Source of the DNA: Guillardia theta CCMP2712 | Taxonomy: Eukaryota > Protista > Cryptophyta | Reading direction: 5' to 3' | Length of the DNA: 64,000 nt | Assembly (NCBI RefSeq): GCF_000315625.1 | Contig: NW_005434636.1 | Span: 393,298 to 457,297, forward strand | In this document: positions 1 to 64,000 of the stretch, piece by piece | Layout: the number at the start of each line of letters is the position of its first letter | How positions within the stretch are numbered: the stretch's first letter is position 1 | Notes under the pieces: model-generated | Seen by the model: only the letters and a program-made list of their open reading frames with translations | The model's database searches: none | Told to the model about the DNA's origin: nothing | Made by a program: the position numbers and the translations under genes

Positions 1-1764
1 TGTTTGCAAGACGATTGCTCAACATTGACATGTCGCTTTGGAAGGTTTTTCTAAATATGATTTATTCCCTGGTAGAAGTTGGATTAGTCGATGATGCAGG
101 TTGAAAATTCTTGAAATACTGAAATTTGAGCTCTGTCCATTAATGACAAATGACTTGGCATTTCAGTGCGAGTATGGCAACAAGCAGAATTTTTTCGCAT
201 GAAACTGCAGATCTCTAGGTAAATTTGAATATCTGCATCGATTCACAACTGAATTTGGATTGGTTAACAAGGTCCACAGCAAATATTGACAGAATTTGCT
301 TGAATGAATTTTTCAGCAAGATCGAAGGGGTTAAAGACTAGCTTTCACATTTCTCATGTTTATTATCCCGCCTATAACTTGTAAATACGCTCATGTCTCA
401 AGTAAAAAATGTTCAAGTCATCCAGTCCGCCTTGAAAGTCGCATCACCACAGGTATACTGCAAAGTTGAAAGTCTTCCCGAAATACTTATCCTGTCAGCA
501 CAAGTCCCCAGATGTCACACAACGCAATCAAACGGAGGACGTTCACCCGAAGGTCTCCCGGGGTAAGGGGCTCCAAAGGATTGCCGTCGGATCCGAGAGG
601 GCGGACGTGAAGATTCCCTTCCATCTGCCATCAGGTCATCAGCGAGGGTCGCGCTGCCGTTGGAGGCTCCTCACGAGCTCGGAGAGAATAACGGAATGGA
701 TCGCCGGCAGCTGGCTCCATCGGCTACCTATGGGCAAAAACTTCTTCTCCTCCATCCTCATTGACCCGATTGTCGTGCGCGTGCTCACATCGATGGTCCA
801 GTTGCCCGGGACCTTGAGGCCCCAGGTTAAACAGGAAGGCGCGGGAACAGGATGGCAACCTGAGGCAGAAGATTTTCTGACTGCTGGTCGGATAGCTCCA
901 CGCACTCGACCTGTTGGAGGGTCTTACAAGAGCGACCCTTGTCTTCATCCCCCTTGTTTCACCTCCCCTTCTCGAACGGCTTTCACAGTTGTCTGCAGTC
1001 TCTGATAGAAGCAATCCTCACAGACCTGCCCAGAGGTCACAAGAAGAGAACATCACAGGGCACAACCTTTCGCCAGTCAACGCTGATGTCAGGCAGATTC
1101 AAGGTTTCCATCCCGTCACCTTCAGGCAGCAGCATAGACACTGTCTGCCATCGATGACAATTCTCCTGTCGCTCGAGATCATCAACAGTTTCAACTCAAA
1201 GTTGCGACCAACCACAGAGATCCAGCTTCCAAGCCGAGAAGCCCTAGAGATTTTCTCAATGCAGAATCTAGAGGGACTCAAAGATTCAGCCGCAGAATCA
1301 CCAGAAGCCCCAGGTTTGTACCTCTCGCGCATAGGAATGCAGGCGAACATGGGGTTCACGATGGCTTCTTCTCGCCCACTCTCATCCTTGAGATTCATCT
1401 TGCCTTTGAGCATGAAATCCAGAACCTCGTTATAGGGCCCCATCCCTCCATCCTGATTGAATATTCTATCTGGGTTGATCACCTCGAACTTGAGGATTCT
1501 TGTGCCCTTCTCTGCCTCCCTCATGATGGTTTTCACTATCTCTTTCGAAGTTCTTTCATACTCGTTCCAGTATCGCAGCTTCGTCGCAACTCTGCTCACA
1601 TTTGCTATCTCAAATCCAAACGATGCAGGGACTGCAGCTCGAGCGAGCGCATCGGCATCAGGAAGCGATCCTCCGTCACCATCCTTCCTCCTCTTCTTCG
1701 CCGTCCCTGGCACCAGCACCAGCACCAGCACCAGCGCCATCACAGCGTGCCGAGCAGTATGCAT
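1..1764 (-). CDS. Putative secreted protein of unknown function, spliced, probably continuing past the left edge
   Basis: ORF 1099..1878 has an internal Met (1764) followed by hydrophobic MALVLVLVLVPG (signal-peptide-like). Further minus-strand coding-like blocks are separated by short intron-like gaps. No recognisable domain; 3' boundary uncertain. Confidence 0.4.
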
Positions 1765-1889
1765 GGGGCCGCTCCCTTCCACCTCACCCCTACCCCGTGG
1801 ACCCCAGAAAAAGGCTATATGGGGTGGGTGGTGGTGTCCTCTGCAAGTGTCGGGGAGCAGCCCATTGACGAGTCGCAATGTCTCGCTGA

Positions 1890-2032
1890 ACCTCCTCCTC
1901 CTCCTCCTCCTCGTCCCCCTCCGCCTCCCCCTCCTCCTCCTCCTCCTCCTCCTCCTCCACCACCACCACCACCACCACCACCACCACCACCACCACCAAC
2001 ACCAACACCAACACCAACAACAACTCCACCAT
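1890..2032. repeat. (CCT)n/(CCA)n/(CAA)n compound microsatellite in a divergent intergenic region
   Basis: Trinucleotide runs directly visible; they create the spurious poly-L/poly-H extension of ORF 1457..6499. Confidence 0.9.
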
Positions 2033-2152
2033 CGCTTCTTCTTCTCTTCTCATGCACCTCCTCCTGACGTTCACTACCACAACCTCCTCCACCTCCTGCT
2101 GCTTCTCTTTTTCTTGTTTGTTGGCATCTTTCTTTCTGCCTTCACAAGCCAC

Positions 2153-5100
2153 ATGACATTTCGTCCTTTTGCTCTGAAAAGAACTTTTCTTGGAACATCG
2201 AATGCAGCGTCGCGACTCCTCATCAGTGTTTGGCTCATTCTTTCATCATTCAGCGTTCCTGCATGTTCGAGGTTCGATGACGTTCGTATCCTTTATCCGC
2301 CGAACGCATTCTACCTCGCCCCGAACGAAACTGAGCTCCTAGTTGTCCTGCAAGTCTCACGGATACTTTTGTCGCGTCGTCTCGATATATATGTGGATGG
2401 AAACCATGTTCATCATCTGGTGCCTTCCCGTGGGATTCAATTCTTCCACTGTACGATAGGTCGAAACCTAGAGCTTCACAAGCTCGTTGCTGCTTTATCA
2501 TACCACAAGAAAAACATGGCATATGATGTTTCTATCCTGCGTCGAACTCTTTCCAGCTTCCAAGAAACCCTTGTTCCAGAGTTTTATCCCTCCAAACATG
2601 GTTCTGGTGTTCATGACGTCGTCTTGATAGTCCTTCAAGATCTCACAGAGTTTTCACAGTTTCTGTGCGAAATGAACGTCAGCTCCCTTTGCTTGGAGTG
2701 CGATTTCTTGTTTTCTCTTCCCAAAGAAGCAGGCTTCTGCTCTGCATGCAAGTGGGACAGTGTCCACTGTGTGACTGACCTTGTAAAGAATACTTGGATG
2801 GCTATTTTGAATGTCTCAAGCCTGTTCATCACTGACTTATCCTTCGACAAGTTGCAAGACATATCTTTTGCTGGAAAAGTCGTTCACATTGGTCATTGGG
2901 AAATTGAAACAAGAGAAGGATACATTCACTTCAATCATGTCAAAGAACTTGAGGTATTTGTTAAGAACGGGTCTTTTCGTGAGATCAACCGTGGCAATTC
3001 ATCCAAAAAATTGATCAACAAAGCAAAGTCGGAAATGAAATCCATGCCGTCGGGGTGCTGCAATTTGATGGAAGATCCAACCATAGGTGCATGCTCTCTT
3101 GCTGATCAGGTCTCCATTGTCATTACTCCTTCGCAAGGGCACCGTCTGGAGGATCAGCTCCGTTCTGCCGTGGGCCAGAGTTTGTTGCCCAAAAATGTTC
3201 ATGTCTTGCAGTTTGAAGAGCATTCGAGATTTGATCGTTTAGTTTCTGAGTATCAGGTCAGCAATCCTCATATTACCTTTCATCTCGAAAAAATAGCTCC
3301 CACAGTTCCTTGGAGTTTCAGATTCAATATGGCATACATGCTTGAGACTGAATATGTATCGATTTGGGAGAACGACACAGTTCCAGACAATGAATGGTTG
3401 GAAGAAAGTATCAGGGTGTCAAAGGAGAATCACCATGCCCTGGTTGGGAAGAATGGCTATAGATTTATAAAGTTAATGAGTGGAAAGGAAAAGATGATTC
3501 TTCTGCAATCAGCTCTCGCAGGACAAGTCGATTTTGTTCAGGACCTCTTGACGCTCAGAAAAGAGTATTTGAGATTTTACTTTCTTCATCATAGACCAGG
3601 TATGAGCGCTCATGCCGCTGAGCTCTCATATAGTCTACAGCAGCAGGGTGTTGCGATCCGTGTGATGATGAAACATGTTCACGATGACATAGCAAAGGAT
3701 GAAGAAGAATTCTTGGAAATCGTGAATGACGACGAAATTCTTGACCATTGCCAAATGCTGTCAAGAGGCTTGAAAACTGCCGCCTGTCTCAATTGCGATG
3801 AAGAGCATGTCAAGGCCTGTTGCCTTCATTATTCTGTCAAGAAGGAGTTGAATTCTCATATTTCACGGTTTCAGACACGGAACTTCAGATATGTGAGTCC
3901 GACCGATCGCAAACATCAGAAAAAGGTGATCTTTCTCTTTGACTCCTATTCAGACTTGTTGAGGATTTCAACTCTAGTGAAAATATTTGAAAGAAATCCA
4001 GATTTCTGCATCACAGTGATTTCAGTCGGAAAAAAGGATGGAATTACCTGGTATAGCGGCCTGTTCGGCAACAATTCGGAACATCATTTTGTCCAGATCA
4101 GCGACCAACCATCGATTGCATACGCTCTCAGACTCTCTCGAGTAGTGAATTCCTTGCAAGATGCTGTCAATTGTCAGAGCGGCGACTTCATATTTGTCCC
4201 AGGGGACACACTCTCAGCCTTCGCTTTGGCTCTTGTCGGATATTACTGCGATGCATTGATTTTGCATATAGCAGGTGATCGATCCAGCTCCAACCTGATG
4301 GACCAGACTCTTCTACACCTTGCCCATTATCACTTTGCCTTCAACGAAAAAGAAGCTGAATATATCTTAATGCAGGGTGTGGAACATGGAAGAGTTCTCA
4401 TAGTAGGCAATATTTGTGAAGACTCCATCAATATCTTTGGATTTCCAATGATTCGTCCGCAGAAATTGTCTCAGTCCGTTGTTGAAAGCGAGAAATTTAT
4501 ATTTGTGTCTTTGTCCAGAATATCGAATTACAAAATGATGTTTTCGATCATCAGGGCGATTTCAGAATCAAATGCAAACAATCTTCATTTTTTTCTCTAT
4601 GCCCCCAATGGACGGATGCCACCGGAGGCAAATCATCTTTGCATGCGAGAGTATGGGTTCACTTGCGTTGGGGAGATGTTACCAGCTGAGAGATTGTGGA
4701 TTATCTCAAACAGCGCTTTTGTAGTGACAGACGTATTGATGGTAACGGAGGAGACAAGATGTTTCCTAAAGCCAGCATTGGTGTTGAGCCAAGCACCTGA
4801 AAGAGACTGCTCCTTTCTTGGCGTTTCATTACCTTGCGATCATGAAAATATCTTTGAAATTCAATCGGCAATAATTGATATCGTGACATCGGAATCTGAC
4901 ATCAATCATGTATTTTATTCAATCAAAACAAACCATGCGACTCAAACTATATATGAATTCCTGATCAGAAAATTCAACGTGAGTGGAGCAAGTGTGATTC
5001 ATGATCTGAAGCGTAGTATCAATTCTAGCTCTGCAGCTTTGTCATACACCTTGCCTGCTCCCCTCTCAGCTGAGCATGAATACCATACTTTGCTACACAA

Positions 5101-6499
5101 AATTTCTGATCATTTGCTTTCCTTGTGGATTCAGGAGGACTTCCAAGTAATTTTGGACCATGGATGCAGACTGTCTCCAGTTCGAGGCGGATTAACTTGC
5201 AATTCTTGTGCTTGCATGTGGTTCAAGAGCACGGATGAAAGGAGCGAGAGGCTAGAATCGGTATCCTCTGCTGGGAAATCCTCTTTCAAATTCAAGTATG
5301 CCCAGAGCCATACAAGAACCCTGATCGACAGTCTTGTGCTTGTGAGTTCCAGCACCAAGGATGTTTTTGTATCAATTGAGGATCGAGAAAAGTGGATGGA
5401 CGAAATTTCGATGGTACAGAAGATGATAATCATCTGCATCACCAATACCACAGGAGCCATCCAAGATGGACTTTATGAGACATCTTGGATCTACCGATCC
5501 ATCGATCCTCACGTGTGGCAGGTGGATGGCGTGATAGACGGAAGTGCTCTGAGCTCAACTTTCATCATCTACAAGTACGCCAGAAAGTCACGATCGGCCA
5601 ACAAGAATTTGTGTTGGATGTTCGGACAGTACGGGCGGTTGAACAATGGGATAATCGGATTCCTCCACTTGGGTTATCTTGCTTCACGCTTCCAACGGCA
5701 GATGGTCGTTCCCAACGTAGCTTTTGTGTGCTCTGTGAACCTGCCGTTAACAAGCCTGCTGGTCCTCGAGGGTCTGATTTACATTCAGGGTTATGACGTG
5801 AAGCTCGTGTCGGAAGATGATTTCTTCAGTACGTGTGGGTCCTCACCAGTGGTGGACGTGAAAGGACTTGAGAAACAGAGCCATCGAGAAACTTGTCAGA
5901 TTGACGGGAGGCATCTTTTTGAGACTAGAGATGTCACAGAGCATCATATGAAATCATCATTCTTTCACCTGCGATTTCATTCCCGCCTGGTCACAAAGGC
6001 GAAGCGCTTCATCTTAGAGAAATTCAAAGGAATTCCATACGCGGCAGTTCATTTTCGAAACTTCGAGGAAGACTGCATTGAGAGAGTGAAAGATGTGATT
6101 GGACACGCTTATCCTGGAATCTCAAATATCTCAAGTCATCTTGACTCAATCTCTCCGATGTGTAATCCCAATGTGTCATGGGTACTCCATGAATCGGAGG
6201 AATATTCCAGAATTCATCGAATCAGCTTGTTCATAAGTTCCGAAAGCTGGGGGGGGATGCAAGACAACGTTGCGGATGCCGATAGGCTGGTGAAACCGCA
6301 GCGAGAGTGTGAAGAAGTGGAATGTGCTTTGATCGATATGATTGTCTGCATGGAGTCCATCATATTCTTTGGAAACCCTGCAAGCACGTTCTCTTTGAAC
6401 GTCGGTAGGCTGAGAGAGCAGCAATTTCCATTCGCGGGACCAAACATCTTCAGCACTGACAGGAATTTGTTGTTCCCACTGTGGTTTGGATATAAATGA
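2153..6499 (+). CDS. Intronless multi-domain glycosyltransferase-like protein: signal/anchor + GT-A (GT2-like) + degenerate UDP-GlcNAc 2-epimerase-like domain + C-terminal O-fucosyltransferase-like domain
   Basis: In-frame ATG at 2153 followed by LLISVWLILSSFSVPAC. VSIVITP...YVSIWENDTVPDNEWLE is GT2-like. FVPGDTLSAFALALVGYY..LHIAG and FVVTD..VTEET..LKPALVL are WecB-like. GRLNN, YAAVHFRNFEED and IDMIVC..S.IFFGNPASTFS match POFUT-type GT-B motifs. Confidence 0.7.
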   Translation: MTFRPFALKRTFLGTSNAASRLLISVWLILSSFSVPACSRFDDVRILYPPNAFYLAPNETELLVVLQVSRILLSRRLDIYVDGNHVHHLVPSRGIQFFHCTIGRNLELHKLVAALSYHKKNMAYDVSILRRTLSSFQETLVPEFYPSKHGSGVHDVVLIVLQDLTEFSQFLCEMNVSSLCLECDFLFSLPKEAGFCSACKWDSVHCVTDLVKNTWMAILNVSSLFITDLSFDKLQDISFAGKVVHIGHWEIETREGYIHFNHVKELEVFVKNGSFREINRGNSSKKLINKAKSEMKSMPSGCCNLMEDPTIGACSLADQVSIVITPSQGHRLEDQLRSAVGQSLLPKNVHVLQFEEHSRFDRLVSEYQVSNPHITFHLEKIAPTVPWSFRFNMAYMLETEYVSIWENDTVPDNEWLEESIRVSKENHHALVGKNGYRFIKLMSGKEKMILLQSALAGQVDFVQDLLTLRKEYLRFYFLHHRPGMSAHAAELSYSLQQQGVAIRVMMKHVHDDIAKDEEEFLEIVNDDEILDHCQMLSRGLKTAACLNCDEEHVKACCLHYSVKKELNSHISRFQTRNFRYVSPTDRKHQKKVIFLFDSYSDLLRISTLVKIFERNPDFCITVISVGKKDGITWYSGLFGNNSEHHFVQISDQPSIAYALRLSRVVNSLQDAVNCQSGDFIFVPGDTLSAFALALVGYYCDALILHIAGDRSSSNLMDQTLLHLAHYHFAFNEKEAEYILMQGVEHGRVLIVGNICEDSINIFGFPMIRPQKLSQSVVESEKFIFVSLSRISNYKMMFSIIRAISESNANNLHFFLYAPNGRMPPEANHLCMREYGFTCVGEMLPAERLWIISNSAFVVTDVLMVTEETRCFLKPALVLSQAPERDCSFLGVSLPCDHENIFEIQSAIIDIVTSESDINHVFYSIKTNHATQTIYEFLIRKFNVSGASVIHDLKRSINSSSAALSYTLPAPLSAEHEYHTLLHKISDHLLSLWIQEDFQVILDHGCRLSPVRGGLTCNSCACMWFKSTDERSERLESVSSAGKSSFKFKYAQSHTRTLIDSLVLVSSSTKDVFVSIEDREKWMDEISMVQKMIIICITNTTGAIQDGLYETSWIYRSIDPHVWQVDGVIDGSALSSTFIIYKYARKSRSANKNLCWMFGQYGRLNNGIIGFLHLGYLASRFQRQMVVPNVAFVCSVNLPLTSLLVLEGLIYIQGYDVKLVSEDDFFSTCGSSPVVDVKGLEKQSHRETCQIDGRHLFETRDVTEHHMKSSFFHLRFHSRLVTKAKRFILEKFKGIPYAAVHFRNFEEDCIERVKDVIGHAYPGISNISSHLDSISPMCNPNVSWVLHESEEYSRIHRISLFISSESWGGMQDNVADADRLVKPQRECEEVECALIDMIVCMESIIFFGNPASTFSLNVGRLREQQFPFAGPNIFSTDRNLLFPLWFGYK

Positions 6500-6867
6500 G
6501 AGACGTGAGGATTAGTAGAACTCATGCCACAATCATCTTTCCTGCGAGATCCTTCTCGCTGTATGATAAACTTTTTGAGAAAATTGAATGAAAGATCAAT
6601 CAAAGATCGACCGTATACATTCGCACCATCATACTGGCGTCAATCAAGAGTCAAACACTTCAGACACCACAGTGTCTTGAAATGAATGATTCTTCGAGAG
6701 ATCATCTTGAATCCCATCAGCATCCAATCTGACAAACTAGAGTCGTCGACTTTCTTTTCTCTCAAAAGCAAGAGGCCAACTTGTTAAAATATATATTGGA
6801 GTATCGAAGGTGGGGGTGGGTGGTAAGTGTTTGACAAGCGGTCTCAACGGACATACATACGGGTATC

Positions 6868-8265
6868 ATGCCGACAAAGAAGAACACCAGCAAGAAGAAG
6901 GAAGACAAAGACTGGGTAGAAGTGAACCCGTGCTTCTACGTGACTTCTGTCTTCTTTTCTTCCCTTCCATGCAATATCCCCCCTCCTCTGATGTCGTGAA
7001 GTTTGTGACTGACTTGATATGACAGGAACATCTTTTCAAAGTGGAGATGCTCAAGGACAGGATTCAGGAGTTGGAGATTTCCAATGATGAATACAAACAG
7101 GAGAACGAAAAACTGATGGAGGAGAACAGGGTTTCTATTGATGCTATCTAGAATTCTCCTAACTTTCAATCTCCTGCAGATGCTGCTGAAACTCCTGGAG
7201 GAGGAAAGAAATCTGTGCGAGAAGATGAGATGGGAAAGAGAAAAATCGCTTCAATCCTGCGATGAAGCTAGGATCTTGTTAATCAGACAGGAGAGCAAGG
7301 AAGAAGATCTTCGCTCACGGTCCTAGTCATACATCTCTTAACCTTGACCTGACCCACTTACAAATGCTGAAGGTTCGAAACTTTGGAAGCAGCCACAAGA
7401 CGAATGGAAGCTGAATTCGCACAATCTGAAGAATCATTGACCAGAGAGAATCTACATCTGAAGGTGTGCATGGAACATAGAAAATGTCGAAGCACTCAAA
7501 TTCAATCAGAATGAAATCGAAAGATTGAAAGAACTTACAGAAGCAAAAGCATCATTGCAAGTAACATTCTTGCAGTTTTGTTTATGCCTTTCCATCACTA
7601 AAGACATCTGGAGCAGGATAATTTGATGGAAAGAATTGATGAGCTAAAAGATACTGCGGTACACAAGAAAAATCTGCATTTTTCTCTGACATCCGTGGAA
7701 TCCCAGAAAAAAGAATATGATGAACGTTGTGAAATTGAAAAACAAGCAAACAATTTGGAATCTGAGTTGTTGGATTGGCAACAGGTAAAGCAAATACAAT
7801 ATCAATGTGAAACGAGAGATTTTTGACATTTTATAGACAGCTATGAGACTGAGAAAAGCATTAGAGAGAAAGCAATTGGAGGTGTGAACGAGCCCAATAT
7901 GGCCATCTGTGATGTGGGTATCATAACACTAGTTCAGATCGAATGTTTGGAGACCAGTTCTTCACAGCGACAACAGGAGATAGACGAATCTGTCAGGTAA
8001 TTCGTTTTCTGCTTGCTACGATCGGTACTCTAGATCATACCAGTGTTAATGCAGGTATTGGCAACAGAAATATGAAGATACCCTAAAAAGAATGGAATCC
8101 TTGCAAAGGGAGATCAGCACAATCAAGCTGCGAGAAACCAAGATCACAACACTCAGGTAGTTTCAGCTGCAGCTTTATTGAGACAATAAGACCGATTCTT
8201 GCAGTAGCAGGCTTATGCCAATCCTCGGAACTCTTACTGAGTAGGAGACATGAGGTGAGGTGATA
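6868..8265 (+). CDS. Coiled-coil protein with many short introns (3' end approximate)
   Basis: ATG CCG ACA AAG AAG (MPTKKNTSKKKEDKDW) followed by E/K/L-rich heptad exons (EMLKDRIQELEISNDEYKQENEKLMEEN; NLMERIDELKDT) separated by ~45-50 nt GT..AG gaps. Confidence 0.6.
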
Positions 8266-8367
8266 GTAGCGATTAAAACTCACAATACGGCAAAATTTTT
8301 ACAATCCAAATCATGAAGATTAGGAGATAATATGCTATCACTTCTCAGGAAGTATACCCACAAGCTG

Positions 8368-9748
8368 TTACACACCCCGAAAGCTGATCATTTGCCCGGC
8401 CTCAATGAATTCGTCAAGAGTGATTTTTCCATCTCCGTTCTTATCCTATCAAGGGTTTGTCAGAATCCTTACCAATCGAGAGCGACTCCTTACCATCCGA
8501 TCGAAGAGATCAGCAAGTTCATCTTGTCCTATTCTGTGTTTCAATCCCTCGAACAATTCGTCTGAAGTTAGCTCTCCATCTCCTATAAGAAAATTATGGC
8601 CTTACACGCAATAGGGTTTGCACTGTTCTTACCATTTCTATCAAGTCGCTCAAATTCGAACACAAGAAAATTATCCTTGGTTTCCTCAGCAGCAGATTTG
8701 AATGATTTTCCATTCTTTTTCAACCCTGTCACAAATTTTCGTGCATTTCGTGTTGAATTGGCCTTCTTGGTCAAGATGTTCTTGCTGCGTTCGTCTTGGA
8801 TCAGAGAGTCCAGATATTCTTGCACTGTGATCTCTGCCATGCTCGGTGGTTTTGGCATGGCAAGCTGAGATATGCGGCTCTTGAGCCTGCAACCTTTCAA
8901 CATCACCTCATACACAAGTCTGGAAAACGAAGTAAAGTCCAGGCTAGAATTTTTGTCGCAGTCCAGCTGGACATACAAGGTGTCGAGAAGCTTATCGTCT
9001 ATCTTCTTTCCAAGAATCTCGATGGCATCCACCACGTGGCTTCTAATGAGGGAGCCAGATTGGCTAGAATCTACCTTGTCAAAACTGTTTCTGATCTCGA
9101 TGTCAAACTCCGATTTCAGCATCTTCATGTACTGTCGTTTCTTGTTGAGCCACTTTGCCTGCTGCTGCTGCTTCGAGACCGTTTCAAATATTTGCAAGCA
9201 AGATTTCATATTCTCCCCTTTGTTGATATTCTTTACGAGATCGGCCAAAGAAGCCTTGCTTCGTTCAAGGGATTCATCAACTAATTGGCAGTCAAGCTGG
9301 GCAAGGTAGACTCTTGCAAGAACAAATTCATCCAAGGAAATAACTCCGTCGCCATCTTTTTCTAACTTTTCGAACAGATCGTCGATTTGCTCTACAGTGA
9401 GCTTCCCCGCCATTCCATCACAAAACTCCTGGTATGAAAGAACGCCATCACCTGAATGATGGGGGTATAAGAAATGGATAACACAGTCATTGAAAAAGTT
9501 TCACCGTTGTCATCGAGTTCATGAAATTTCTGTATAAGGTGCTCGTCGTATGGATCCTTTGCAAAAACTTTGGCATAGGCTTCCTCTCTTGAGATCTGAC
9601 CATCTTCGTTCTGGTCGAAGACATCAAAGAGTTTCTGAACGACGCTCTTGTCAATGTTCTTCTGCGTGATTGCCCTTTCGAGTTCTTCTCGACTAATCGT
9701 TCCGCTCCCATCGCTATCGATAAGGCTGAAGACATCCACCTCTGACAT
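8368..9748 (-). CDS. Multi-EF-hand calcium-binding protein (spliced)
   Basis: Loops DSDGSGTISREE, DQNEDGQISREE, EKDGDGVISLDE, DSSQSGSLIRSH, DCDKNSSLDFTS, DRNG.. and terminal DKNGDGKITLDEF..GV* (stop at 8368). Confidence 0.85.
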
Positions 9749-12295
9749 CGTGTATCTGTCAAACAAATCAGCAATCAGCAATTTCAGTCAATAAACGAGG
9801 AGAAGAGCAATCTTTAATGAAATCTTCTTATCCCCCCACGCCCTGGATTGCCCCCTGTATCCTCCCTCGCCGCCTTCCCTTGATCGCCCCTTCCTGCCTT
9901 GTCCTTGCTTGCTGTCCATCTGAGCTAAGCTCTTCCTCTCCCGTCCCACTATGTCTTCTCCCTCTATCTCGACTCGCATTGCCTTCCGCTGATTTTTCAT
10001 TTTTTCACAGAGGGCATTGACTGGCACCAGTGATGACTTGGACGACCCCTACCCCCATTTCTCAAGAGGTCAGAGGGGTCTCGTGGGTAGACTTCGGAAA
10101 AGGTGGTTCAAAATAAAGGTACCCTACCCCTCAAATGAAATTAGGAAAGTACCGGTGATCTACGTACTCCGCTCCTCACCTTATTGCACAAAGAGAACTA
10201 CCACCCCACCTTGTCGGTTCTCTTCATCTCAAAGGGGACAGTAGGGGTAGCTGACGGAGTTTCATCGATCCTCTTTACAAACATGTTGTTTTAAGAGGTT
10301 TCACACACTGCCGTCAAGAGTTGAAATGTCTTTACAAAATTTAGGCAGTTCCATCGAAAAATTTATCGGTTACTCCTTTTAACGATTTCAGTTTTACTTG
10401 GAATCTCCGATATCTTTCTAACAAGTTTTGCGGCTACAATAGTGTAGGGTTTATTGGGGTTTAGGGTTACACAAGTTTACAATAGTCAAGTTGCGGTTCA
10501 ACGGTTTTAGTACCTGGGCCTGTTACGGTTTGCTCCACTTGCAGTTCAAGCCCAGCGGTGGAGCAAACGGGTAACTGCAAGCCGGGCGGCAGCGCTGGAT
10601 GGTGCAAGACGTCTCAGGTGATAATCGACTTGTAACTTCCGCACTGCGGCACTGCGGCACCCGGTCCAGGATCACATGATGGGCCGTCACGTGTTTCCGA
10701 AAGTTGAAGGCTCAAGTACCGGGAAGTTTGTCTGTGACTCGGGCCCGTGCCAGTAGTACCGTAGTACGGTCCGGCGGGCCGGGCCGCGGACTGATGGAAC
10801 GTATGCCAGCCGTGCCAGTCAGACACATTCGGATGACTCCTCTCTTCAATCAGGCTCTCTCTCTAGCCGCAAGTTGTTTAGGCCTCTCATCTCAGCCTCA
10901 ATTTGTTTGATTGATCTTCGAATAGGAAAGACAAGCCTCCCCCAGCCAGATTGGTCGGTCGAATATCTGACTCGAACTGTGGGAACACACTTGGAGCTTA
11001 TTCGATTCATATTTTCTTGATCTTTGAGTAGGATCAAATGGAACTACCAGGAGATCTGGCGGAAGTTTCATGTCATAGAGCTAGGCGGTACAACGGCAGT
11101 GCACAACATCTTCAAATGCCTTGATGGTCGGGTGACAAGTTCTTTACGGTTCAAAAATTTATCTTTTGGTCTTCAAATGCCGGCGGGCACGCTCTCTCTC
11201 TCTCTCGCTCTCTGTTATCTGAAGTTCTCTCCTCAGACTCTCTTATCTTATCTCCCGGCTTATCTCTGCACCGTGCACATCTAATAGCCCTGCCATGAAA
11301 ATCTTCTACAGAATGGACAATCTTTGAATGGTTATGACTTTCTGACGTCCGATGTAACGTACTATCTCAGAAACTCGGGAGGAGGATGGAACGTATGCGG
11401 CAGCCGTGCCAGTCCGATCAGATAGCGCCGACTCGGTTAACAAACTTGAACTCAGGCTCCTGTAAACTTGCGGCGGCATGTAGCGTGTGGGACGAAGAGG
11501 GGGCTTTCCTAGCCGTCTTGTTAAGGTCCTCTCATGTCTGGATGCTTGGGTTTCACATCCTAGCATTATGTGACAGTCTACTAGCGATGATCTCTTGATG
11601 TGCTCCTCAATTCTGGTTTTGTGTGCATTAAACTCGGTCTTGAGCAAAAACTGTCTTGCTTCAATGCTCTGGAGTCCTGATTCACGGTCCTCGTAGTGAT
11701 CTTTAACTTAACTTAGGCTTTCAGAAACTCCGGCGCTGGCGGCCCGCCGCCCCGGCGCCGCCCGGGCCCCGGCGCGCACCGGCGTGTAACGAGAATAACG
11801 GATAAAGTTTGACAGTCTCCTACTGTAGTTTACTTAATTTCTTCAAATAAGTAAAAATATCACTGCCGGAAATAGCCCTTAGGACGAGGACTGCACCATG
11901 TGAGTACAGGAGCATGAGGAGGGGGGAAGGGCCGCAGGAAGAGGAAGAGAGACGAAGTTTCACCGAACATGAAGAGAGATATGCTGGAGACGGGATAGGA
12001 TATGTGTCGTGCAGATGGGGAAAGGAGCACCAAAGTGTTGCATGTGAAAGGATTATCTAGCCCTGTGAGTTTAATTGAACGGGGGGGGGAGAGCAGGGAG
12101 GTGAGAGCAAGATTGAAATGGGCTAGATAGTAGGAGGTCACGTCAGCTAATTTTGAGTTGTCGTGCGATAGAGAGATGAGGTCTAGAGTAAAATCGAGCG
12201 ACAAGAAGGTTGTCGATGATAATTTCTCCATTTGTAGGTCTCTGAAGATCCGGCCGTTGTTTGAAATCCTTCAAGAGGGAGTTGCTAAAAACGCC

Positions 12296-13520
12296 ATGAA
12301 CGCGAGGACTACCGCGCTCCAGGTGATCCTTCAGACTGAATGCCGACTCGACTCAAAATGCGTTGCAGGCCGCAGAGGCTGCTCCTGCTGCGTCCTCTGG
12401 CAGTGTGTCGTTCCCCAACGACTATCCTAACTCGGTAGTTCTTCTCATTGCAGTGTTGTGACTTCTTGACGATGAGGATGAAGGTCAAGCACTTCTTGTT
12501 GATTGGATCCCTCGGCATGTTCTTGGGGGCATGTGTCTTCCTCTACCTCTCCCTCACCCGCGCCAAGTCCTCCTTGGCTCACACGGTAACCTTTCACATT
12601 GTTATCGATCCTTCCCGTTGCCTGACAAGGAAACTAGCTCATCTTCCTGGCTGCTGCCATCGCCTCCATGGCCTACTATGCCATGTGGACTGGCATCGGA
12701 GTAGAGTGAGTCTTGACCCAGGTTTCTTGTGCTTGGTTTTGACATGCTTCGGTCTCGACAGGTTGAAGACAACTGACCTCTCCCCTCGTGTCATCTTCCT
12801 TTCAAGATACGTGGATGCTCTGCTGACTCAGCCGGTGACTTGGTAGCTGACGACTGCGTTCTGGGATTGAAGTTGGTTTCCAGTTGATCCTCACGACCCT
12901 CTGCCTCATCAACAAGGCTGACAACTCCATCCTCGTCTCTCTTGTTGGCAACGACATCCTCATGGTCCTCGCCGGTACAGTTCCAGAGTCTTGTTCCTGA
13001 TGGCTCACCTCTGAGATCTCAGCCTTCATCGGTTCCCTCAACGTGGCTCCTTTGAAGTACATGTGGTGGTTCGCCAGCTTCATCTTCCTCGTCCTCGTTG
13101 TTGTGCAACTCGTTCAGAAGTTGGAGGGTGCAAATGATGTGTACAAGGTGATTTTGTCTCTCTTGTAACCACTTGGTTTCACATCTTATCTCCACAGATC
13201 CTTACCTACATCACCATTGCCAGCTCCTGCATTTATTCCATCGTCTGGCTCCTCGGCTCCGAAGGAACAGCGGCTCTTGGGTTGACTCAGGAGGTGTCAT
13301 TCCGCCGTCTTGTATTCTGTCGGGTTGAAATGCGAGCAGGTTGGACTCATCACCCTGACTGACCTGGTGTCCAAGCTTGGCTTTGGTCTCTACTTCCTCT
13401 TCAACTACGGTGAACTCAAAAGTCGTTGCAGAGTTTTGATTGTTCTGACGCTCAACAGACGCTGCCATGGGTGAGGACGACACAGATGCCCAGAACCAGC
13501 AGTCTCAGCAATACGTCTGA
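12296..13520 (+). CDS. Microbial (type I) rhodopsin, 10 exons, ~259 aa
   Basis: Manual splicing with introns 12323-12368, 12435-12483, 12586-12637, 12706-12761, 12835-12883, 12975-13022, 13148-13197, 13294-13339, 13410-13458 (all GT..AG, 46-56 nt) gives an open 7-TM protein. Motifs: helix B AIASMAYYAMWTG, helix C RYVDALLTQPLIL, helix D LVGNDILM, helix F YSIVWLLGSEG, helix G DLVSKLGFG (Lys codon 13373-13375). An additional upstream exon is possible. Confidence 0.93.
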
Positions 13521-13712
13521 AGATGATTTTTCGAATACAAGTATGTTGTCCGTAATGTGCTATCAACATGGTGTGTGCTCTGAGGCAATCAATGCCGACC
13601 TGTGAAATAAAGGGAAAGAATGCTTCGGGAAAATCCAATGATACAAGAGCTGATATGCGACAATCTTCATCTTTCATAGACATCCTTCGTAGACTTCCCG
13701 CAAGCCGCAAGA

Positions 13713-16700
13713 TCAGGCCGTGTCGATTTTGACAGCCAACACGTGCTTAAGTTCGCCTTGAGAGGCAACGAACTGTTCCCAAAGCAGATTCAAGCTCGAC
13801 TGGAATGCGTTAGCCTGGCAAACATGTTAGTTGCAACACAATAGCGCTTGTCGAGGAACCCAAGCGTCCACGTCGAAGAGCTCAGATCTTGATCGCTGAT
13901 GGCGAAGATAACCTCGGAATTTCTCCGCAATCTCTGACTTCTGCGCTAGGAGGACCTAGAGGCACCAGTCACAATTGCGGAGCTGCAAGAGTGAGAGGAA
14001 GCTCACTGTCATGTCTTCGAGCTCGGACGTGGTGCGGGCGACCAGAGAAGCTGCTGCTGGGCCGAGGGAGAGAACCTGACTTGCTCCGCTCCTGCTCGAC
14101 ATGTTGAAGCCTGGCATGGTAAGCGAAGGGATCTGCAGCAGCAGCATGAGCATCGAAACTCGAGCATCATCGCGCTTACAGCTGCCCATAACATGGAGCC
14201 AAAGGTTGCAGAGGACGAGATGTCCGGTCCCGTATCTAACACCACATCTTGAAAGTGTCAGAGCTGCGATAGATGTTTCACAGGTTTCAACCTGCACACA
14301 AGGCAGCGGCAAGATACTCCATGTCTGACAAGACAAGAGAGCCGTTCCCAGCATGTCTAGCGCGGATGTCACAGCTAGGAGGCAAGGAGGACGACTTGAG
14401 TCTGACTTACCTGGTGCACTTCCCGCCCAGGCATCTGACCTCAGGCGGGGAGAACAAGACCCGAGAGACGTTCAGTCCTCTTCGCTTGAATTCAACTGAA
14501 ACATTCTCATCTCACTGAATGTGACAGGAGCGAGTACCCCTGAGGTTCTCCTCAGCAAGTGGGTTGTATCTCGGGATCCAGAGCACGGAGTCCTCAACCC
14601 TGGCACCAAATTTCAACCATGAGGTCTCTACCGTCTCATGCGACCTCTTCAGTATCCTCACCCAGCTGTCCACCAGCTCCTGGCTGATCTTATTTGCCTC
14701 GCAAAAGCTGAGAAATGCTCACAGAGAGCAAATCTGAGAGGCATCAAACCTGCAGACGAGTGGAGCAACCTCAGGCAACCCAAAACGAGACCTGCACAGG
14801 TTGAGCAATGTAAAGGAGAGACTGTCGCCCGGACCTCATCTGCGGCACATGCTGGCTGGGTAAGTCAAGGACTCCTTGACGAGAAAGTTTGAAATCATTC
14901 AGAAGGACAGAAAGTGGAAGGTAAAGGAATCTGCTTGAGGTCTTGAGTTCACAATCGAAGTGAACATACAGAGAATCACTTCTCGGAAGTTGTGGAAACT
15001 GCCTCCGGAGGAGTGATCACACGGTCCGACAACATGTAATCGATGTAACTTGCTTCTTGTGTTAACATGCTGCCGAAGTGAACCTGACAAAAGTAAAGAT
15101 CATTTGTTGCCCTACAACGCAAGGGAAGTCACTTGCACTGGAGCTGCTCTGAGTGACATCACAGATAAATGAAAGGGAGTGCTTCGTTCCGCCACGTCCA
15201 GTAGAATGTGAACTTTCTCCGATGAAATCATCTTTCCTATTTGAACGGCTGATCTTCGGTTCTCTGACCCTTCATAAAACTCGTTCACAACTCGTATATT
15301 CTTGAATCTGAAGCTGTTTGTCGACGTTGCGTCGCTGGGCAGCTTCTTTGAGTTGTTAGATGTCAGTGAAGAGGGTTTGGGTACATCAAAAAATTTGTGT
15401 ACCTTCAGCATATAAACATTGATGGCAAATCTTTGTGATGACAATACATCGCAAACTGATGGTAAATACTGAAGATTGGTACCATTCCTGAAATTGTCAA
15501 GCAGTATACCGACTAGCAAACAATCTCAATCATTCGTCTGATTTCACGGCAAGTTACCTTGCAAAACCTTGAGATCGATTTGAAGGATGGAGTTTAGATA
15601 CAAGTGCACGTTGTTGCTAATATCATACATGGCAGCTTGATTCCTGATGAAGAACTTGAGGGTCGAGAGACAGCAGGAGTCTCAAGACCTGGCAATTCTC
15701 CTGGCGAGATGCTCGTCGAGGCGGTAGAGGATGCAGTTGAAGGGCTGGAGGTCTTCATTCGCATCTATCCCCGTGTTCACTCTGCATTCCAATCACTTGA
15801 GCTCCAGGCAAAATTTGCAGACCTCTCCAAGACTTCAGTTCGTATCGCTTCCATCTCTTGCCAATTGCAGGCAGTCTGGGATCAAAAAGTATGAGCTATG
15901 AGCATCAGGTGATTTGCCGACAACCTGCAATGAGGTATAGTAGTTGGCGATGATCGATATGTGTACCGAGCTCCAATTCTTCTGTCGACGATGAAATTGA
16001 GAATCGGGAGCAAGAATAACACGTCATGAAAACCTGTGCTAGGCGAAAGGCAGAGGAATATGCCATGATTGCTTCCTAATCTCAGGGAGAATGGTCATGG
16101 AGTAATCATTTCTGCAAGTAAAATCACTGGTATGCTTCCCAGCTGCTCTAGCACAGCCCCAAGGTTGTTATACGCCTCGTATGAGTGAGGACTGATCTGC
16201 GTCGCATTCTACGTACGATGCGACAAGCAAGACATTAGACAAGCGTCTCCCCAAGACAAGTCGAGTCACCTGAAAGCTCCATCGCGACTCTTGAAGTCTC
16301 CCGAGCTGCTGATAGCACATCCCTAGATTGTAATAAGCACTCGCAAGCTTCCCCGAGAACGTCAGGGAGAGAGTGTAAGCACTGATCGCTCTCTCGAACT
16401 CTCCTTTCTCCCACAGAGCGATACCAAGGTTGTAGTATACCATCCCGTGATCGGGTTTGAGCGAGGCTGCTGTCTCGTACGCTTGGACGGAGGCTTCAAG
16501 CTCGCCCAACGAGCGCAAGACGTTGCCCAAGTTCATCCAGCCGTCGCTGAACCCTGGGTCGCTGCGGATGGAAGCCTGGTGGTGCTTCTTCGCCCCTTGC
16601 AAGTCTCCCTTCAGGTGCAGCAGCGTCGCAACGTTGGCATGCGCATGAACATACGTGGGATCGACAGAGATTGCTTCCTTGAAGCTCGAAATGGCTTCAT

Positions 16701-17070
16701 CAATCATGTTGAGCTTATAGAAGATGTTCCCGATGTTGTAATGTGCTGTCGCATACTTTGGTTGTATGTGAATCACCTCACGAAAGGCCTCGATGGCCTT
16801 GTGGTCTTCTCCCCTCGCTGAGAACACTGTCCCTAAGTTGAAATATGCTGTCGCAAAGTCGCTCTTGCGACGTATCGCAGCTTCGTAACATGCTTGAGAT
16901 ACTTGCAACCTCCCCGCCGTCTGATGGAACAGACCAACGCTCAACAGCTCGTGTGAGTTTGCTTTCACACTCGCTCCGACGCATCCCTTCTGCTGCTTGC
17001 GAGTAGAAGCAAGACATTCTGACAGCAGCAAGAGTAGGGAAACTCTTAAACTTGACATGCGGCCAAACAT
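13713..17070 (-). CDS. TPR-repeat GT41 (O-GlcNAc/O-fucose transferase, OGT/SPINDLY-like) protein, spliced
   Basis: About 7 canonical TPRs in 16168..17070 (AYFNLG, AHYNIG, GWMNLG, VYYNLG, AYYNLG). Catalytic-half-like fragments: MISSEKVHILLD..LRAAPVQV, EDSVLW, and C-terminal LRHQRSRSELFDVDAW..LNLLWEQF..DTA* (stop 13713). Confidence 0.75.
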
Positions 17071-17757
17071 GCTGCGGACGTACTTCTCTCCTTTCTCTCT
17101 TCCTCCCCCTCCCCCCCCTCTATCGCTTCCTTTCCTCTGTTCCCTTCATCATACACCTCCCTCTCCTAAACTCTCCTCGTTACCGTGCCCCCCGCCCTTC
17201 CCGTCCCTTCAGTCCAGTCTCATCCTCACCCGCTCTCCCTCTCCACGTCTGTCTCACTTCGCCCTGGCTCCTCCCCTCCCCTCCATCCCCGTCGCTGCCT
17301 CCCTCCCTCTGCCCCTCAGCATTGCAACCGGTGGAGGATGCGGGTTGGCGCGCAAAAGCTACTCCAGCACGGGGGTTGAAGGGCGGGAGGAGCAATGCTG
17401 CGCAGAGTGAAGAGGACATGTTAGCAAGGAGCGCAGAACATGGATGATTGAGATTGTATCTGATCATCTAGCAGGACAGGTGCGACGAAATACCAGGCAG
17501 ATCATGCCAGGACAGGGTATTTCAGATGACACTTTTGGTAGATCTCAACAAGTCGCATCGTTGTTGTAACATTTTTGAAGGAATGACATCTATAACAACT
17601 TTTGTGGAAAAGAGAAGGACATCTCTAAACATCATTCCTGGGAAAAACTACCACATGCAAATCAATACTTACAAACATACAATATCTACAGAAACATTTG
17701 TCGAAGACAATCAGAGCACGAAAACTTTTCCCCAGAGCAGAGCAGATGGCAACATAC

Positions 17758-20700
17758 TTACGATCTCTTCGTATGTATCAGACGGTTTGGCCAATGCTGA
17801 GCATCCATGCGCACTTGCAGTCTGTCGGGAAACTCAAACTTCGCTGCCCGGACCCTTGTCTTGCTCAACGGCATCGACGCACTTGGGTCTTGATCGCGCG
17901 ACGATGACAACTTGGAAAAGAGCGAAGCATGCTTGCTCTGGATGGAGAAGTCTGTGATGGGCGGCGGGTTCAGGATGCGAGTCCTCTCTTCCAACATGGA
18001 GTCCTCCTCCTGCTGAAACTTGACATCTGCTTGCTGATACCTCCGCTGCATCCCGGTCGACTGTTTCTGAATCCTCTTGGAGATTCCTACGGCCACGTCC
18101 CAGTGCCAGCTTCGGTTCGAGTCGATGTGCCATGTGCTGCCATGCTCCACCACCCTCGACTCTCCCGCCTGCGCGTGCAGCTCCGACATGACGGCGAGCT
18201 CGGAGTTCCAGGCCGCGCTTTCCTCCCCATGGATCCGCCGGGTGAGCTCGAGAGCTCGCTCCTGCAACGTGTACGCGTCCTGGTAGTTGTTCTTCTCGGT
18301 GTGCAGGTTCACCAGGAGCTTCAGCAGCTCCAGGTACTTCTCGTCCTCTCCGGAGAGTTTTGACCTGATGTCGAGCGCCAGGTCAAACACTCTCAGCGCT
18401 TTCTTGTGGTATTTCTTCCAGGTCTCTGTCAGATGCGCGATTTCATGCTCGGGAGTTCCCTTGGGAAGCTTCTGCTCTAGACTTCGACTGTAGAACAAAC
18501 GGCCAAGATTCTCGAGCACAATGCAGGCTTCGTCGGAGGGAGCAAGGTCAAACTTCATCTCCTTCACCATCTCCGGGATCAGGTAGTATTCGTCCACTTC
18601 ACAGCTCTGCCTCTTCATGACGACAATCGAGGCTTCCAGGCTCTTTTCGGCTACTTCGAAGTGATACTCCATCTTCCTTACGTCCAGCTGTCCTCCTGAA
18701 ACAGAAAAATGTCGCTCAGCAAGAATCCTGTGCAGATTCCCAACGTTCGACAGCTTGAAAGAATATTCCGATGATACAGGCATCCACTTGGTTTGAGTTT
18801 GGATTGCCGTGATCCCATAATCTTCTCCTCGCACCTGCTTTCCATGCACATCTAAGACTTCGTGCCAAGCAAAGCTTTCAAACTCATGACCCCCTGACAA
18901 ATTGTTGGACAAAGATGAAACATTGAAGATGAATGATCCGATCTCAATATCTTCTAAACTGTTTTCGAGCATTTCCAAATGAGAAATGTTGTCCTTGACA
19001 TTTGCTAATGCTGTTTCTCGTAGCTTGAAGAAATGCAGTTCATCATTCAATGCCTCTTGTTTCCGCAAGAGCAGAGACTGTCTTCGCTTACCCTGACTTC
19101 TGAGGAAATCTACTTCTTCTTGATTCTTTTCCAAGGAAGAAGTGAGATTGTTCATCTCTTCTTGCTTTTCTGCACCCAGCAGTCAATAATGTTGCATTGA
19201 AGAAGCAAGCTTTACCTTCCAGCGCCTTTCTCTCAATTTCAAGTTTCTCCCGATAAATTTTGCGCATGTGATGTTCGCTCTTCAAGCGAATCACAACCTT
19301 ACAGTCGCCATGGATTTCAGGGATTCGAATCACTTGATTCCACTTGGGTTGCAGGTCACACCTTCGGACGTGTGTGCGGAATTTCATTCGCTGGCCTTGA
19401 CCTTGCACTTCCTCTATCCCTTGACCTTGCACTTCCTCTATCCCTTGACTTCGCATTTCCTCTATCTCCACGTATGGGTTACACCGACATTCCTCTCCCT
19501 CCCGCAGGCTGGGAAGGTGTCTGCCGGACATCACCAGCACCTCGAGAACTCCCTGACAAGAGTTGCCCGTCAAAGTCAAGGCCGTATTGTAGATCTTGAG
19601 AGATTCGTCGTAGTTGCCCATGGCCTCGTAGCAAGACCCTGCGTTGCTCAGAGTGGTGGCGTAGAAGGGGTGTTCCTTGCCGAGAGAGACCGCGTTGAGA
19701 TGGATCGCCTCCTGCAGACATGGGATTGCCTTGGAGTACTCTCCCTTCTCCCTCCATTGGATTCCATGTAGATTAGCTGTCTTTGCTCGCTCAATCTGAT
19801 CCTGTTGCGATCGGACAGTCTTCTGGAGGCTATCTCGGATCAAAGTGCCGGTCGACCAAACCCTGAGGTCGTCGTAAACGATGAGGTCAGCGAGCTTCAA
19901 CGCTTCCTTGAAGTGATGGATCGCTGCACTGAATTGCTTCTTGCCGTCCATCACGACAGCTTTCAGCATGTGCGCGGTCGGAGTGTCTGGAAGAATGCTG
20001 GAAAACTTGGTGGCATCTAACTCGGCGATCTCGAAACGGACCAACTTGCAGTAAGCTGCGCATCTCTTGGCGTAATACCGAGTGATGGTGTTATCCACCT
20101 CGATGCACATCCCGAAAAGTCTTGCGGCCTCGTTGTACTTCAACCTTGAAGAAAAAACGTCAGGTCCTCGCATGATCTGCATCAAGGTACCTTGCACTTT
20201 GATTCAAATGGTGGGCTCTGCTGTCTAGAATAGGGCAATAGAATAGTTTGATAGGGTCTTCTTTTATCTCTTCCTGTATTCCCTCCCAGAATAAAGCATC
20301 TCCCTCTTCCTCCCACCTTTCCGCCTGAAGGAACAATGTCATGAGAACAGCAGCAGCTCCTTGGACGAACCTCGTGTTGTCTCTCTGCAGCCAGTATCGT
20401 GCGTCTCTGAACCATCTCGTTCGCACTCGTATCGGAAGCCTGAAGGGAGTCGAGCAGTTCCACTTCTCTCACTAACACGCTCATATCAATCCGTGACTCC
20501 TTCAGCCCTGTGCCTGGCGATCCCGCGAGTCCGAAAGCCCCGCTGCCGGCGAAGACGATGGCGTCTCCTTCCTTTCCAGGTGTTCGAACAGAGATGGGGG
20601 TCACAGAGAGTTTGTTGTTCTCCACCTTGACGACGTTGATTGCTGAGCTCCCTGCCGTCCTCACGGTCAAGTGAGAGACACCGTCCACAAGGCATATCAT

Positions 20701-20850
20701 GAACTGCCCATCGACCTTGACGTAATGCACCAGAGGACCGAACAGTTCGAGCGGCGAAATGATCGAGATGCTCTCTGCTCCTGCCTCGTAGTCTTGCGAT
20801 ATCGCGCTCCTCCCCACCTGCATGTTCGCGCTGTCCCCGATCGCCGACAT
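17758..20850 (-). CDS. TPR-repeat protein with internal C2 domain (spliced)
   Basis: TPRs (YYAKRCAAY, HPFYATTLSNAGSCYEAMGNY, kinesin-light-chain-type ERALELTRRIHGE). C2 domain GVLEVLVMSGRHLP..NPYVEI..KFRTHV..LQPKWNQ. Joins ORFs 20182..20946, 19088..20197 and 17758..19155. Confidence 0.75.
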
Positions 20851-20985
20851 GCGAGCCGGGGGAGCGGTTTTTGGTGAGGTGAGCCTACTAGGCAGGACGG
20901 TAGAAACTGAAATTATCGAAAATGGGGTGATAGGGGGAGGTAGCATGTTGTGTAGCCGGGCGTGAAGAGAGAGAGGAGGGGGAAG

Positions 20986-23900
20986 ATGTCGCTTCCTCCC
21001 TCATCGTCTCAGAGGATACAGAGGACGAGGTCGACGATCAGTCGAACGCCTTCCGTGTCTTCTCGTAGGAGCGAAGCAGAAGACCCCGAAGTGATAGTTC
21101 GCTGTGACATAGCGAGGAAGGGAGGCAAACTCGATCTCTCCGGGTTCTCTATTCAACAGATCTCGCATTCTATGCTCGATCTCGGGAATTTTCTGAAAGT
21201 TTGCTGGCTCCATGAAAACTCTCTGACAACTTTGCCGGAGGAAATCTCATCATGGTCCTTGGTCTCACAGTTGAGGCTCAGCAACAACGCCTTGACAGGG
21301 TTGCCATCATCCATAGGCAAGCTCAAGCACCTCAGCATGCTCTTTGTTGATCATAACAGACTTCGATCTCTCCCGGAGGAAATCTGCGAATGTAAACAGC
21401 TCAGTCATCTCAACTTTCAGTATAACCGAGTGGAAAGAATCCCGATAGATGTGATATCTCTGAGCAAGATGCATGAATTCTTATATGAAAACAATCCCTT
21501 GGTATTCCCACATAAGTCTGTCGCAAACAAGGGATATACTGCAATCATCAAGTATTTCAAACGTTTCTCAAATGCAAATAAGACAGGGAAATTGGATCTA
21601 AATCACTGCGATCTAGATCATATTCCACTAGAAGTACAGTACTGTGCTGAAAAGTTGACAATTCTTGATCTAGCGGACTTCTGTCCATCTTCAGGAATTA
21701 GCCTTCCTTGTGAACTGAGCAGATGTAAACATATCACAAACATAAGGTTCCATCCCGAAGCAAAACATGTTTTTCCTCCTCAGACTGTGATGCAACAGGG
21801 AGTGGGAGCTCTTTTAGCTTACTTGTCTCAATTCATGGAGGGGAAAGCAAACAACACTGTAAATTTAAGTAAGTTTGGCTTACGATCTTTTCCTTCAGAA
21901 CTTCTTGGAAATCCTCTTCTCAAAGGATATTTGTTTTCAAGGGTGGTGTTAGATGAAAATCTCTTGCAGAATTTGCCAGATGCAATTGCAAACCTCGCAA
22001 CCTTGCAAGAGCTGCATGTCAGAGAAAACAAGTTAGAATCTATTCCAGCTACAATGGCATTCTTAACGCAACTAAAAGTGCTCGACTTGAGTGGAAACGA
22101 GCTGAAACAAGTCAACAGAAGCTTTCCAGTGATTCAATCGCTAGAACGTCTGATTTTGAGCAGAAACAAGATCGAAACATTTGAGAACTTCGGCGGCGGA
22201 GAGGAACTTGCTGTTATTGATGCATCAGATAATCAGATCCAGCGCTTTCCTGTAGAGTTGTCACAATCAAGCAAGTTATCAACTTTACTTCTGCAGTCAA
22301 ACAACATTAGCACTTTGCCCTCTGAGATAAGATTCTTCACTAAACTCAAGGTGTCTACAACTTATGAACTTGATTGATATTGACTGAGGTGTTCAGGTTC
22401 TTGATCTCGCACACAATGGCATAAAAGAAATCCCGGATGAGATTGGAGACATTTCCTGCTTAGAGAGCTTGCGATTAGATCAAAATGCCTTTCATTCGCT
22501 CCCGACTACTATCGGACAGCTCAAGAATCTGAAAGAGCTTACTCTTATGGGATGCACCAAACTGCGGATTATACCTCCAGTACTTGGCAACATTTCTCAC
22601 TTTCAAGCTCCTCTACGCTACGGCAGGCCGGCTCTTGAAACGTTGGCTTTGGACAGTCACTTCTTGCTGTCGCCACCAGCTGAAATCATTGCGAAGGGCA
22701 TTGAGGAGATTTTCTTTTTCTTGAATCTGATATCGCATGCACACCAAGATTTGTCCTTAGCTTACGTCTCTCAAGGTTTGCTTGCGTTCCCCCTCAACAT
22801 GTTTGAAATGCCATGGTTGAGGGAGCTGGACTTAACGGACAACTTGATATCAGAGTTTCCCGAGGAGATGAAGATATTGACTTCCCTTGAAAAGCTTGTG
22901 TTGCAGACGAACAAGCTCGAAAGCGTCCATGAATCAATCAAGTTCTTGACCAAGTTGACCTTGCTCAACGTCAAAGACAACCCTTTGCAAACACTGCCGG
23001 TCGAACTTGGTTTCTTGTCAGCGCTCAAGTCCCTTGAATTGGGTTACCCGGGTCCTGCAACTACAATTCCGCCGAGTGAGATCGCACGCAAAGGAGGGGC
23101 GGCAGTTCTCGACTACTTGAGGAGGATCGTTCAATCAAAGTCTTCTTGTCGCTTAGAGATGCAGCGATTGGGGCTCATTGCAGTGCCCTCAGAGATTGCA
23201 GGATTTTGCTCTCAGCCATATAAGGTTTCCTTTGCACACAATCATATCTCTACCATCAGTTCAGAAATTGGCCTGTTTGAGAATGCTCAAACATTGTGTT
23301 TTAACGACAACAAGCTGGAGAGTATAGCTTGCGAATTGCGAAATCTTACTCGACTAGTGCGTTTGGACCTTGAGGGAAATCTGTTTGAAACCATGCCTAA
23401 TATCTTGACGTCTTTGACCTCTTTGACAGTGTTGAATCTTAGCCGAAATCAGTTGTCAGATTGCCCAGTCCACCTGTGCAAATTGACTCTGCTGGAGGAA
23501 CTGATCCTCGATCACAATAAGATCTCAGTACTTCCGAACAAGATCGGAAACTGCGGTGCTCTGAGGCACTTTTCAATCTCACACAACGCTCTCAGGAGTC
23601 TGCCGGCCTCGATCAAAGACTTCAAAAGGCTTCTCAACTTTGATCTTTCTCACAATCACCTGACGATCTTGCCGGCTGAAGTTGGAATGCTTCCTCTGCT
23701 GGAGTACATCGAAGTCTCGGGTAATCCCATTGAGAGTCCCCCTCCTGAATTTCTGTCCAAGGGCACCTACACAATATCGTTGTACTTGCGCAGGATCCGG
23801 GAGATGAAGGAAACAGGATACCTCACTCTGAACAACAGCAAGTTGACCAACATCCCAAGGGATGTCTTGAGCTACGATGCTGTCAAGTCACTGGATCTTT

Positions 23901-26900
23901 CACACAATGAAATCGCCGAGTTACCCACAGAGATTGGAAACCTTCGCTTCCTCGTGACTTTGGACCTCAATGTTAATCTCTTGCACAGTTTGCCAGACAG
24001 TATCGGACACTGCTTCTCACTCTGCGACCTTTACCTAACAAGAAACAAGCTGACCAGTCTTCCCATGGCCATTCACAAACTGACCAACTTGACCACCCTC
24101 GAACTAGATCTTGACGTTGTTACAAACCCACCTTCTGTGGTCTGCATGAAGGGAGGCAAGGAATGCGTACGATACTTCAATGCTATCAATGAAGCTTTCG
24201 CCAAGGGAATTGCCAGACTGCAGAATTTTGATCTCTTGGAAATCCCTTCCTTGTGCTTTGAAATCAATATGCAAGAAATGCACCTTGGTGGAAATCAACT
24301 CTCTTCTCTACCAGCTTCTGTTGTTCTGTTCACAAGTCTGAGAGTATTGAACTTGAACGACAACCTCAAGTTGAGGGACCTGCCCAAGGTCATGCGGACC
24401 ATGCTGACCCTGACAGAGTTCTCAATGGCTGGAAACGAGATCAAGTCTCTACCTGAGGAACTCTTCCGGTTGACAAACTTGATGAAGTTGGACCTTTCTA
24501 GAAACGAGCTCGATGGGATAGGGAATATCTTAGGCAACCTCTCAAGACTGACTTACCTGGACCTTTCGAGCAATCGTTTGTGGAACCTCCCCTGGCCGGC
24601 GCTGGTCAAGCTCAAGGTTCTTAAAACGCTCAAGCTAGGGAAGAATCCTCTGACAAATCTGAGTGCGAACATATCCGAGCTCTCAGCCTTGGAGGAGGTC
24701 GACCTGAGCGAGACGAGAGTGACGATGCTGCCGACTGAGTTTCTAGAGCTCGAGACTCTCAAAGTTATCAACCTCACCGACACTGAAATCCTCGGACCGA
24801 GCCCAGCTGTGACAGAGCAAGGCTTGCCAGCCATCTTGGAGTTCTTGCGGCACATCAGAGCAGCTCGAGGGACGTCGTCGCTCAACCTTATCGGCTTCAG
24901 TTGCGCAGGCGGCAGGCAGACAGGACTAGAGCCTTACAGCCTTGAGACGATCCTGCAATCCCTGACAATTCAGCGCAGCTCAGTCGAGTCTTTTCCGAGT
25001 GACTTCCTCGCGCTCTCCAAGTTGGTGAACATGGATATCTCAGAGAACCACCTCAAGTTGTTTCCAGAGAAGTTTGGGGCTTCCTTTCCTTTCCTTGTTA
25101 CCCTGGCAGCTGGTAAGAATCGAATCCAGGAGTTGAATTCCAGCTTCGGCTCTCTGACCCGGCTCAGCGCCCTGCTGCTGCCGGACAACATGCTGACAAC
25201 GATCGTAAAAGAGCTCGGGGGCTGCGTCAATCTTTCCCACATCGATTTGATTGGGAACCAGGTCACCTATCTCCCAGCAGAGCTGGGTAAGCTCCGGTCG
25301 CTGGCAAGAGTAGATCTGGAGTACAACTTCCTAACAGTTCTCAGATCCCTGAAAATGAATTGGAAAGATTATGGCCCACCTCCTACAGAGATTCTAGTAC
25401 AGGGCACGAAGACGATAAGAACTTTCTACGACAAGCTCTCTACCTCGGCTGAAGCATCTCAGAACGTCTCCTCAGTAGCTATCATGCCGAGTCTGAACTT
25501 GAAAGGTCATGGTTTCCTGAATGTTCCCAGTATTCTATTCGACGGTCATATGTTCGAAAATCTTGGAGCTCTGAACTTGTCTCACAACAACTTGATCTCA
25601 TTGGACCCAAGAATAAGCAAACTGACTTCTCTGCAAGTTCTCAACCTGAAAGGATGCAAACTAGATAGAATACCTATCTCTCTGGGTGTGATAAAGCTCA
25701 AGACGCTGAAGATGAATTTTGATCTGTTACAAAATATTCCTTACATCTTTCTGAAGCATGCAGAAACAGGCGTTTTGAATTACCTTGAAAAGGTGTACTT
25801 GGAGGCTACGGTTGGTTGTATCGATTTTTCTAATCTGAACATGGCCACTCTTCCGAAGGATCTGTCTGATTTCAGCTCCATCACTCAATTGTATCTTACC
25901 AACAATGTCATCCATCAACTACCGAAGAGTATCAGTTGTCTAACCAACTTGAAGAGCTTGAATGTAGACAACAATCGGCTCTCATCTCTTTCCAGACATC
26001 TTGGCGCTTTAACAAGTTTGACATCATTACATATCAGAGGCAACAGGATACAAATCATGTCGCCTGAGATATACAAGATGACGTCCTTGACAAACCTGGA
26101 ATTCGACTTCAACAGCATCTCTCCTCTACCATTGGAATTACAAGATCGAAACGCAGAGGTCTTGTTGTCTTTCCTTGCACAGATATATCATGCCCGAGGG
26201 AAGGTGAACGAAGTTTCGCCGCTGCCAGGACTGAAGCACGGAGACTCGTGGGAGATGTTTATCGAGGGCGTACCATATACTGTCACCATTCCACCAGACC
26301 TCGATATTGAGAGTTTGGAGCGTTTCAAATTCTATACCCCTGTGCTGGATCGCAACACGCGTCAAGAGCTGATCGACAAGGACTTTGAATGTCTGAAGAA
26401 GAACGATGTCGGGCTCGAGTTGAACCTGAGCAACCTTGCGCTAATTGACTGGAGTTTGCTGGCTGTGCCAGCCAAAGTGCTCAACGACTTGCAAGTCGCA
26501 ATCTTTGAAGACATAGTCAAACGCGAGAATGATGCGCATAGAAAAGTCGAGGTGGAAGGGAGAAGAGAGCCCATGGAGGTGGCCACAGATCGCAAGAACA
26601 ATGCAATAGAAGCATCAAACTTTACAATCACTGATGAAGGTGTAGTCAAAGCCTCCGCCGAAAAAGTCAGCAGAGCAGGATGGCTGACGGGGCTCTTTGA
26701 CCTCAAGAGGAAGAAGTCGTACAGAGATCTCCCATGCTCGATCATCGTGGAAGAGGATGATTTGATCGCTACCTGGGTTGCAGAGAAAGCTCTGAATAGA
26801 GCATACCCGCTCCCCATATGCTCTACCACGAATCTAACGACTTTGAGGTTGGACAACAACAAACTCTCCTGCATCGCCTCTTCCATCGGAACTTTGTCCA

Positions 26901-29218
26901 ACCTGACTGCCTTGTCATGTCGGAACAACAAGCTAGAATCAGTGTCATGGAGGTTGCGTTACTTGTACTTTCTGCGCGAGCTCGATTTGAAGAACAACCT
27001 TTTGACCTCTCTGCCGCCTAAGATTGGAAGATGCGACCGACTGGAGAAGCTTGTCTTGTCACGAAATTTCATTCATAAGCTTCCGATCTCCATCGGTCGC
27101 TTGTCAAGGCTGACGGCCCTCGACATCAGTGAGAATCCGATTGAGTATCTGCCCCATGAAATCGGAGGGATGGACAACGAAGAGTTTCAAGACATGGTTG
27201 GCCTCAGGTCTATCAAGGTGATCAAAGCAAAACGTTGTTCATCCCTGCTGTATCTCCCCAGCAAGCTTTACCGTTTGACCACTTTGCGCGAACTTGATCT
27301 TGTCGAGACCTCGAATCTCAAAACACCTCCACAGGAGATCCTCGCTCAGGGCTTCGACGTACTTTTCAAGTACATGTACCAGCAGTACGTGAGCGAGTCT
27401 GCGTTGAAGTGGGAGACTGTGAGCTTCGGGTTGCAGCGCATGCCGAGCTCTATCTTCGAGATGAACAAATCTCTTAGCGAGAGCCATGGCAAGGATGAAG
27501 GCATGCCCTGGTTGAAGGAGATTGACTTGTCAAACAATTACATCGGCACAATCTCAAGGCAGATTACGCTCCTTAGAGACCTTCGAGTCTTGAATCTTGA
27601 GAGAAATCAAATCTCCAAGGTATCAAAGAGTCTCTCCTATCTGACCAGATTAGGGAGAATCAACTTGAGTTCAAATTTTCTCACAACGGTCGGGAAGGAA
27701 TTTGGCACTCTTGCAGCATTGAAGTTTCTTTCTTTGGACTACAACCAAATCGAATTCATGGACGAAAGCTGTGCAAATTTGAGATCTTTGATGCACTTGT
27801 CTTTAATGTCGAATATGCTGAAAACTTTTCCAGAAGTCATCATCTCGTTGGTAAATCTTCAATTCTTGAATCTCAGTTCAAATCAAATCGGGAAAATTCC
27901 AAACACCATTGGCAGATTGCAGTCTCTAGAAATATTCCTGATGCAAAACAATGCCTTAGATTCCATTCCAGAAAGCATCGGACAATTGAAGTCCCTTCAA
28001 GAGCTTGATCTTTCGGACAACAACATACAACTGCTCCCACTGAGCATAGGCAGCATATCAGGTCTGAAGAAACTGGACACAAGGAGGAATGGCTGCATTC
28101 GGCCTCCAAAGGGAACTCAAGAGAAGGGGCCTCAAGCTGTCGTCGAGTACCTCAAGAGGGTTGAGAACGCAAGTCTCCGCAAGCTGTTGGATGTTGAGAA
28201 CTTCGGACTGAGTTCGTTCCCGTTGGACACCCTTGCGATGCAAGACCTGACAGAGCTCAACCTCAGCGCTAACTCCATCTCTGCCTTACCGAGAGAAATC
28301 GTCGTCCTGACGAGGTTGGTCACCTTCAGGTATTCGTCGAACAATCTGTTGACCCTTCCCAGCATCGTATGCAAACTGACCACGTTGACCTCCTTGGACC
28401 TGCAAGAAAACAAGTTGAACTCACTGCCATCTAATTTCTCAGAGCTGCCTCTCATGTCCATAAATCTTTCAAGAAACAATTTCGAAATTTTCCCTCCTCC
28501 GCTGGAACGAATGACCAACCTTGAGCACATTGACTTGACGGACAACCGCCTGACAAGGTTGCCTTTCATGATCGGGCGCTTCGTGTATGCTACAGCTATT
28601 CTGCTGGGGGGGAATCAAGTTTCTGTGCTTCCGGACTCGCTGGGTGCCATGGGAGAGGCTTCGTTGCAGGTGATCAATCTCAGCAAGAACGGACTGTTTG
28701 ACCTTCCGTCAGCCTTGTTCAACATCAAGAGGCTTGAAAGAATCTGTCTGAGCGGCAACAACTTGAGGGAGCTTCCGAATCAGCTTTGTGTACTGAAGAA
28801 GTTGAAGGAGCTATGGTTGGATCACAACCAGCTGACTTACCTGCCATCGAGGCTTGGAGAGCTTGTCTCTCTCTCTGCTCTTTACCTTCACAGCAACCGC
28901 TTGAAGATGATCCCGAAGAATCTTGTGGAGCTCAAAGGCCTCAAGGTCTTGACTCTCAGTGGGAACGAGTTGAGGGAACTGCCATGGGACTTCCACAGGT
29001 TGAGTGAGCTCGAGGAACTTTGGCTTGATGATAATCAGTTTGAGGCCCTCCAACTGGAAAGATCATTGTTTCCTCGGCTGCAGTTCCTGACTTTCAGGCA
29101 CAACCCATTGACCAAGGAAGTTTTCAAACGTCTGAAAGAAAACTTTGAGGGTTTGGACAAAAATCACGATGAAGAAAATCAAGCGGAAGATGAAGAAAAT
29201 CAAGCAGACGATGAATAA
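20986..29218 (+). CDS. Giant leucine-rich-repeat protein (~2730 aa), single intron 22351-22396
   Basis: Dozens of LxxLxLxxNxLxxLP repeats; a 46-nt GT..AG intron joins ORFs 20962..22377 and 22469..29218 in frame. Confidence 0.9.
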
Positions 29219-29225
29219 CTTTCAT

Positions 29226-31876
29226 TCATTTATTTGAAATGCTAGCTCTTGAAATTTTTTGCGTAGCATCATGACACAGCATGATTGCATCGCTGACATC
29301 AGATCTGTGGGTCAGAGTCAGATGTTCGAATCTTTCATGTCACTAACCTTGCAAGCTTGTTTTCAGCTTCTTCAACAATGTGCTCAGCCTCTTCAATCAA
29401 TCTCTGAGCCTGTTCAATCGCAAGCTGCAGCAAACGTCAGTATTCTGACCTCTGTGTTCTCGGACTCACCTTCTTTAAACGGAAATTTTGCCTTCTGCTT
29501 TGTCTGGTCTCATGCTCAGATCTCAAAGTCTTTGCGGACAGTCCTAGATCCAGTGCCTTCTTCGCTTGTTCGAGAGTATGATGTGCTACTCCTGCGTTCC
29601 TGAGCAACTCTCCCTTGAATGTGTGGATTTGTCCTTTTTCTGCATTCTTCATCAGCTTCTGTGCCTGATCAGATCATATCAGTTCTGCTCCTGCATTCAC
29701 GAAAACTTTAAATCGAGAAAGGTACCATTTCCAAGTATCTATCTTCCAGAACACAGAGCATGCTATGCAATCGCTCCGTCTTGATCTTTTGTATGATACA
29801 TCTTGGGATCTGCCACTCTTCGATGCTCGCATATTCAAACAGATCCTTGAAGGTGGCAGATTCCTGGGATACCAGTTGTTGAAGTTCGCTTTCCATCGTA
29901 TCGTAGGATTTTACGCTTGCATTCAGCACTACATTTTCTATTTTGGCTTGAAGGTCAGACATCCCCGTATTCTCAAAGTACTTGTAAATAATGTTAACGA
30001 TCGATCAATAAACAATATGAGAAGAACCTGAAGCAGGTCTATCCGGCTGCATATTTCAAATGCCGCACTTAGAAATGATCTAACTTTCAATATGTCAAAA
30101 TCGCCCATCGTCATGGCTGCTGTGATTGAATCATCTATTGCAGGATTGACATCTGACGTGGTAAGTCTGCCATTGTAATACTCATTTTCTGGATTCTTCA
30201 TCGTCTGCACCTCCTTTTCTTCAGAATGAGCTTCCTTCTTCTGCTCAGCCAATGCCCTGTTGACGAGTTCTTCTCTGCGAAGTAGCAGCGTCTGAATTAC
30301 ATTTCTTCCCAACTTTGTATGCATTTCGAGCATCTCGGCTAGCTTGATCCCTCCGCACATGTCTTCAATGTCATAGTATGGTCCAAGTTCATTCGAGACC
30401 TGAACTTCTTGCAGCCCAAGAAATTCAGGAATATCCTTTGAGCTTGCCTTAAAGATTTTCCCAAGTATTTCAGTACGTGCAGTTTTTCGGGACTTGTATG
30501 CATCAAGATCCTCCACTTCTTCACCTCCTTCTTCCCATTCTTTCAACTCTTGAAAAGCTTCTGCATTCTCCTCTAATATTTTTGCAATAGACAGAAGATC
30601 ATCTTTAGATCGAGAAGCCTCGGGCATATCTGCCAATTCGTTGATCTCATCGATGATTTCCTGGATCGTTGTGTCGTCCGCACTGTTCAGTAAGAGTTCA
30701 ATCAGTTTTGGTCTGTGTTCCTTGTCTTCTCGATACATCATGTCATTCAACTTTGCAAGAACATTAGAAAGTCTGTTTCGGACCTCGATGAGATTATCTG
30801 GATTCTCCGAGTCTCGATGTAGTTTAGACATGGGAGCTACCCAGCTTCCAGCTACCAGGACCCTTCCTTCAGCTCCTCCCATTCCAATCTTCTCTAGTTT
30901 CCTGCAAAGCTCAGGGAGCTGAAGAACAGACATGGTCAAGTAGACAGGCTCTGTGAGGGTTTTCAGTTGAGTCAAAGAGTTTTGAAAATCTTCGTCTGCT
31001 TTCAACTTCGTCTTGAACGCAAGTTCTGACTCCGAGATAGCTTTCCAGATTTTCTCTACTTCTTCAGTGATATTGCTTTCTTCTTGGCTCATAGGTAACG
31101 AATTGGATTGAACTTGAGTACCAGTTGACGCTGTTGATTTAATTTTCGCAGGGTCAAGGTCAAGTTTCAAACCAGAGGCCATCTGTTGGATTTCGTTTTC
31201 TGCTTGCCCCAGGAGCTCGGAGCATTCATCTAACATGGCTTTGAGCTGATCTTTGATCTTGTAAACAAGAAGGTTCAATGTCTGGCTCAGACCGTCTCGC
31301 TTCAAGGAAAGTTCTTTGACGTCTTGGGCATCGTCAATAGATGATTCGTCATCAATTGATTCATTAAAAATGACCTGCGTTTGCATGTCTTGGTCCACAA
31401 GAACCTTTTTGTTATCATCCTTCTTTTCGTGCTTCTCTTCCGGCGGAATATATTCAAGGTGAAATACATTGTTGTGCCCAATCTTGTACCATCCTGAGTA
31501 TTTTCTTAGAAGCTCCGATTCCTTCGGTATTGACTCCCATTCCTTTCCATCCAACCTATCCCAACATACCTGACACATACCGGGTCTATCCAAATCCACT
31601 TTGATGATCCTACCTCCTCTTCCTCCGGACTCGTCCTTCATCCAAGCATCTTGTTGGTACCGTTTTGCTATCAGAACTTGCATGCCAGGTTGTGCTTTCA
31701 CGTCTCTCCCGACTAGCTTTTCGACTTGAAACGATCGCTGATGAAGTCCTGAAAGGTAAGACATGTTCTTCTTGCTCGTCTCTCTTGTCCCTCGCCTTCT
31801 TCAGGAGATCTCCGTTCCTTCCCCTCCTCTCTTCCTCATTCCTGCTTCACGCAGCTGCGCATTCACCACCTGCCAT
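29226..31876 (-). CDS. Coiled-coil protein with N-terminal MIB/HERC2-like domain (spliced)
   Basis: N-terminal PGMQV...W..DESGGRGGRI..V.....VCWD...GWYKIGHNNVFHL resembles the MIB-HERC2 consensus. The rest is helical and E/K/L-rich. Last exons read LAIEQAQRLIEE...ISNK* (stop 29226). Start is either 31764 or 31876 (via an intron). Confidence 0.6.
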
Positions 31877-32231
31877 GTGCTGCCCTCCTTCCAACTGCTG
31901 GTAGTGGCGATCACAGGCTTCACAGTACCCCAGGTGAGGGGGCTACCCCCATCTCTGACTGGGTAGTACCCCGTCTACTCCATACTCCTACTCGCAAACT
32001 TCTGGAAGTTTGAAACAAACTTTGAAACATTGCCAGTAAATTATTCAAAATATCCAAGATATGGAATGGACGGATGGCGGGAAAATGATCGCAAGCGAAA
32101 CACGATGCCGAAGAAGCTTCAGGCAGAACAATCGCGCTCGATAGACTCTGTTCAACATCGACAAACAATTGAGGAGGATGAGAGATGTTGAAGGAATAAA
32201 AAGTCCTCTTCAGATGATGTATAGCAAAGGC

Positions 32232-35200
32232 ATGGTGGCAAGCTACAGCCTGGGATTTGCACTAAGTATCGAACAACCCATAGATAATCCCCATAGTTCA
32301 GTGACAGTGTTTGAAGGTCTTATACTTCTACCTCATACATCGCCATCAAGTTTCGAATCGCTTCCTAAACACGATTTGTGCTGGTCTGCACAATACCAAC
32401 GACCCGCCAGTCTTCGGGGAGGGATGGTAAGCACGGAACTGCCTGGAATCCTTTGACATGCCCATGACTGCCAGGCCAAAGCGAGAGTGAAGAAAGCTTC
32501 GGAGAAGGACTTGAAATCAAAGAGTGTAAGCGAAATCAGGAATCTCCAAAGCCAGTCGTTAATTTCATGTTGACACAGGGCAAAGAAGAAGCTGTAGAAT
32601 TGGTTCACGAGGAAATTGAATCACAGCAAAACTCAACGGAAAATGTTTCTGTTGTGAGATGGGAAGTGCAAAAGGTGATTGAACTCAAAGATCGTCTTTC
32701 GTAGCCTGAGCAAGATCTCTGCAGGCAGGAGATCTCGAAGTTTTATCCACGAGAGAATCAGTTCTCAGAAGACCTGACATGTGGATTGGGGATGTCACGA
32801 CTGTCATGAAAAACGTTACTTTGCTTTATCAAAGTATCTCTTTGAATTTTCAGTAGGCTTGGGAAGTGGTCTTTGAAGACGAGGTTGTCGATGACGAAAA
32901 TGGTCTTTCACTTGTGTTCCTAAATGAATAATGATTCATCCTTGATGCAGAGAATATGACTTTTCCACCAAATTCCCTGGAAAGTCCGCTGAAGACACCG
33001 GTTAAATCTTTGAATCTCAACCATTCGTTGTCCTACCAGATGCTACACAACCAAGAAGATCTAATATCCCCAATATCTCCAAAGTTCAGCAATCATTCTC
33101 ACCAGAGCCCTACACCAAACAGGAGTCCAAGGAAGATTCCAGTTGATCCCGGAAAGATTGGTGGGAGGACACTGATCGCAAGGCAAAGAGAGATGAAATA
33201 CAATGCTGGTGTATTGAAAACATTCGATGAAATTATTGTCAATGCCGTCGATCGACAAGTTTGCGATTGAATAAGTGATTTCAATACCTTACAAGCACTG
33301 AACAGGTCGAAGTGGAAGAAATGCGTGAAATCAGAGTCAGTATCGATGCCGCAACGGGTAGGGAAACATGATTTATATTTCACCTGTATTAGAATTCAAT
33401 TCAACTCCTTCACAATCACAGGAAAAATAACCGTGTGGAACGATGGTCCGGGTATCGAACCTGTGATGCACAAGAGCGGTAAAGGATTGATCCCTGAGGT
33501 ACAACACAACCGGATGACTTTGATTGCACTGATGATTGGATGTCATGGTCTCGTGGTGTAGGTTGCTTTTGGAGAATTCATGGCATCAACTAATTTTGAT
33601 GACAACACCAGACAAAGATTTACGGGGTAATTTCGACCCTCCCCAAACTCTCACTTTTGAAATACTGAGATTGCTCCTTTCTTGCTTTTTTTCGAAAAGC
33701 GGTCGATTTGGAGTTGGAGCCAAAGCTACTAATGCATGGTCAAAAGAATTTACTGTGAAAACCTTTCATGCCAAATCAGGGGTTGAATATGAACAGGTAG
33801 TCAAAAAAATATATGTGTGAAATGTTAAACTCTGACTTTATTGGATTCAAGACGTGGACCGACAATATGTTGCACAAGACAAAGCCGAAGGTCGCGATGA
33901 TCAATCTATACGTTGATCTGAATGTTATCGAAATCCAGCTGGTGAACCATGAGCCAGCCAAGAAGGGGTGGACATGCATATCATGGATACCAGGTGATTG
34001 TCGGATATGAATCAAGCAGCACCTCATTGAATTGCATTGCAAGATTATGAGCGATTTGGGATGATGGAAGGGCTAGACAATGACACACGCGCATGCATGA
34101 CTATGCGAGTATACGACCTATGTGCATGCACTCGTGAAAATATTCGGGTAAAACCAATTCCAACTTCCTCAGGATACCAGAAAAATGAAACTTTTGCTCA
34201 CCAGATCACACTAAATGAAGAGGTTCTCCCCTTCAGAACGCTGCAGCATTATACTGTATAATGTTTCATCGACCTTATATTGCGAATTGACAATTTCGGG
34301 CAAGAATTTGTTCTGGCGGAATCCTGATAGTGGGGGTCGTGAAAGGGCTTACATCAATTTGCATGACCCCAAAAGTCCGGCTAGGATCGAAGCAATGATT
34401 TCAAGTTTACTTCTAAATCGTCACATGCAAGTCTTCTGATTGAGCGTTGTGCAGTATCTTCATCTGCAACTCTAGAAGCTAGAGGTATTGTTAATGGAGT
34501 TTTGTGTAGCCAGGTTTTCCATCAATGTGTAATTTTTGTCCATTATCTAATCTCTTTCGAAGGGTACTCATATTGAACACTTGGTCACAAAGATTTCGGA
34601 TGGGCTTGTGCAGGTATTTTCGTCATGAGAAAACCGAATCGTTTGAGATTCTTCAACAGCGGGCAATAAAGCAGCAAAAGCGTGACAAATTGAAGCTGGA
34701 TGACAGTAAAACAGGTCAATCCTTTCTGAACGACTCTCTTGGTTACTTGATGCATCAGGCTTGGCTAAGATGAAGAACTATTTTCGACAACACATGGCAA
34801 TAATTGGTTTGGTGCAGTTCTTTAGGTTTTAGCAATACTCAAATTTGTTCAAGTTGTCGCCTTATTGCCAAATCCAAGATTTGATGGACAGGTTTTCACA
34901 AACCTTGATTCTTGGATGTAATGGTTTTGATCAGACCAAAGAAAAATTGACCCTCAATCCAAAAGAATGGGGTTTCCCTGCAACCATCGATGAAAAGTAC
35001 TTTGAATTTGCTTATTGCTGTCCTGTCTTGTACTTCCTACTCGTTTGAATGCGACTCTCCGTTAGGCTAGTGGAAAGGATAGATCGACACCTTGGTCTTG
35101 TGGACAAGGTAAGATGATACACTGTCTTAAACTGCCAAGTTTGAAGCTGGAGGGTGAATCGAATGTTAGGTTTTGATGGAAGCAGAAGCCAGGAATCTTG

Positions 35201-38200
35201 CAGCTTTGTCAAAGAAAGCTGGAGGTGCACCTGGAGCTTCTGCTCGAGTCAGCATAGCCAAATACCAAGGTGCAAATATGGCGGGAAAGGTGAGAACTCT
35301 TTCGTGATGATTCTTCTCTCAATGTGAGTTCAAGACGGGAAGACCTCCTTGTTACCTGCTCGCTACCGGTACCTATGATTATTTGCAACTGAGCACGATT
35401 TCTGAATTTCGATTTGCAGAGGGAGACTCTGCCAAGGATCTTGCTGTTGCTGGAATGGAGATTGTGGGACGAGATTGCTATGGTGTAATACCCCTGCGGT
35501 GTGTTTTGATCAGAAGGTCATGTTTTTTTGACGCACTCCTGATTCGTGCATATACCAGAGGAGTGATTAGGAATGTGAGACCAGCCAAAGTGAATGCTAA
35601 AGTAAGTACTAGGACTGTGAAGACTTTGTCTTTGTGAATTATGTTGGAAGGTGTTGAAGGACTTCCTGAAGAATGCCGAATTGGCTGCAATCAACAAGGT
35701 GAATTGTTATCGTAAAGGTGTTCTGCTCAATGCTGTATCAGGTCCTTGGGTTGCAATTTGGGGTTGAATACACACCGGAGAACGTTCATCGCTTGTTAAG
35801 ATACGATCACTTCGTTATTTTCTGCGATCAAGTATGGTTATAAACCTCTTTTGTGAGTTGCTGACGAGCTTCGCTAGGATCCAGATGGAGCACACATCGC
35901 TGGAGAATTGATCAACTATTTCACCATCATGTTCCCTTCTCTCCTTAAAGCGAAACCAGACTTCCTTATGCGTCTTGGAACACCTATCATTCGCCTGAAG
36001 GTACGTAGTGATCCAATGTCCAAACATTCTTACAGATTGGTTAAGCCCAAGAACAAAGGAGAAGAAACAAAAAGTTTCTTCACGACAGCTGCATTCAAGA
36101 CCTTTTTGGCAGATATCCTTTGTTTGCAACATGATTCTAAACGTTCCTGCAGTCTCGTTCTGGAATGACAGATCACGAACTCAAGAGCAAATATAAAGTG
36201 ATTTAATCCTTTTTCAAAGATGGCAAAGATGGTTATCTGATTTCTCCAAAGATAAAATACTTGAAGGGTCTTGCATCATCGAATGAAGATGACGCATATC
36301 ATTACTTTCAGGAAGATATATAATAATTTCTGCTCGAAAATAATTTCTGATTTGCAGAATCTCGATGATCACCTTGTCCCAATCTTATACAAAGATCAAG
36401 AGGATGATGAGGTATGCATCATCTATGAATCTTTTACTCGTCCTAATATATTGAGAATAGGTGGTGGACAAATGGTTTCGGAAGAATCGTGCAGATGCCA
36501 GAAAGGTATATCCTTCTTAAAATTCACCACTATTGAGTGTAAGAACGCAGGTTCTGCTCAGCAGGCCATATGATCCAGATGTATGTGTTGACTATTCATC
36601 AAAACAAATCACCTTTCCGTACTATTTTGAAAAGTATTTGCTTTTCTAGATTGCATGTTATTGAATATCTCTTGTTTTTACCGCTTCTACAGGGAATACA
36701 TTCACTTTCCTCACTATGCAATTTATCGAACGATTCCCAACGTTATGGATGGCTTCAAACCCTCACAGCGAAAAGTTGATTCACATCTAGCGATTTTTCA
36801 ACGTGATTTGCTGTATGCAGGTGATGTATACTGCAATCAAAAGAAAGTTCAAAGATCCCATAAAAGTCGTGCAATTTGCTGGAGCTGTCCTTGAGACCGC
36901 AGCATATCACCACGGTGATGCAGCTCTACAAGTATAACCTAATTGTTCTCCCTGCATTTCTTTTGACATTATGCTAGGGGGCAATCATTGCAATGGCCCG
37001 TCGTTTCTGCGGTTCGAATAACATCAACCTTCTACATCCTGATGGACAAGTTGATTTCCTTTTTCTGCTTCGCTATATCGAATAATCTTCAAATCTTTTG
37101 CTTAGTTCGGTTCAAGACATTCTAACCACGCAGGAGCTGCAAGGTAGGAATTCTTCTGTCGTGATTGACATCGTTTCATGATGGACTGCGTTAGGTATAT
37201 CTCAGCAGGGCTCGAGAAGATAACTCGATCCATATTCAGACCAGAAGATGATCCAATACTGGTTGTCAAACTCCACTGTGACTACAGCAGCATGAGACGT
37301 TTATGTCAGGAATATCAAAACGAAGACGGACAAGTGATCGAGCCTAAATACTTTCTTCCTGTGGTGCCGATGGCGTTGATCAATGGATGTGAAGCTGGAA
37401 TCGCTGTGGGATGGTCTTCGTTTGTTCCTATGTACAACCCAAGGGACGTCTTGAATTGGCTTCGAGAGCGTCTGAAACAGTGCAGAGATCAGGTATGGTG
37501 AATGATTGAGAAAGGTCCGTGATTTCGTCTGTAGGATGCAAGTGGCTATACGATCGATGCTTCGATCCCGGGGTAAAATGCTTATGTTTGTTTCGCAAGA
37601 TTCTTGACTACTCGGAAGGGTGCTTGATGCAGCTCTCAGCCAAACTAGAGAGGAAACCGACACTTTGGAGAAGATGAATGACAACGAGGGGCAGGCAGAT
37701 GCTGTGGAAGCCAGGGCGGATGATGTCAGCGTAGAAGAGGATGGAGAGGAAAATCAGATGACGGATACGGACATTCCGTCCACGAGCAGCAAGATTACCT
37801 CTTCTGTTCGAGCAGCCATGAAGAATGATGGTGCAGAATCGCCTGACAGCAGTTTCTCGTCTAAGTCTCGCTTCAGGATACACCGACGTACTCGTACCAT
37901 GGTATGACGGTTTCGATGGGGAGGTGAGGAGATCCTGCGATGAGATGCAAATTTCTTACTTCCTCCCAAGATTTTCCGAACAGGACCACACTCCTACAAA
38001 CTACGAGGAAAGGCAGAATACTTCGAACCTCTCAAGAAAGGAGCCCACGGAACTGTCGTAGTGACCGAGGTGTCGTATCCTGACCCTTCTCGTCTATGGT
38101 TGATTTCAGTGCAGGTCGGTCCAACCGTCCGGTCCGATGCGCTGCGAGAGGCCTGGAAAGAACGATGGGGTCCAGCAGAAGTCAAGGTTTGTCATTGCCT

Positions 38201-40092
38201 CATCCCCTTGAGATCGATTCGAATTGTTGCCCAGGATGCTAAACGCAAGAAAGCAAGCGAAGGCCACCAGTTTTTGAAGGACGAGCAGGTGAAGCTACCT
38301 TCCTTACTCAATTCCTTGCATGTTCTGTCCTACTTGTTTGCTTCTTGCCTTCTCTCTCATCTCATCTCTCCCACAGATCCACAACACGGCAACCAAAGTG
38401 CACATCGAGCTTTTCGTAGATCCGCAAAAGATTCGAGCTGCTGCTGGTGTGAGCAATCCAAAGAAGGTGACTCTGATCTGCCTGTGACTCCCCCTTGATC
38501 ACCTGCTGCAGCACTTGACCCTGGAGAAGCTGGAAAAGATTCTAGGAATCTCTGAGAGCGGTGCCAACCAATGTGCGGCAACGACAGGAACTCATGACTG
38601 TTAATCACAGTCAGCACCACCAACATGCATCTCTTCGATGCAGGAATGACCATGAGGAGGTTTGCGACACCAGGCGAGCTCCCGCTCTCTCACACTCCTC
38701 CCTTGTCTCTGTTCCTCTGTCGTCCTGCAGTCTCTTGTACTTGTTCCTCGAGAAGCTCTGATCTCCATTGCTTTGCGAGGCGCGAAGTGACCTGAGTTTC
38801 CAGAGGCTATCCTGGAGCATTTCTTTCGCCATCGTCTCATCGGCTACGAGAAACGAAAGGACTATCAGGTCCAAGTGCGAAGTTCCCCATGTTCATCCTG
38901 ACTGCAAGGGTGCAGGTGAGGGAGATGCAGGCCAGGGTGGAAGAATGTTCCAACAAGGCAAGGAGTGATGTTATTCCTTTCTTTCTTGACGAGCCTGTTC
39001 AGGCGCGCTACTGCACGATGGTGCATGACGGAGAGCTATCGATCGTGAAGAAGACAGTGGCGCAGGTTGAGTAGCGAAGTGGCCGTCTAGAAGACCTGAC
39101 AGTGAAGATAGAGAGAAAAAGATCTTGCCGATGCAAATTTCACGAAACTTCTTCCAAAGTCGAAGAGGTAAAGAGATCTTCTGAAACGTGCGATCCACCT
39201 GACTGCTTCCTGCAGAGACGCTGCAGAAGATGACGAGAATCGAGAAGGTGACGATGACAAGGGCGGCAGGAGAAGAAACTTATACTGGCTCCCAGCGAAC
39301 AACTCGACGAAAGAAACTGCACTACCGTCCTACGACTACCTTCTCCGAGTCCCAACTCTGGTTCCTCCTCCTGCTCCTGTTCCTCTCAATCATTTGAACC
39401 GCATCCTTGCTTTAGAGCTGCACCACTGAGCATGCCAAGAAACTGCGTGAAGAGGCGAAGAGACTGGAGGGGCAGCTGCAGGAGCTGATGAAGACTGACC
39501 TTATCACTATGTGGGAGAAGGACTTGAACGAATTCGAAGAAGCTCTCAATGACTTTTCGTCGAGAAAGTATGACGCTCTGAACAAGAACATTAAGAATCG
39601 GCCTCAGGTCTTGATCCTCCTCAACGAAAAATCGCTGATACCACCTGCAGCCTCCGAAGCGGCGGCATAAGAAGGAGATCATGGCAGAGAGGAGAATTCA
39701 GGTGGGGCTGACGAGTGAGAGACGTGGATCTGAACATCGGTTGTAGATGAAGGAGGAGAGAGAAGACGCAGAGAAGAAAAAGAAGGTGGCCGGGCTGTTC
39801 TGAGTTTCATCGCAGCTGACACACTCTCAGAAAACCATGATTCACATGCAAGAGAAACAGGAGAAAGATCGAATGGTTTCTTCCAAATCCCTTGTGCTAG
39901 GTTGCCGGCTGAAAGAGCAACAGGTGCGAGAGATGAAGCGACGAGCGATCATGCACAACAGCCCGACAGCGAAAGCTGTGTTGAAGCAAGTGAAGGAGCC
40001 GGGGGGGAGGAGGGGCTCTTGACTGCATCTCGCAGGTGTTAAACAACACCACAAGTCCCTCCAAGGTCGAACTTCTTTCTAAGATTAAATGA
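32232..40092 (+). CDS. TOP2: DNA topoisomerase II (type IIA), extremely intron-fragmented, with N-terminal leader
   Basis: Ordered motifs across micro-exons: LRRPDMWIG, FDEIIVNAVD, VWNDGPGI, GRFGVGAK, QTKEKL, EGDSAK, PLRG, DQDPDG.HI, IPNVMDGFKPSQRKV, AYHHGD, GSNNINLL.P.GQFGSR, AARYI (catalytic Tyr), IEPKYFLPVVPM.LING..GIAVGWS, PWYDGF. Termini inferred. Confidence 0.9.
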
Positions 40093-40166
40093 ATTCAATT
40101 GTCTATCTACATGCTCTTTCACCTTTATCAACGTCCTCTCACCATATGTTAACATGATTGTTTTCT

Positions 40167-43100
40167 TCATCTCTCTGAGCTTGCTGAGCTCCCAGAATTC
40201 GTTGCCTGCACGCACATCAGTACCTGGCCGCATTCCCTCCCTCCCTCCCTCCCTCCCTCCCTCACCCTGGAGGGGTTTCTTCGCGGTAGGTTCGGGGGCT
40301 TCTTGGACGACGGAGGAGGAGGAGGAACGTCAGGGCTCAAGGCGGCTCGGCTGCTCGGCTGCTTGTCTGAATCAGCCAGCTTGGCGAGGTTCTGCATGAA
40401 GTCAGAGGAGGAGGAGAGAAGCTGGGAGTACTTTGGCTTTGAGGGCCAAGGCGAGGCGAGGGGGGAAGCGAGAGGCGTCAAGGGGAGGTAGCTTCTGCCT
40501 CGCTCGACTGCCCTGGCCTTGGCTGAGGAGAAACTTTGTAAGGAGCAGCTGAGGGAGGGGAGGAGGACTTGCCTCGCTGCAGCTGAATGGACCTCCTTCA
40601 TCTTCTTTGCTATAATGTCGAAGTGAGTAGGAAGGCAGAGAGCACGTCGATGCCTACGAGGAGGGAGGATCGCGCTGGTGGGCTGTGCGTTGCCTATGAG
40701 GATGATCTCTTCTGTCGGTCTTTTTGTTTCGACATGCTGGCGAAGTCTTTGAGTTGTGCAGCAGAGGAGGGAAGAAGAAGTGAGAGAGGGGGAGGAGAGA
40801 GCAGAAGTGAGTGAGAAGGAGAAGGAGGCGATGAAGAGAGGATAGGAGAACATGCAAGTGAGAAACTACCTTGGAGAGGTCGTAGAGGTCCTCGTCACTC
40901 TGCTGGATGGCAGCTGGAGCTTCCAACCTTGACTGCTGTTCAGCAGGGCAAGAGCTGAGAAATCTCTCACCCCTCCGAGTGCGACAAGAACAGATCTTCT
41001 AGAGCAACTTGATCCTCCCCTCGCTGCATTCGCTTCACCTGCGGCGAGTCAGCGACGAGCGACCGGGGTCTCGATACCTTGACGCGATGCAGATGCCCCC
41101 GGTAGACTCTCTGGAGGTCGAGGACAGCCCTGCTGCCACGTCACCTCCCCTTCCTCTCAGTCTCTCCGTCACCGCAGCGTCCTCCTGGTCTGCTCCAGGC
41201 TGGCCTGATTCTGCTGCATGCTCTTTCTCCGACGGATTGCCGATCGATACGTCAAGCCGATGATGACAAAGGCCAAGAGTAGGAGACCTGCTCGGGAGTG
41301 AGAGGAGAGAAGAGCAGGGGAGAGACGGACAAGATGAGCTAAGAACAACGACGAAGGTCTTGCTGTTCCAATACTGGTCAAACTGGGAATATAGCAGAAA
41401 GGAGGAAGGGGAGGAGGAGGAGTGGAGAGGTGGAATGATAGGAGAAGAGCAAAGTTTGAGAGAGCAAGGAAATATCGAGAGATGGGAAAGGAGAGGAGCC
41501 GGAGCGGAGAAAGCAGGAGCATCGTTCTATAGCCTGACAGCAAACCTGATGATCGTACGACTCGGCTGAGGCTCCCAGACTGCAGAAGAGAGAGGGAAGG
41601 TAGCGATCACCTGCCTGAAGTCAGCCAGGGAGGAGGATGAGGAGGAGGAGGAGGAGGGAGGAGGAGGAGGGAGGAGGGAGGAGGAGGAGGATGGGGAAGA
41701 TGGGCAGGATGGGCAGGAGGAGGAGGAGGAGGGAGGAGGAGGAGGAGGAGGAGGAGGAGGAGGATGGGGAGGAGAAAATCGGGGTGTAACAGGTGGAGGA
41801 GCAGGAGGGGAGACTTAGTGACTCACGTTTCCGTCCGACGATCGGACGACGAGCGGGTATCCAGAAGAGCCCACGACAACCTGCCATCCTCTAGCCTGCA
41901 GATCGGTCGAGATCTTTCCGCTCTGGAGCCAATCGCTGAGCTTCCGTGCGATGGTGAGGGATTCCGTGGAGGAGGAGGCGACGAGGCGGAAGAGGATGTA
42001 TAGGATGGAGCCAGTTGCTCTGATAGACCCGAACCATGACTCGTCTGCACAGAAACGGGAGGAGGAGGAGGAGGAGGAGGAGGAGGAGGAGGAGGAGGAG
42101 GAGGAGGAGGAGGAGGAGGAGGAGGAGGAGGAGGAGGAGGAGGAGGAGGATCAGCCATGGTCATGTAGAGTGAATTGGACCTCTTCGTTGAATCTGAACA
42201 TTCTCTTGATACCATGCAGCAACTATCACGACATCTTCCATTCGAAAACTCGAACCAACCGCGATCGCTGTCGCAGTCTGGCAGGAACCCCGTGAGAAGC
42301 TTGTGGGAGACAGTCCGCGAGATATAAGGCGAAGAGAGTAGATGTAGAGGANNNNNNNNNNNNNNNNNNNNNNNNNNNNNNNNNNNNNNNNNNNNNNNNN
42401 NNNNNNNNNNNNNNNNNNNNNNNNNNNNNNNNNNNNNNNNNNNNNNNNNNNAGAGGAGAGGAGTGGTTGAGGTAGAGGAGAGGAGAGGAAGAGGATGAGG
42501 AAGAGGAAGAGGAAGAGGAATAGGAAGAGGAAGAGGATGAGGAAGAGGAAGAGGAAGAGGAAGAGGAAGAGGAAGAGGAAGAGGAAGAGGAGGAGGAAGA
42601 GGAAGAGGAAGAGGAAGAGGAAGAGGTTGAGGAAGAGGAAGAGGAAGAGGAAGAGGAAGAGGAAGAGGAAGAGGAAGAGGTATAGGAACAGGAAGAGGAA
42701 GAGGAAGAGGAAGAGGATAAGATAATAATGAACAGACAATGGAGGAGGAGGTGGTGGTGATGGAGGATACTGGGACAGAAGACCTGAAAAATGTTGACTT
42801 GAGCTGCTCCATACTCAACTCTTCCGCTAGAGCTTCGGAGGGAGATATTGCCCTGCACTCCAACCACACGCCGGTGAGAGAGGAAAGGGAAGTTGAAGAT
42901 TTAGATGAAGACGAAGATGATGAAGACGAAGACGAAGATGAAGATGAAGATGAAGATGAAGATGAAGATGAAGATGAAGATGAAGTGGAAGAAAGCATCA
43001 CCTGCACATAAAACCACGATCCTGTCAGCTGCGGACTCTGAGACACATCCCCTCCTCCTCCTCCTGTCTCGAGCGTGCAGTTGGTACTGCAACCGTCTCC

Positions 43101-45058
43101 ATTTCTCCTGTTCCCGTCGTCGCACTGCTCCTTCCCCTTCACCAGCCCATCCCCACAGACTGTAGTGCAGTAGGAGGCGTTCTGCGCAGTGATGGTGCAT
43201 GAGAAACCTGCCTCGATGGTACAGATGCTGCTGCATCCTAGGGAGAGGTCAGAGAAGAGCTCTAAGAACATCAGTGGAAAGAGGAGCAGAGCGACGGGGG
43301 TGGGGGGGACAGCAGGAGCAGGAGGAGAAAAGGGAGTAGACGATATAGAGAAAGGTACGCAAGCAAGAGAACGAAGGAGAATCAAGAAAAGGGACAGGGA
43401 AAATACGAGAATAAACTGGATGCAACGAGCAAGGGGAAGAGAGGGAGGAGGTGAGAGGGGTTTGCAAGGGGAGGACGAGGGAAGGGCAGGAGACAAGAGG
43501 GCTGACCATCTCCGTTCACATGATTGTTGTCATCGCACAACTCCGACCCCACCACAAGTCCATCACCACAGATGGGCGAACAGAAGGAGAAGGAAGGAAC
43601 CTGAAGCAAATCACCCGCCTTCTCCTCCTCCTCCTCCTCCTCCTCCTCCTCCTCCTCCCCCTCTCCCTTCTTGCCCCCGCCCCGCCCCTGCCTCCTCTCC
43701 GTCTCCCCCTTGCACCTTGCAGAATTCTCTACAACTGTTGGAGCAGGTGAAGCCTCGCTCGACGGAGCAAGAGGTCGAGCACCCGTCCCCCCCTCTCAGG
43801 TTCCCGTCGTCGCAGCCCTCCGTCCCCTCTGTCGCTCCATTCCCGCACGTGGAGCGCATGTAAACTTTCAACTTCGAGTCTCCAACATCTGAGATCATCA
43901 GCGGATTCCCTCGCTCATCGTACGCCATCCCTGCTGGAAATGTCAGCCTTCCCCTCCCCACCCTCCCGTCATGTCGCTCCCCCTCGCTCTCCTTCACGTC
44001 ACCTTCGGGATCAACGAAGGCGCTGCTGGAGGAGGAGCTTCCTGGAGCAGTTTCGATCCGACCAGAGGAGAAGTCGATCATGCGCAGGCGGTTGTTCCCC
44101 TTGTCGATGAGGACGATGACGTTGACTCGCTGCGGGTTGAAGGTGATTCTCTTTGGCCTGTTCAACTGCATCTCAACATGTCAGCCTGACGTTCGTCCTC
44201 TTCACACAGCACCTTGGATGTGATGAGTAGCCCGTCTTGGAAGCCCGCAGTGCATCCCGACGAGCTGCAACCTGAACCTGCTACCGTCGAGACTCTCCCT
44301 TGGAACAGGTCGATTCTTCTAATCGCGTGGTTCTGCGTATCTGCCACCATGACGAGCTTGTTTTCGTTGGTAAAATCGGGATGTGCAGTGATGCCGGTCG
44401 GGTTGTAGAACAGCGAGGCAGCAAGCAAGCCATCCGCATACCCTGATCTTGTGGCACCTGCGATGGTTGTGACGGTCATTGCTGTTAGGTCGATTTGCCG
44501 TATCATGTTGTTGCTCGTATCAGCCACGAAGATGAACTTGTCCTGGGGATCCAGAGCGATGGACGTCGGGCTGTTGAAGGAAGCAGCACTTGCAGGTCCA
44601 TCCTGACTTCCTAGGCAGCTGCTGCTGCGAGGGCAGCCAGCTATCGTTGTGACCACACCTGTCATCGCATCGATGCGCCTGATTGCATGATTGTTGGTAT
44701 CTGCCACTGCAAGCCATGAGCCGTCTTTCGAGAACGCGATGTCCAGCGGACTGTTAAACCTCACGATCTTAGCCTGTCCATCTTGATACCCGGCGCTTGA
44801 GGGACCAGCAAGATGGCTCGGATTCAAGTCGCTCTTTGACAGCGAGTAGAGGTCAACTCCGAAGGGGCCCAGCAAGGTTTCCCAATACACTACAGCTGCA
44901 ACATAGCCTTCGTTTCCACCATAGTCATGCACAGAGCATGCGTATGCGTTGCGAACTGAGGAGGCCAACGTAGTGACGCTCCAGTCATCCGCGAGGGAGA
45001 GCGCTAGGCAGGAAAGCAAGGCAAGAATAGGTCCTAGACTAGATGCCAGCGCCTTCAT
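40167..45058 (-). CDS. Cell-surface protein: signal peptide + NHL beta-propeller repeats + Myxococcus-type Cys-rich repeats + TM + cytoplasmic tail
   Basis: Signal MKALASSLGPILALLSCLALSLA. NHL repeats FNSP.DIA..VADTNNHAIRRID. Repeats CGNG..EG.EGCDDGN..GGDGCS.SC.VE and CGDGLV.G.E.CDDGN..GDGCS. TM LLLLAFVIIGLTY followed by RSAIRRRK. Spans an N-gap. Confidence 0.75.
41625..43660. repeat. Cluster of purine microsatellites: (GGA)n 41625-41770 and 42058-42150, (GAGGAA)n 42452-42720, (GATGAA)n 42903-42985, (CCT)n 43620-43660
   Basis: Directly visible; mostly within or near introns of the NHL gene. Confidence 0.9.
42352..42451. other. Assembly gap (100 N)
   Basis: N run next to the (GAGGAA)n microsatellite. 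Confidence 0.99.
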
Positions 45059-45109
45059 AGAGCGACGTGATGTACTCTCCGAGTTTAAGTTTCAAAGTTC
45101 TCATACCAT

Positions 45110-45235
45110 CTTTTGTTCTGTTCTTTTCTCAGTTCTGTTCTGGTCTGTTCTCAATTCTGTTCAGTTCTGTTCGGTTCTCTGTTCTGTACTGCTCTCAGTT
45201 CTAGTTCTGTTCTGTTCTCAGTTCTGTTCTGTAGG
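45110..45235. repeat. Degenerate (GTTCT/TCAGTTCT)n pentamer repeat just upstream of the NHL gene
   Basis: ttgttctgttcttttctcagttctgttctggtctgttctcaattctgttcagttctgtt... Confidence 0.8.
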
Positions 45236-45596
45236 TTTGTTGCCGCCTCATTCACACTGCATCATTCCATCTCATCTCAAACTGCCATCAATTTGGGTTG
45301 TGACTGCACTCCAGCGACTCCCGGCTACAGTCCGTCCAGCCTGATCGGACCGGGCCTCGGCCGGGCCCCCGGCCCGGCCCGGCGGCCGCACTGTGACCCG
45401 CCGGTCTTCCAGTCGAAGTTCAACTTACCTTAGAGTAAACTTGAAAGGCCCTCAAATTCAATCGGAGTAAAATGTTGTCCACGTACTGATTTTCAACTTA
45501 ACTTCAGTGCCTAGGTGTAGCAGTCACGGCGGCCGTTATGTCACCGGGCCCGGGCCGGGCGGCGCCCGGCCGGTCGGGCGAGTACCTTGGGCTGAT

Positions 45597-45633
45597 GTAT
45601 AAAGGGGTATAAGATGTATAAGGTATGTATAAG
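45597..45633 (+). promoter_or_regulatory. Four near-tandem GTATAA (TATA-like) boxes ending ~20 nt upstream of ATG 45653
   Basis: gtataaagggGTATAAgatGTATAAggtatGTATAAg immediately before the start codon; function inferred. Confidence 0.45.
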
Positions 45634-45652
45634 CTCAGGGCGAAGGGGCGCC

Positions 45653-48325
45653 ATGTCTCACAGCCTGTCGGGGGGTAGACGGCTGCTGGTCGGCTGCCTG
45701 CTGCTGCTGCTGCTGACAACACAAGCGAGCGAGGGAGCGAAGATGCCGGCTGCTGCCAGCAGCTCACAGACGAGGGGGAGCCAGGACAAGCATGTCGGGT
45801 TCAAGACGCTCGTTAGGGAGTCGAAGGATGCAGAGAAGCTGCTGTCTGCGTCCAAGCAGGAGGCCGAGAAGAGCCGCATGCAGCGCGACGCCATCGCTCA
45901 AGACCTGGACGAGCGTCTGGTACAAGACCCCAACGCTCTCCAGTGCAAATGCAATCATGCGGCCCGCTGGGCAATCGTCAAGAAAGCAAAGCAAGTGCTG
46001 CTCAAGGAGGAAGGGGCCCCAGACTCTGCGGATGCGAGCGAGGGTTGTCCTTGCAAATCGACGCTGGTTCAAGCAGTCACTAAGGTGTTGGAGCAGAAGT
46101 TGAGCCTGCTCGAACAACAGCTCGGATCACGCACGTCTGCGGAGCTCGCAATGCAGAGAGCTTTGGTGGCTATGCGCCTTCCCAAGTTCCTTGCAGGGGA
46201 TCTCGCGAAAGAGTTGGACCAGAAGTTGGCCGCCAAAGCCAAACTGAGTCATGCGAGCGCCAGTGAGCCAGATGAGAATGAAGGCGAGGAGGACGAGGAG
46301 GCGAAAGGAAGCGACGTTGACGTGCCTGAAATCAATGTGGTTGTGAACAACAACATGGATGGGGAAGAAATGCAGGAGGAGAGTCAAGGGAACAGCACTT
46401 TCAATCATGATTACCATCCCTACTTCCATGCCTACAAATATCCTCCATCATACATCCAAGGAGATCAAGAGCACACCTCGTCAGGGAAAAGACCTTACAT
46501 TGGGCGAAACTACAACATTGTGGTCAATGTGAACAACTTCTTGGAACCAGGGTATCATCGACCCTTGTGCACTACCATCCCTTGCTCGAGGATTATTCAA
46601 GCGCAGCATCATCTTCACAGACAGTTCTTGAACGAGGACAAGGAACACAGTGGAAGTATCAAGTCACTTTGTTGAATTCGTGTTTCACTGACCTCCTGTT
46701 CTTAGAACCGTCACAAGCGATGTACGCTGATAAGGTATGGGTGCCACACTGCGAGCGGAAGATTGCTGATGATGAGCAGCAGGCTGCAACGCGTAAGTTA
46801 GAGAAAGTAGAGACCTTGAGACCAGGTTTCGATTGATTGTTATGCGTTTTTGCTATCTTTGCCATTTGTTGTGTTGCACGATACTGAAGGTGACTCAGAT
46901 ACTGCTAAATCGACATCAAGTGACCCAACGCATCAAGCCCATGTTGTAAGTTCAAGACGAGCACGTCTTCTGATGCTCACTCGCGTCTCCTAGGAGAAGG
47001 CGAAGACGGTGCAGGGCAAGGGAAAGTTCGAAGATGCTCGAGAAAGGCTGAAGGAGGCTGCTGAAACTCTGGAGAAGATTGCAGAAGACAAGGCTGCGAA
47101 AATAAGTCAGTGCCGCTGACTTGATCTCGAAGGAACTGAAGACTTGTTAGGATCAAACATGCACCAAGTCCAGAGGAGCGTACCAGAGCACCCCAAGGAT
47201 AAGATTCAATTTGCAACCAGAACGACCAAGCTGCATGAATTCACCGATCGCTTTCATGTTATCTTACCGAAACCATTGAAGACAAGTGTGTGAAGATCAC
47301 CTGGAAGGGATGATGTTTGTTTCGTTGACCGCTCTCCTCAGAGAAAGTCTCCAAGTGGGTCAACCCGAGATCTCTGCTCGGGCACAGGTCCTCATGTCAC
47401 AAGTCTCTTGACTAGCGATGCTTACACATCTAAAGGGGCAAATCTGAGGAGTTAAGTGGAGATGAGGCAAGCAAGGACTTGTCAAGCTACTTCAATGCTT
47501 TCAGCAACCATCGGTGCGCAACTATCTTGCTCTACTCAGTTTGTGTACTGACATTACACGTTGCTAGGAAAACAGTGAAGGTGAAAATCTCAGAGTGTGC
47601 ACGAAAGTGCTTGTAAGCTTGTTGATTGCAGCATGGCCAAAGTCAAGGGAATATCAAGCGATCAACAGGATCCGTAACATGGCATGCGCCTAAACCGGAG
47701 GGGTAAGTTGCTCTTGCTGCCCTGCCTCCCTTCCCTCCTCTCCCTCACCTCCTCACCTTCTTGAATGGTTGAGATTCCTGACTTGCGTCTGCAGGGAAAC
47801 AGACAGGAGAGCAAGACATGACCTGTTCTCTTACTTCGATCACTTGGCCCCTCACCCGAAGCAGCACATCAACACTTGGCTGGATGACTCGCACGTCCTC
47901 CCTTCTGTTGACAACCGCTTTCATGCAAATGAAGTGATTGTTCGCTCTGTTGAAAGTCTCGTCTGATGAATGTATGGTAGAAGCGAAGAGTTAGCAAGAA
48001 CTACCATTACATATCGATAGGTGAGTCCTGTAAATGATGGGTTGGTTATAATACCTGTGATTTCGTTTTTTGTGTTATCTGAGCGATCCTGTTGATGATG
48101 ATGATGACAACGTCAACGTCAACGAAGACGGACCATGACGATGATGTGCCTTATCAGGCGCAGAGGGGCACAACAACGCGATGCACGACATCAATCAATA
48201 CTATAACTCATTAGAGGACAGGCAACGTTAACTTTGTTTCGCTGGAGTGAGGACTGATGGTGTTGGCAGGACGGGAAAACACTGATGTTGCTGATCACCA
48301 GCTTTATCGACCTGATGTGAAATAA
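45653..48325 (+). CDS. Secreted lineage-specific protein (spliced; 3' end approximate)
   Basis: Signal peptide MSHSLSGGRRLLVGCLLLLLLTTQASEG. A long first exon is followed by many short exons with a recurring A..DL.SYF..L motif. Confidence 0.6.
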
Positions 48326-48663
48326 ACTGGACAAAAAACGCAGTCACAAGACTTGTTGTTTAGCTTTGTGCACATCACATCTGGACTCATGAAAAATGAT
48401 CAAGATGCCCACGATGCCTGATACTATTTGCTGTTGGCCTTTAATCTCAAAAGTAACAGCATCACACAAGTACCGATACACAACTGAAACAACGATAGCT
48501 CAGCGTGGATAAAATGGGTCGATATTTTCTGCAATCTGACTAGCACTTGTTCAGCAACCTGCGAATGAGTGATCTTGGTCCTTCATCTCCGCTAGGCTCC
48601 AAACGATGATGTCAGATCCAGCCGTGACTCAGATACACTTAGAGAGCAGCGAGAGCGTCTAGC

Positions 48664-50607
48664 TTAGCCTTGGGTCTCCTTCTTCTTGTCTTCTGGGAAC
48701 TTAAGGTCGTTGATGATGCCGACTCCGATCGTGTTGCCTTGGTCGCGAAGCATAAACCTTCCCATCTGCGAAAAGTCCTTGTATCGCTCAACACAGACGC
48801 TACGATGCATCTTGACTCGAACAATAACCGAGTCTCCTTGCTTGCAGAACTTGGGATCCTTCTGCTTGATCTGGCGGGTCTTCTTGTCCAAGATCCCAAT
48901 CAACTTGTAGAAAGTGCATTCTTCGATCGCAGAATGGATGTGAAGAACGCAAGAGTATCCTGCGCAGATAATGGTGGGGTAGTCAAGGATCTGGACGGTA
49001 GCATCGAACCAACGGCAAGGACGGCACATGTTCTCCGGACGGCAAATCACAAACCCAAGACGGAGAGATTCTTCTTCAACTCCCTTGAGCTTCATCTTGA
49101 TGTTATCGCCAGGCAAAGCTTCACTGAGCTCGATCGAGCCATCCTTGTGGTCAACGAAAATCTCTTCTACACTCACACTCGTCTTGTTAGGAAGAACAAC
49201 GAGGTTCTCACCCTTGCGGATGGTTCCGGCTTCCAGTTTGCCCATCACACAAGTTCCCATCTCCTTGTACTTATCTGCGATGGGAAATCTAAGAGGCAAG
49301 TCAAAGAATCTCTGAGCCGGTTGGAGCTGGTCCAGAAATTCGAGGAGCGAAGGCCCGTTGTACCAGGGGCAAATCTTAGTGTCAACTCTGGTCTTCAAGT
49401 TGGCACCCGTGAATCCAGAGACGGGCATGAAGAAGACATCGGTTTTGGTGTTGAAACCAGTCTGCTTCAGGAAAGGCTCCAAGATGTCACAAACTTCCTT
49501 GTATCGAGCTTCATCCCAAATTCCGCCCTCCAGACAGACCGAAGGATCGTCCATCTTGTTAATGGCGACAATCAAGGTTTTGACTCCAGCAGTCTTGGCA
49601 AGCACAGCATGCTCACGAGATTGGCCACCACGGTCAAAACCTGCTTCGAACTCTCCTTTTCTGACAGAGATCACGAGAACAGCAACATCCGCTTGAGCTG
49701 CACCTCCGATCATGTGAGGAACGAAGTTCTTGTGACCAGGCGCATCGAGGATTGTGTAATTCTTCGCTTCAGTTTCAAACGCTCCTCTGCCACACTCTTG
49801 AGTCTTTCCTTTTGCACGCTCCTCATCAGTTGTGTCCATACACCACGCAAATTTCCAGCTCTCTCTGTGTTTGGCCTTGGCTTCCCTTTCATACTTTTCC
49901 ATTGTTCGCTCATCAACTTGTCCGGAAAGATACATGATATGGCCACTGATGGTCGACTTGCCAGCGTCGACGTGTCCCACAAAGACAATGTTCAAATGGC
50001 GTTTCAGAGTTTTGCCTTGGACATGCGGTCTTTCTTGCGTTTTCCCTTCAATGATCTCTTCCTCCTCATCCTGTATGGCGGGTGGTCAACCCAGAAACAC
50101 AAGGAACAACAAATGGAGAGATTCACCTCTTCCAGGAGACCCTCAGCTTTCATCTTGGCAAGCTCAGCCTTCAATTCTTCGTCGTTGATCTTGAGAAAAT
50201 CAGGCTACAATGCGTCATGTTTGTATTGCACCTTCAATTCAGACGTTGACTTAGTAGCACTGTCGACTGGATCTGTCTTCTCCTGCAGTCTAGTGAACGA
50301 CGATATCCATGCCAAGGGAAGTTTTAGTTACTTTAGGTGGCTCTGGGGCCTCTGGAGCAGCAGTTTTGACATCAACATTTGCTTCCTCTTCCCAAGATTC
50401 AGAAGCCTCTTCTGCAGGCTGTAACAGGACTTCAACACTTTTGGCAAACCTCTAGGTAGCAAATAAACCTTCTCGGTTGCGGCGGATGGAGCCACTTGAC
50501 CCGGAACAAACACGAACGCATTGGGGTTGAAGGAACCGGCCTGGATGCAGCATGTCACTGTTGAATGTTTGCGAAAGATGCAATTTTACCGAGGGATTCA
50601 AAGGCAT
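48664..50607 (-). CDS. SUP35: Eukaryotic peptide chain release factor 3 (GTPase)
   Basis: GHVDAGKST, DAPGHKNFVP, INKMDD, GRFMLRDQG and eRF3-typical ERAKGKT. N-terminal overlapping PAM2 motifs MPLNPS/AGSFNPNAFVFVPG assembled across an intron. Confidence 0.95.
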
Positions 50608-51239
50608 TTCACTCAAGACAGATTTCAAGCACACGGGTCAGTAAGTAAGCTCTGATACAGTTTCAAGTGTCCTGAGTATAAGTGTCATACTTTGAACTCA
50701 TCGAAACTTGTTCAGTCGTTTAAAACACATAATGTTAAAGAAGCATACATTGTGTGTGAAATATTTAGGGTCTTGAGGAATCACAACTCTACGGATAGAA
50801 GAAATCACTTTGTGGACGAACGCGTTGGGATAAACATCAAGAATGAGAAGAAGACAAAAAGACAGAGGAATGCTTGATCAAGCCTCGCTCAGGTAATCTG
50901 ATCCTATGCGGAGCCATCTTACAGGGATAACCCCACTTGATATACCCTTCAGCTTCGTCAAAGAGTGACGGGCTCGTAAAGCGAAGGATTGGATAAACAG
51001 GTAAGGATTGACTGGAACATATCTATGTTCTTCTGCACATCACCATGCGCATCTTCCTGTTCCTGAGCTTTACCTTCTGATATTCTTCTTTGACTTGTTC
51101 CATTCCCTCTGTTCCACCATTCTCTCCAGGCCCCATGGCCTTCTTTCCTTATGTTGCCCCCATACTCCTTTGTCTCCTGTCTCTCCTGTCTCTCCTGCTC
51201 TCCTGTCCCTCCTCATCCTGCTCATTCTCTTGCTCCTGA

Positions 51240-51246
51240 TCGTGCA

Positions 51247-51280
<34 letters not shown>

Positions 51281-51308
51281 ATCGTGCTCCTGCTCCTGCT
51301 CCTGATCG

Positions 51309-51349
<41 letters not shown>

Positions 51350-51350
51350 T
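51240..51350. repeat. (CTCCTG)n hexamer microsatellite with ATCGTG interruptions
   Basis: Directly visible; source of the spurious poly-L, AP and RS ORFs. Confidence 0.9.
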
Positions 51351-52239
51351 TCATCCTGTCCCGCTCTTCATCCTGTCCCTCTTGTAGCGTGAGGGATTTT
51401 CTCCATCGCGCAGGGAGTGCCACGTGCCCACGATTGGAGGGGTGGGTAGGTAATTTGATCGGGGTGATGGTTCTAAAAATGATGGGTAGGGGTACAATCA
51501 TTGTGTATGAAATGAACCAGGGGTGGTATCCTAGTGACCCTGAACCCCTGGTGAGACACTTGAGCAATATGGGGTAAGAATGGGAATCCTTGAGAAGTAC
51601 CCCCCATTGCTTCACACTTGATCTAATGACGGGTCATGTTGTCAGGGTAGATTGAAGTTGGATCAGGGTGGTACAGGAAGGTTTGCATTCAGGGGTGGGG
51701 TATCAATGTTCCAGGGTAGGTACAATCAAGGGAGGTCGGGGGGTAGGGGTTAAAAAGACTTTTGCGTCAGGAATAGGAGGAAAAAGTCCCTCCATCAATT
51801 TCAACAGGAGTTTTACTTTTCAAATTTTGTCTAAAATTTCAAAAGTAGCGCAGATCATTTAAGGGGTTAACTTGTGTGACCTTGCCTCAGATTCTTTGAA
51901 ACGTATGTTCTTTATTTCAGAACTTATCAAGTATAATATTCAAAAATTACTGTATATTTCAATTAAAGTCTGCCTGGGGCAGCAAAGTGGTAATTACTGA
52001 TAATTGTGGATGGAGGAAACGAAATGTTTACTTATTAATTAGAGGCTGCTGGACCGGGTGATCTAGGTGGAAGACGATGTGCCCGCCATGGCGAGATGTG
52101 CGGGCGCGCGACAGTCAGGAAACTTCAGCTGATGTCCTCATGAGGGTTGAGATGGTTGATCATTCCAAGGATTCCATTGCCCCCCTGTAGGAAGAAGCCA
52201 AGAATACCGGAGTTGGCTAGAAGTAGATGGATGGAGGTT

Positions 52240-54870
52240 GGGCAAGAATGAGACCGGTAGGGGAAGTTGGTTCCTGTGTGAAGCAGCGGCTCCTGCTGCC
52301 TTCCTCGACCTCAACGATATGAACTCTCCTCTTGAGCTCATCGTTTGCTTAGATTCTGTCCTCTTTCAATCATTGTCATTGGTCTCAAGATCGCTGAGAA
52401 CAAAGTTTGAAATTGCTGTACTGCAGGTGCAAGGAGCGCACCGCATGCCCGAGACTATTGTGCAAGCCTGGACGAGGAGCTCGTAGCGCACGATGAGAGC
52501 ATGAGGGAGGCAGGGACTAGCAAAGTTTGCTGTTGATCAAACACCAGAGCATCGGTGTGTGAGAATCAGGGAGGGTAGAGTACCATTCAGCAATCTAGGG
52601 ATCTTGAGGGTGAGGAGTCTCCATTATTTCACGAGTGAGAGGATCGATCTGGAGTGCAGCTTCAAGTGCAAGATTCACCAAGAGAATCCGGCGGAAGATT
52701 GGAAGGACAGATGTCGGTTAAGGAGGAGGATGGTGGAGGTGACCCTGGGGGGCGAAAATCGTTGGGGGACGATGCGAAGACGGAGGAAATCACGGGTGAT
52801 GCCTCTGAGCAAGCTGTTCCAGCCAAGACGAATGATGCAAGTGAGGCGATGAACAAAGATGCGGTGACAGAAGGAGCAAACGGAGGGCAAGAAAGGGAGG
52901 ATGGTGTTGAAGCAAGGGGTGGGGAAATCGACAACAGTGGATCGGATTCGAAAGCAGTGGGGCTTGTAAACCATGGGGGAGGAGATGAAGATGAGTTGCA
53001 GAAGCAAGCTCAGGAATCTGAACAAGAGAAAGAGGACGGAGCTGATCAGAGCAGACAGGCAGGTGACGTTCAAGGTGAAGGTGCCCATGCAGAGCCTGAA
53101 CAGCGTCAAGCTAAACATGGAGCAAGCAAGCAAGAGGAAGAGATGAAAGGTGGAGCCAGGCAAACAGGTCAAGAAGAGAAAGCTGCAAAAGCCTTTGAGC
53201 AAGAGGGAAGCGGATCCAAGCAATCGCTGGATCGAAACCTTGAGGACCATTCTGCAGTAGAAAACCACTCGAAAGCCGAAGACATCAATAGTAGTGGCAA
53301 CCAGGAGAAACAAGCAAAGGAAGCAATACTGGAGCAGACAGCCAAAGATGGGCAACCAGAGCAACAATTTGAGTCTAGAATTGCTATTCAAGCAGGAGGG
53401 GAGACAGAAATGAATGGAGAGGTGGGAGGGAAACAGAAAGAAGTGAATGGAGAAGTCGGGAAACCAACCGAGGCAGCCGGACTGGATGGCAGGAGAGGAG
53501 AGAAGGGCGAGGACGAAAGTGGAATGCAACCAGGGGGAGGGGAAGAGGAGCAGGATAATGGAGACAAAGGCAACGTCGGGGTTACGAAGCAGGAAAAGGA
53601 AGCTGAAGGAGAGGGGAGCAGCCAGCATGGGGACTGTGTGGCAAGGACGCAGGCTGCTGCAGCTGCTGGGACAGAAAAGCAGCTGGAGACAGCTGGGGCT
53701 GGGGCAGNNNNNNNNNNNNNNNNNNNNNNNNNNNNNNNNNNNNNNNNNNNNNNNNNNNNNNNNNNNNNNNNNNNNNNNNNNNNNNNNNNNNNNNNNNNNN
53801 NNNNNNNNNNNNNNNNNNNNNNNNNNNNNNNNNNNNNNNNNNNNNNNNNNNNNNNNNNNNNNNNNNNNNNNNNNNNNNNNNNNNNNNNNNNNNNNNNNNN
53901 NNNNNNNNNNNNNNNNNNNNNNNNNNNNNNNNNNNNNNNNNNNNNNNNNNNNNNNNNNNNNNNNNNNNNNNNNNNNNNNNNNNNNNNNNNNNNNNNNNNN
54001 NNNNNNNNNNNNNNNNNNNNNNNNNNNNNNNNNNNNNNNNNNNNNNNNNNNNNNNNNNNNNNNNNNNNNNNNNNNNNNNNNNNNNNNNNNNNNNNNNNNN
54101 NNNNNNNNNNNNNNNNNNNNNNNNNNNNNNNNNNNNNNNNNNNNNNNNNNNNNNNNNNNNNNNNNNNNNNNNNNNNNNNNNNNNNNNNNNNNNNNNNNNN
54201 NNNNNNNNNNNNNNNNNNNNNNNNNNNNNNNNNNNNNNNNNNNNNNNNNNNNNNNNNNNNNNNNNNNNNNNNNNNNNNNNNNNNNNNNNNNNNNNNNNNN
54301 NNNNNNNNNNNNNNNNNNNNNNNNNNNNNNNNNNNNNNNNNNNNNNNNNNNNNNNNNNNNNNNNNNNNNNNNNNNNNNNNNNNNNNNNNNNNNNNNNNNN
54401 NNNNNNNNNNNNNNNNNNNNNNNNNNNNNNNNNNNGCACACCGCGGCCTTGAACGCTGTACTTGATACTCCGGAGCAGACAGCAGCCGTTACTGGGGTTG
54501 AGGGTTCGAAGTCTGGGGAACTGGTAGAGAAGCAGGAGGGGGAGGCAGCCGCTGCTGGGGCAGCCGGAACAGAAGCGCTGTCTGCCGCTGCTGCTGCTGC
54601 TTCTGCGACTGGGCCGGAGAAGCAGGAGGAGGTAAAAGCCACAGAGGAAGCAGGCAAGGCGGAGCAGACAGCAGCCGGTACTGGGTCAGGAAATGCAGGG
54701 TCGAAGTCCGAGGGAGGGGCAGATAAGCAGGAGGGGGAGGCGGCCGCTACTGGTACGGGAAGGAAGGAGGTGGGAGATGTGGCAAGAAGTCAGCATTCTC
54801 TGCCTGTAGGAGAGACAGTCATGCATGGAGGGGGGGAGGCGGCCGCTACTGGGGCAGCCGGAACAGAAGC

Positions 54871-54901
<31 letters not shown>

Positions 54902-57080
54902 GAAGTAGGGAAGCAGGAGGAGGTAAAAGCCCCAGAGGAAGCAGGCAAGGCGGAGCAGACAGCAGCCGTTACTGGGGTTGAGGGTTCGAAGTCTGGGGAA
55001 CTGGTAGAGAAGCAGGAGGGGGAGGCAGCCGCTGCTGGGGCAGCCGGAACGGAAGCGCTGTCTGCCGCTGCTGCTGCTGCTGCTTCTGCGACTGGGCCGG
55101 AGAAGCAGGAGGAGGTAAAAGCCCCAGAGGAAGCAGGCAAGGCGGAGCAGACAGCAGCCGGTACTGGGTCAGGGAACCATGAAGAGGCAGTTGGGGCAGG
55201 GAATGCAGGGTCGAAGTCCGAGGGAGGGGCAGATAAGCAGGAGGGGGAGGCGGCCGCTACTGGTACGGGAAGGAAGGAGGAGGACAAAGTCTCAGGAAGC
55301 GTGTTGAAAACGAACAAGGATTCTGGTTCAGGAACACAGTCAGCTCCTTCTCCTTCGTCTTCTACTTCTACTTCTACTTCTACTTCTACTGCTCCTGCTG
55401 CTCCTGCTGCTGCTCCTGCTGTTGCTGCTGCTGCTGCTGCGACTGAGGCAGAGAAGAAGGAGGTGCAGGCAGCAGGGAATGGGGAAAGCAAGCAGGAAGA
55501 AGCCTTGCCAGTACAACAGGATGAGATTGTGGGAAAGGCAGAGAAGCCTGACGGTGTGGCTGGAGTCGAGCAAGAAAAGCAGGAGGAGGCAGCTGTTGTG
55601 GGTGAGCAGGTCGGGGGAGAGAAAGATGGAGCAGCCACGGGGATGAAAGCGGCGGGAGAAGGGAAGGAGGAAGAGGCAGCTGCTGCAGGGATTGTGAAGG
55701 AGGACATCTCCTCGGGCGCGGTCGATGAGACAGGAGGAGGGAACGAGCAGGTTGGAGGTGATGTGGTAGCAGGAGGGAAGGGAGGGGAGCTTGTCTCAGG
55801 GGTTGACAAGGGAGGGGTTGAGGAAAGAGCGGAAGATCTGAGCGAGAGCCTCCGACAGGGCTGGATGTCTTCCATAGACTCGCTGGATGAGTTTCATATC
55901 CAGGGATCGTTGCAGATGTTGCTGCTGCAAAAGCTCGGTTCCATCCTCCTCCTCCTGGTTGCCTTCGATCAACATCTGCAGCTGTCTTCCATCAGCGTGC
56001 AAGACCTGTCCCACCTCATCTCGCTGCTGGGGCTGCAGAAGGAGGAGGAGGAGGTGGAGCGGCTGTTCGATGATCTCAAGAGGGAGGAGGAAGGGGCAAC
56101 GGAGGGGGCCGCTGGTCTCCCTCCTCTTGACCTGCGCGACCTCACCGTCCTCCTCTCCAGCCCGATCCTCAAGCTCCAGTTGGCCGCTGCGAAGAGGATC
56201 TACGAGCTGATAGGAGGGCTGGCGCATCACGATCTCAGCATGCAGGAGAAGGCCGGGAAGCAAGCGAGGCTTATCCAGTACATTTCTCGCCTTTGCTTCG
56301 TGAGTCTCCTGCCCCGTCTCTCTCCTCATTTCAAAGTTCCAGCTGCTTCTCCCTTTCTTGCTCTCACTTGTACTGCTCTCTCTCCCCTTCCCTCCCCGCC
56401 TGCTCTGACTGTTTTTCTCTTTTGACATCTTCTCCTGCAGAGCTCGGAGCAGTCAGAAGCATGCTACATCAGCCTCCTCGTCCTCGCTGAGCTGACGCAT
56501 GCCAACCCGGCCAACTCTACGAGGCTTCTTGCAGTGCCGGGGCTGATGAGGAGAATCGTCCGCCTGCTCGACCCCAACCGCAGGGTCGGAGACCTCACCA
56601 TCCCCCGGACAGCTGCGAGAATCCTGTCAAACCTCCTCACGCAGTCGGGAGACAAGAAGACTTCCTCCTCTTCTTCCTCTCTCTCTTCCGACGCCTGGTC
56701 GGTGGTCCAAAGCATCGACCCTTCGGCTGTCCATCGCGCTCTTGTCATCCTGTCTTCTCCCTCGTCCAGGTCGCAGCCGCCCAAGAGCAGCTTGCAGGGG
56801 GGACAGAAGATCGGAAGGGGTGCTGACTCATCCTTCTCGTGGGAGGGAAGCAACTTGCAGCGAGACAGTCTGCCTCTCAAATCAACGGCAGGCTCGAGGG
56901 CGCGATGGCTGAGGCAGGAGAAGGTCTCAGCAAGGGCTGAGTTGGTCCGGTCGCCTAGACGCCAGGCACCTTTCCTCGGCAGCGGTCAGCGCATGCGAGC
57001 TCATACCTCAAGGAGATGATGGATGAAGAGACGGAAGATGGAAGGCGGGAAAGAAGCGGCAAGGAGGCGAAAGGGGGTAA
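52240..57080 (+). CDS. Large protein: acidic G/E/A-rich repeat region + EF-hand-like segment + armadillo-like repeats (boundaries approximate, spans gap)
   Basis: Long E/G/A-rich ORFs on both sides of the gap; ISVQDL..L...EEVERLFDDL; ARM-like LVLAELTHANPANSTRLLAVPGLMRRIVRLL..AARILSNL. Confidence 0.55.
53708..54435. other. Assembly gap (N run) within coding tandem repeat
   Basis: N run flanked by the repeat units. Confidence 0.99.
54472..55281 (+). repeat. Coding near-identical direct repeats (period ~480 nt, nested sub-units)
   Basis: ggagcagacagcagccgttactggggttgagggttcgaagtc... occurs at 54472 and 54952; peptide units EQTAAVTGVEGSKSGELVEKQEGEAAAAG repeat. Confidence 0.9.
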
Positions 57081-57470
57081 CAAAGGAGAGTAAGGAGAGG
57101 GAAGAAAGAATCTGTAGATGAAGTCATATGAGGGGAGAAGGAGGGGGGCGGCGGGAGCAGAGGTAGGAAAACGGACAACGAGGAGGGGGTGCAGCGCTGT
57201 GAGAGGGGAGGGCCCGGCCAATCTCCTCGGGAGTTGCAGAAACATTTATCAAGAAGTAAATGGTTGATCGAAGACGCAAAATACTATCAGATATTTAACA
57301 GTTCACCAGGACAGCATCCAAGAACAAACTCCTCTCAACATGCAGCGAGCAGCAGGTCTCAGTGCGCGAGCCCCGACAACATTGACGAGGCTGGGATGCC
57401 TCCAGCCCTTCCTCCATCCTTCAAAAACAGATCTCCGAGTCTCGAGGGTCCACGAGCCTCTGCAAGGCTC

Positions 57471-59844
57471 TTAGAAGCACTTGGCGGCAGAGTCGTGCAC
57501 GTCCACAGCTCTTCCGGACTGCCAGGTACGTTCAGAGAGGTCAAACTGCGTTGCTCCTTCTTCTCACCTGATCCAACATGGAGCCTGCAGCTGCTGCCTG
57601 CTTCCACGCCTCGTCCCACTCCACGGCCTTGGCAGTCGAGCAAGCGACTGAGGGTCCACCTGTGAATAGAGGAAGGAGTCAGGGTTGCAGGATGACGAGC
57701 AGGAGGAGGAGGGAGACAAGGGAGGTCAGGGTGGAACCTGGCACAGTCTTGATGCAAGTCTCGTCAGGATAGAAGCTCTCGAAGATGCTCCTGGCGAAGT
57801 AGGCCTCCTTCGTTCCCGGGGTGTTGTAGGGGAACCTGTGCTCTCTAAACGCGAACATGGTGTCATCCACCACTCGATTGGCATGCGCCTTGAGGCCGTC
57901 GATCCAGTCGTAACCAACCCCGTCCGAGAACTGCTCTTTCTGCCTGAAGAGGACCTCCTTGGGGAGGTAGATCTCTCCCTTGGAATCGGGCTTGTTGAAC
58001 GCCTCCCTCATCACCCACTTTTCGATAAACTGCTCCTTTTCTCCCTTCTTGATCATTTTGAACGACGCGTCCAAGTTCATCACCACGTCCAGAAAGTCCT
58101 TGTCCAAGAACGGGACTCGAGCCTCCAGCCCCCACGCCATGGTCGCCTTGTTCGCCCTCAAGCAGTCGTACAGGTACAAACCCTGGAGCTTGCGCACACA
58201 CTCCTCATGGAATTCCTGTGCGTTGGGAGCCTTGTGGAAGTAAAGATAACCTCCGAGCTCCTCGTCTGCTCCCTCCCCTGACAAGACCATCTTCACACCC
58301 ATGGCCTTGATCTTGCGAGCAAGGATGAACATGGGGGTACCAGCGCGGATGGTGGTGACATCGTAAGTCTCGAGATGGTAGATCACATCCTGCACAGCAT
58401 CGATACCCTCTTGCACGGTGAAGTGAAACTCGTGGTGCTCGGTGCCGAGCATGTCAGCCACCTTGCGGGCATTGAAGAGGTCAGGGGAACCCTTCAACCC
58501 GATCGAGAAGGTGGCAGGCCGAGGCTTTCCTGCCAGGTCGCACATCTTCACAACGCAAGAGGCAACGAGCGAGGAGTCGAGGCCGCCGGAGAGGAGAACG
58601 CCATAGGGAACGTCGGTCATGAGCCTCTTGGAGATCGCTTCGACGAAGGTGGTGCGGATGAGGTCCAAGTTCAACTTCTGTTGGGCAGCCTCGAATCCAA
58701 ACCACTTGGGGTTGTAGTACCGGACAAGCTGCTTCGTCTTGTGCGACCAGTAGTGTCCGGGGGGGAACTGCTCAATCTTCTTGCACTCGGTGACAAGGCA
58801 CTTCATCTCTGAGGCGAACCACACGGACCCATCAGCTCCCCAGCCCATGTACATGGAGTCAACTCCCATGGGGTCCCTGGCAGCGTAGAACTCGCCCTTG
58901 TCTCCGGCAATGGCGAAGGCAAAGTCTCCATCCAACAGGGAGGCAACCTAGTGGGTGTCAGAGTCGCGACGGCACATCCCCTCACCTCAAATCACCTCAT
59001 CGCCTCTCTCCTTGTAAAGATGAACGACAACCTCACAGTCAGACTTCGTTCTGAAGTCAGTCTTGTCCTTCAACAGGGGCTTCAGCTTCTCGTGGTTGTA
59101 GATTTCTCCGTTGATCGCCAGCGCCGCGGACCTATCGTGGGAGAACAGGGGCTGGTTTCCTGACAGCGTGTGCAGACGTTGGTGGTCACCTACCCTTGCC
59201 TCCTTCCTCTCCTGTAGATCCTGTTTTCAGAGCCACCCAAAACCATGCAAGAATCAAAAACTATCACAGAGAGGAAGGGTTCTACTCCGAGACTACTACT
59301 ACTGCTACGTTATCGACTTTACCATCCAGCTTTCCTTCTCTGCCTTGTCGTTCATACCTGTGGATCGTCCATCGCTCCAACAATAGCCAGACGCTCATGG
59401 CCGAGAGCAGATATTCTTGATCCCGGCACATCTTTCTGTGCAAAGATCCGGTTCATACCATCACACTGCAGCATCAAAATACCAACCTCAAGAGGGATCA
59501 TGTGGATTCCAGAGCCGTCAGGTCCTCTGTGGCGGATCGTACGGGAAAGCTGAAGAATCTTCATCCTCAAAGTGTTGTGATCCAAGGTAGAACTAGAGGA
59601 CAAGAAAGCTGTCATGGGCAAACCATCAAACAGCAGGATTCATACCCGTACACCCCCAAGAACCCGCAACCTCCCTTGAGATGCATCGCAGGCGTGCACT
59701 GGATGCCGCTTCGAAGCTGTAAGTCGAGCATTCAGCAAACAGAAAGAAGAGACTTTTGCTCACTACCGGTGACGCCCATCTGTCCGATATGGACACGGAT
59801 GGCGAGGCCAAGCTAACCACCAACAAGGCCACAATAGCCCTCAT
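57471..59844 (-). CDS. asnB: Glutamine-dependent asparagine synthetase B with N-terminal signal peptide/leader
   Basis: CGFLGVYG..LSRTIRHRGPDGSG, LGHERLAIV, NGEIYNH, SDCEV, LLSGGLDSSL, SGEGADE..GGYLYFH, GLEARVPFLD, RQKEQFSDGVG, GGPSVACST; stop at 57471. Confidence 0.95.
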
Positions 59845-60379
59845 CTGTCGCAAGCAACATGTCAAGATGGCAAGCAAGACCAACAAAGAGCAGCAGCTTC
59901 ATTTTGTACATCTGTCATGCCACAGAAGGAAGCTTTGCTAAGGATCAAAACAGAGTGGATTGACAGAGGAACAGCTGAGTTCGGTTCTTCGTATGTTCTC
60001 CTTCGCAGCCCCGATCGTGTGATTGATGGATAACGAGGAGATGTCATGGTATCCTCAAAGGCGCCCAATGCTCTCGAAATTTACGAAAAATACTAATGCG
60101 TGTGGCACACATACAAATTCCTGCTCACAAGGATTGCAACTAACGGTCGTGTTCAAGACAGATACTATTACAAGAAAACCGTTGTTACTTCTTCACGATG
60201 GCAAACAACATTATCTCTTATGACTTGCAGCCCATGACTTCTTCCCTGCTTGCTTTGGGAGTGTAGATGCTCCTGCCCTCAACCTGACCTGTCTTCCTTC
60301 CTGCCTCTCCCTTCCTTCCCTTCATTTTCTTCCTTCGCCATCACGCGGCCGGGCATCAAAAAAAAAGCCTGCAGACCCC

Positions 60380-61010
60380 AGGGATGGGGGTAGGTGTCGT
60401 GGGTGGGTACTCAGTTTCAGAAGGGGTGGGGGTGGGGCAAGTGATTACTTGATTCTTGGTGGGTGGTTTCGGTGACAATCTGAAGGTGGGGTGGTATTGA
60501 AACCTGGGGGTAGGGTGATGCGAAAAAAGGGTGGGGTCCCACAGGCACTATCCTACAGGGTTGGGGGTTGGTCGGGGTAATTTGGGGGGCATGTGATGGT
60601 AGCTCCAATGACCCCTACTTGACAGTCAGTTTGTGCTACAAAGGTAGGGGTAGGTTATCATCCCACCCCCTTTCCCCCAGTAACTTCTGTTCCCCGAGTT
60701 GAAATTGGCTCAGCCTCACAACCCTACCCCCTCCACCCCAAATTAACCCCTACCGTAATCATTTCGGACACCACCCGTAGTATATATTACTACCCCTCCT
60801 GATAAACACGGAAGGTACACTCGCACCCCTTCTTCGGAGGTTCTTTTGTCTATTTTAATACCACACTGACTCACTAGTACCCACCCCCCAGCATTATCTA
60901 CCCTTTCCATACTGGACCCCCCACCCCTATTCGAGATCTACGACCCCTTCAATCGTTTTATGTATCAAATCATCCCCCTCATACACTACAATCATCCCCC
61001 TCATTCCCAG
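60380..61010. promoter_or_regulatory. GGGGTA/TACCCC motif-dense element in the divergent asnB-PUS7 spacer
   Basis: G-run-rich first half (ggggtagg, ggggtggggg) and C-run-rich second half (ctacccc, cacccc). Similar clusters occur at other 5' regions. Regulatory role inferred. Confidence 0.4.
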
Positions 61011-61104
61011 GCTCATCTACAACGCGAGCGACTACCTGAGAGGCTACTAGCAGCGAGGACTAGCGACAGCTTGGAACAACCGGTGCAACACGATAGAGGT
61101 ATAG

Positions 61105-61150
61105 CAGGAGGAGGAGGAGGAGGAGGAGGAGGAGGAGGAGGAGGAGGAGG
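61105..61150. repeat. (GGA)n microsatellite
   Basis: Directly visible. Confidence 0.9.
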
Positions 61151-62310
61151 CATTGCTGGAGGGAAAATCTTACAGGGTAAGGAGAACGAGCGCGATCCTG
61201 AACGGACTTTTACCGTCATGGATCAACTGCTCCTATCAGGTGCTTGTAAGTTCGTGCATAAGATGCTCGAAGCTCGGAGGTTTGCTTCCCTAACTTTGGA
61301 CAAGCCTTGACCATAACAAGTTTTTGGAACCTGTCCTGCCTTATGAGCATCCCTGAGCCTTAGCTGATACAGTACATGACTGACCTCCACTGACAAGGAG
61401 AAAGATTCTTTATGTTCCTGGACGTTGGTCGTTCATCCCTCAATCTGATTCAAACTTTCAAGGCGCAATGGTCCATGGCCGACAGCTTCCTCGTCATGGA
61501 TTGTCAGCAGATCCAGTTTCCAGTTCATTTCCGTCAGGTTAAAACCAACCATCACCGACCTAGGAGGCGGAGAGATGTCCTCCGTAGCGCACTTTCATTG
61601 AGTGTGGTGCTTTTGGTATTTGTAAAGGATGAAGTCGGCATTGCTTCGTAAAATGCTCTACTTCCCATGCCATTGCTTCTACCCCTCCTTCCCCACTTCT
61701 TTCTCCTCCGCGAGCAAGAACAAGTACGGAAGTCTTCATTGTCCATTCCATAGCTCACAAGGGAATCCCCCTCCCCCCCGTTCCTCGTCCTCCTCCCCCC
61801 TCATTGACCCCCGCGCTCCCAGCATCGGGGAGTTAATTGACTAAAACTCGTAGCGTACGAGAAGACGCATCGGCGACAGAGCACGAGGGGAGACGAGAGG
61901 GGAGGGAGGGAGAGGAGGGAGGGAAGTGAAGGGAGGAAGGCGGAGAGAGGAGAGATGAGAGAGGGAGGAGGGGAGGGAGAGTAGGAAGGGAGGAGAGGAA
62001 GGAAGAAAAATGGAGTCGAATGGAGGCCAAGGCGGTGAAGGAGGGGAGGAACGAGGGAAACGGTTCTATTTTTGTGACGGAGGAAGCGGAAGTGGTTGGG
62101 ATGTACGGAGAGGAGAAGAGGAGTCTATGAAGCAATGTTGATGAAAAAGAAAGAAGCGGAATTTGTTGGGGATGAGGACGGGGTGGAGACATCGGGATAA
62201 TGACGGGTACATGATCACAGGGTCGCCGACCAAAGGCCACGGTGAAAGTGGTTTACAGGCCAGCCTTATACTTGTTCCTCCTGTCTCATACTTGCATTCT
62301 TGGTTGCAAT

Positions 62311-64000
62311 ATGAAGTCGTCGGCTCAGTTGTCTCGATTGGCCGAAAGCAGTATAGGGATCACGGAGTACATCTCTGAAACGCCGGGAATCAAGGGCTCG
62401 ATGAAGTACCGGTTCTCCGACTTTATCGTGCGAGAGGTCGCCATGGACAAGACGGTCGTGTGCTTGACGGATATGTCGGGCAAGCTGGAAGGAGCGCCGG
62501 CGCAGGAGGTGGCAGAGGAAGGAGTTGATGGGTTCGAAAAGCTGGAATCTTTGGTCGGTAAGGAGGTGGCAGCCCGTGTAAAGACCTTGGTAGAGCAAGA
62601 TGAGGTGGACGGAGCAGCTGAGATTGTCCTGGAGGCAGACGCTGACAAGGCCCATCGGACGGCCGTGCATACTTGTATCAAACAGCACTTTCCTAAGCTG
62701 ACCACAGACACCGTCAAGGTTGGGAGTGACCAGAAAACTGCCGTGCGGATTTTTTCCAAGGTTGACAACTCGAAAGGAAGGCCTAACAAGCGACAGCGGA
62801 GAGAGGCAATCTTTCAGGGCGCCAAGCGTGATGCCAAATTCATCAAATTTGTGCTGTACAAAGAGAACCTGGACACGATGGCTGCTGTGTCGATCATTTC
62901 GAAGATGGTGAAGACGAAAGGCGGTACCTTCTCGTATGCTGGCACCAAGGACAGGCGAGCTTGCACCACACAGCTTGTGTCTGCGCATCGAGTTGACCCT
63001 TTCGTGCTGACGGACCTCAACAAGAGACTCCGAAACATCTGCATTGGAAATCTTTCTGTCTGTGAACAAACTCTTAAGCTTGGTCAGCTGTACGGGAATC
63101 GATTCCAGATCATTCTCCGCGATGTTCAAGCCAGTGAAGGCTCAATAGAAGCGCTCTGCAATTCTCTTAAGGAAAAAGGCTTCATCAACTACTTTGGGAA
63201 GCAAAGGTTTGGGACAAGTTCTATCCCCACATACTCGATTGGAAGGGAGATCTTGCATGAGGACTGGGAAAAAGCTGCTGACTTGATCCTGTGCCCACGA
63301 GACGGGGAGAAAGAAGAGTCAAAGACAGCAAGAGAGAAGTTCAAGGAACATAAGGATCCCGCAAAGGCCCTCGAAGAATTCCCCAGGTGGATGTTTGCTG
63401 AGAGGACGTTGTTGGACGTGTACAAGAAGCGAGGGATGAACTCTCATCTCAACGCTCTCCAGGCTCTGCCAAGAAACCTGCGATTGATGTACATTCACTC
63501 TTACCAGAGCTACATCTGGAACAAGATGGTCAGCGAGAGGCTCCGGATGTACGGCAAGGACAGGCCAGTGGAAGGCGATCTCGTGCTGGAGAGCAAAGAC
63601 GTGGAAAGCGAGAGCTTGTTCGACTTGGAGGGGGTGGACGAGTCGACTCTGAGCGGTGCGAATGCCTCGGAGGAGCAGGAGAGCGATCATGACAAATGGA
63701 CCAAGAGTCATCCCAAGAAGGTGCGACGACGGCTCGACTTAGCGACGACAGACTAATGTCTGCCCAGGTCAAGGTACTTGCAGCGAGCGATGTGGACAAA
63801 TACTCCATCTTCGACGTCGTGCTGCCCCTCCCCGGGGTATCGATCTCGTACCCTACGAACGAGATAGGCAAGAAGGTCGACAAACGGCTCTCGGCCGCCC
63901 CCTCTGCCTCTGACGCCTCCCCTTGCAGTACGAAGAAGCCCTCAAGGCCGATGGCCTGGACATCAACAATCTCGCCAACAAGAACAAGGAGTTCACACTC
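62311..64000 (+). CDS. PUS7: tRNA/multisubstrate pseudouridine synthase TruD/PUS7 (truncated by window end)
   Basis: G.MKYRFSDFIVRE, FVLYKENLDT, YAGTKDRRACTTQ (catalytic Asp), LGQLYGNRFQI.LR, GFINYFG.QRFG, MYIHSYQSYIWN. Confidence 0.95.

What the first reader, a model, noticed from the sequence alone, without database searches (positions are those of the whole stretch)
12296..13520. Hidden 10-exon rhodopsin with a remodelled retinal pocket (both sandwiching Trp lost)
Seen, by manual alignment in bacteriorhodopsin numbering. Kept: R82, D85, T89, D115, M118, W138, Y185, W189, E194, E204, D212, K216. Changed: W86>A, T90>Q, D96>T (DTT motif), G122>A, W182>S, P186>S, A215>S. Known: W86 and W182 clamp the polyene and are very widely conserved, D96 is the pump proton donor, and polar residues at 215 are linked to blue shifts. 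Inference: not a standard pump or channel. It may be a spectrally shifted or slow sensory rhodopsin, bind a different isomer or bulkier chromophore, or be losing its chromophore. It has a short acidic tail ending QQYV and no enzyme domain.
Basis: partly seen in the sequence, partly recalled or inferred. Interest (0 to 1): 0.8.

Follow-up and report, generated by a model that had tools for sequence, protein, structure and literature searches.

The report
Cryptophyte rhodopsin lacking both pocket tryptophans
This is a real, expressed gene of the alga Guillardia theta for a rhodopsin-type light-receptor protein that keeps its chromophore-binding lysine but lacks both tryptophans that normally clamp the chromophore; a whole uncharacterised group of cryptophyte rhodopsins shares this, and the gene was already catalogued, but only as a truncated model.

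Summary
The window lies in Guillardia theta CCMP2712.

Corrections:
- The coding sequence starts one exon earlier. The start codon is split AT|G by a 338-nt intron, giving 11 exons and 279 aa.
- The gene is not unknown. It is GUITHDRAFT_163469, a RefSeq model truncated to 179 aa. Konno et al. 2020 listed and amplified it as "Gt_163469".
- It is neither GtR1 nor GtR2, and I found no functional study.

Every residue call was reproduced: R82, D85, T89, D212 and K216 kept; W86A, D96T, W182S, P186S and A215S changed. The AlphaFold model is a confident seven-helix BR-like fold.

New here: the Trp loss is not peculiar to this gene. A well-supported clade of a cryptophyte-only family with an SQQYV tail lacks W182 throughout and W86 almost throughout. 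That clade mostly keeps K216, T89, D212 and R82, and its members are under purifying selection (dN/dS 0.10–0.24).

Best reading (about 0.5): a retinal-binding, non-pumping, probably blue-shifted and slow photoreceptor. Rivals are a retinal-free 7TM protein or an unusual ion transporter.

The scan has noted other rhodopsin genes in this genome, but not this one.

The parts
11885..11899 (+). 3' end of the first exon: 5' UTR plus the first two bases (AT, 11898-11899) of the start codon. Where this exon begins was not determined.
   Evidence: The loose end of the X2 transcript contig before 12238 reads CGAGGACTGCACCAT. That string occurs once in the window, at 11885-11899, and is followed by GT. 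There is an in-frame stop 5 codons upstream.
11900..12237 (+). Intron of 338 nt that splits the start codon AT|G. It is retained in one transcript contig (X1).
   Evidence: GT..AG borders. X2 is spliced here, while X1 is contiguous over 11897-12319.
12238..12322 (+). Exon 2: G of the ATG plus SLKIRPLFEILQEGVAKNAMNARTTALQ.
   Evidence: Translation. Identical to the N-terminus of P0025. Joint 12322/12369.
12369..12434 (+). Exon 3: Ala-rich linker and the family N-terminal motif FPNDYPNS.
12484..12585 (+). Exon 4: helix A.
12638..12705 (+). Exon 5: helix B. The truncated RefSeq model starts at the Met of MWTGIG in this exon.
12762..12834 (+). Exon 6: B-C hairpin (KTTDLSPRVIF) and the start of helix C, RYVDALLTQP. 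This covers R82, D85, A86 (GCT, 12817-12819), T89 and Q90.
12884..12974 (+). Exon 7: rest of helix C with T96 (12896-12898), and helix D with D115, M118 and A122.
13023..13147 (+). Exon 8: helix E (W137, W138, S141, F142, L145).
13198..13293 (+). Exon 9: helix F with S182 (TCC, 13225-13227), Y185, S186 and W189, plus the invariant F-G loop GSEGTAALGLTQE.
13340..13409 (+). Exon 10: helix G with D212 (13361-13363), S215, and the Schiff-base lysine K216 (AAG, 13373-13375).
13459..13633 (+). Exon 11: acidic tail ending NQQSQQYV, stop codon at 13518-13520, and 3' UTR up to the poly(A) site after about 13633.
   Evidence: Raw RNA reads of X19 carry a run of A after 13633, and the X7 contig ends at 13626.

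Best explanation
Shown: the locus is the expressed 11-exon gene GUITHDRAFT_163469 of Guillardia theta. It encodes a 279-residue, seven-helix microbial (type-1) rhodopsin. The protein belongs to a cryptophyte-only family marked by an FPDDYPNSVKH N-terminal motif, a KTTDxxPRVIF B-C hairpin, a GSEGTAALGLSQEV F-G loop and an SQQYV C-terminus. The gene sits in a clade of that family that lost W182, and nearly always W86, long ago.

Inferred: because K216, T89, D85, D212, R82, Y185, W189 and W138 are kept under purifying selection, the protein most likely still forms a protonated retinal Schiff base. That base would sit in a roomier, more polar pocket (A86, S182, S186, S215, Q90). Lacking the D96 donor and the W182 contact that couples isomerisation to helix F, it is unlikely to be an efficient BR-type pump. 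It more probably acts as a slow-cycling, probably blue-shifted photoreceptor or regulator. Its output would go through the strongly conserved outer loops and/or the SQQYV tail to a partner that has not been identified.
For: Gene model and expression:
- All introns are joined in three independent transcript assemblies, and there is a poly(A) site.
- The product is identical to the transcript-derived protein P0025.
- The gene was amplified by RT-PCR/qPCR primers in Konno et al. 2020, PMC7714340.

Family and fold:
- PF01036 at E=6.8e-26.
- Archaerhodopsin/BR chains at E about 1e-24.
- AlphaFold2 pLDDT 86.7 with 7 helices and a B-C hairpin.
- Foldseek best match is BR, TM 0.86-0.90, rmsd 1.6-2.0 A.

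Pocket residues.

The trait is clade-wide:
- A 30-row clade (support 99/99) has no W182, and W86 survives only in P0026 and P0043.
- The Hanusia phi orthologue P0097 (93% identical) has the same A86/S182/S186/S215/K216.

Constraint on the Schiff-base region, as parsimony changes on the tree:
- Slow positions: W189 0, P91 0, D212 1, W138 2, T89 3, R82 4, Y185 4.
- Fast positions: 182 has 15 changes and 10 states; 86 has 9 changes and 9 states.
- The three independent K216 losses each come with loss of T89 and D85. T89 is kept in every K-bearing member.

Selection: dN/dS is 0.10-0.17 inside the L86/A182 sister group and 0.17-0.24 between G. theta and that group.

Retinal supply: G. theta has a predicted retinal-forming blh gene (PMC7714340).

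Role of the tryptophans, from PMC7593130: both are well conserved and sandwich retinal. W182 is suggested to couple isomerisation to transport, and its Ala mutant abolishes photocurrent in C1C2.

From my own knowledge, not checked here: BR W86F and W182F mutants still bind retinal with blue-shifted spectra, and polar residues at position 215 blue-shift BR and SRII.
Against: - There is no spectroscopic or transport measurement for this protein or any member of its clade.
- Two small residues in place of two Trp remove about 170 cubic angstroms of side-chain volume relative to the canonical paralogue (crude sum). This could destabilise retinal binding.
- The most conserved parts of the family are loops and the tail, not the pocket.
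- Lysine-less members keep those loops and the tail, so the shared family function may not need retinal.
- D85 is replaced by S, T or N in three K-bearing relatives.
- Donor-less rhodopsins that still pump protons exist (DTG-type; my own knowledge), and E194/E204 are kept, so pumping is not excluded.
- The co-loss of K216 with T89/D85 rests on only 3 events (p=0.25).
Confidence: 0.5

Rival explanations
1. Retinal-free seven-helix protein. Despite the retained lysine, the widened pocket no longer holds retinal. The protein would work as a light-independent scaffold, regulator or chaperone, like the lysine-less 'Rh-noK'/opsin-related proteins. The conserved loops and SQQYV tail would carry the function.
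For: - The same clade has lost K216 twice, and the wider family three times, while keeping loops and tail.
- Pocket positions 86, 182, 122, 142 and 215 are among the most variable in the family.
- Invariant columns lie in the N-terminal motif, the B-C hairpin and the F-G loop.
- Rh-noK genes are expressed in G. theta (PMC7714340).
- A precedent exists for a lysine-bearing rhodopsin without retinal: FArhodopsins (bioRxiv 10.1101/2025.04.29.651185).
Against: - In FArhodopsins the pocket is blocked by bulky residues (H84, E120). Here it is emptied, not filled.
- K216, T89, D212 and R82 change very rarely. T89 and D85 are lost whenever K216 is lost, which suggests they work together where K is present.
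- G. theta and Hanusia phi keep the identical pocket.
Confidence: 0.25
2. Light-driven ion transporter with an unusual pocket. This would be an outward proton pump working without a carboxylic cytoplasmic donor, or a new channel or pump type.
For: - D85, T89, R82, D212 and the E194/E204 pair are all present.
- The nearest solved relatives are archaeal proton pumps.
- The sister clade, including five near-identical G. theta copies, has the full DTD motif with both Trp.
- Cryptophyte cation channels are themselves BR-like (PMC10172181).
Against: - D96 is Thr.
- The W182 counterpart is needed for transport coupling in BR and for photocurrent in C1C2, and the W86 counterpart gates transport (PMC7593130).
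- The protein lacks the DTD motif of cryptophyte cation channels and the neutral residue at position 85 of anion channels.
Confidence: 0.15
3. Annotation or assembly artefact, RNA editing, or a decaying pseudogene. On this view the odd residues would not be what the cell actually makes.
For: - The RefSeq model is truncated and differs at one splice joint.
- One intron-retaining isoform (P0098) and one contig retaining the first intron exist.
Against: - Three transcript assemblies match the genome base for base across all exons.
- An independent MMETSP ORF is identical.
- The orthologue has the same residues.
- The frame is open across 10 introns, and dN/dS is well below 1.
Confidence: 0.02

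Closest known systems
Canonical G. theta paralogues of the same SQQYV-tailed family (GUITHDRAFT_152884, 86360, 106800, 99837, 109252; P0040 and others)
   Same: About 53% identical. They share the N-terminal FPDDYPNSV motif, the B-C hairpin, the F-G loop and the SQQYV tail. They share an intron position after P91. They have K216, D85, T89 and D212.
   Different: They keep W86, W182, P186, A215 and D96 (the full DTD motif). They have only one or two introns and occur as five near-identical copies. The window gene is single-copy, has 10 introns, and carries A86/S182/S186/S215/T96.
Bacteriorhodopsin / archaerhodopsins (haloarchaeal proton pumps)
   Same: They are the best sequence and structure matches: E about 1e-24, 28-30% identity, TM 0.86-0.90. 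They share the same seven-helix fold with a B-C hairpin, and R82, D85, T89, W138, Y185, W189, E194, E204, D212 and K216.
   Different: The window protein lacks the D96 donor and both retinal-sandwiching Trp. It has polar residues at positions 90, 186 and 215. It is eukaryotic, with a conserved N-terminal extension and tail.
GtR1 (Gt_092481) and GtR2 (Gt_085745), proposed cryptophyte sensory rhodopsins
   Same: Same organism. They have been suggested to be non-pumping sensory rhodopsins for phototaxis (PMC7714340). GtR2 is said to lack a carboxylic donor (my recollection of Sineshchekov et al. 2005; that paper is not held).
   Different: They are different genes in a different subfamily. A GtR1-like G. 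theta ORF (locus L002/L043) is only about 27% identical to the window protein. The aligned GtR1 and GtR2 sequences show RYVDW/RYIDW and W at the 182 position.
Rh-noK / opsin-related proteins (rhodopsin-like proteins without the lysine)
   Same: Members occur inside the same clade (for example the G. theta gene at C3:711k, P0012/P0037-type). They share the loops, the tail and the absence of W86/W182.
   Different: They have lost K216 together with D85 and mostly T89. The window protein keeps all three.
Flotillin-associated rhodopsins (FArhodopsins)
   Same: The lysine is retained while the canonical retinal pocket is not.
   Different: They are bacterial. Their pocket is filled by bulky His/Glu, so retinal cannot enter. 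Here the pocket is enlarged by small residues.

Membership tests
Microbial (type-1) rhodopsin, Pfam PF01036 Bac_rhodopsin | Profile match above the curated threshold | tested here: met
   91.6 bits against a cut-off of 24.6, E=6.8e-26, covering profile positions 3-216 of 224.
Microbial (type-1) rhodopsin, Pfam PF01036 Bac_rhodopsin | Seven-transmembrane BR-like fold | tested here: met
   AlphaFold2 pLDDT 86.7 with seven helices and a B-C hairpin. Foldseek top hits are all BR, TM 0.86-0.90, rmsd 1.6-2.0 A.
Microbial (type-1) rhodopsin, Pfam PF01036 Bac_rhodopsin | Schiff-base lysine in helix G (BR K216) | tested here: met
   K248 of P0025, codon AAG at 13373-13375.
Microbial (type-1) rhodopsin, Pfam PF01036 Bac_rhodopsin | Conserved aromatic sandwich around retinal (BR W86 and W182) | tested here: not met
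   A at position 86 and S at position 182, in the genome, in transcripts and in the orthologue. This is typical of the family rather than strictly defining.
Microbial (type-1) rhodopsin, Pfam PF01036 Bac_rhodopsin | Covalent retinal binding and a photocycle | not testable with these tools
   Needs expression and spectroscopy.
BR-type outward proton pump (DTD motif) | Acceptor D85, T89 and carboxylic donor D96 | tested here: not met
   The motif is D-T-T, with T at position 96 (ACC, 12896-12898).
BR-type outward proton pump (DTD motif) | Proton-release pair E194/E204 and R82 | tested here: met
   All three are present. They lie in loop segments that are invariant family-wide.
Sensory-type rhodopsin (functional class) | Non-carboxylic residue at the donor position | tested here: met
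   T96.
Sensory-type rhodopsin (functional class) | Cognate transducer or output domain | tested here: inconclusive
   There is no fused domain. The neighbouring gene is a TPR/OGT-like gene with no obvious link. No partner can be identified by sequence.
Rh-noK / opsin-related proteins | Absence of the retinal-binding lysine | tested here: not met
   K216 is present.
Cryptophyte channelrhodopsins (BCCR with DTD motif; ACR with a neutral residue at position 85) | DTD motif (BCCR), or a non-carboxylic residue at D85 (ACR) | tested here: not met
   The motif is DTT with D at position 85. Channel activity itself is not testable here.
Cryptophyte SQQYV-tailed rhodopsin family (unnamed; defined here) | N-terminal FP(D/N)DYPNSV(K/R)H motif, KTTDxxPRVIF hairpin, GSEGTAALGL(S/T)QEV loop, C-terminal SQQYV | tested here: met
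   All four are present. See the alignment of 46 members and its invariant columns, the table and the tree. Named sources are all cryptophytes: Guillardia, Hanusia, Hemiselmis, Cryptomonas and Baffinella.

The most novel reading that the evidence does not exclude
The Trp-less clade would be a natural family of working retinal-type photoreceptors that do without the aromatic sandwich. Its enlarged, polar pocket would be adapted to a non-standard chromophore or isomer. One candidate is a retinoid derived from the cryptophyte-typical carotenoids (alpha-carotene or acetylenic, hydroxylated alloxanthin; this is from my own knowledge and is untested). Another is a non-all-trans resting isomer. The hypervariable positions 86 and 182 would then serve as a spectral or kinetic tuning dial across cryptophytes.
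Probability: 0.1. Interest if true: 0.85.

Novelty: new variant of a known kind. Interest (0 to 1): 0.5.

Why it matters
The two tryptophans that sandwich retinal are among the most conserved features of microbial rhodopsins. Mutating their counterparts cripples a channelrhodopsin (PMC7593130). Here a whole clade has lived without them under purifying selection while keeping the Schiff-base lysine and counter-ions. That makes it a natural experiment on what these residues are for.

The clade is also a possible source of pigments with shifted spectra, slow kinetics or unusual chromophore preferences.

There is a practical point too. The only public gene model, and the published cloning primers, cover just helices C-G. 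Any expression attempt based on them would fail. The full 279-residue sequence and its split start codon are defined here.

Tried and rejected
- Per-exon Pfam searches gave nothing useful because the exons are only 22-41 aa. A six-frame PF01036 scan of the genome found 66 matches, none at this locus.
- The spliced product was not typed into or sent to any search tool. Exons were searched one by one by reference. The joined translation was built only inside local scripts from window.fa. Every full-length database, family, structure and fold search used P0025, a database protein shown to be identical to the product.
- Identity with GtR1 or GtR2 is rejected: they are Gt_092481 and Gt_085745.
- RNA editing or sequencing error at codon 86 is rejected.
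- Pseudogene is rejected.
- DNA for the Hanusia phi orthologue was not on record. A direct dN/dS for the closest pair could therefore not be computed, and values against the next relatives have saturated dS above 1.
- The K216 / T89 / D85 co-loss test has only three independent pairs (p=0.25), so it is suggestive only.
- AlphaFold coordinates are not exposed to scripts. Pocket volume was therefore only approximated by summing side-chain volumes.
- Sineshchekov et al. 2005 (PMC1366995) is not held.
- Searches for accession numbers and for the family motifs found no paper other than Konno et al. 2020.
- Which of that paper's clades A-E holds the gene cannot be read from its text.

Full report
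**Where we are.** The window is contig 38 (393298-457297) of an 87.1-Mb, 669-contig assembly. Exact-sequence look-ups identify the organism as Guillardia theta CCMP2712 and the gene as GUITHDRAFT_163469 (XP_005831853.1 / EKX44873.1 / L1J8K0). RefSeq annotates it as a 179-aa 'hypothetical protein'.

**Gene model.** All nine introns are GT..AG and 46-56 nt long.

Transcript contigs were laid on the locus from three runs belonging to three studies (X1, X2, X7), together with raw reads of a 2026 RNA-seq run (X19). All nine joints appear at exactly these borders. No letter differs from the genome. A poly(A) tail follows about 13633.

The X2 contig carries 15 extra letters in front of 12238. That string occurs once in the window, at 11885-11899, and is followed by GT. 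The start codon is therefore split: AT at 11898-11899, a 338-nt intron, then G at 12238.
- The true product begins MSLKIRPLFEILQEGVAKNA-MNARTT... and has 279 residues from 11 exons.
- An in-frame stop lies five codons upstream of this ATG.
- The same N-terminus (MSLxIRPxF) is found in orthologues.

The RefSeq model starts at an internal Met in helix B, so it lacks helix A and most of helix B. It also reads V instead of L at one splice joint.

- Pfam on eight exons found nothing relevant.
- The 41-aa exon 8, run against 1.84 billion representative proteins, found close relatives.

One of those relatives (P0005) was used for a homologue search. That search returned P0025, a 279-aa MMETSP transcript ORF identical to the window's product. 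All later full-length steps used P0025. The joined model itself was never sent to a search tool. It existed only inside local scripts.

**What it is.**
- P0025 matches Pfam Bac_rhodopsin at E=6.8e-26.
- Its best solved relatives are archaerhodopsin-2, -1 and -3 and bacteriorhodopsin, at E=1e-24 to 1e-19.
- AlphaFold2, run with a 46-member family alignment, gives pLDDT 86.7 and pTM 0.78. The model has seven helices and the B-C beta-hairpin.
- Foldseek ranks bacteriorhodopsin structures first, with TM 0.86-0.90 and rmsd 1.6-2.0 A.

- Kept: R82, D85, T89, D115, M118, W138, Y185, W189, E194, E204, D212, K216.
- Changed: W86A, T90Q, D96T, G122A, W182S, P186S, A215S.
- Also changed: T142F and M145L.

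A crude sum of side-chain volumes over 20 pocket positions is about 217 cubic angstroms below BR. It is about 170 cubic angstroms below the canonical G. theta paralogue.

**Is it known?** Konno, Yamauchi, Inoue and Kandori (PLoS One 2020, PMC7714340) list 42 microbial rhodopsin-like genes of G. theta.
- 'Gt_163469' is among them. It has RT-PCR primers (forward primer on the RefSeq Met, ATGTGGACTGGCATCGG) and qPCR primers.
- It appears in their alignment only from helix B/C onward.
- The main text says nothing about its residues or function.
- GtR1 is Gt_092481, GtR2 is Gt_085745 and GtR3 is Gt_139416, so this gene is none of them.

Searches for the accession numbers and for the family's sequence motifs found no other paper. 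The gene is therefore catalogued and known to be transcribed. Its full length and its pocket have not been described in the literature I could search.

**The family.** The homologue search returned 79 proteins. Every source that carries a name is a cryptophyte: Guillardia, Hanusia, Hemiselmis, Cryptomonas and Baffinella. The rest are environmental transcripts.

Members share four features:
- an FPDDYPNSV(K/R)H motif before helix A;
- an invariant K..PRVIF B-C hairpin;
- an invariant GSEG....GL.Q F-G loop;
- almost always a C-terminal SQQYV.

In G. theta itself the family comprises:
- five near-identical canonical copies with W86, W182 and D96;
- the window gene, which is single-copy;
- a lysine-less gene at C3:711k;
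- a lysine-less gene at C13:262k;
- a divergent copy at C26:28k.

**Phylogeny.** A maximum-likelihood tree was built with IQ-TREE (LG+C20) from 49 rows and rooted on a GtR1-like G. theta ORF.
- The window protein pairs with P0097, which is 93% identical (support 100/100). P0097's N-terminus matches the Hanusia phi entry P0077.
- Both lie inside a 30-row clade (support 99/99) in which no member has W182. Only P0026 and P0043 still have W86.
- The canonical W86/W182 proteins form a separate, well-supported clade (98/97) elsewhere in the family.
- Position 86 in the 30-row clade is L, A, Y, M, Q, H, G or W.
- Position 182 is A, S, N, L, I, V, T or Y.
- The orthologue P0097 has exactly the same A86/S182/S186/S215/K216 as the window protein.
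- The neighbouring seven-member group has L86/A182/P186/A215. Six of its members have the same D-T-T motif. One, P0024, has S at position 85.

The absence of both Trp is conserved and old. The replacing residues vary.

**Constraint.** Parsimony changes on the tree separate two classes of position.
- Very slow: W189 (0), P91 (0), D212 (1), W138 (2), T89 (3), R82 (4), Y185 (4).
- Among the fastest: position 182 (15 changes, 10 states), 122 (16), 142 (16), 215 (14), and 86 (9 changes, 9 states).

K216 was lost three independent times. Each loss came with loss of T89 and D85, and T89 is present in every lysine-bearing member. Three events are too few for significance (p=0.25).

Nei-Gojobori dN/dS on transcript contigs of six relatives is 0.10-0.17 within the L86/A182 group. 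It is 0.17-0.24 between G. theta and that group, though dS there exceeds 1 and is saturated.

The Trp-less proteins are therefore maintained by selection. The Schiff-base region behaves as a functional unit wherever the lysine is present.

**Mechanism.**

Shown:
- An intact seven-helix rhodopsin with lysine, counter-ions and Arg.
- No carboxylic donor and no Trp sandwich.
- A pocket that is more polar and, by residue volumes, roomier.
- No output domain.
- Conserved outer loops and tail.
- The gene is expressed.

Inferred:
- Retinal is still bound.
- Without D96 and without the W182 contact, efficient BR-like pumping is unlikely. PMC7593130 describes W182 as coupling isomerisation to transport, and its Ala mutant abolishes C1C2 photocurrent.
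- A slow, probably blue-shifted sensory or regulatory photocycle is the best guess, at about 0.5.

Rivals:
- A retinal-free 7TM protein (0.25). Repeated lysine loss in the clade and the loop/tail-centred conservation support it. The FArhodopsin precedent works by filling the pocket, not emptying it.
- An unusual pump or channel (0.15).
- An artefact or pseudogene, which is essentially excluded.

The new elements are the full-length model and the finding that loss of both tryptophans is an ancient trait. It is selectively maintained and clade-wide in a cryptophyte-specific rhodopsin family.

Earlier notes of this scan describe other rhodopsin genes of the same genome, several of them also truncated in RefSeq. 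None concerns this locus.

Noticed in passing
window 11898-12238: The start codon is split AT|G by a 338-nt purine-rich intron (11900-12237). One transcript contig (X1) retains this intron. That would shift initiation to the internal Met at 12296.
   Followed up: partly
window 13148-13197: The MMETSP isoform P0098 (210 aa) reads into intron 8 of the 11-exon model (...DVYKVILSLL, then stop). This retained-intron transcript would lack helices F and G.
   Followed up: no
window 12832-12886: The RefSeq model XP_005831853.1 reads TQPVILTT where the transcripts give TQPLILTT. It uses a shifted splice joint, in addition to being truncated at the N-terminus.
   Followed up: partly
window 13640-17070 (minus strand): There is a convergent neighbour on the minus strand, with an intron at 13814-13858 (CT..AC on the plus strand). 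Its ORFs have TPR repeats (16168-17070) and a weak Glyco_transf_41 match (13956-14372), so it looks like an OGT/SPY-like gene. Transcript contigs of X1 and X2 run from the rhodopsin 3' UTR straight into it, which suggests overlapping 3' ends.
   Followed up: partly
G000 C38:270051-270865, C38:327061-327872, C26:310316-312600 (inverted pair), C3:271572-272374: There are five near-identical copies of the canonical paralogue (W86, W182, D96, SQQYV tail). Two lie on the same contig, 78 and 135 kb upstream of the window gene. Two form a head-to-head inverted pair. This looks like recent gene amplification.
   Followed up: partly
family alignment A1 (P0037, P0039, P0045-P0047; P0043, P0044; P0075): There were three independent losses of the Schiff-base lysine in the family. 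Each was accompanied by loss of D85 and T89. The loops and the SQQYV or related tail were kept. In the main lysine-less group, His occupies position 86.
   Followed up: partly
P0024, P0041, P0055 (relatives): These lysine-bearing members of the Trp-less clade have a neutral residue (S, N or T) at the D85 counter-ion position. This hints at further functional diversification in the clade.
   Followed up: no

What the first reader, a model, noticed from the sequence alone, without database searches (positions are those of the whole stretch)
59640..59844. Asparagine synthetase whose catalytic N-terminal Cys is masked by a leader ending in a ubiquitin-tail-like LKGG
Seen: removing one ~50-nt intron gives MRAIVALLVVSLASPSVS-ISDRWASPLRSGIQCTPAMHLKGG|CGFLGVYGSTLDHNTLRMKILQLSRTIRHRGPD. 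The Cys codon (59668-59666) directly follows LKGG, with no Met before it. Known: AsnB is an Ntn amidotransferase that needs Cys as residue 1 with a free amine, and L-R-G-G is the ubiquitin C-terminus cut by deubiquitinases. Inference: the protein enters via the ER, possibly to the periplastid compartment, and must be cut exactly after GG to use glutamine. It is therefore a natural reporter for a GG-specific, DUB-like maturation protease, perhaps tied to the ERAD-derived SELMA import system. RGG-type leaders may have been noticed before in complex-plastid algae, so novelty needs a literature check.
Basis: partly seen in the sequence, partly recalled or inferred. Interest (0 to 1): 0.85.

Follow-up and report, generated by a model that had tools for sequence, protein, structure and literature searches.

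The report
Ubiquitin-tail leader masking algal asparagine synthetase
A cryptophyte alga makes an asparagine synthetase whose catalytic first residue sits behind an import leader ending in a copy of ubiquitin's tail; this ending is kept across seven genera, which is good indirect evidence that such leaders are cut exactly there, possibly by a ubiquitin-tail protease encoded in the endosymbiont's relict nucleus.

Summary
Observation confirmed. The genome fits Guillardia theta. Transcript contigs from three studies show the 50-nt intron as proposed, and in one the known spliced leader is joined directly before ATG 59844, so no Met precedes Cys43. All 11 cryptophyte orthologue rows (7 genera, one clade) end the leader [ML]-x-L-[RK]-G-G|C, matching ubiquitin residues 71-76, while the linker is 14% identical and the glutaminase site is intact. 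Related haptophyte-side leaders, the alga's plastid-type GOGAT, PurF and a cytosolic AsnB paralogue lack the motif. The motif is genome-wide (also on EF-1alpha, replacing Met1); the scan already noted it in at least 10 findings on other DNA of this genome. New here: the Cys1 constraint on the cut site, and a candidate protease. ZUFSP-family enzymes cut bare RLRGG whereas typical deubiquitinases do not, and a ZUFSP homologue is reported in all four cryptophyte nucleomorph genomes. Not shown: localisation, cleavage, the protease. I could not fetch the nucleomorph protein, and this HLKGG departs from ZUFSP's R-x-R rule. No paper describing the motif was found, but three key papers were unreadable.

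The parts
59845..59846 (-). Spliced-leader acceptor AG directly before the start codon (0-nt UTR after the 17-nt leader)
   Evidence: one contig only
59767..59844 (-). Exon 1: start codon, signal peptide (hydrophobic core 59838-59809), start of linker
   Evidence: signal peptide judged by a hydropathy rule, SignalP not available
59717..59766 (-). Intron 1, 50 nt, GT..AG
   Evidence: spliced in contigs of 3 studies
59646..59716 (-). Exon 2: end of linker, motif and first mature residues
59669..59686 (-). M-H-L-K-G-G, equivalent to ubiquitin residues 71-76; proposed cut after the last Gly
   Evidence: cleavage inferred
59666..59668 (-). Catalytic Cys (precursor residue 43, mature residue 1)
   Evidence: aligns with Cys after Met1 in 65 homologues
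59487..59592 (-). Exon 3 with HRGPD (Arg at mature position 30)
59358..59435 (-). Exon 4 with HERL
58996..59220 (-). Exon 5 (starts 59211 or 59220, alternative acceptors) with NGEIYN and SDCE
57738..58947 (-). Exon 6: end of glutaminase domain and synthetase domain (SGGLDS, GEGADE)
   Evidence: Pfam PF13537 and PF00733
57568..57659 (-). Exon 7
57471..57518 (-). Exon 8, coding part to stop codon

Best explanation
The gene encodes a second, imported asparagine synthetase B. Shown: the spliced mRNA reads signal-like peptide, short basic linker, [ML]-x-L-[RK]-G-G, then catalytic Cys. Inferred: the signal takes the precursor into the ER; the non-aromatic linker takes it across the periplastid membrane and no further; in the periplastid compartment (relict red-algal cytoplasm) a protease that reads the ubiquitin-tail sequence cuts after Gly-Gly and frees Cys1, switching on glutamine use and supplying asparagine to the compartment's own translation. 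The same cut would mature many unrelated periplastid proteins, the motif standing where Met1 would be. Most likely protease (about 0.4 on its own): the nucleomorph-encoded ZUFSP/ZUP1 homologue, since that family cuts the bare RLRGG peptide; other peptide-tolerant deubiquitinase-like enzymes make up the rest.
For: mRNA structure and 5' end. Motif in 11/11 cryptophyte rows; last four residues 87% identical, linker 14-21%; genera named. Glutaminase motifs intact in all 11. No Phe/Trp at any plausible +1 site in 12 leaders and Tyr possible in only 2; non-aromatic +1 means periplastid retention (PMC4494062). A Met-Cys cytosolic paralogue exists and a periplastid AsnRS is predicted. Motif shared by unrelated proteins: 14 of 26 exact LRLRGG hits follow a signal-like stretch against 1.4% of random places; EF-1alpha resumes at Gly2 right after it; a cytosolic-type LeuRS carries it. 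Controls: plastid-type GOGAT has signal + Phe and ends EERDA|C; PurF ends NEK|C. Cys1 is the nucleophile and must be N-terminal for glutamine use. ZUFSP cuts RLRGG-AMC, typical DUBs do not (PMC8776766; PMC5824887); ZUFSP homologue predicted in four nucleomorph genomes (PMC6559170; the name used is the PDB name of ZUFSP); no nuclear ZUFSP found.
Against: No localisation, mature N-terminus or cleavage data. Human ZUFSP needs both arginines of R-x-R-G-G, while this leader is H-L-K-G-G and 7 of 11 rows have Lys at -3; position -5 is R in 7, N in 2, H and K once. The nucleomorph assignment is a fold-recognition result from a paper; I could not fetch the protein or check its catalytic residues. Haptophyte-side leaders expose Cys after L, A or G. 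Signal peptides were judged by a crude rule.
Confidence: 0.62

Rival explanations
1. Self-processing: as other N-terminal-nucleophile enzymes do, the precursor cuts its own propeptide with Cys as nucleophile; Gly at -1 favours this and no outside protease is needed.
For: PurF and GOGAT of this genome keep family propeptides before Cys; B. subtilis PurF loses a short N-terminal peptide; autoprocessing of Ntn enzymes and Gly(-1) in proteasome beta subunits are from my own knowledge. Haptophyte-side leaders end in L, A or G.
Against: The same motif sits at the Met1 position of proteins with no such chemistry, e.g. EF-1alpha; the conserved pattern is the ubiquitin tail, not the acidic amidotransferase propeptide; homologues without import start Met-Cys.
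Confidence: 0.1
2. The motif is a sorting or binding signal (for example read by ubiquitin-binding SELMA parts); the leader is removed by a sequence-tolerant peptidase plus trimming, and Cys1 ends up free without a GG-specific cut.
For: The motif tracks with signal-bearing, non-aromatic leaders; plastid-type leaders of relatives are removed without GG.
Against: A sorting tag need not abut the mature start, yet GG is always exactly at -2/-1 while leader length varies from 32 to 50 aa; cryptophyte leaders are reported to reach the periplastid space on the +1 rule alone.
Confidence: 0.12
3. The protein stays in the ER lumen or goes on to the stroma, and is cut after GG there by another protease.
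For: Localisation is only predicted; Leu at +1 is possible in some orthologues and can permit stromal import.
Against: Motif partners are cytosolic-type translation factors, which fit only the periplastid compartment; the plastid-type GOGAT lacks the motif; no C39 double-glycine peptidase found in the nuclear genome.
Confidence: 0.1
4. Only the signal peptide is removed; Cys stays masked and the enzyme works with free ammonia only.
For: Class II amidotransferases keep ammonia-dependent activity without Cys1 (for PurF).
Against: Cys and all checked glutaminase motifs are kept in 11 of 11 rows; enzymes that give up glutamine use tend to lose the Cys (PurF').
Confidence: 0.05

Closest known systems
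Class II glutamine amidotransferase asparagine synthetase B (E. coli AsnB 1CT9; human ASNS)
   Same: Two-domain layout and all checked catalytic motifs; orthologue P0003 matches 1CT9 at E 1.3e-168.
   Different: Cys is residue 43 behind a leader instead of residue 2 behind Met; about 20-aa cryptophyte-specific insertion in the glutaminase domain.
Bipartite targeting sequence of periplastid proteins in cryptophytes and diatoms
   Same: Signal-like core, non-aromatic +1, net basic linker.
   Different: Ends in a fixed six-residue motif; I found no conserved end motif or processing peptidase described for such leaders.
Ubiquitin fusion precursors and the N-end-rule ubiquitin fusion technique (own knowledge)
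   Same: L-R-L-R-G-G-like end followed directly by the desired first residue.
   Different: No ubiquitin fold upstream; typical DUBs would not cut it.
ZUFSP/ZUP1/Mug105 deubiquitinases
   Same: Cut after the bare ubiquitin-tail peptide; homologue reported in all four cryptophyte nucleomorphs.
   Different: Known members need R-x-R; no role as an import-leader peptidase is described; nucleomorph protein untested.
Propeptide-bearing PurF and GOGAT
   Same: Cys1 freed by removal of an upstream peptide.
   Different: Their propeptides end in acidic family motifs, not GG.
SELMA with ptDUP (diatoms, haptophytes)
   Same: Ubiquitin-type chemistry in the periplastid compartment.
   Different: ptDUP is proposed to remove ubiquitin, not the leader, and is absent from cryptophytes.

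Membership tests
Asparagine synthetase B (class II amidotransferase) | Glutaminase domain plus Asn_synthase domain | tested here: met
   Pfam PF13537 and PF00733 on exon 6; PF13522 on orthologue; PDB match
Asparagine synthetase B (class II amidotransferase) | Catalytic Cys and motifs HRGPD, HERL, GxQP, NGEIYN, SDCE, SGGLDS | tested here: met
Asparagine synthetase B (class II amidotransferase) | Cys is residue 1 of the mature protein | not testable with these tools
   needs N-terminal sequencing
Periplastid-type bipartite targeting sequence | N-terminal signal peptide | tested here: inconclusive
   hydrophobic core 2.5-3.1 (KD mean of 10) and small-residue cleavage sites in 12 of 12 leaders by a crude rule; SignalP not available
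Periplastid-type bipartite targeting sequence | Non-aromatic residue at +1 after signal cleavage | tested here: met
   no aromatic +1 at any candidate site in the window protein; Tyr possible in 2 of 12 orthologues
Periplastid-type bipartite targeting sequence | Directs a reporter to the periplastid compartment | not testable with these tools
   needs GFP fusion or immunolabel
Ubiquitin fusion precursor | Folded ubiquitin domain before the GG | tested here: not met
   only 32-50 aa upstream, including the signal; no ubiquitin domain on P0003
Ubiquitin fusion precursor | L-R-L-R-G-G-like end | tested here: met
   [ML]-x-L-[RK]-G-G in 11 of 11
Canonical ZUFSP substrate | R-x-R-G-G with both arginines | tested here: not met
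   window protein H-L-K-G-G; only P0006 of the 11 has both Arg; rule. Lowers 'is a canonical substrate', not 'works like one'
ZUFSP family (nucleomorph ORF Gt2_270 and orthologues) | ZUFSP-type catalytic Cys/His/Asp and acidic arginine-binding residues | not tested
   sequence could not be retrieved; assignment rests on PMC6559170
Self-processing amidotransferase propeptide (PurF/GOGAT type) | Acidic family motif directly before Cys | tested here: not met
   GG instead of the EK, DA or DN ends seen in PurF and GOGAT of this genome
Bacterial double-glycine leader / C39 system | C39 peptidase in the genome | tested here: inconclusive
   no PF03412 match in the nuclear genome; intron-rich genes can be missed and organelle genomes were not searched

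The most novel reading that the evidence does not exclude
Cryptophytes have a general periplastid processing peptidase, a nucleomorph-encoded ZUFSP-type deubiquitinase core turned to maturing host-encoded imports; host genes gained a ubiquitin-tail mimic at the end of their leaders to be cut by it, and asparagine synthetase is a built-in enzymatic reporter of the exact cut. This would be one reason to keep the nucleomorph.
Probability: 0.38. Interest if true: 0.88.

Novelty: new variant of a known kind. Interest (0 to 1): 0.74.

Why it matters
How leaders of proteins that stop in the periplastid compartment are removed, and by what, is not described in the papers I could read. A fixed ubiquitin-tail end gives a predictor for the periplastid proteome and a defined cut site. 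Asparagine synthetase makes the cut testable by an enzyme assay, because glutamine use needs Cys as residue 1. The ZUFSP link names a single small gene to express and test with commercial-type peptide substrates, and would give a function to an orphan gene kept in all four sequenced cryptophyte nucleomorphs.

Tried and rejected
Alternative donor 59763 for intron 1: in frame but not seen in transcripts. Upstream coding exon: rejected, the extra 5' letters are the spliced leader. Other Ntn enzymes with GG|C: a genome pattern search gave 28 hits; of the 20 read, only this gene was a real case; PurF, two GOGATs, and two other amidotransferase-like genes have family-type or Met-Cys starts. The reversed-pattern control is uninformative; I used an in-frame signal test instead. 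Single-sequence structure prediction was useless (pLDDT 35). The only nuclear C78 peptidase found is UFSP-type. Retrieval of the nucleomorph ZUFSP failed by five routes. Signal-bearing USPs: none within about 1.2 kb upstream of the catalytic box in 20 loci, inconclusive for intron-rich genes; UCH, OTU, Josephin and others not checked. Literature: five motif searches gave zero papers; Gould 2006 MBE, Curtis 2012 Nature and Stork 2012 were not held, so a prior mention there or in theses cannot be excluded. Raw RNA reads (X22) covered only the 3' end.

Full report
Source. The window lies on contig 38 of an 87.1 Mb, 669-contig genome with ~50-nt introns; its closest homologues are cryptophyte proteins and it holds 23 copies of the published Guillardia theta spliced leader.

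Observation. Contigs of three runs from three studies skip 59717-59766 exactly and support six more introns, giving an 8-exon, 632/635-aa protein with Cys at 43. One contig begins with 13 letters that are not in the window but match the 17-nt spliced leader of PMC5619915, joined at the AG immediately before the ATG. This 5'-end evidence is one contig. I did join the exons from coordinates inside scripts, to check the frame and for local alignment and the tree.

Conservation. Searches with exon 6 and with the N-terminal region of a Teleaulax orthologue gave ten database clusters that, with the window protein, form the GG group; named sources are Rhodomonas, Teleaulax, Hemiselmis, Chroomonas, Proteomonas and Baffinella. 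All 11 end the leader [ML]-x-L-[RK]-G-G|C, the pattern of ubiquitin residues 71-76 (own knowledge). Mean pairwise identity is 87% over the last four residues, 21% over -14..-7, 14% over -30..-15 and 72% over the first mature residues. The seven full-length rows form one clade (SH-aLRT 100, quick tree). All keep the glutaminase motifs, so the Cys is under selection as a catalytic residue. Of other homologues, 65 start Met-Cys and 27 have extensions ending in M (22), L (3), A (1) or G (1); none of 22 haptophyte-side leaders has L[RK]GG. These show that imported asparagine synthetases can expose Cys without GG, so the GG route is particular to cryptophytes.

Compartment. A crude rule finds a hydrophobic core and small-residue cleavage sites in all 12 leaders tested, with no aromatic +1 in the window protein and a net basic linker. 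Published rule: non-aromatic +1 means retention in the periplastid compartment. G. theta has a distant Met-Cys paralogue for the cytosol and a predicted periplastid asparaginyl-tRNA synthetase, so free asparagine is needed there. Localisation is inferred, not shown.

The motif is general. An LRLRGG-type pattern has 353 genomic hits (includes Ser/Phe variants). Among the first 30, 14 of 26 exact hits follow an in-frame Met plus hydrophobic stretch, against 1.4% of 13,562 random places; leaders split by introns, like this one, are missed. One is EF-1alpha, where the residue after GG aligns with Gly2; one is a cytosolic-type leucyl-tRNA synthetase; one is probably Trm112 with Met kept after GG (weak Pfam match). 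Within the same enzyme class the controls differ: the GOGAT with signal plus Phe (plastid type) ends EERDA|C, the other GOGAT ERDN|C and PurF NEK|C. The scan's earlier notes on other DNA of this genome had already reported the genome-wide motif; my reading before looking was the same. None mentions asparagine synthetase or ZUFSP.

What this gene adds. For most motif carriers a cut at GG is only suggested by position. Here chemistry constrains it: Cys1 is the nucleophile of ASNS and must be N-terminal for glutamine use in this enzyme class, though ammonia can still serve (stated for PurF; the role of the free amine is from my own knowledge). With the site conserved in seven genera, a mature start at Cys is very likely (about 0.9). 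That the cut is made by a GG-reading protease in trans follows from the shared motif on unrelated proteins (inference).

Which protease. Typical deubiquitinases need a folded ubiquitin; ZUFSP/ZUP1/Mug105 cores cut the bare RLRGG peptide fast. A fold-recognition study reports a homologue of the 'zinc finger protein with Ufm1-specific peptidase domain' in all four cryptophyte nucleomorph genomes, with no role assigned; that is the PDB name of ZUFSP. No nuclear ZUFSP was found with a single query or a profile (weak as absence evidence), the nuclear C78 gene is UFSP-type, and cryptophytes lack ptDUP. A nucleomorph product is made inside the compartment where these leaders arrive. Against: human ZUFSP needs both arginines, while most of these leaders have Lys at -3 and this one has His at -5; and I could not retrieve the nucleomorph sequence to check it. 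I put this identity at about 0.4. Nothing here ties the cut to SELMA.

Novelty and score. The enzyme family, bipartite leaders, spliced leader and ZUFSP are all known. A ubiquitin-tail end on periplastid leaders was not found in the searchable literature (no RGG in PMC12136025, PMC12412216, PMC4494062), but three central papers were not held. I class it as a new variant of a known kind. Interest 0.74: real, conserved, and turns an open step of complex-plastid import into a direct assay with a named candidate enzyme; held back because cleavage, localisation and protease are all inferred and prior mention is not excluded.

Noticed in passing
window 59845-59846 (-): This gene is trans-spliced to the known 17-nt cryptophyte spliced leader with a 0-nt UTR; 23 leader copies lie in clusters elsewhere in the genome.
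   Followed up: yes
window 59211 / 59220 (-): Two acceptors for intron 4 differ by 9 nt (3 aa) inside a cryptophyte-specific insertion of about 20 aa in the glutaminase domain; both are seen in different studies.
   Followed up: partly
window 32409-32426 (+): S-L-R-G-G-M, noted by another first-reader entry as a topoisomerase II leader; the motif is there, but I did not check the gene model or the signal.
   Followed up: partly
window 62242-63756 (+): TruD/PUS7-like pseudouridine synthase exon with a short hydrophobic stretch near its possible start and no LRGG.
   Followed up: partly
L032 (G000:C164, about 10734-12440): Intron-free, Met-Cys asparagine synthetase paralogue only about 42% identical to the others in the tree; origin not examined.
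   Followed up: partly
window 59686-59684 (-): Met at -6 in 6 of 11 leaders could serve as an internal start for a signal-less form, but it alternates with Leu, which suggests a plain hydrophobic position.
   Followed up: no
P0273 and atlas cluster rank 2: A 321-aa ZUFSP homologue with a signal-like start (organism unnamed) and a compact 285-aa C78 cluster commonest in diatoms; might be imported ZUFSPs in lineages without a nucleomorph.
   Followed up: no
window about 53700-54440: Assembly gap (N run) inside a long low-complexity, repeat-rich Glu/Ala/Gly ORF at about 52650-56400 (+).
   Followed up: no
Haptophyte-side homologues P0007, P0011, P0015, P0044, P0128, P0162: Plastid-type leaders ending in A, L or G directly before the catalytic Cys: natural reporters for exact stromal processing or trimming in haptophytes.
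   Followed up: partly
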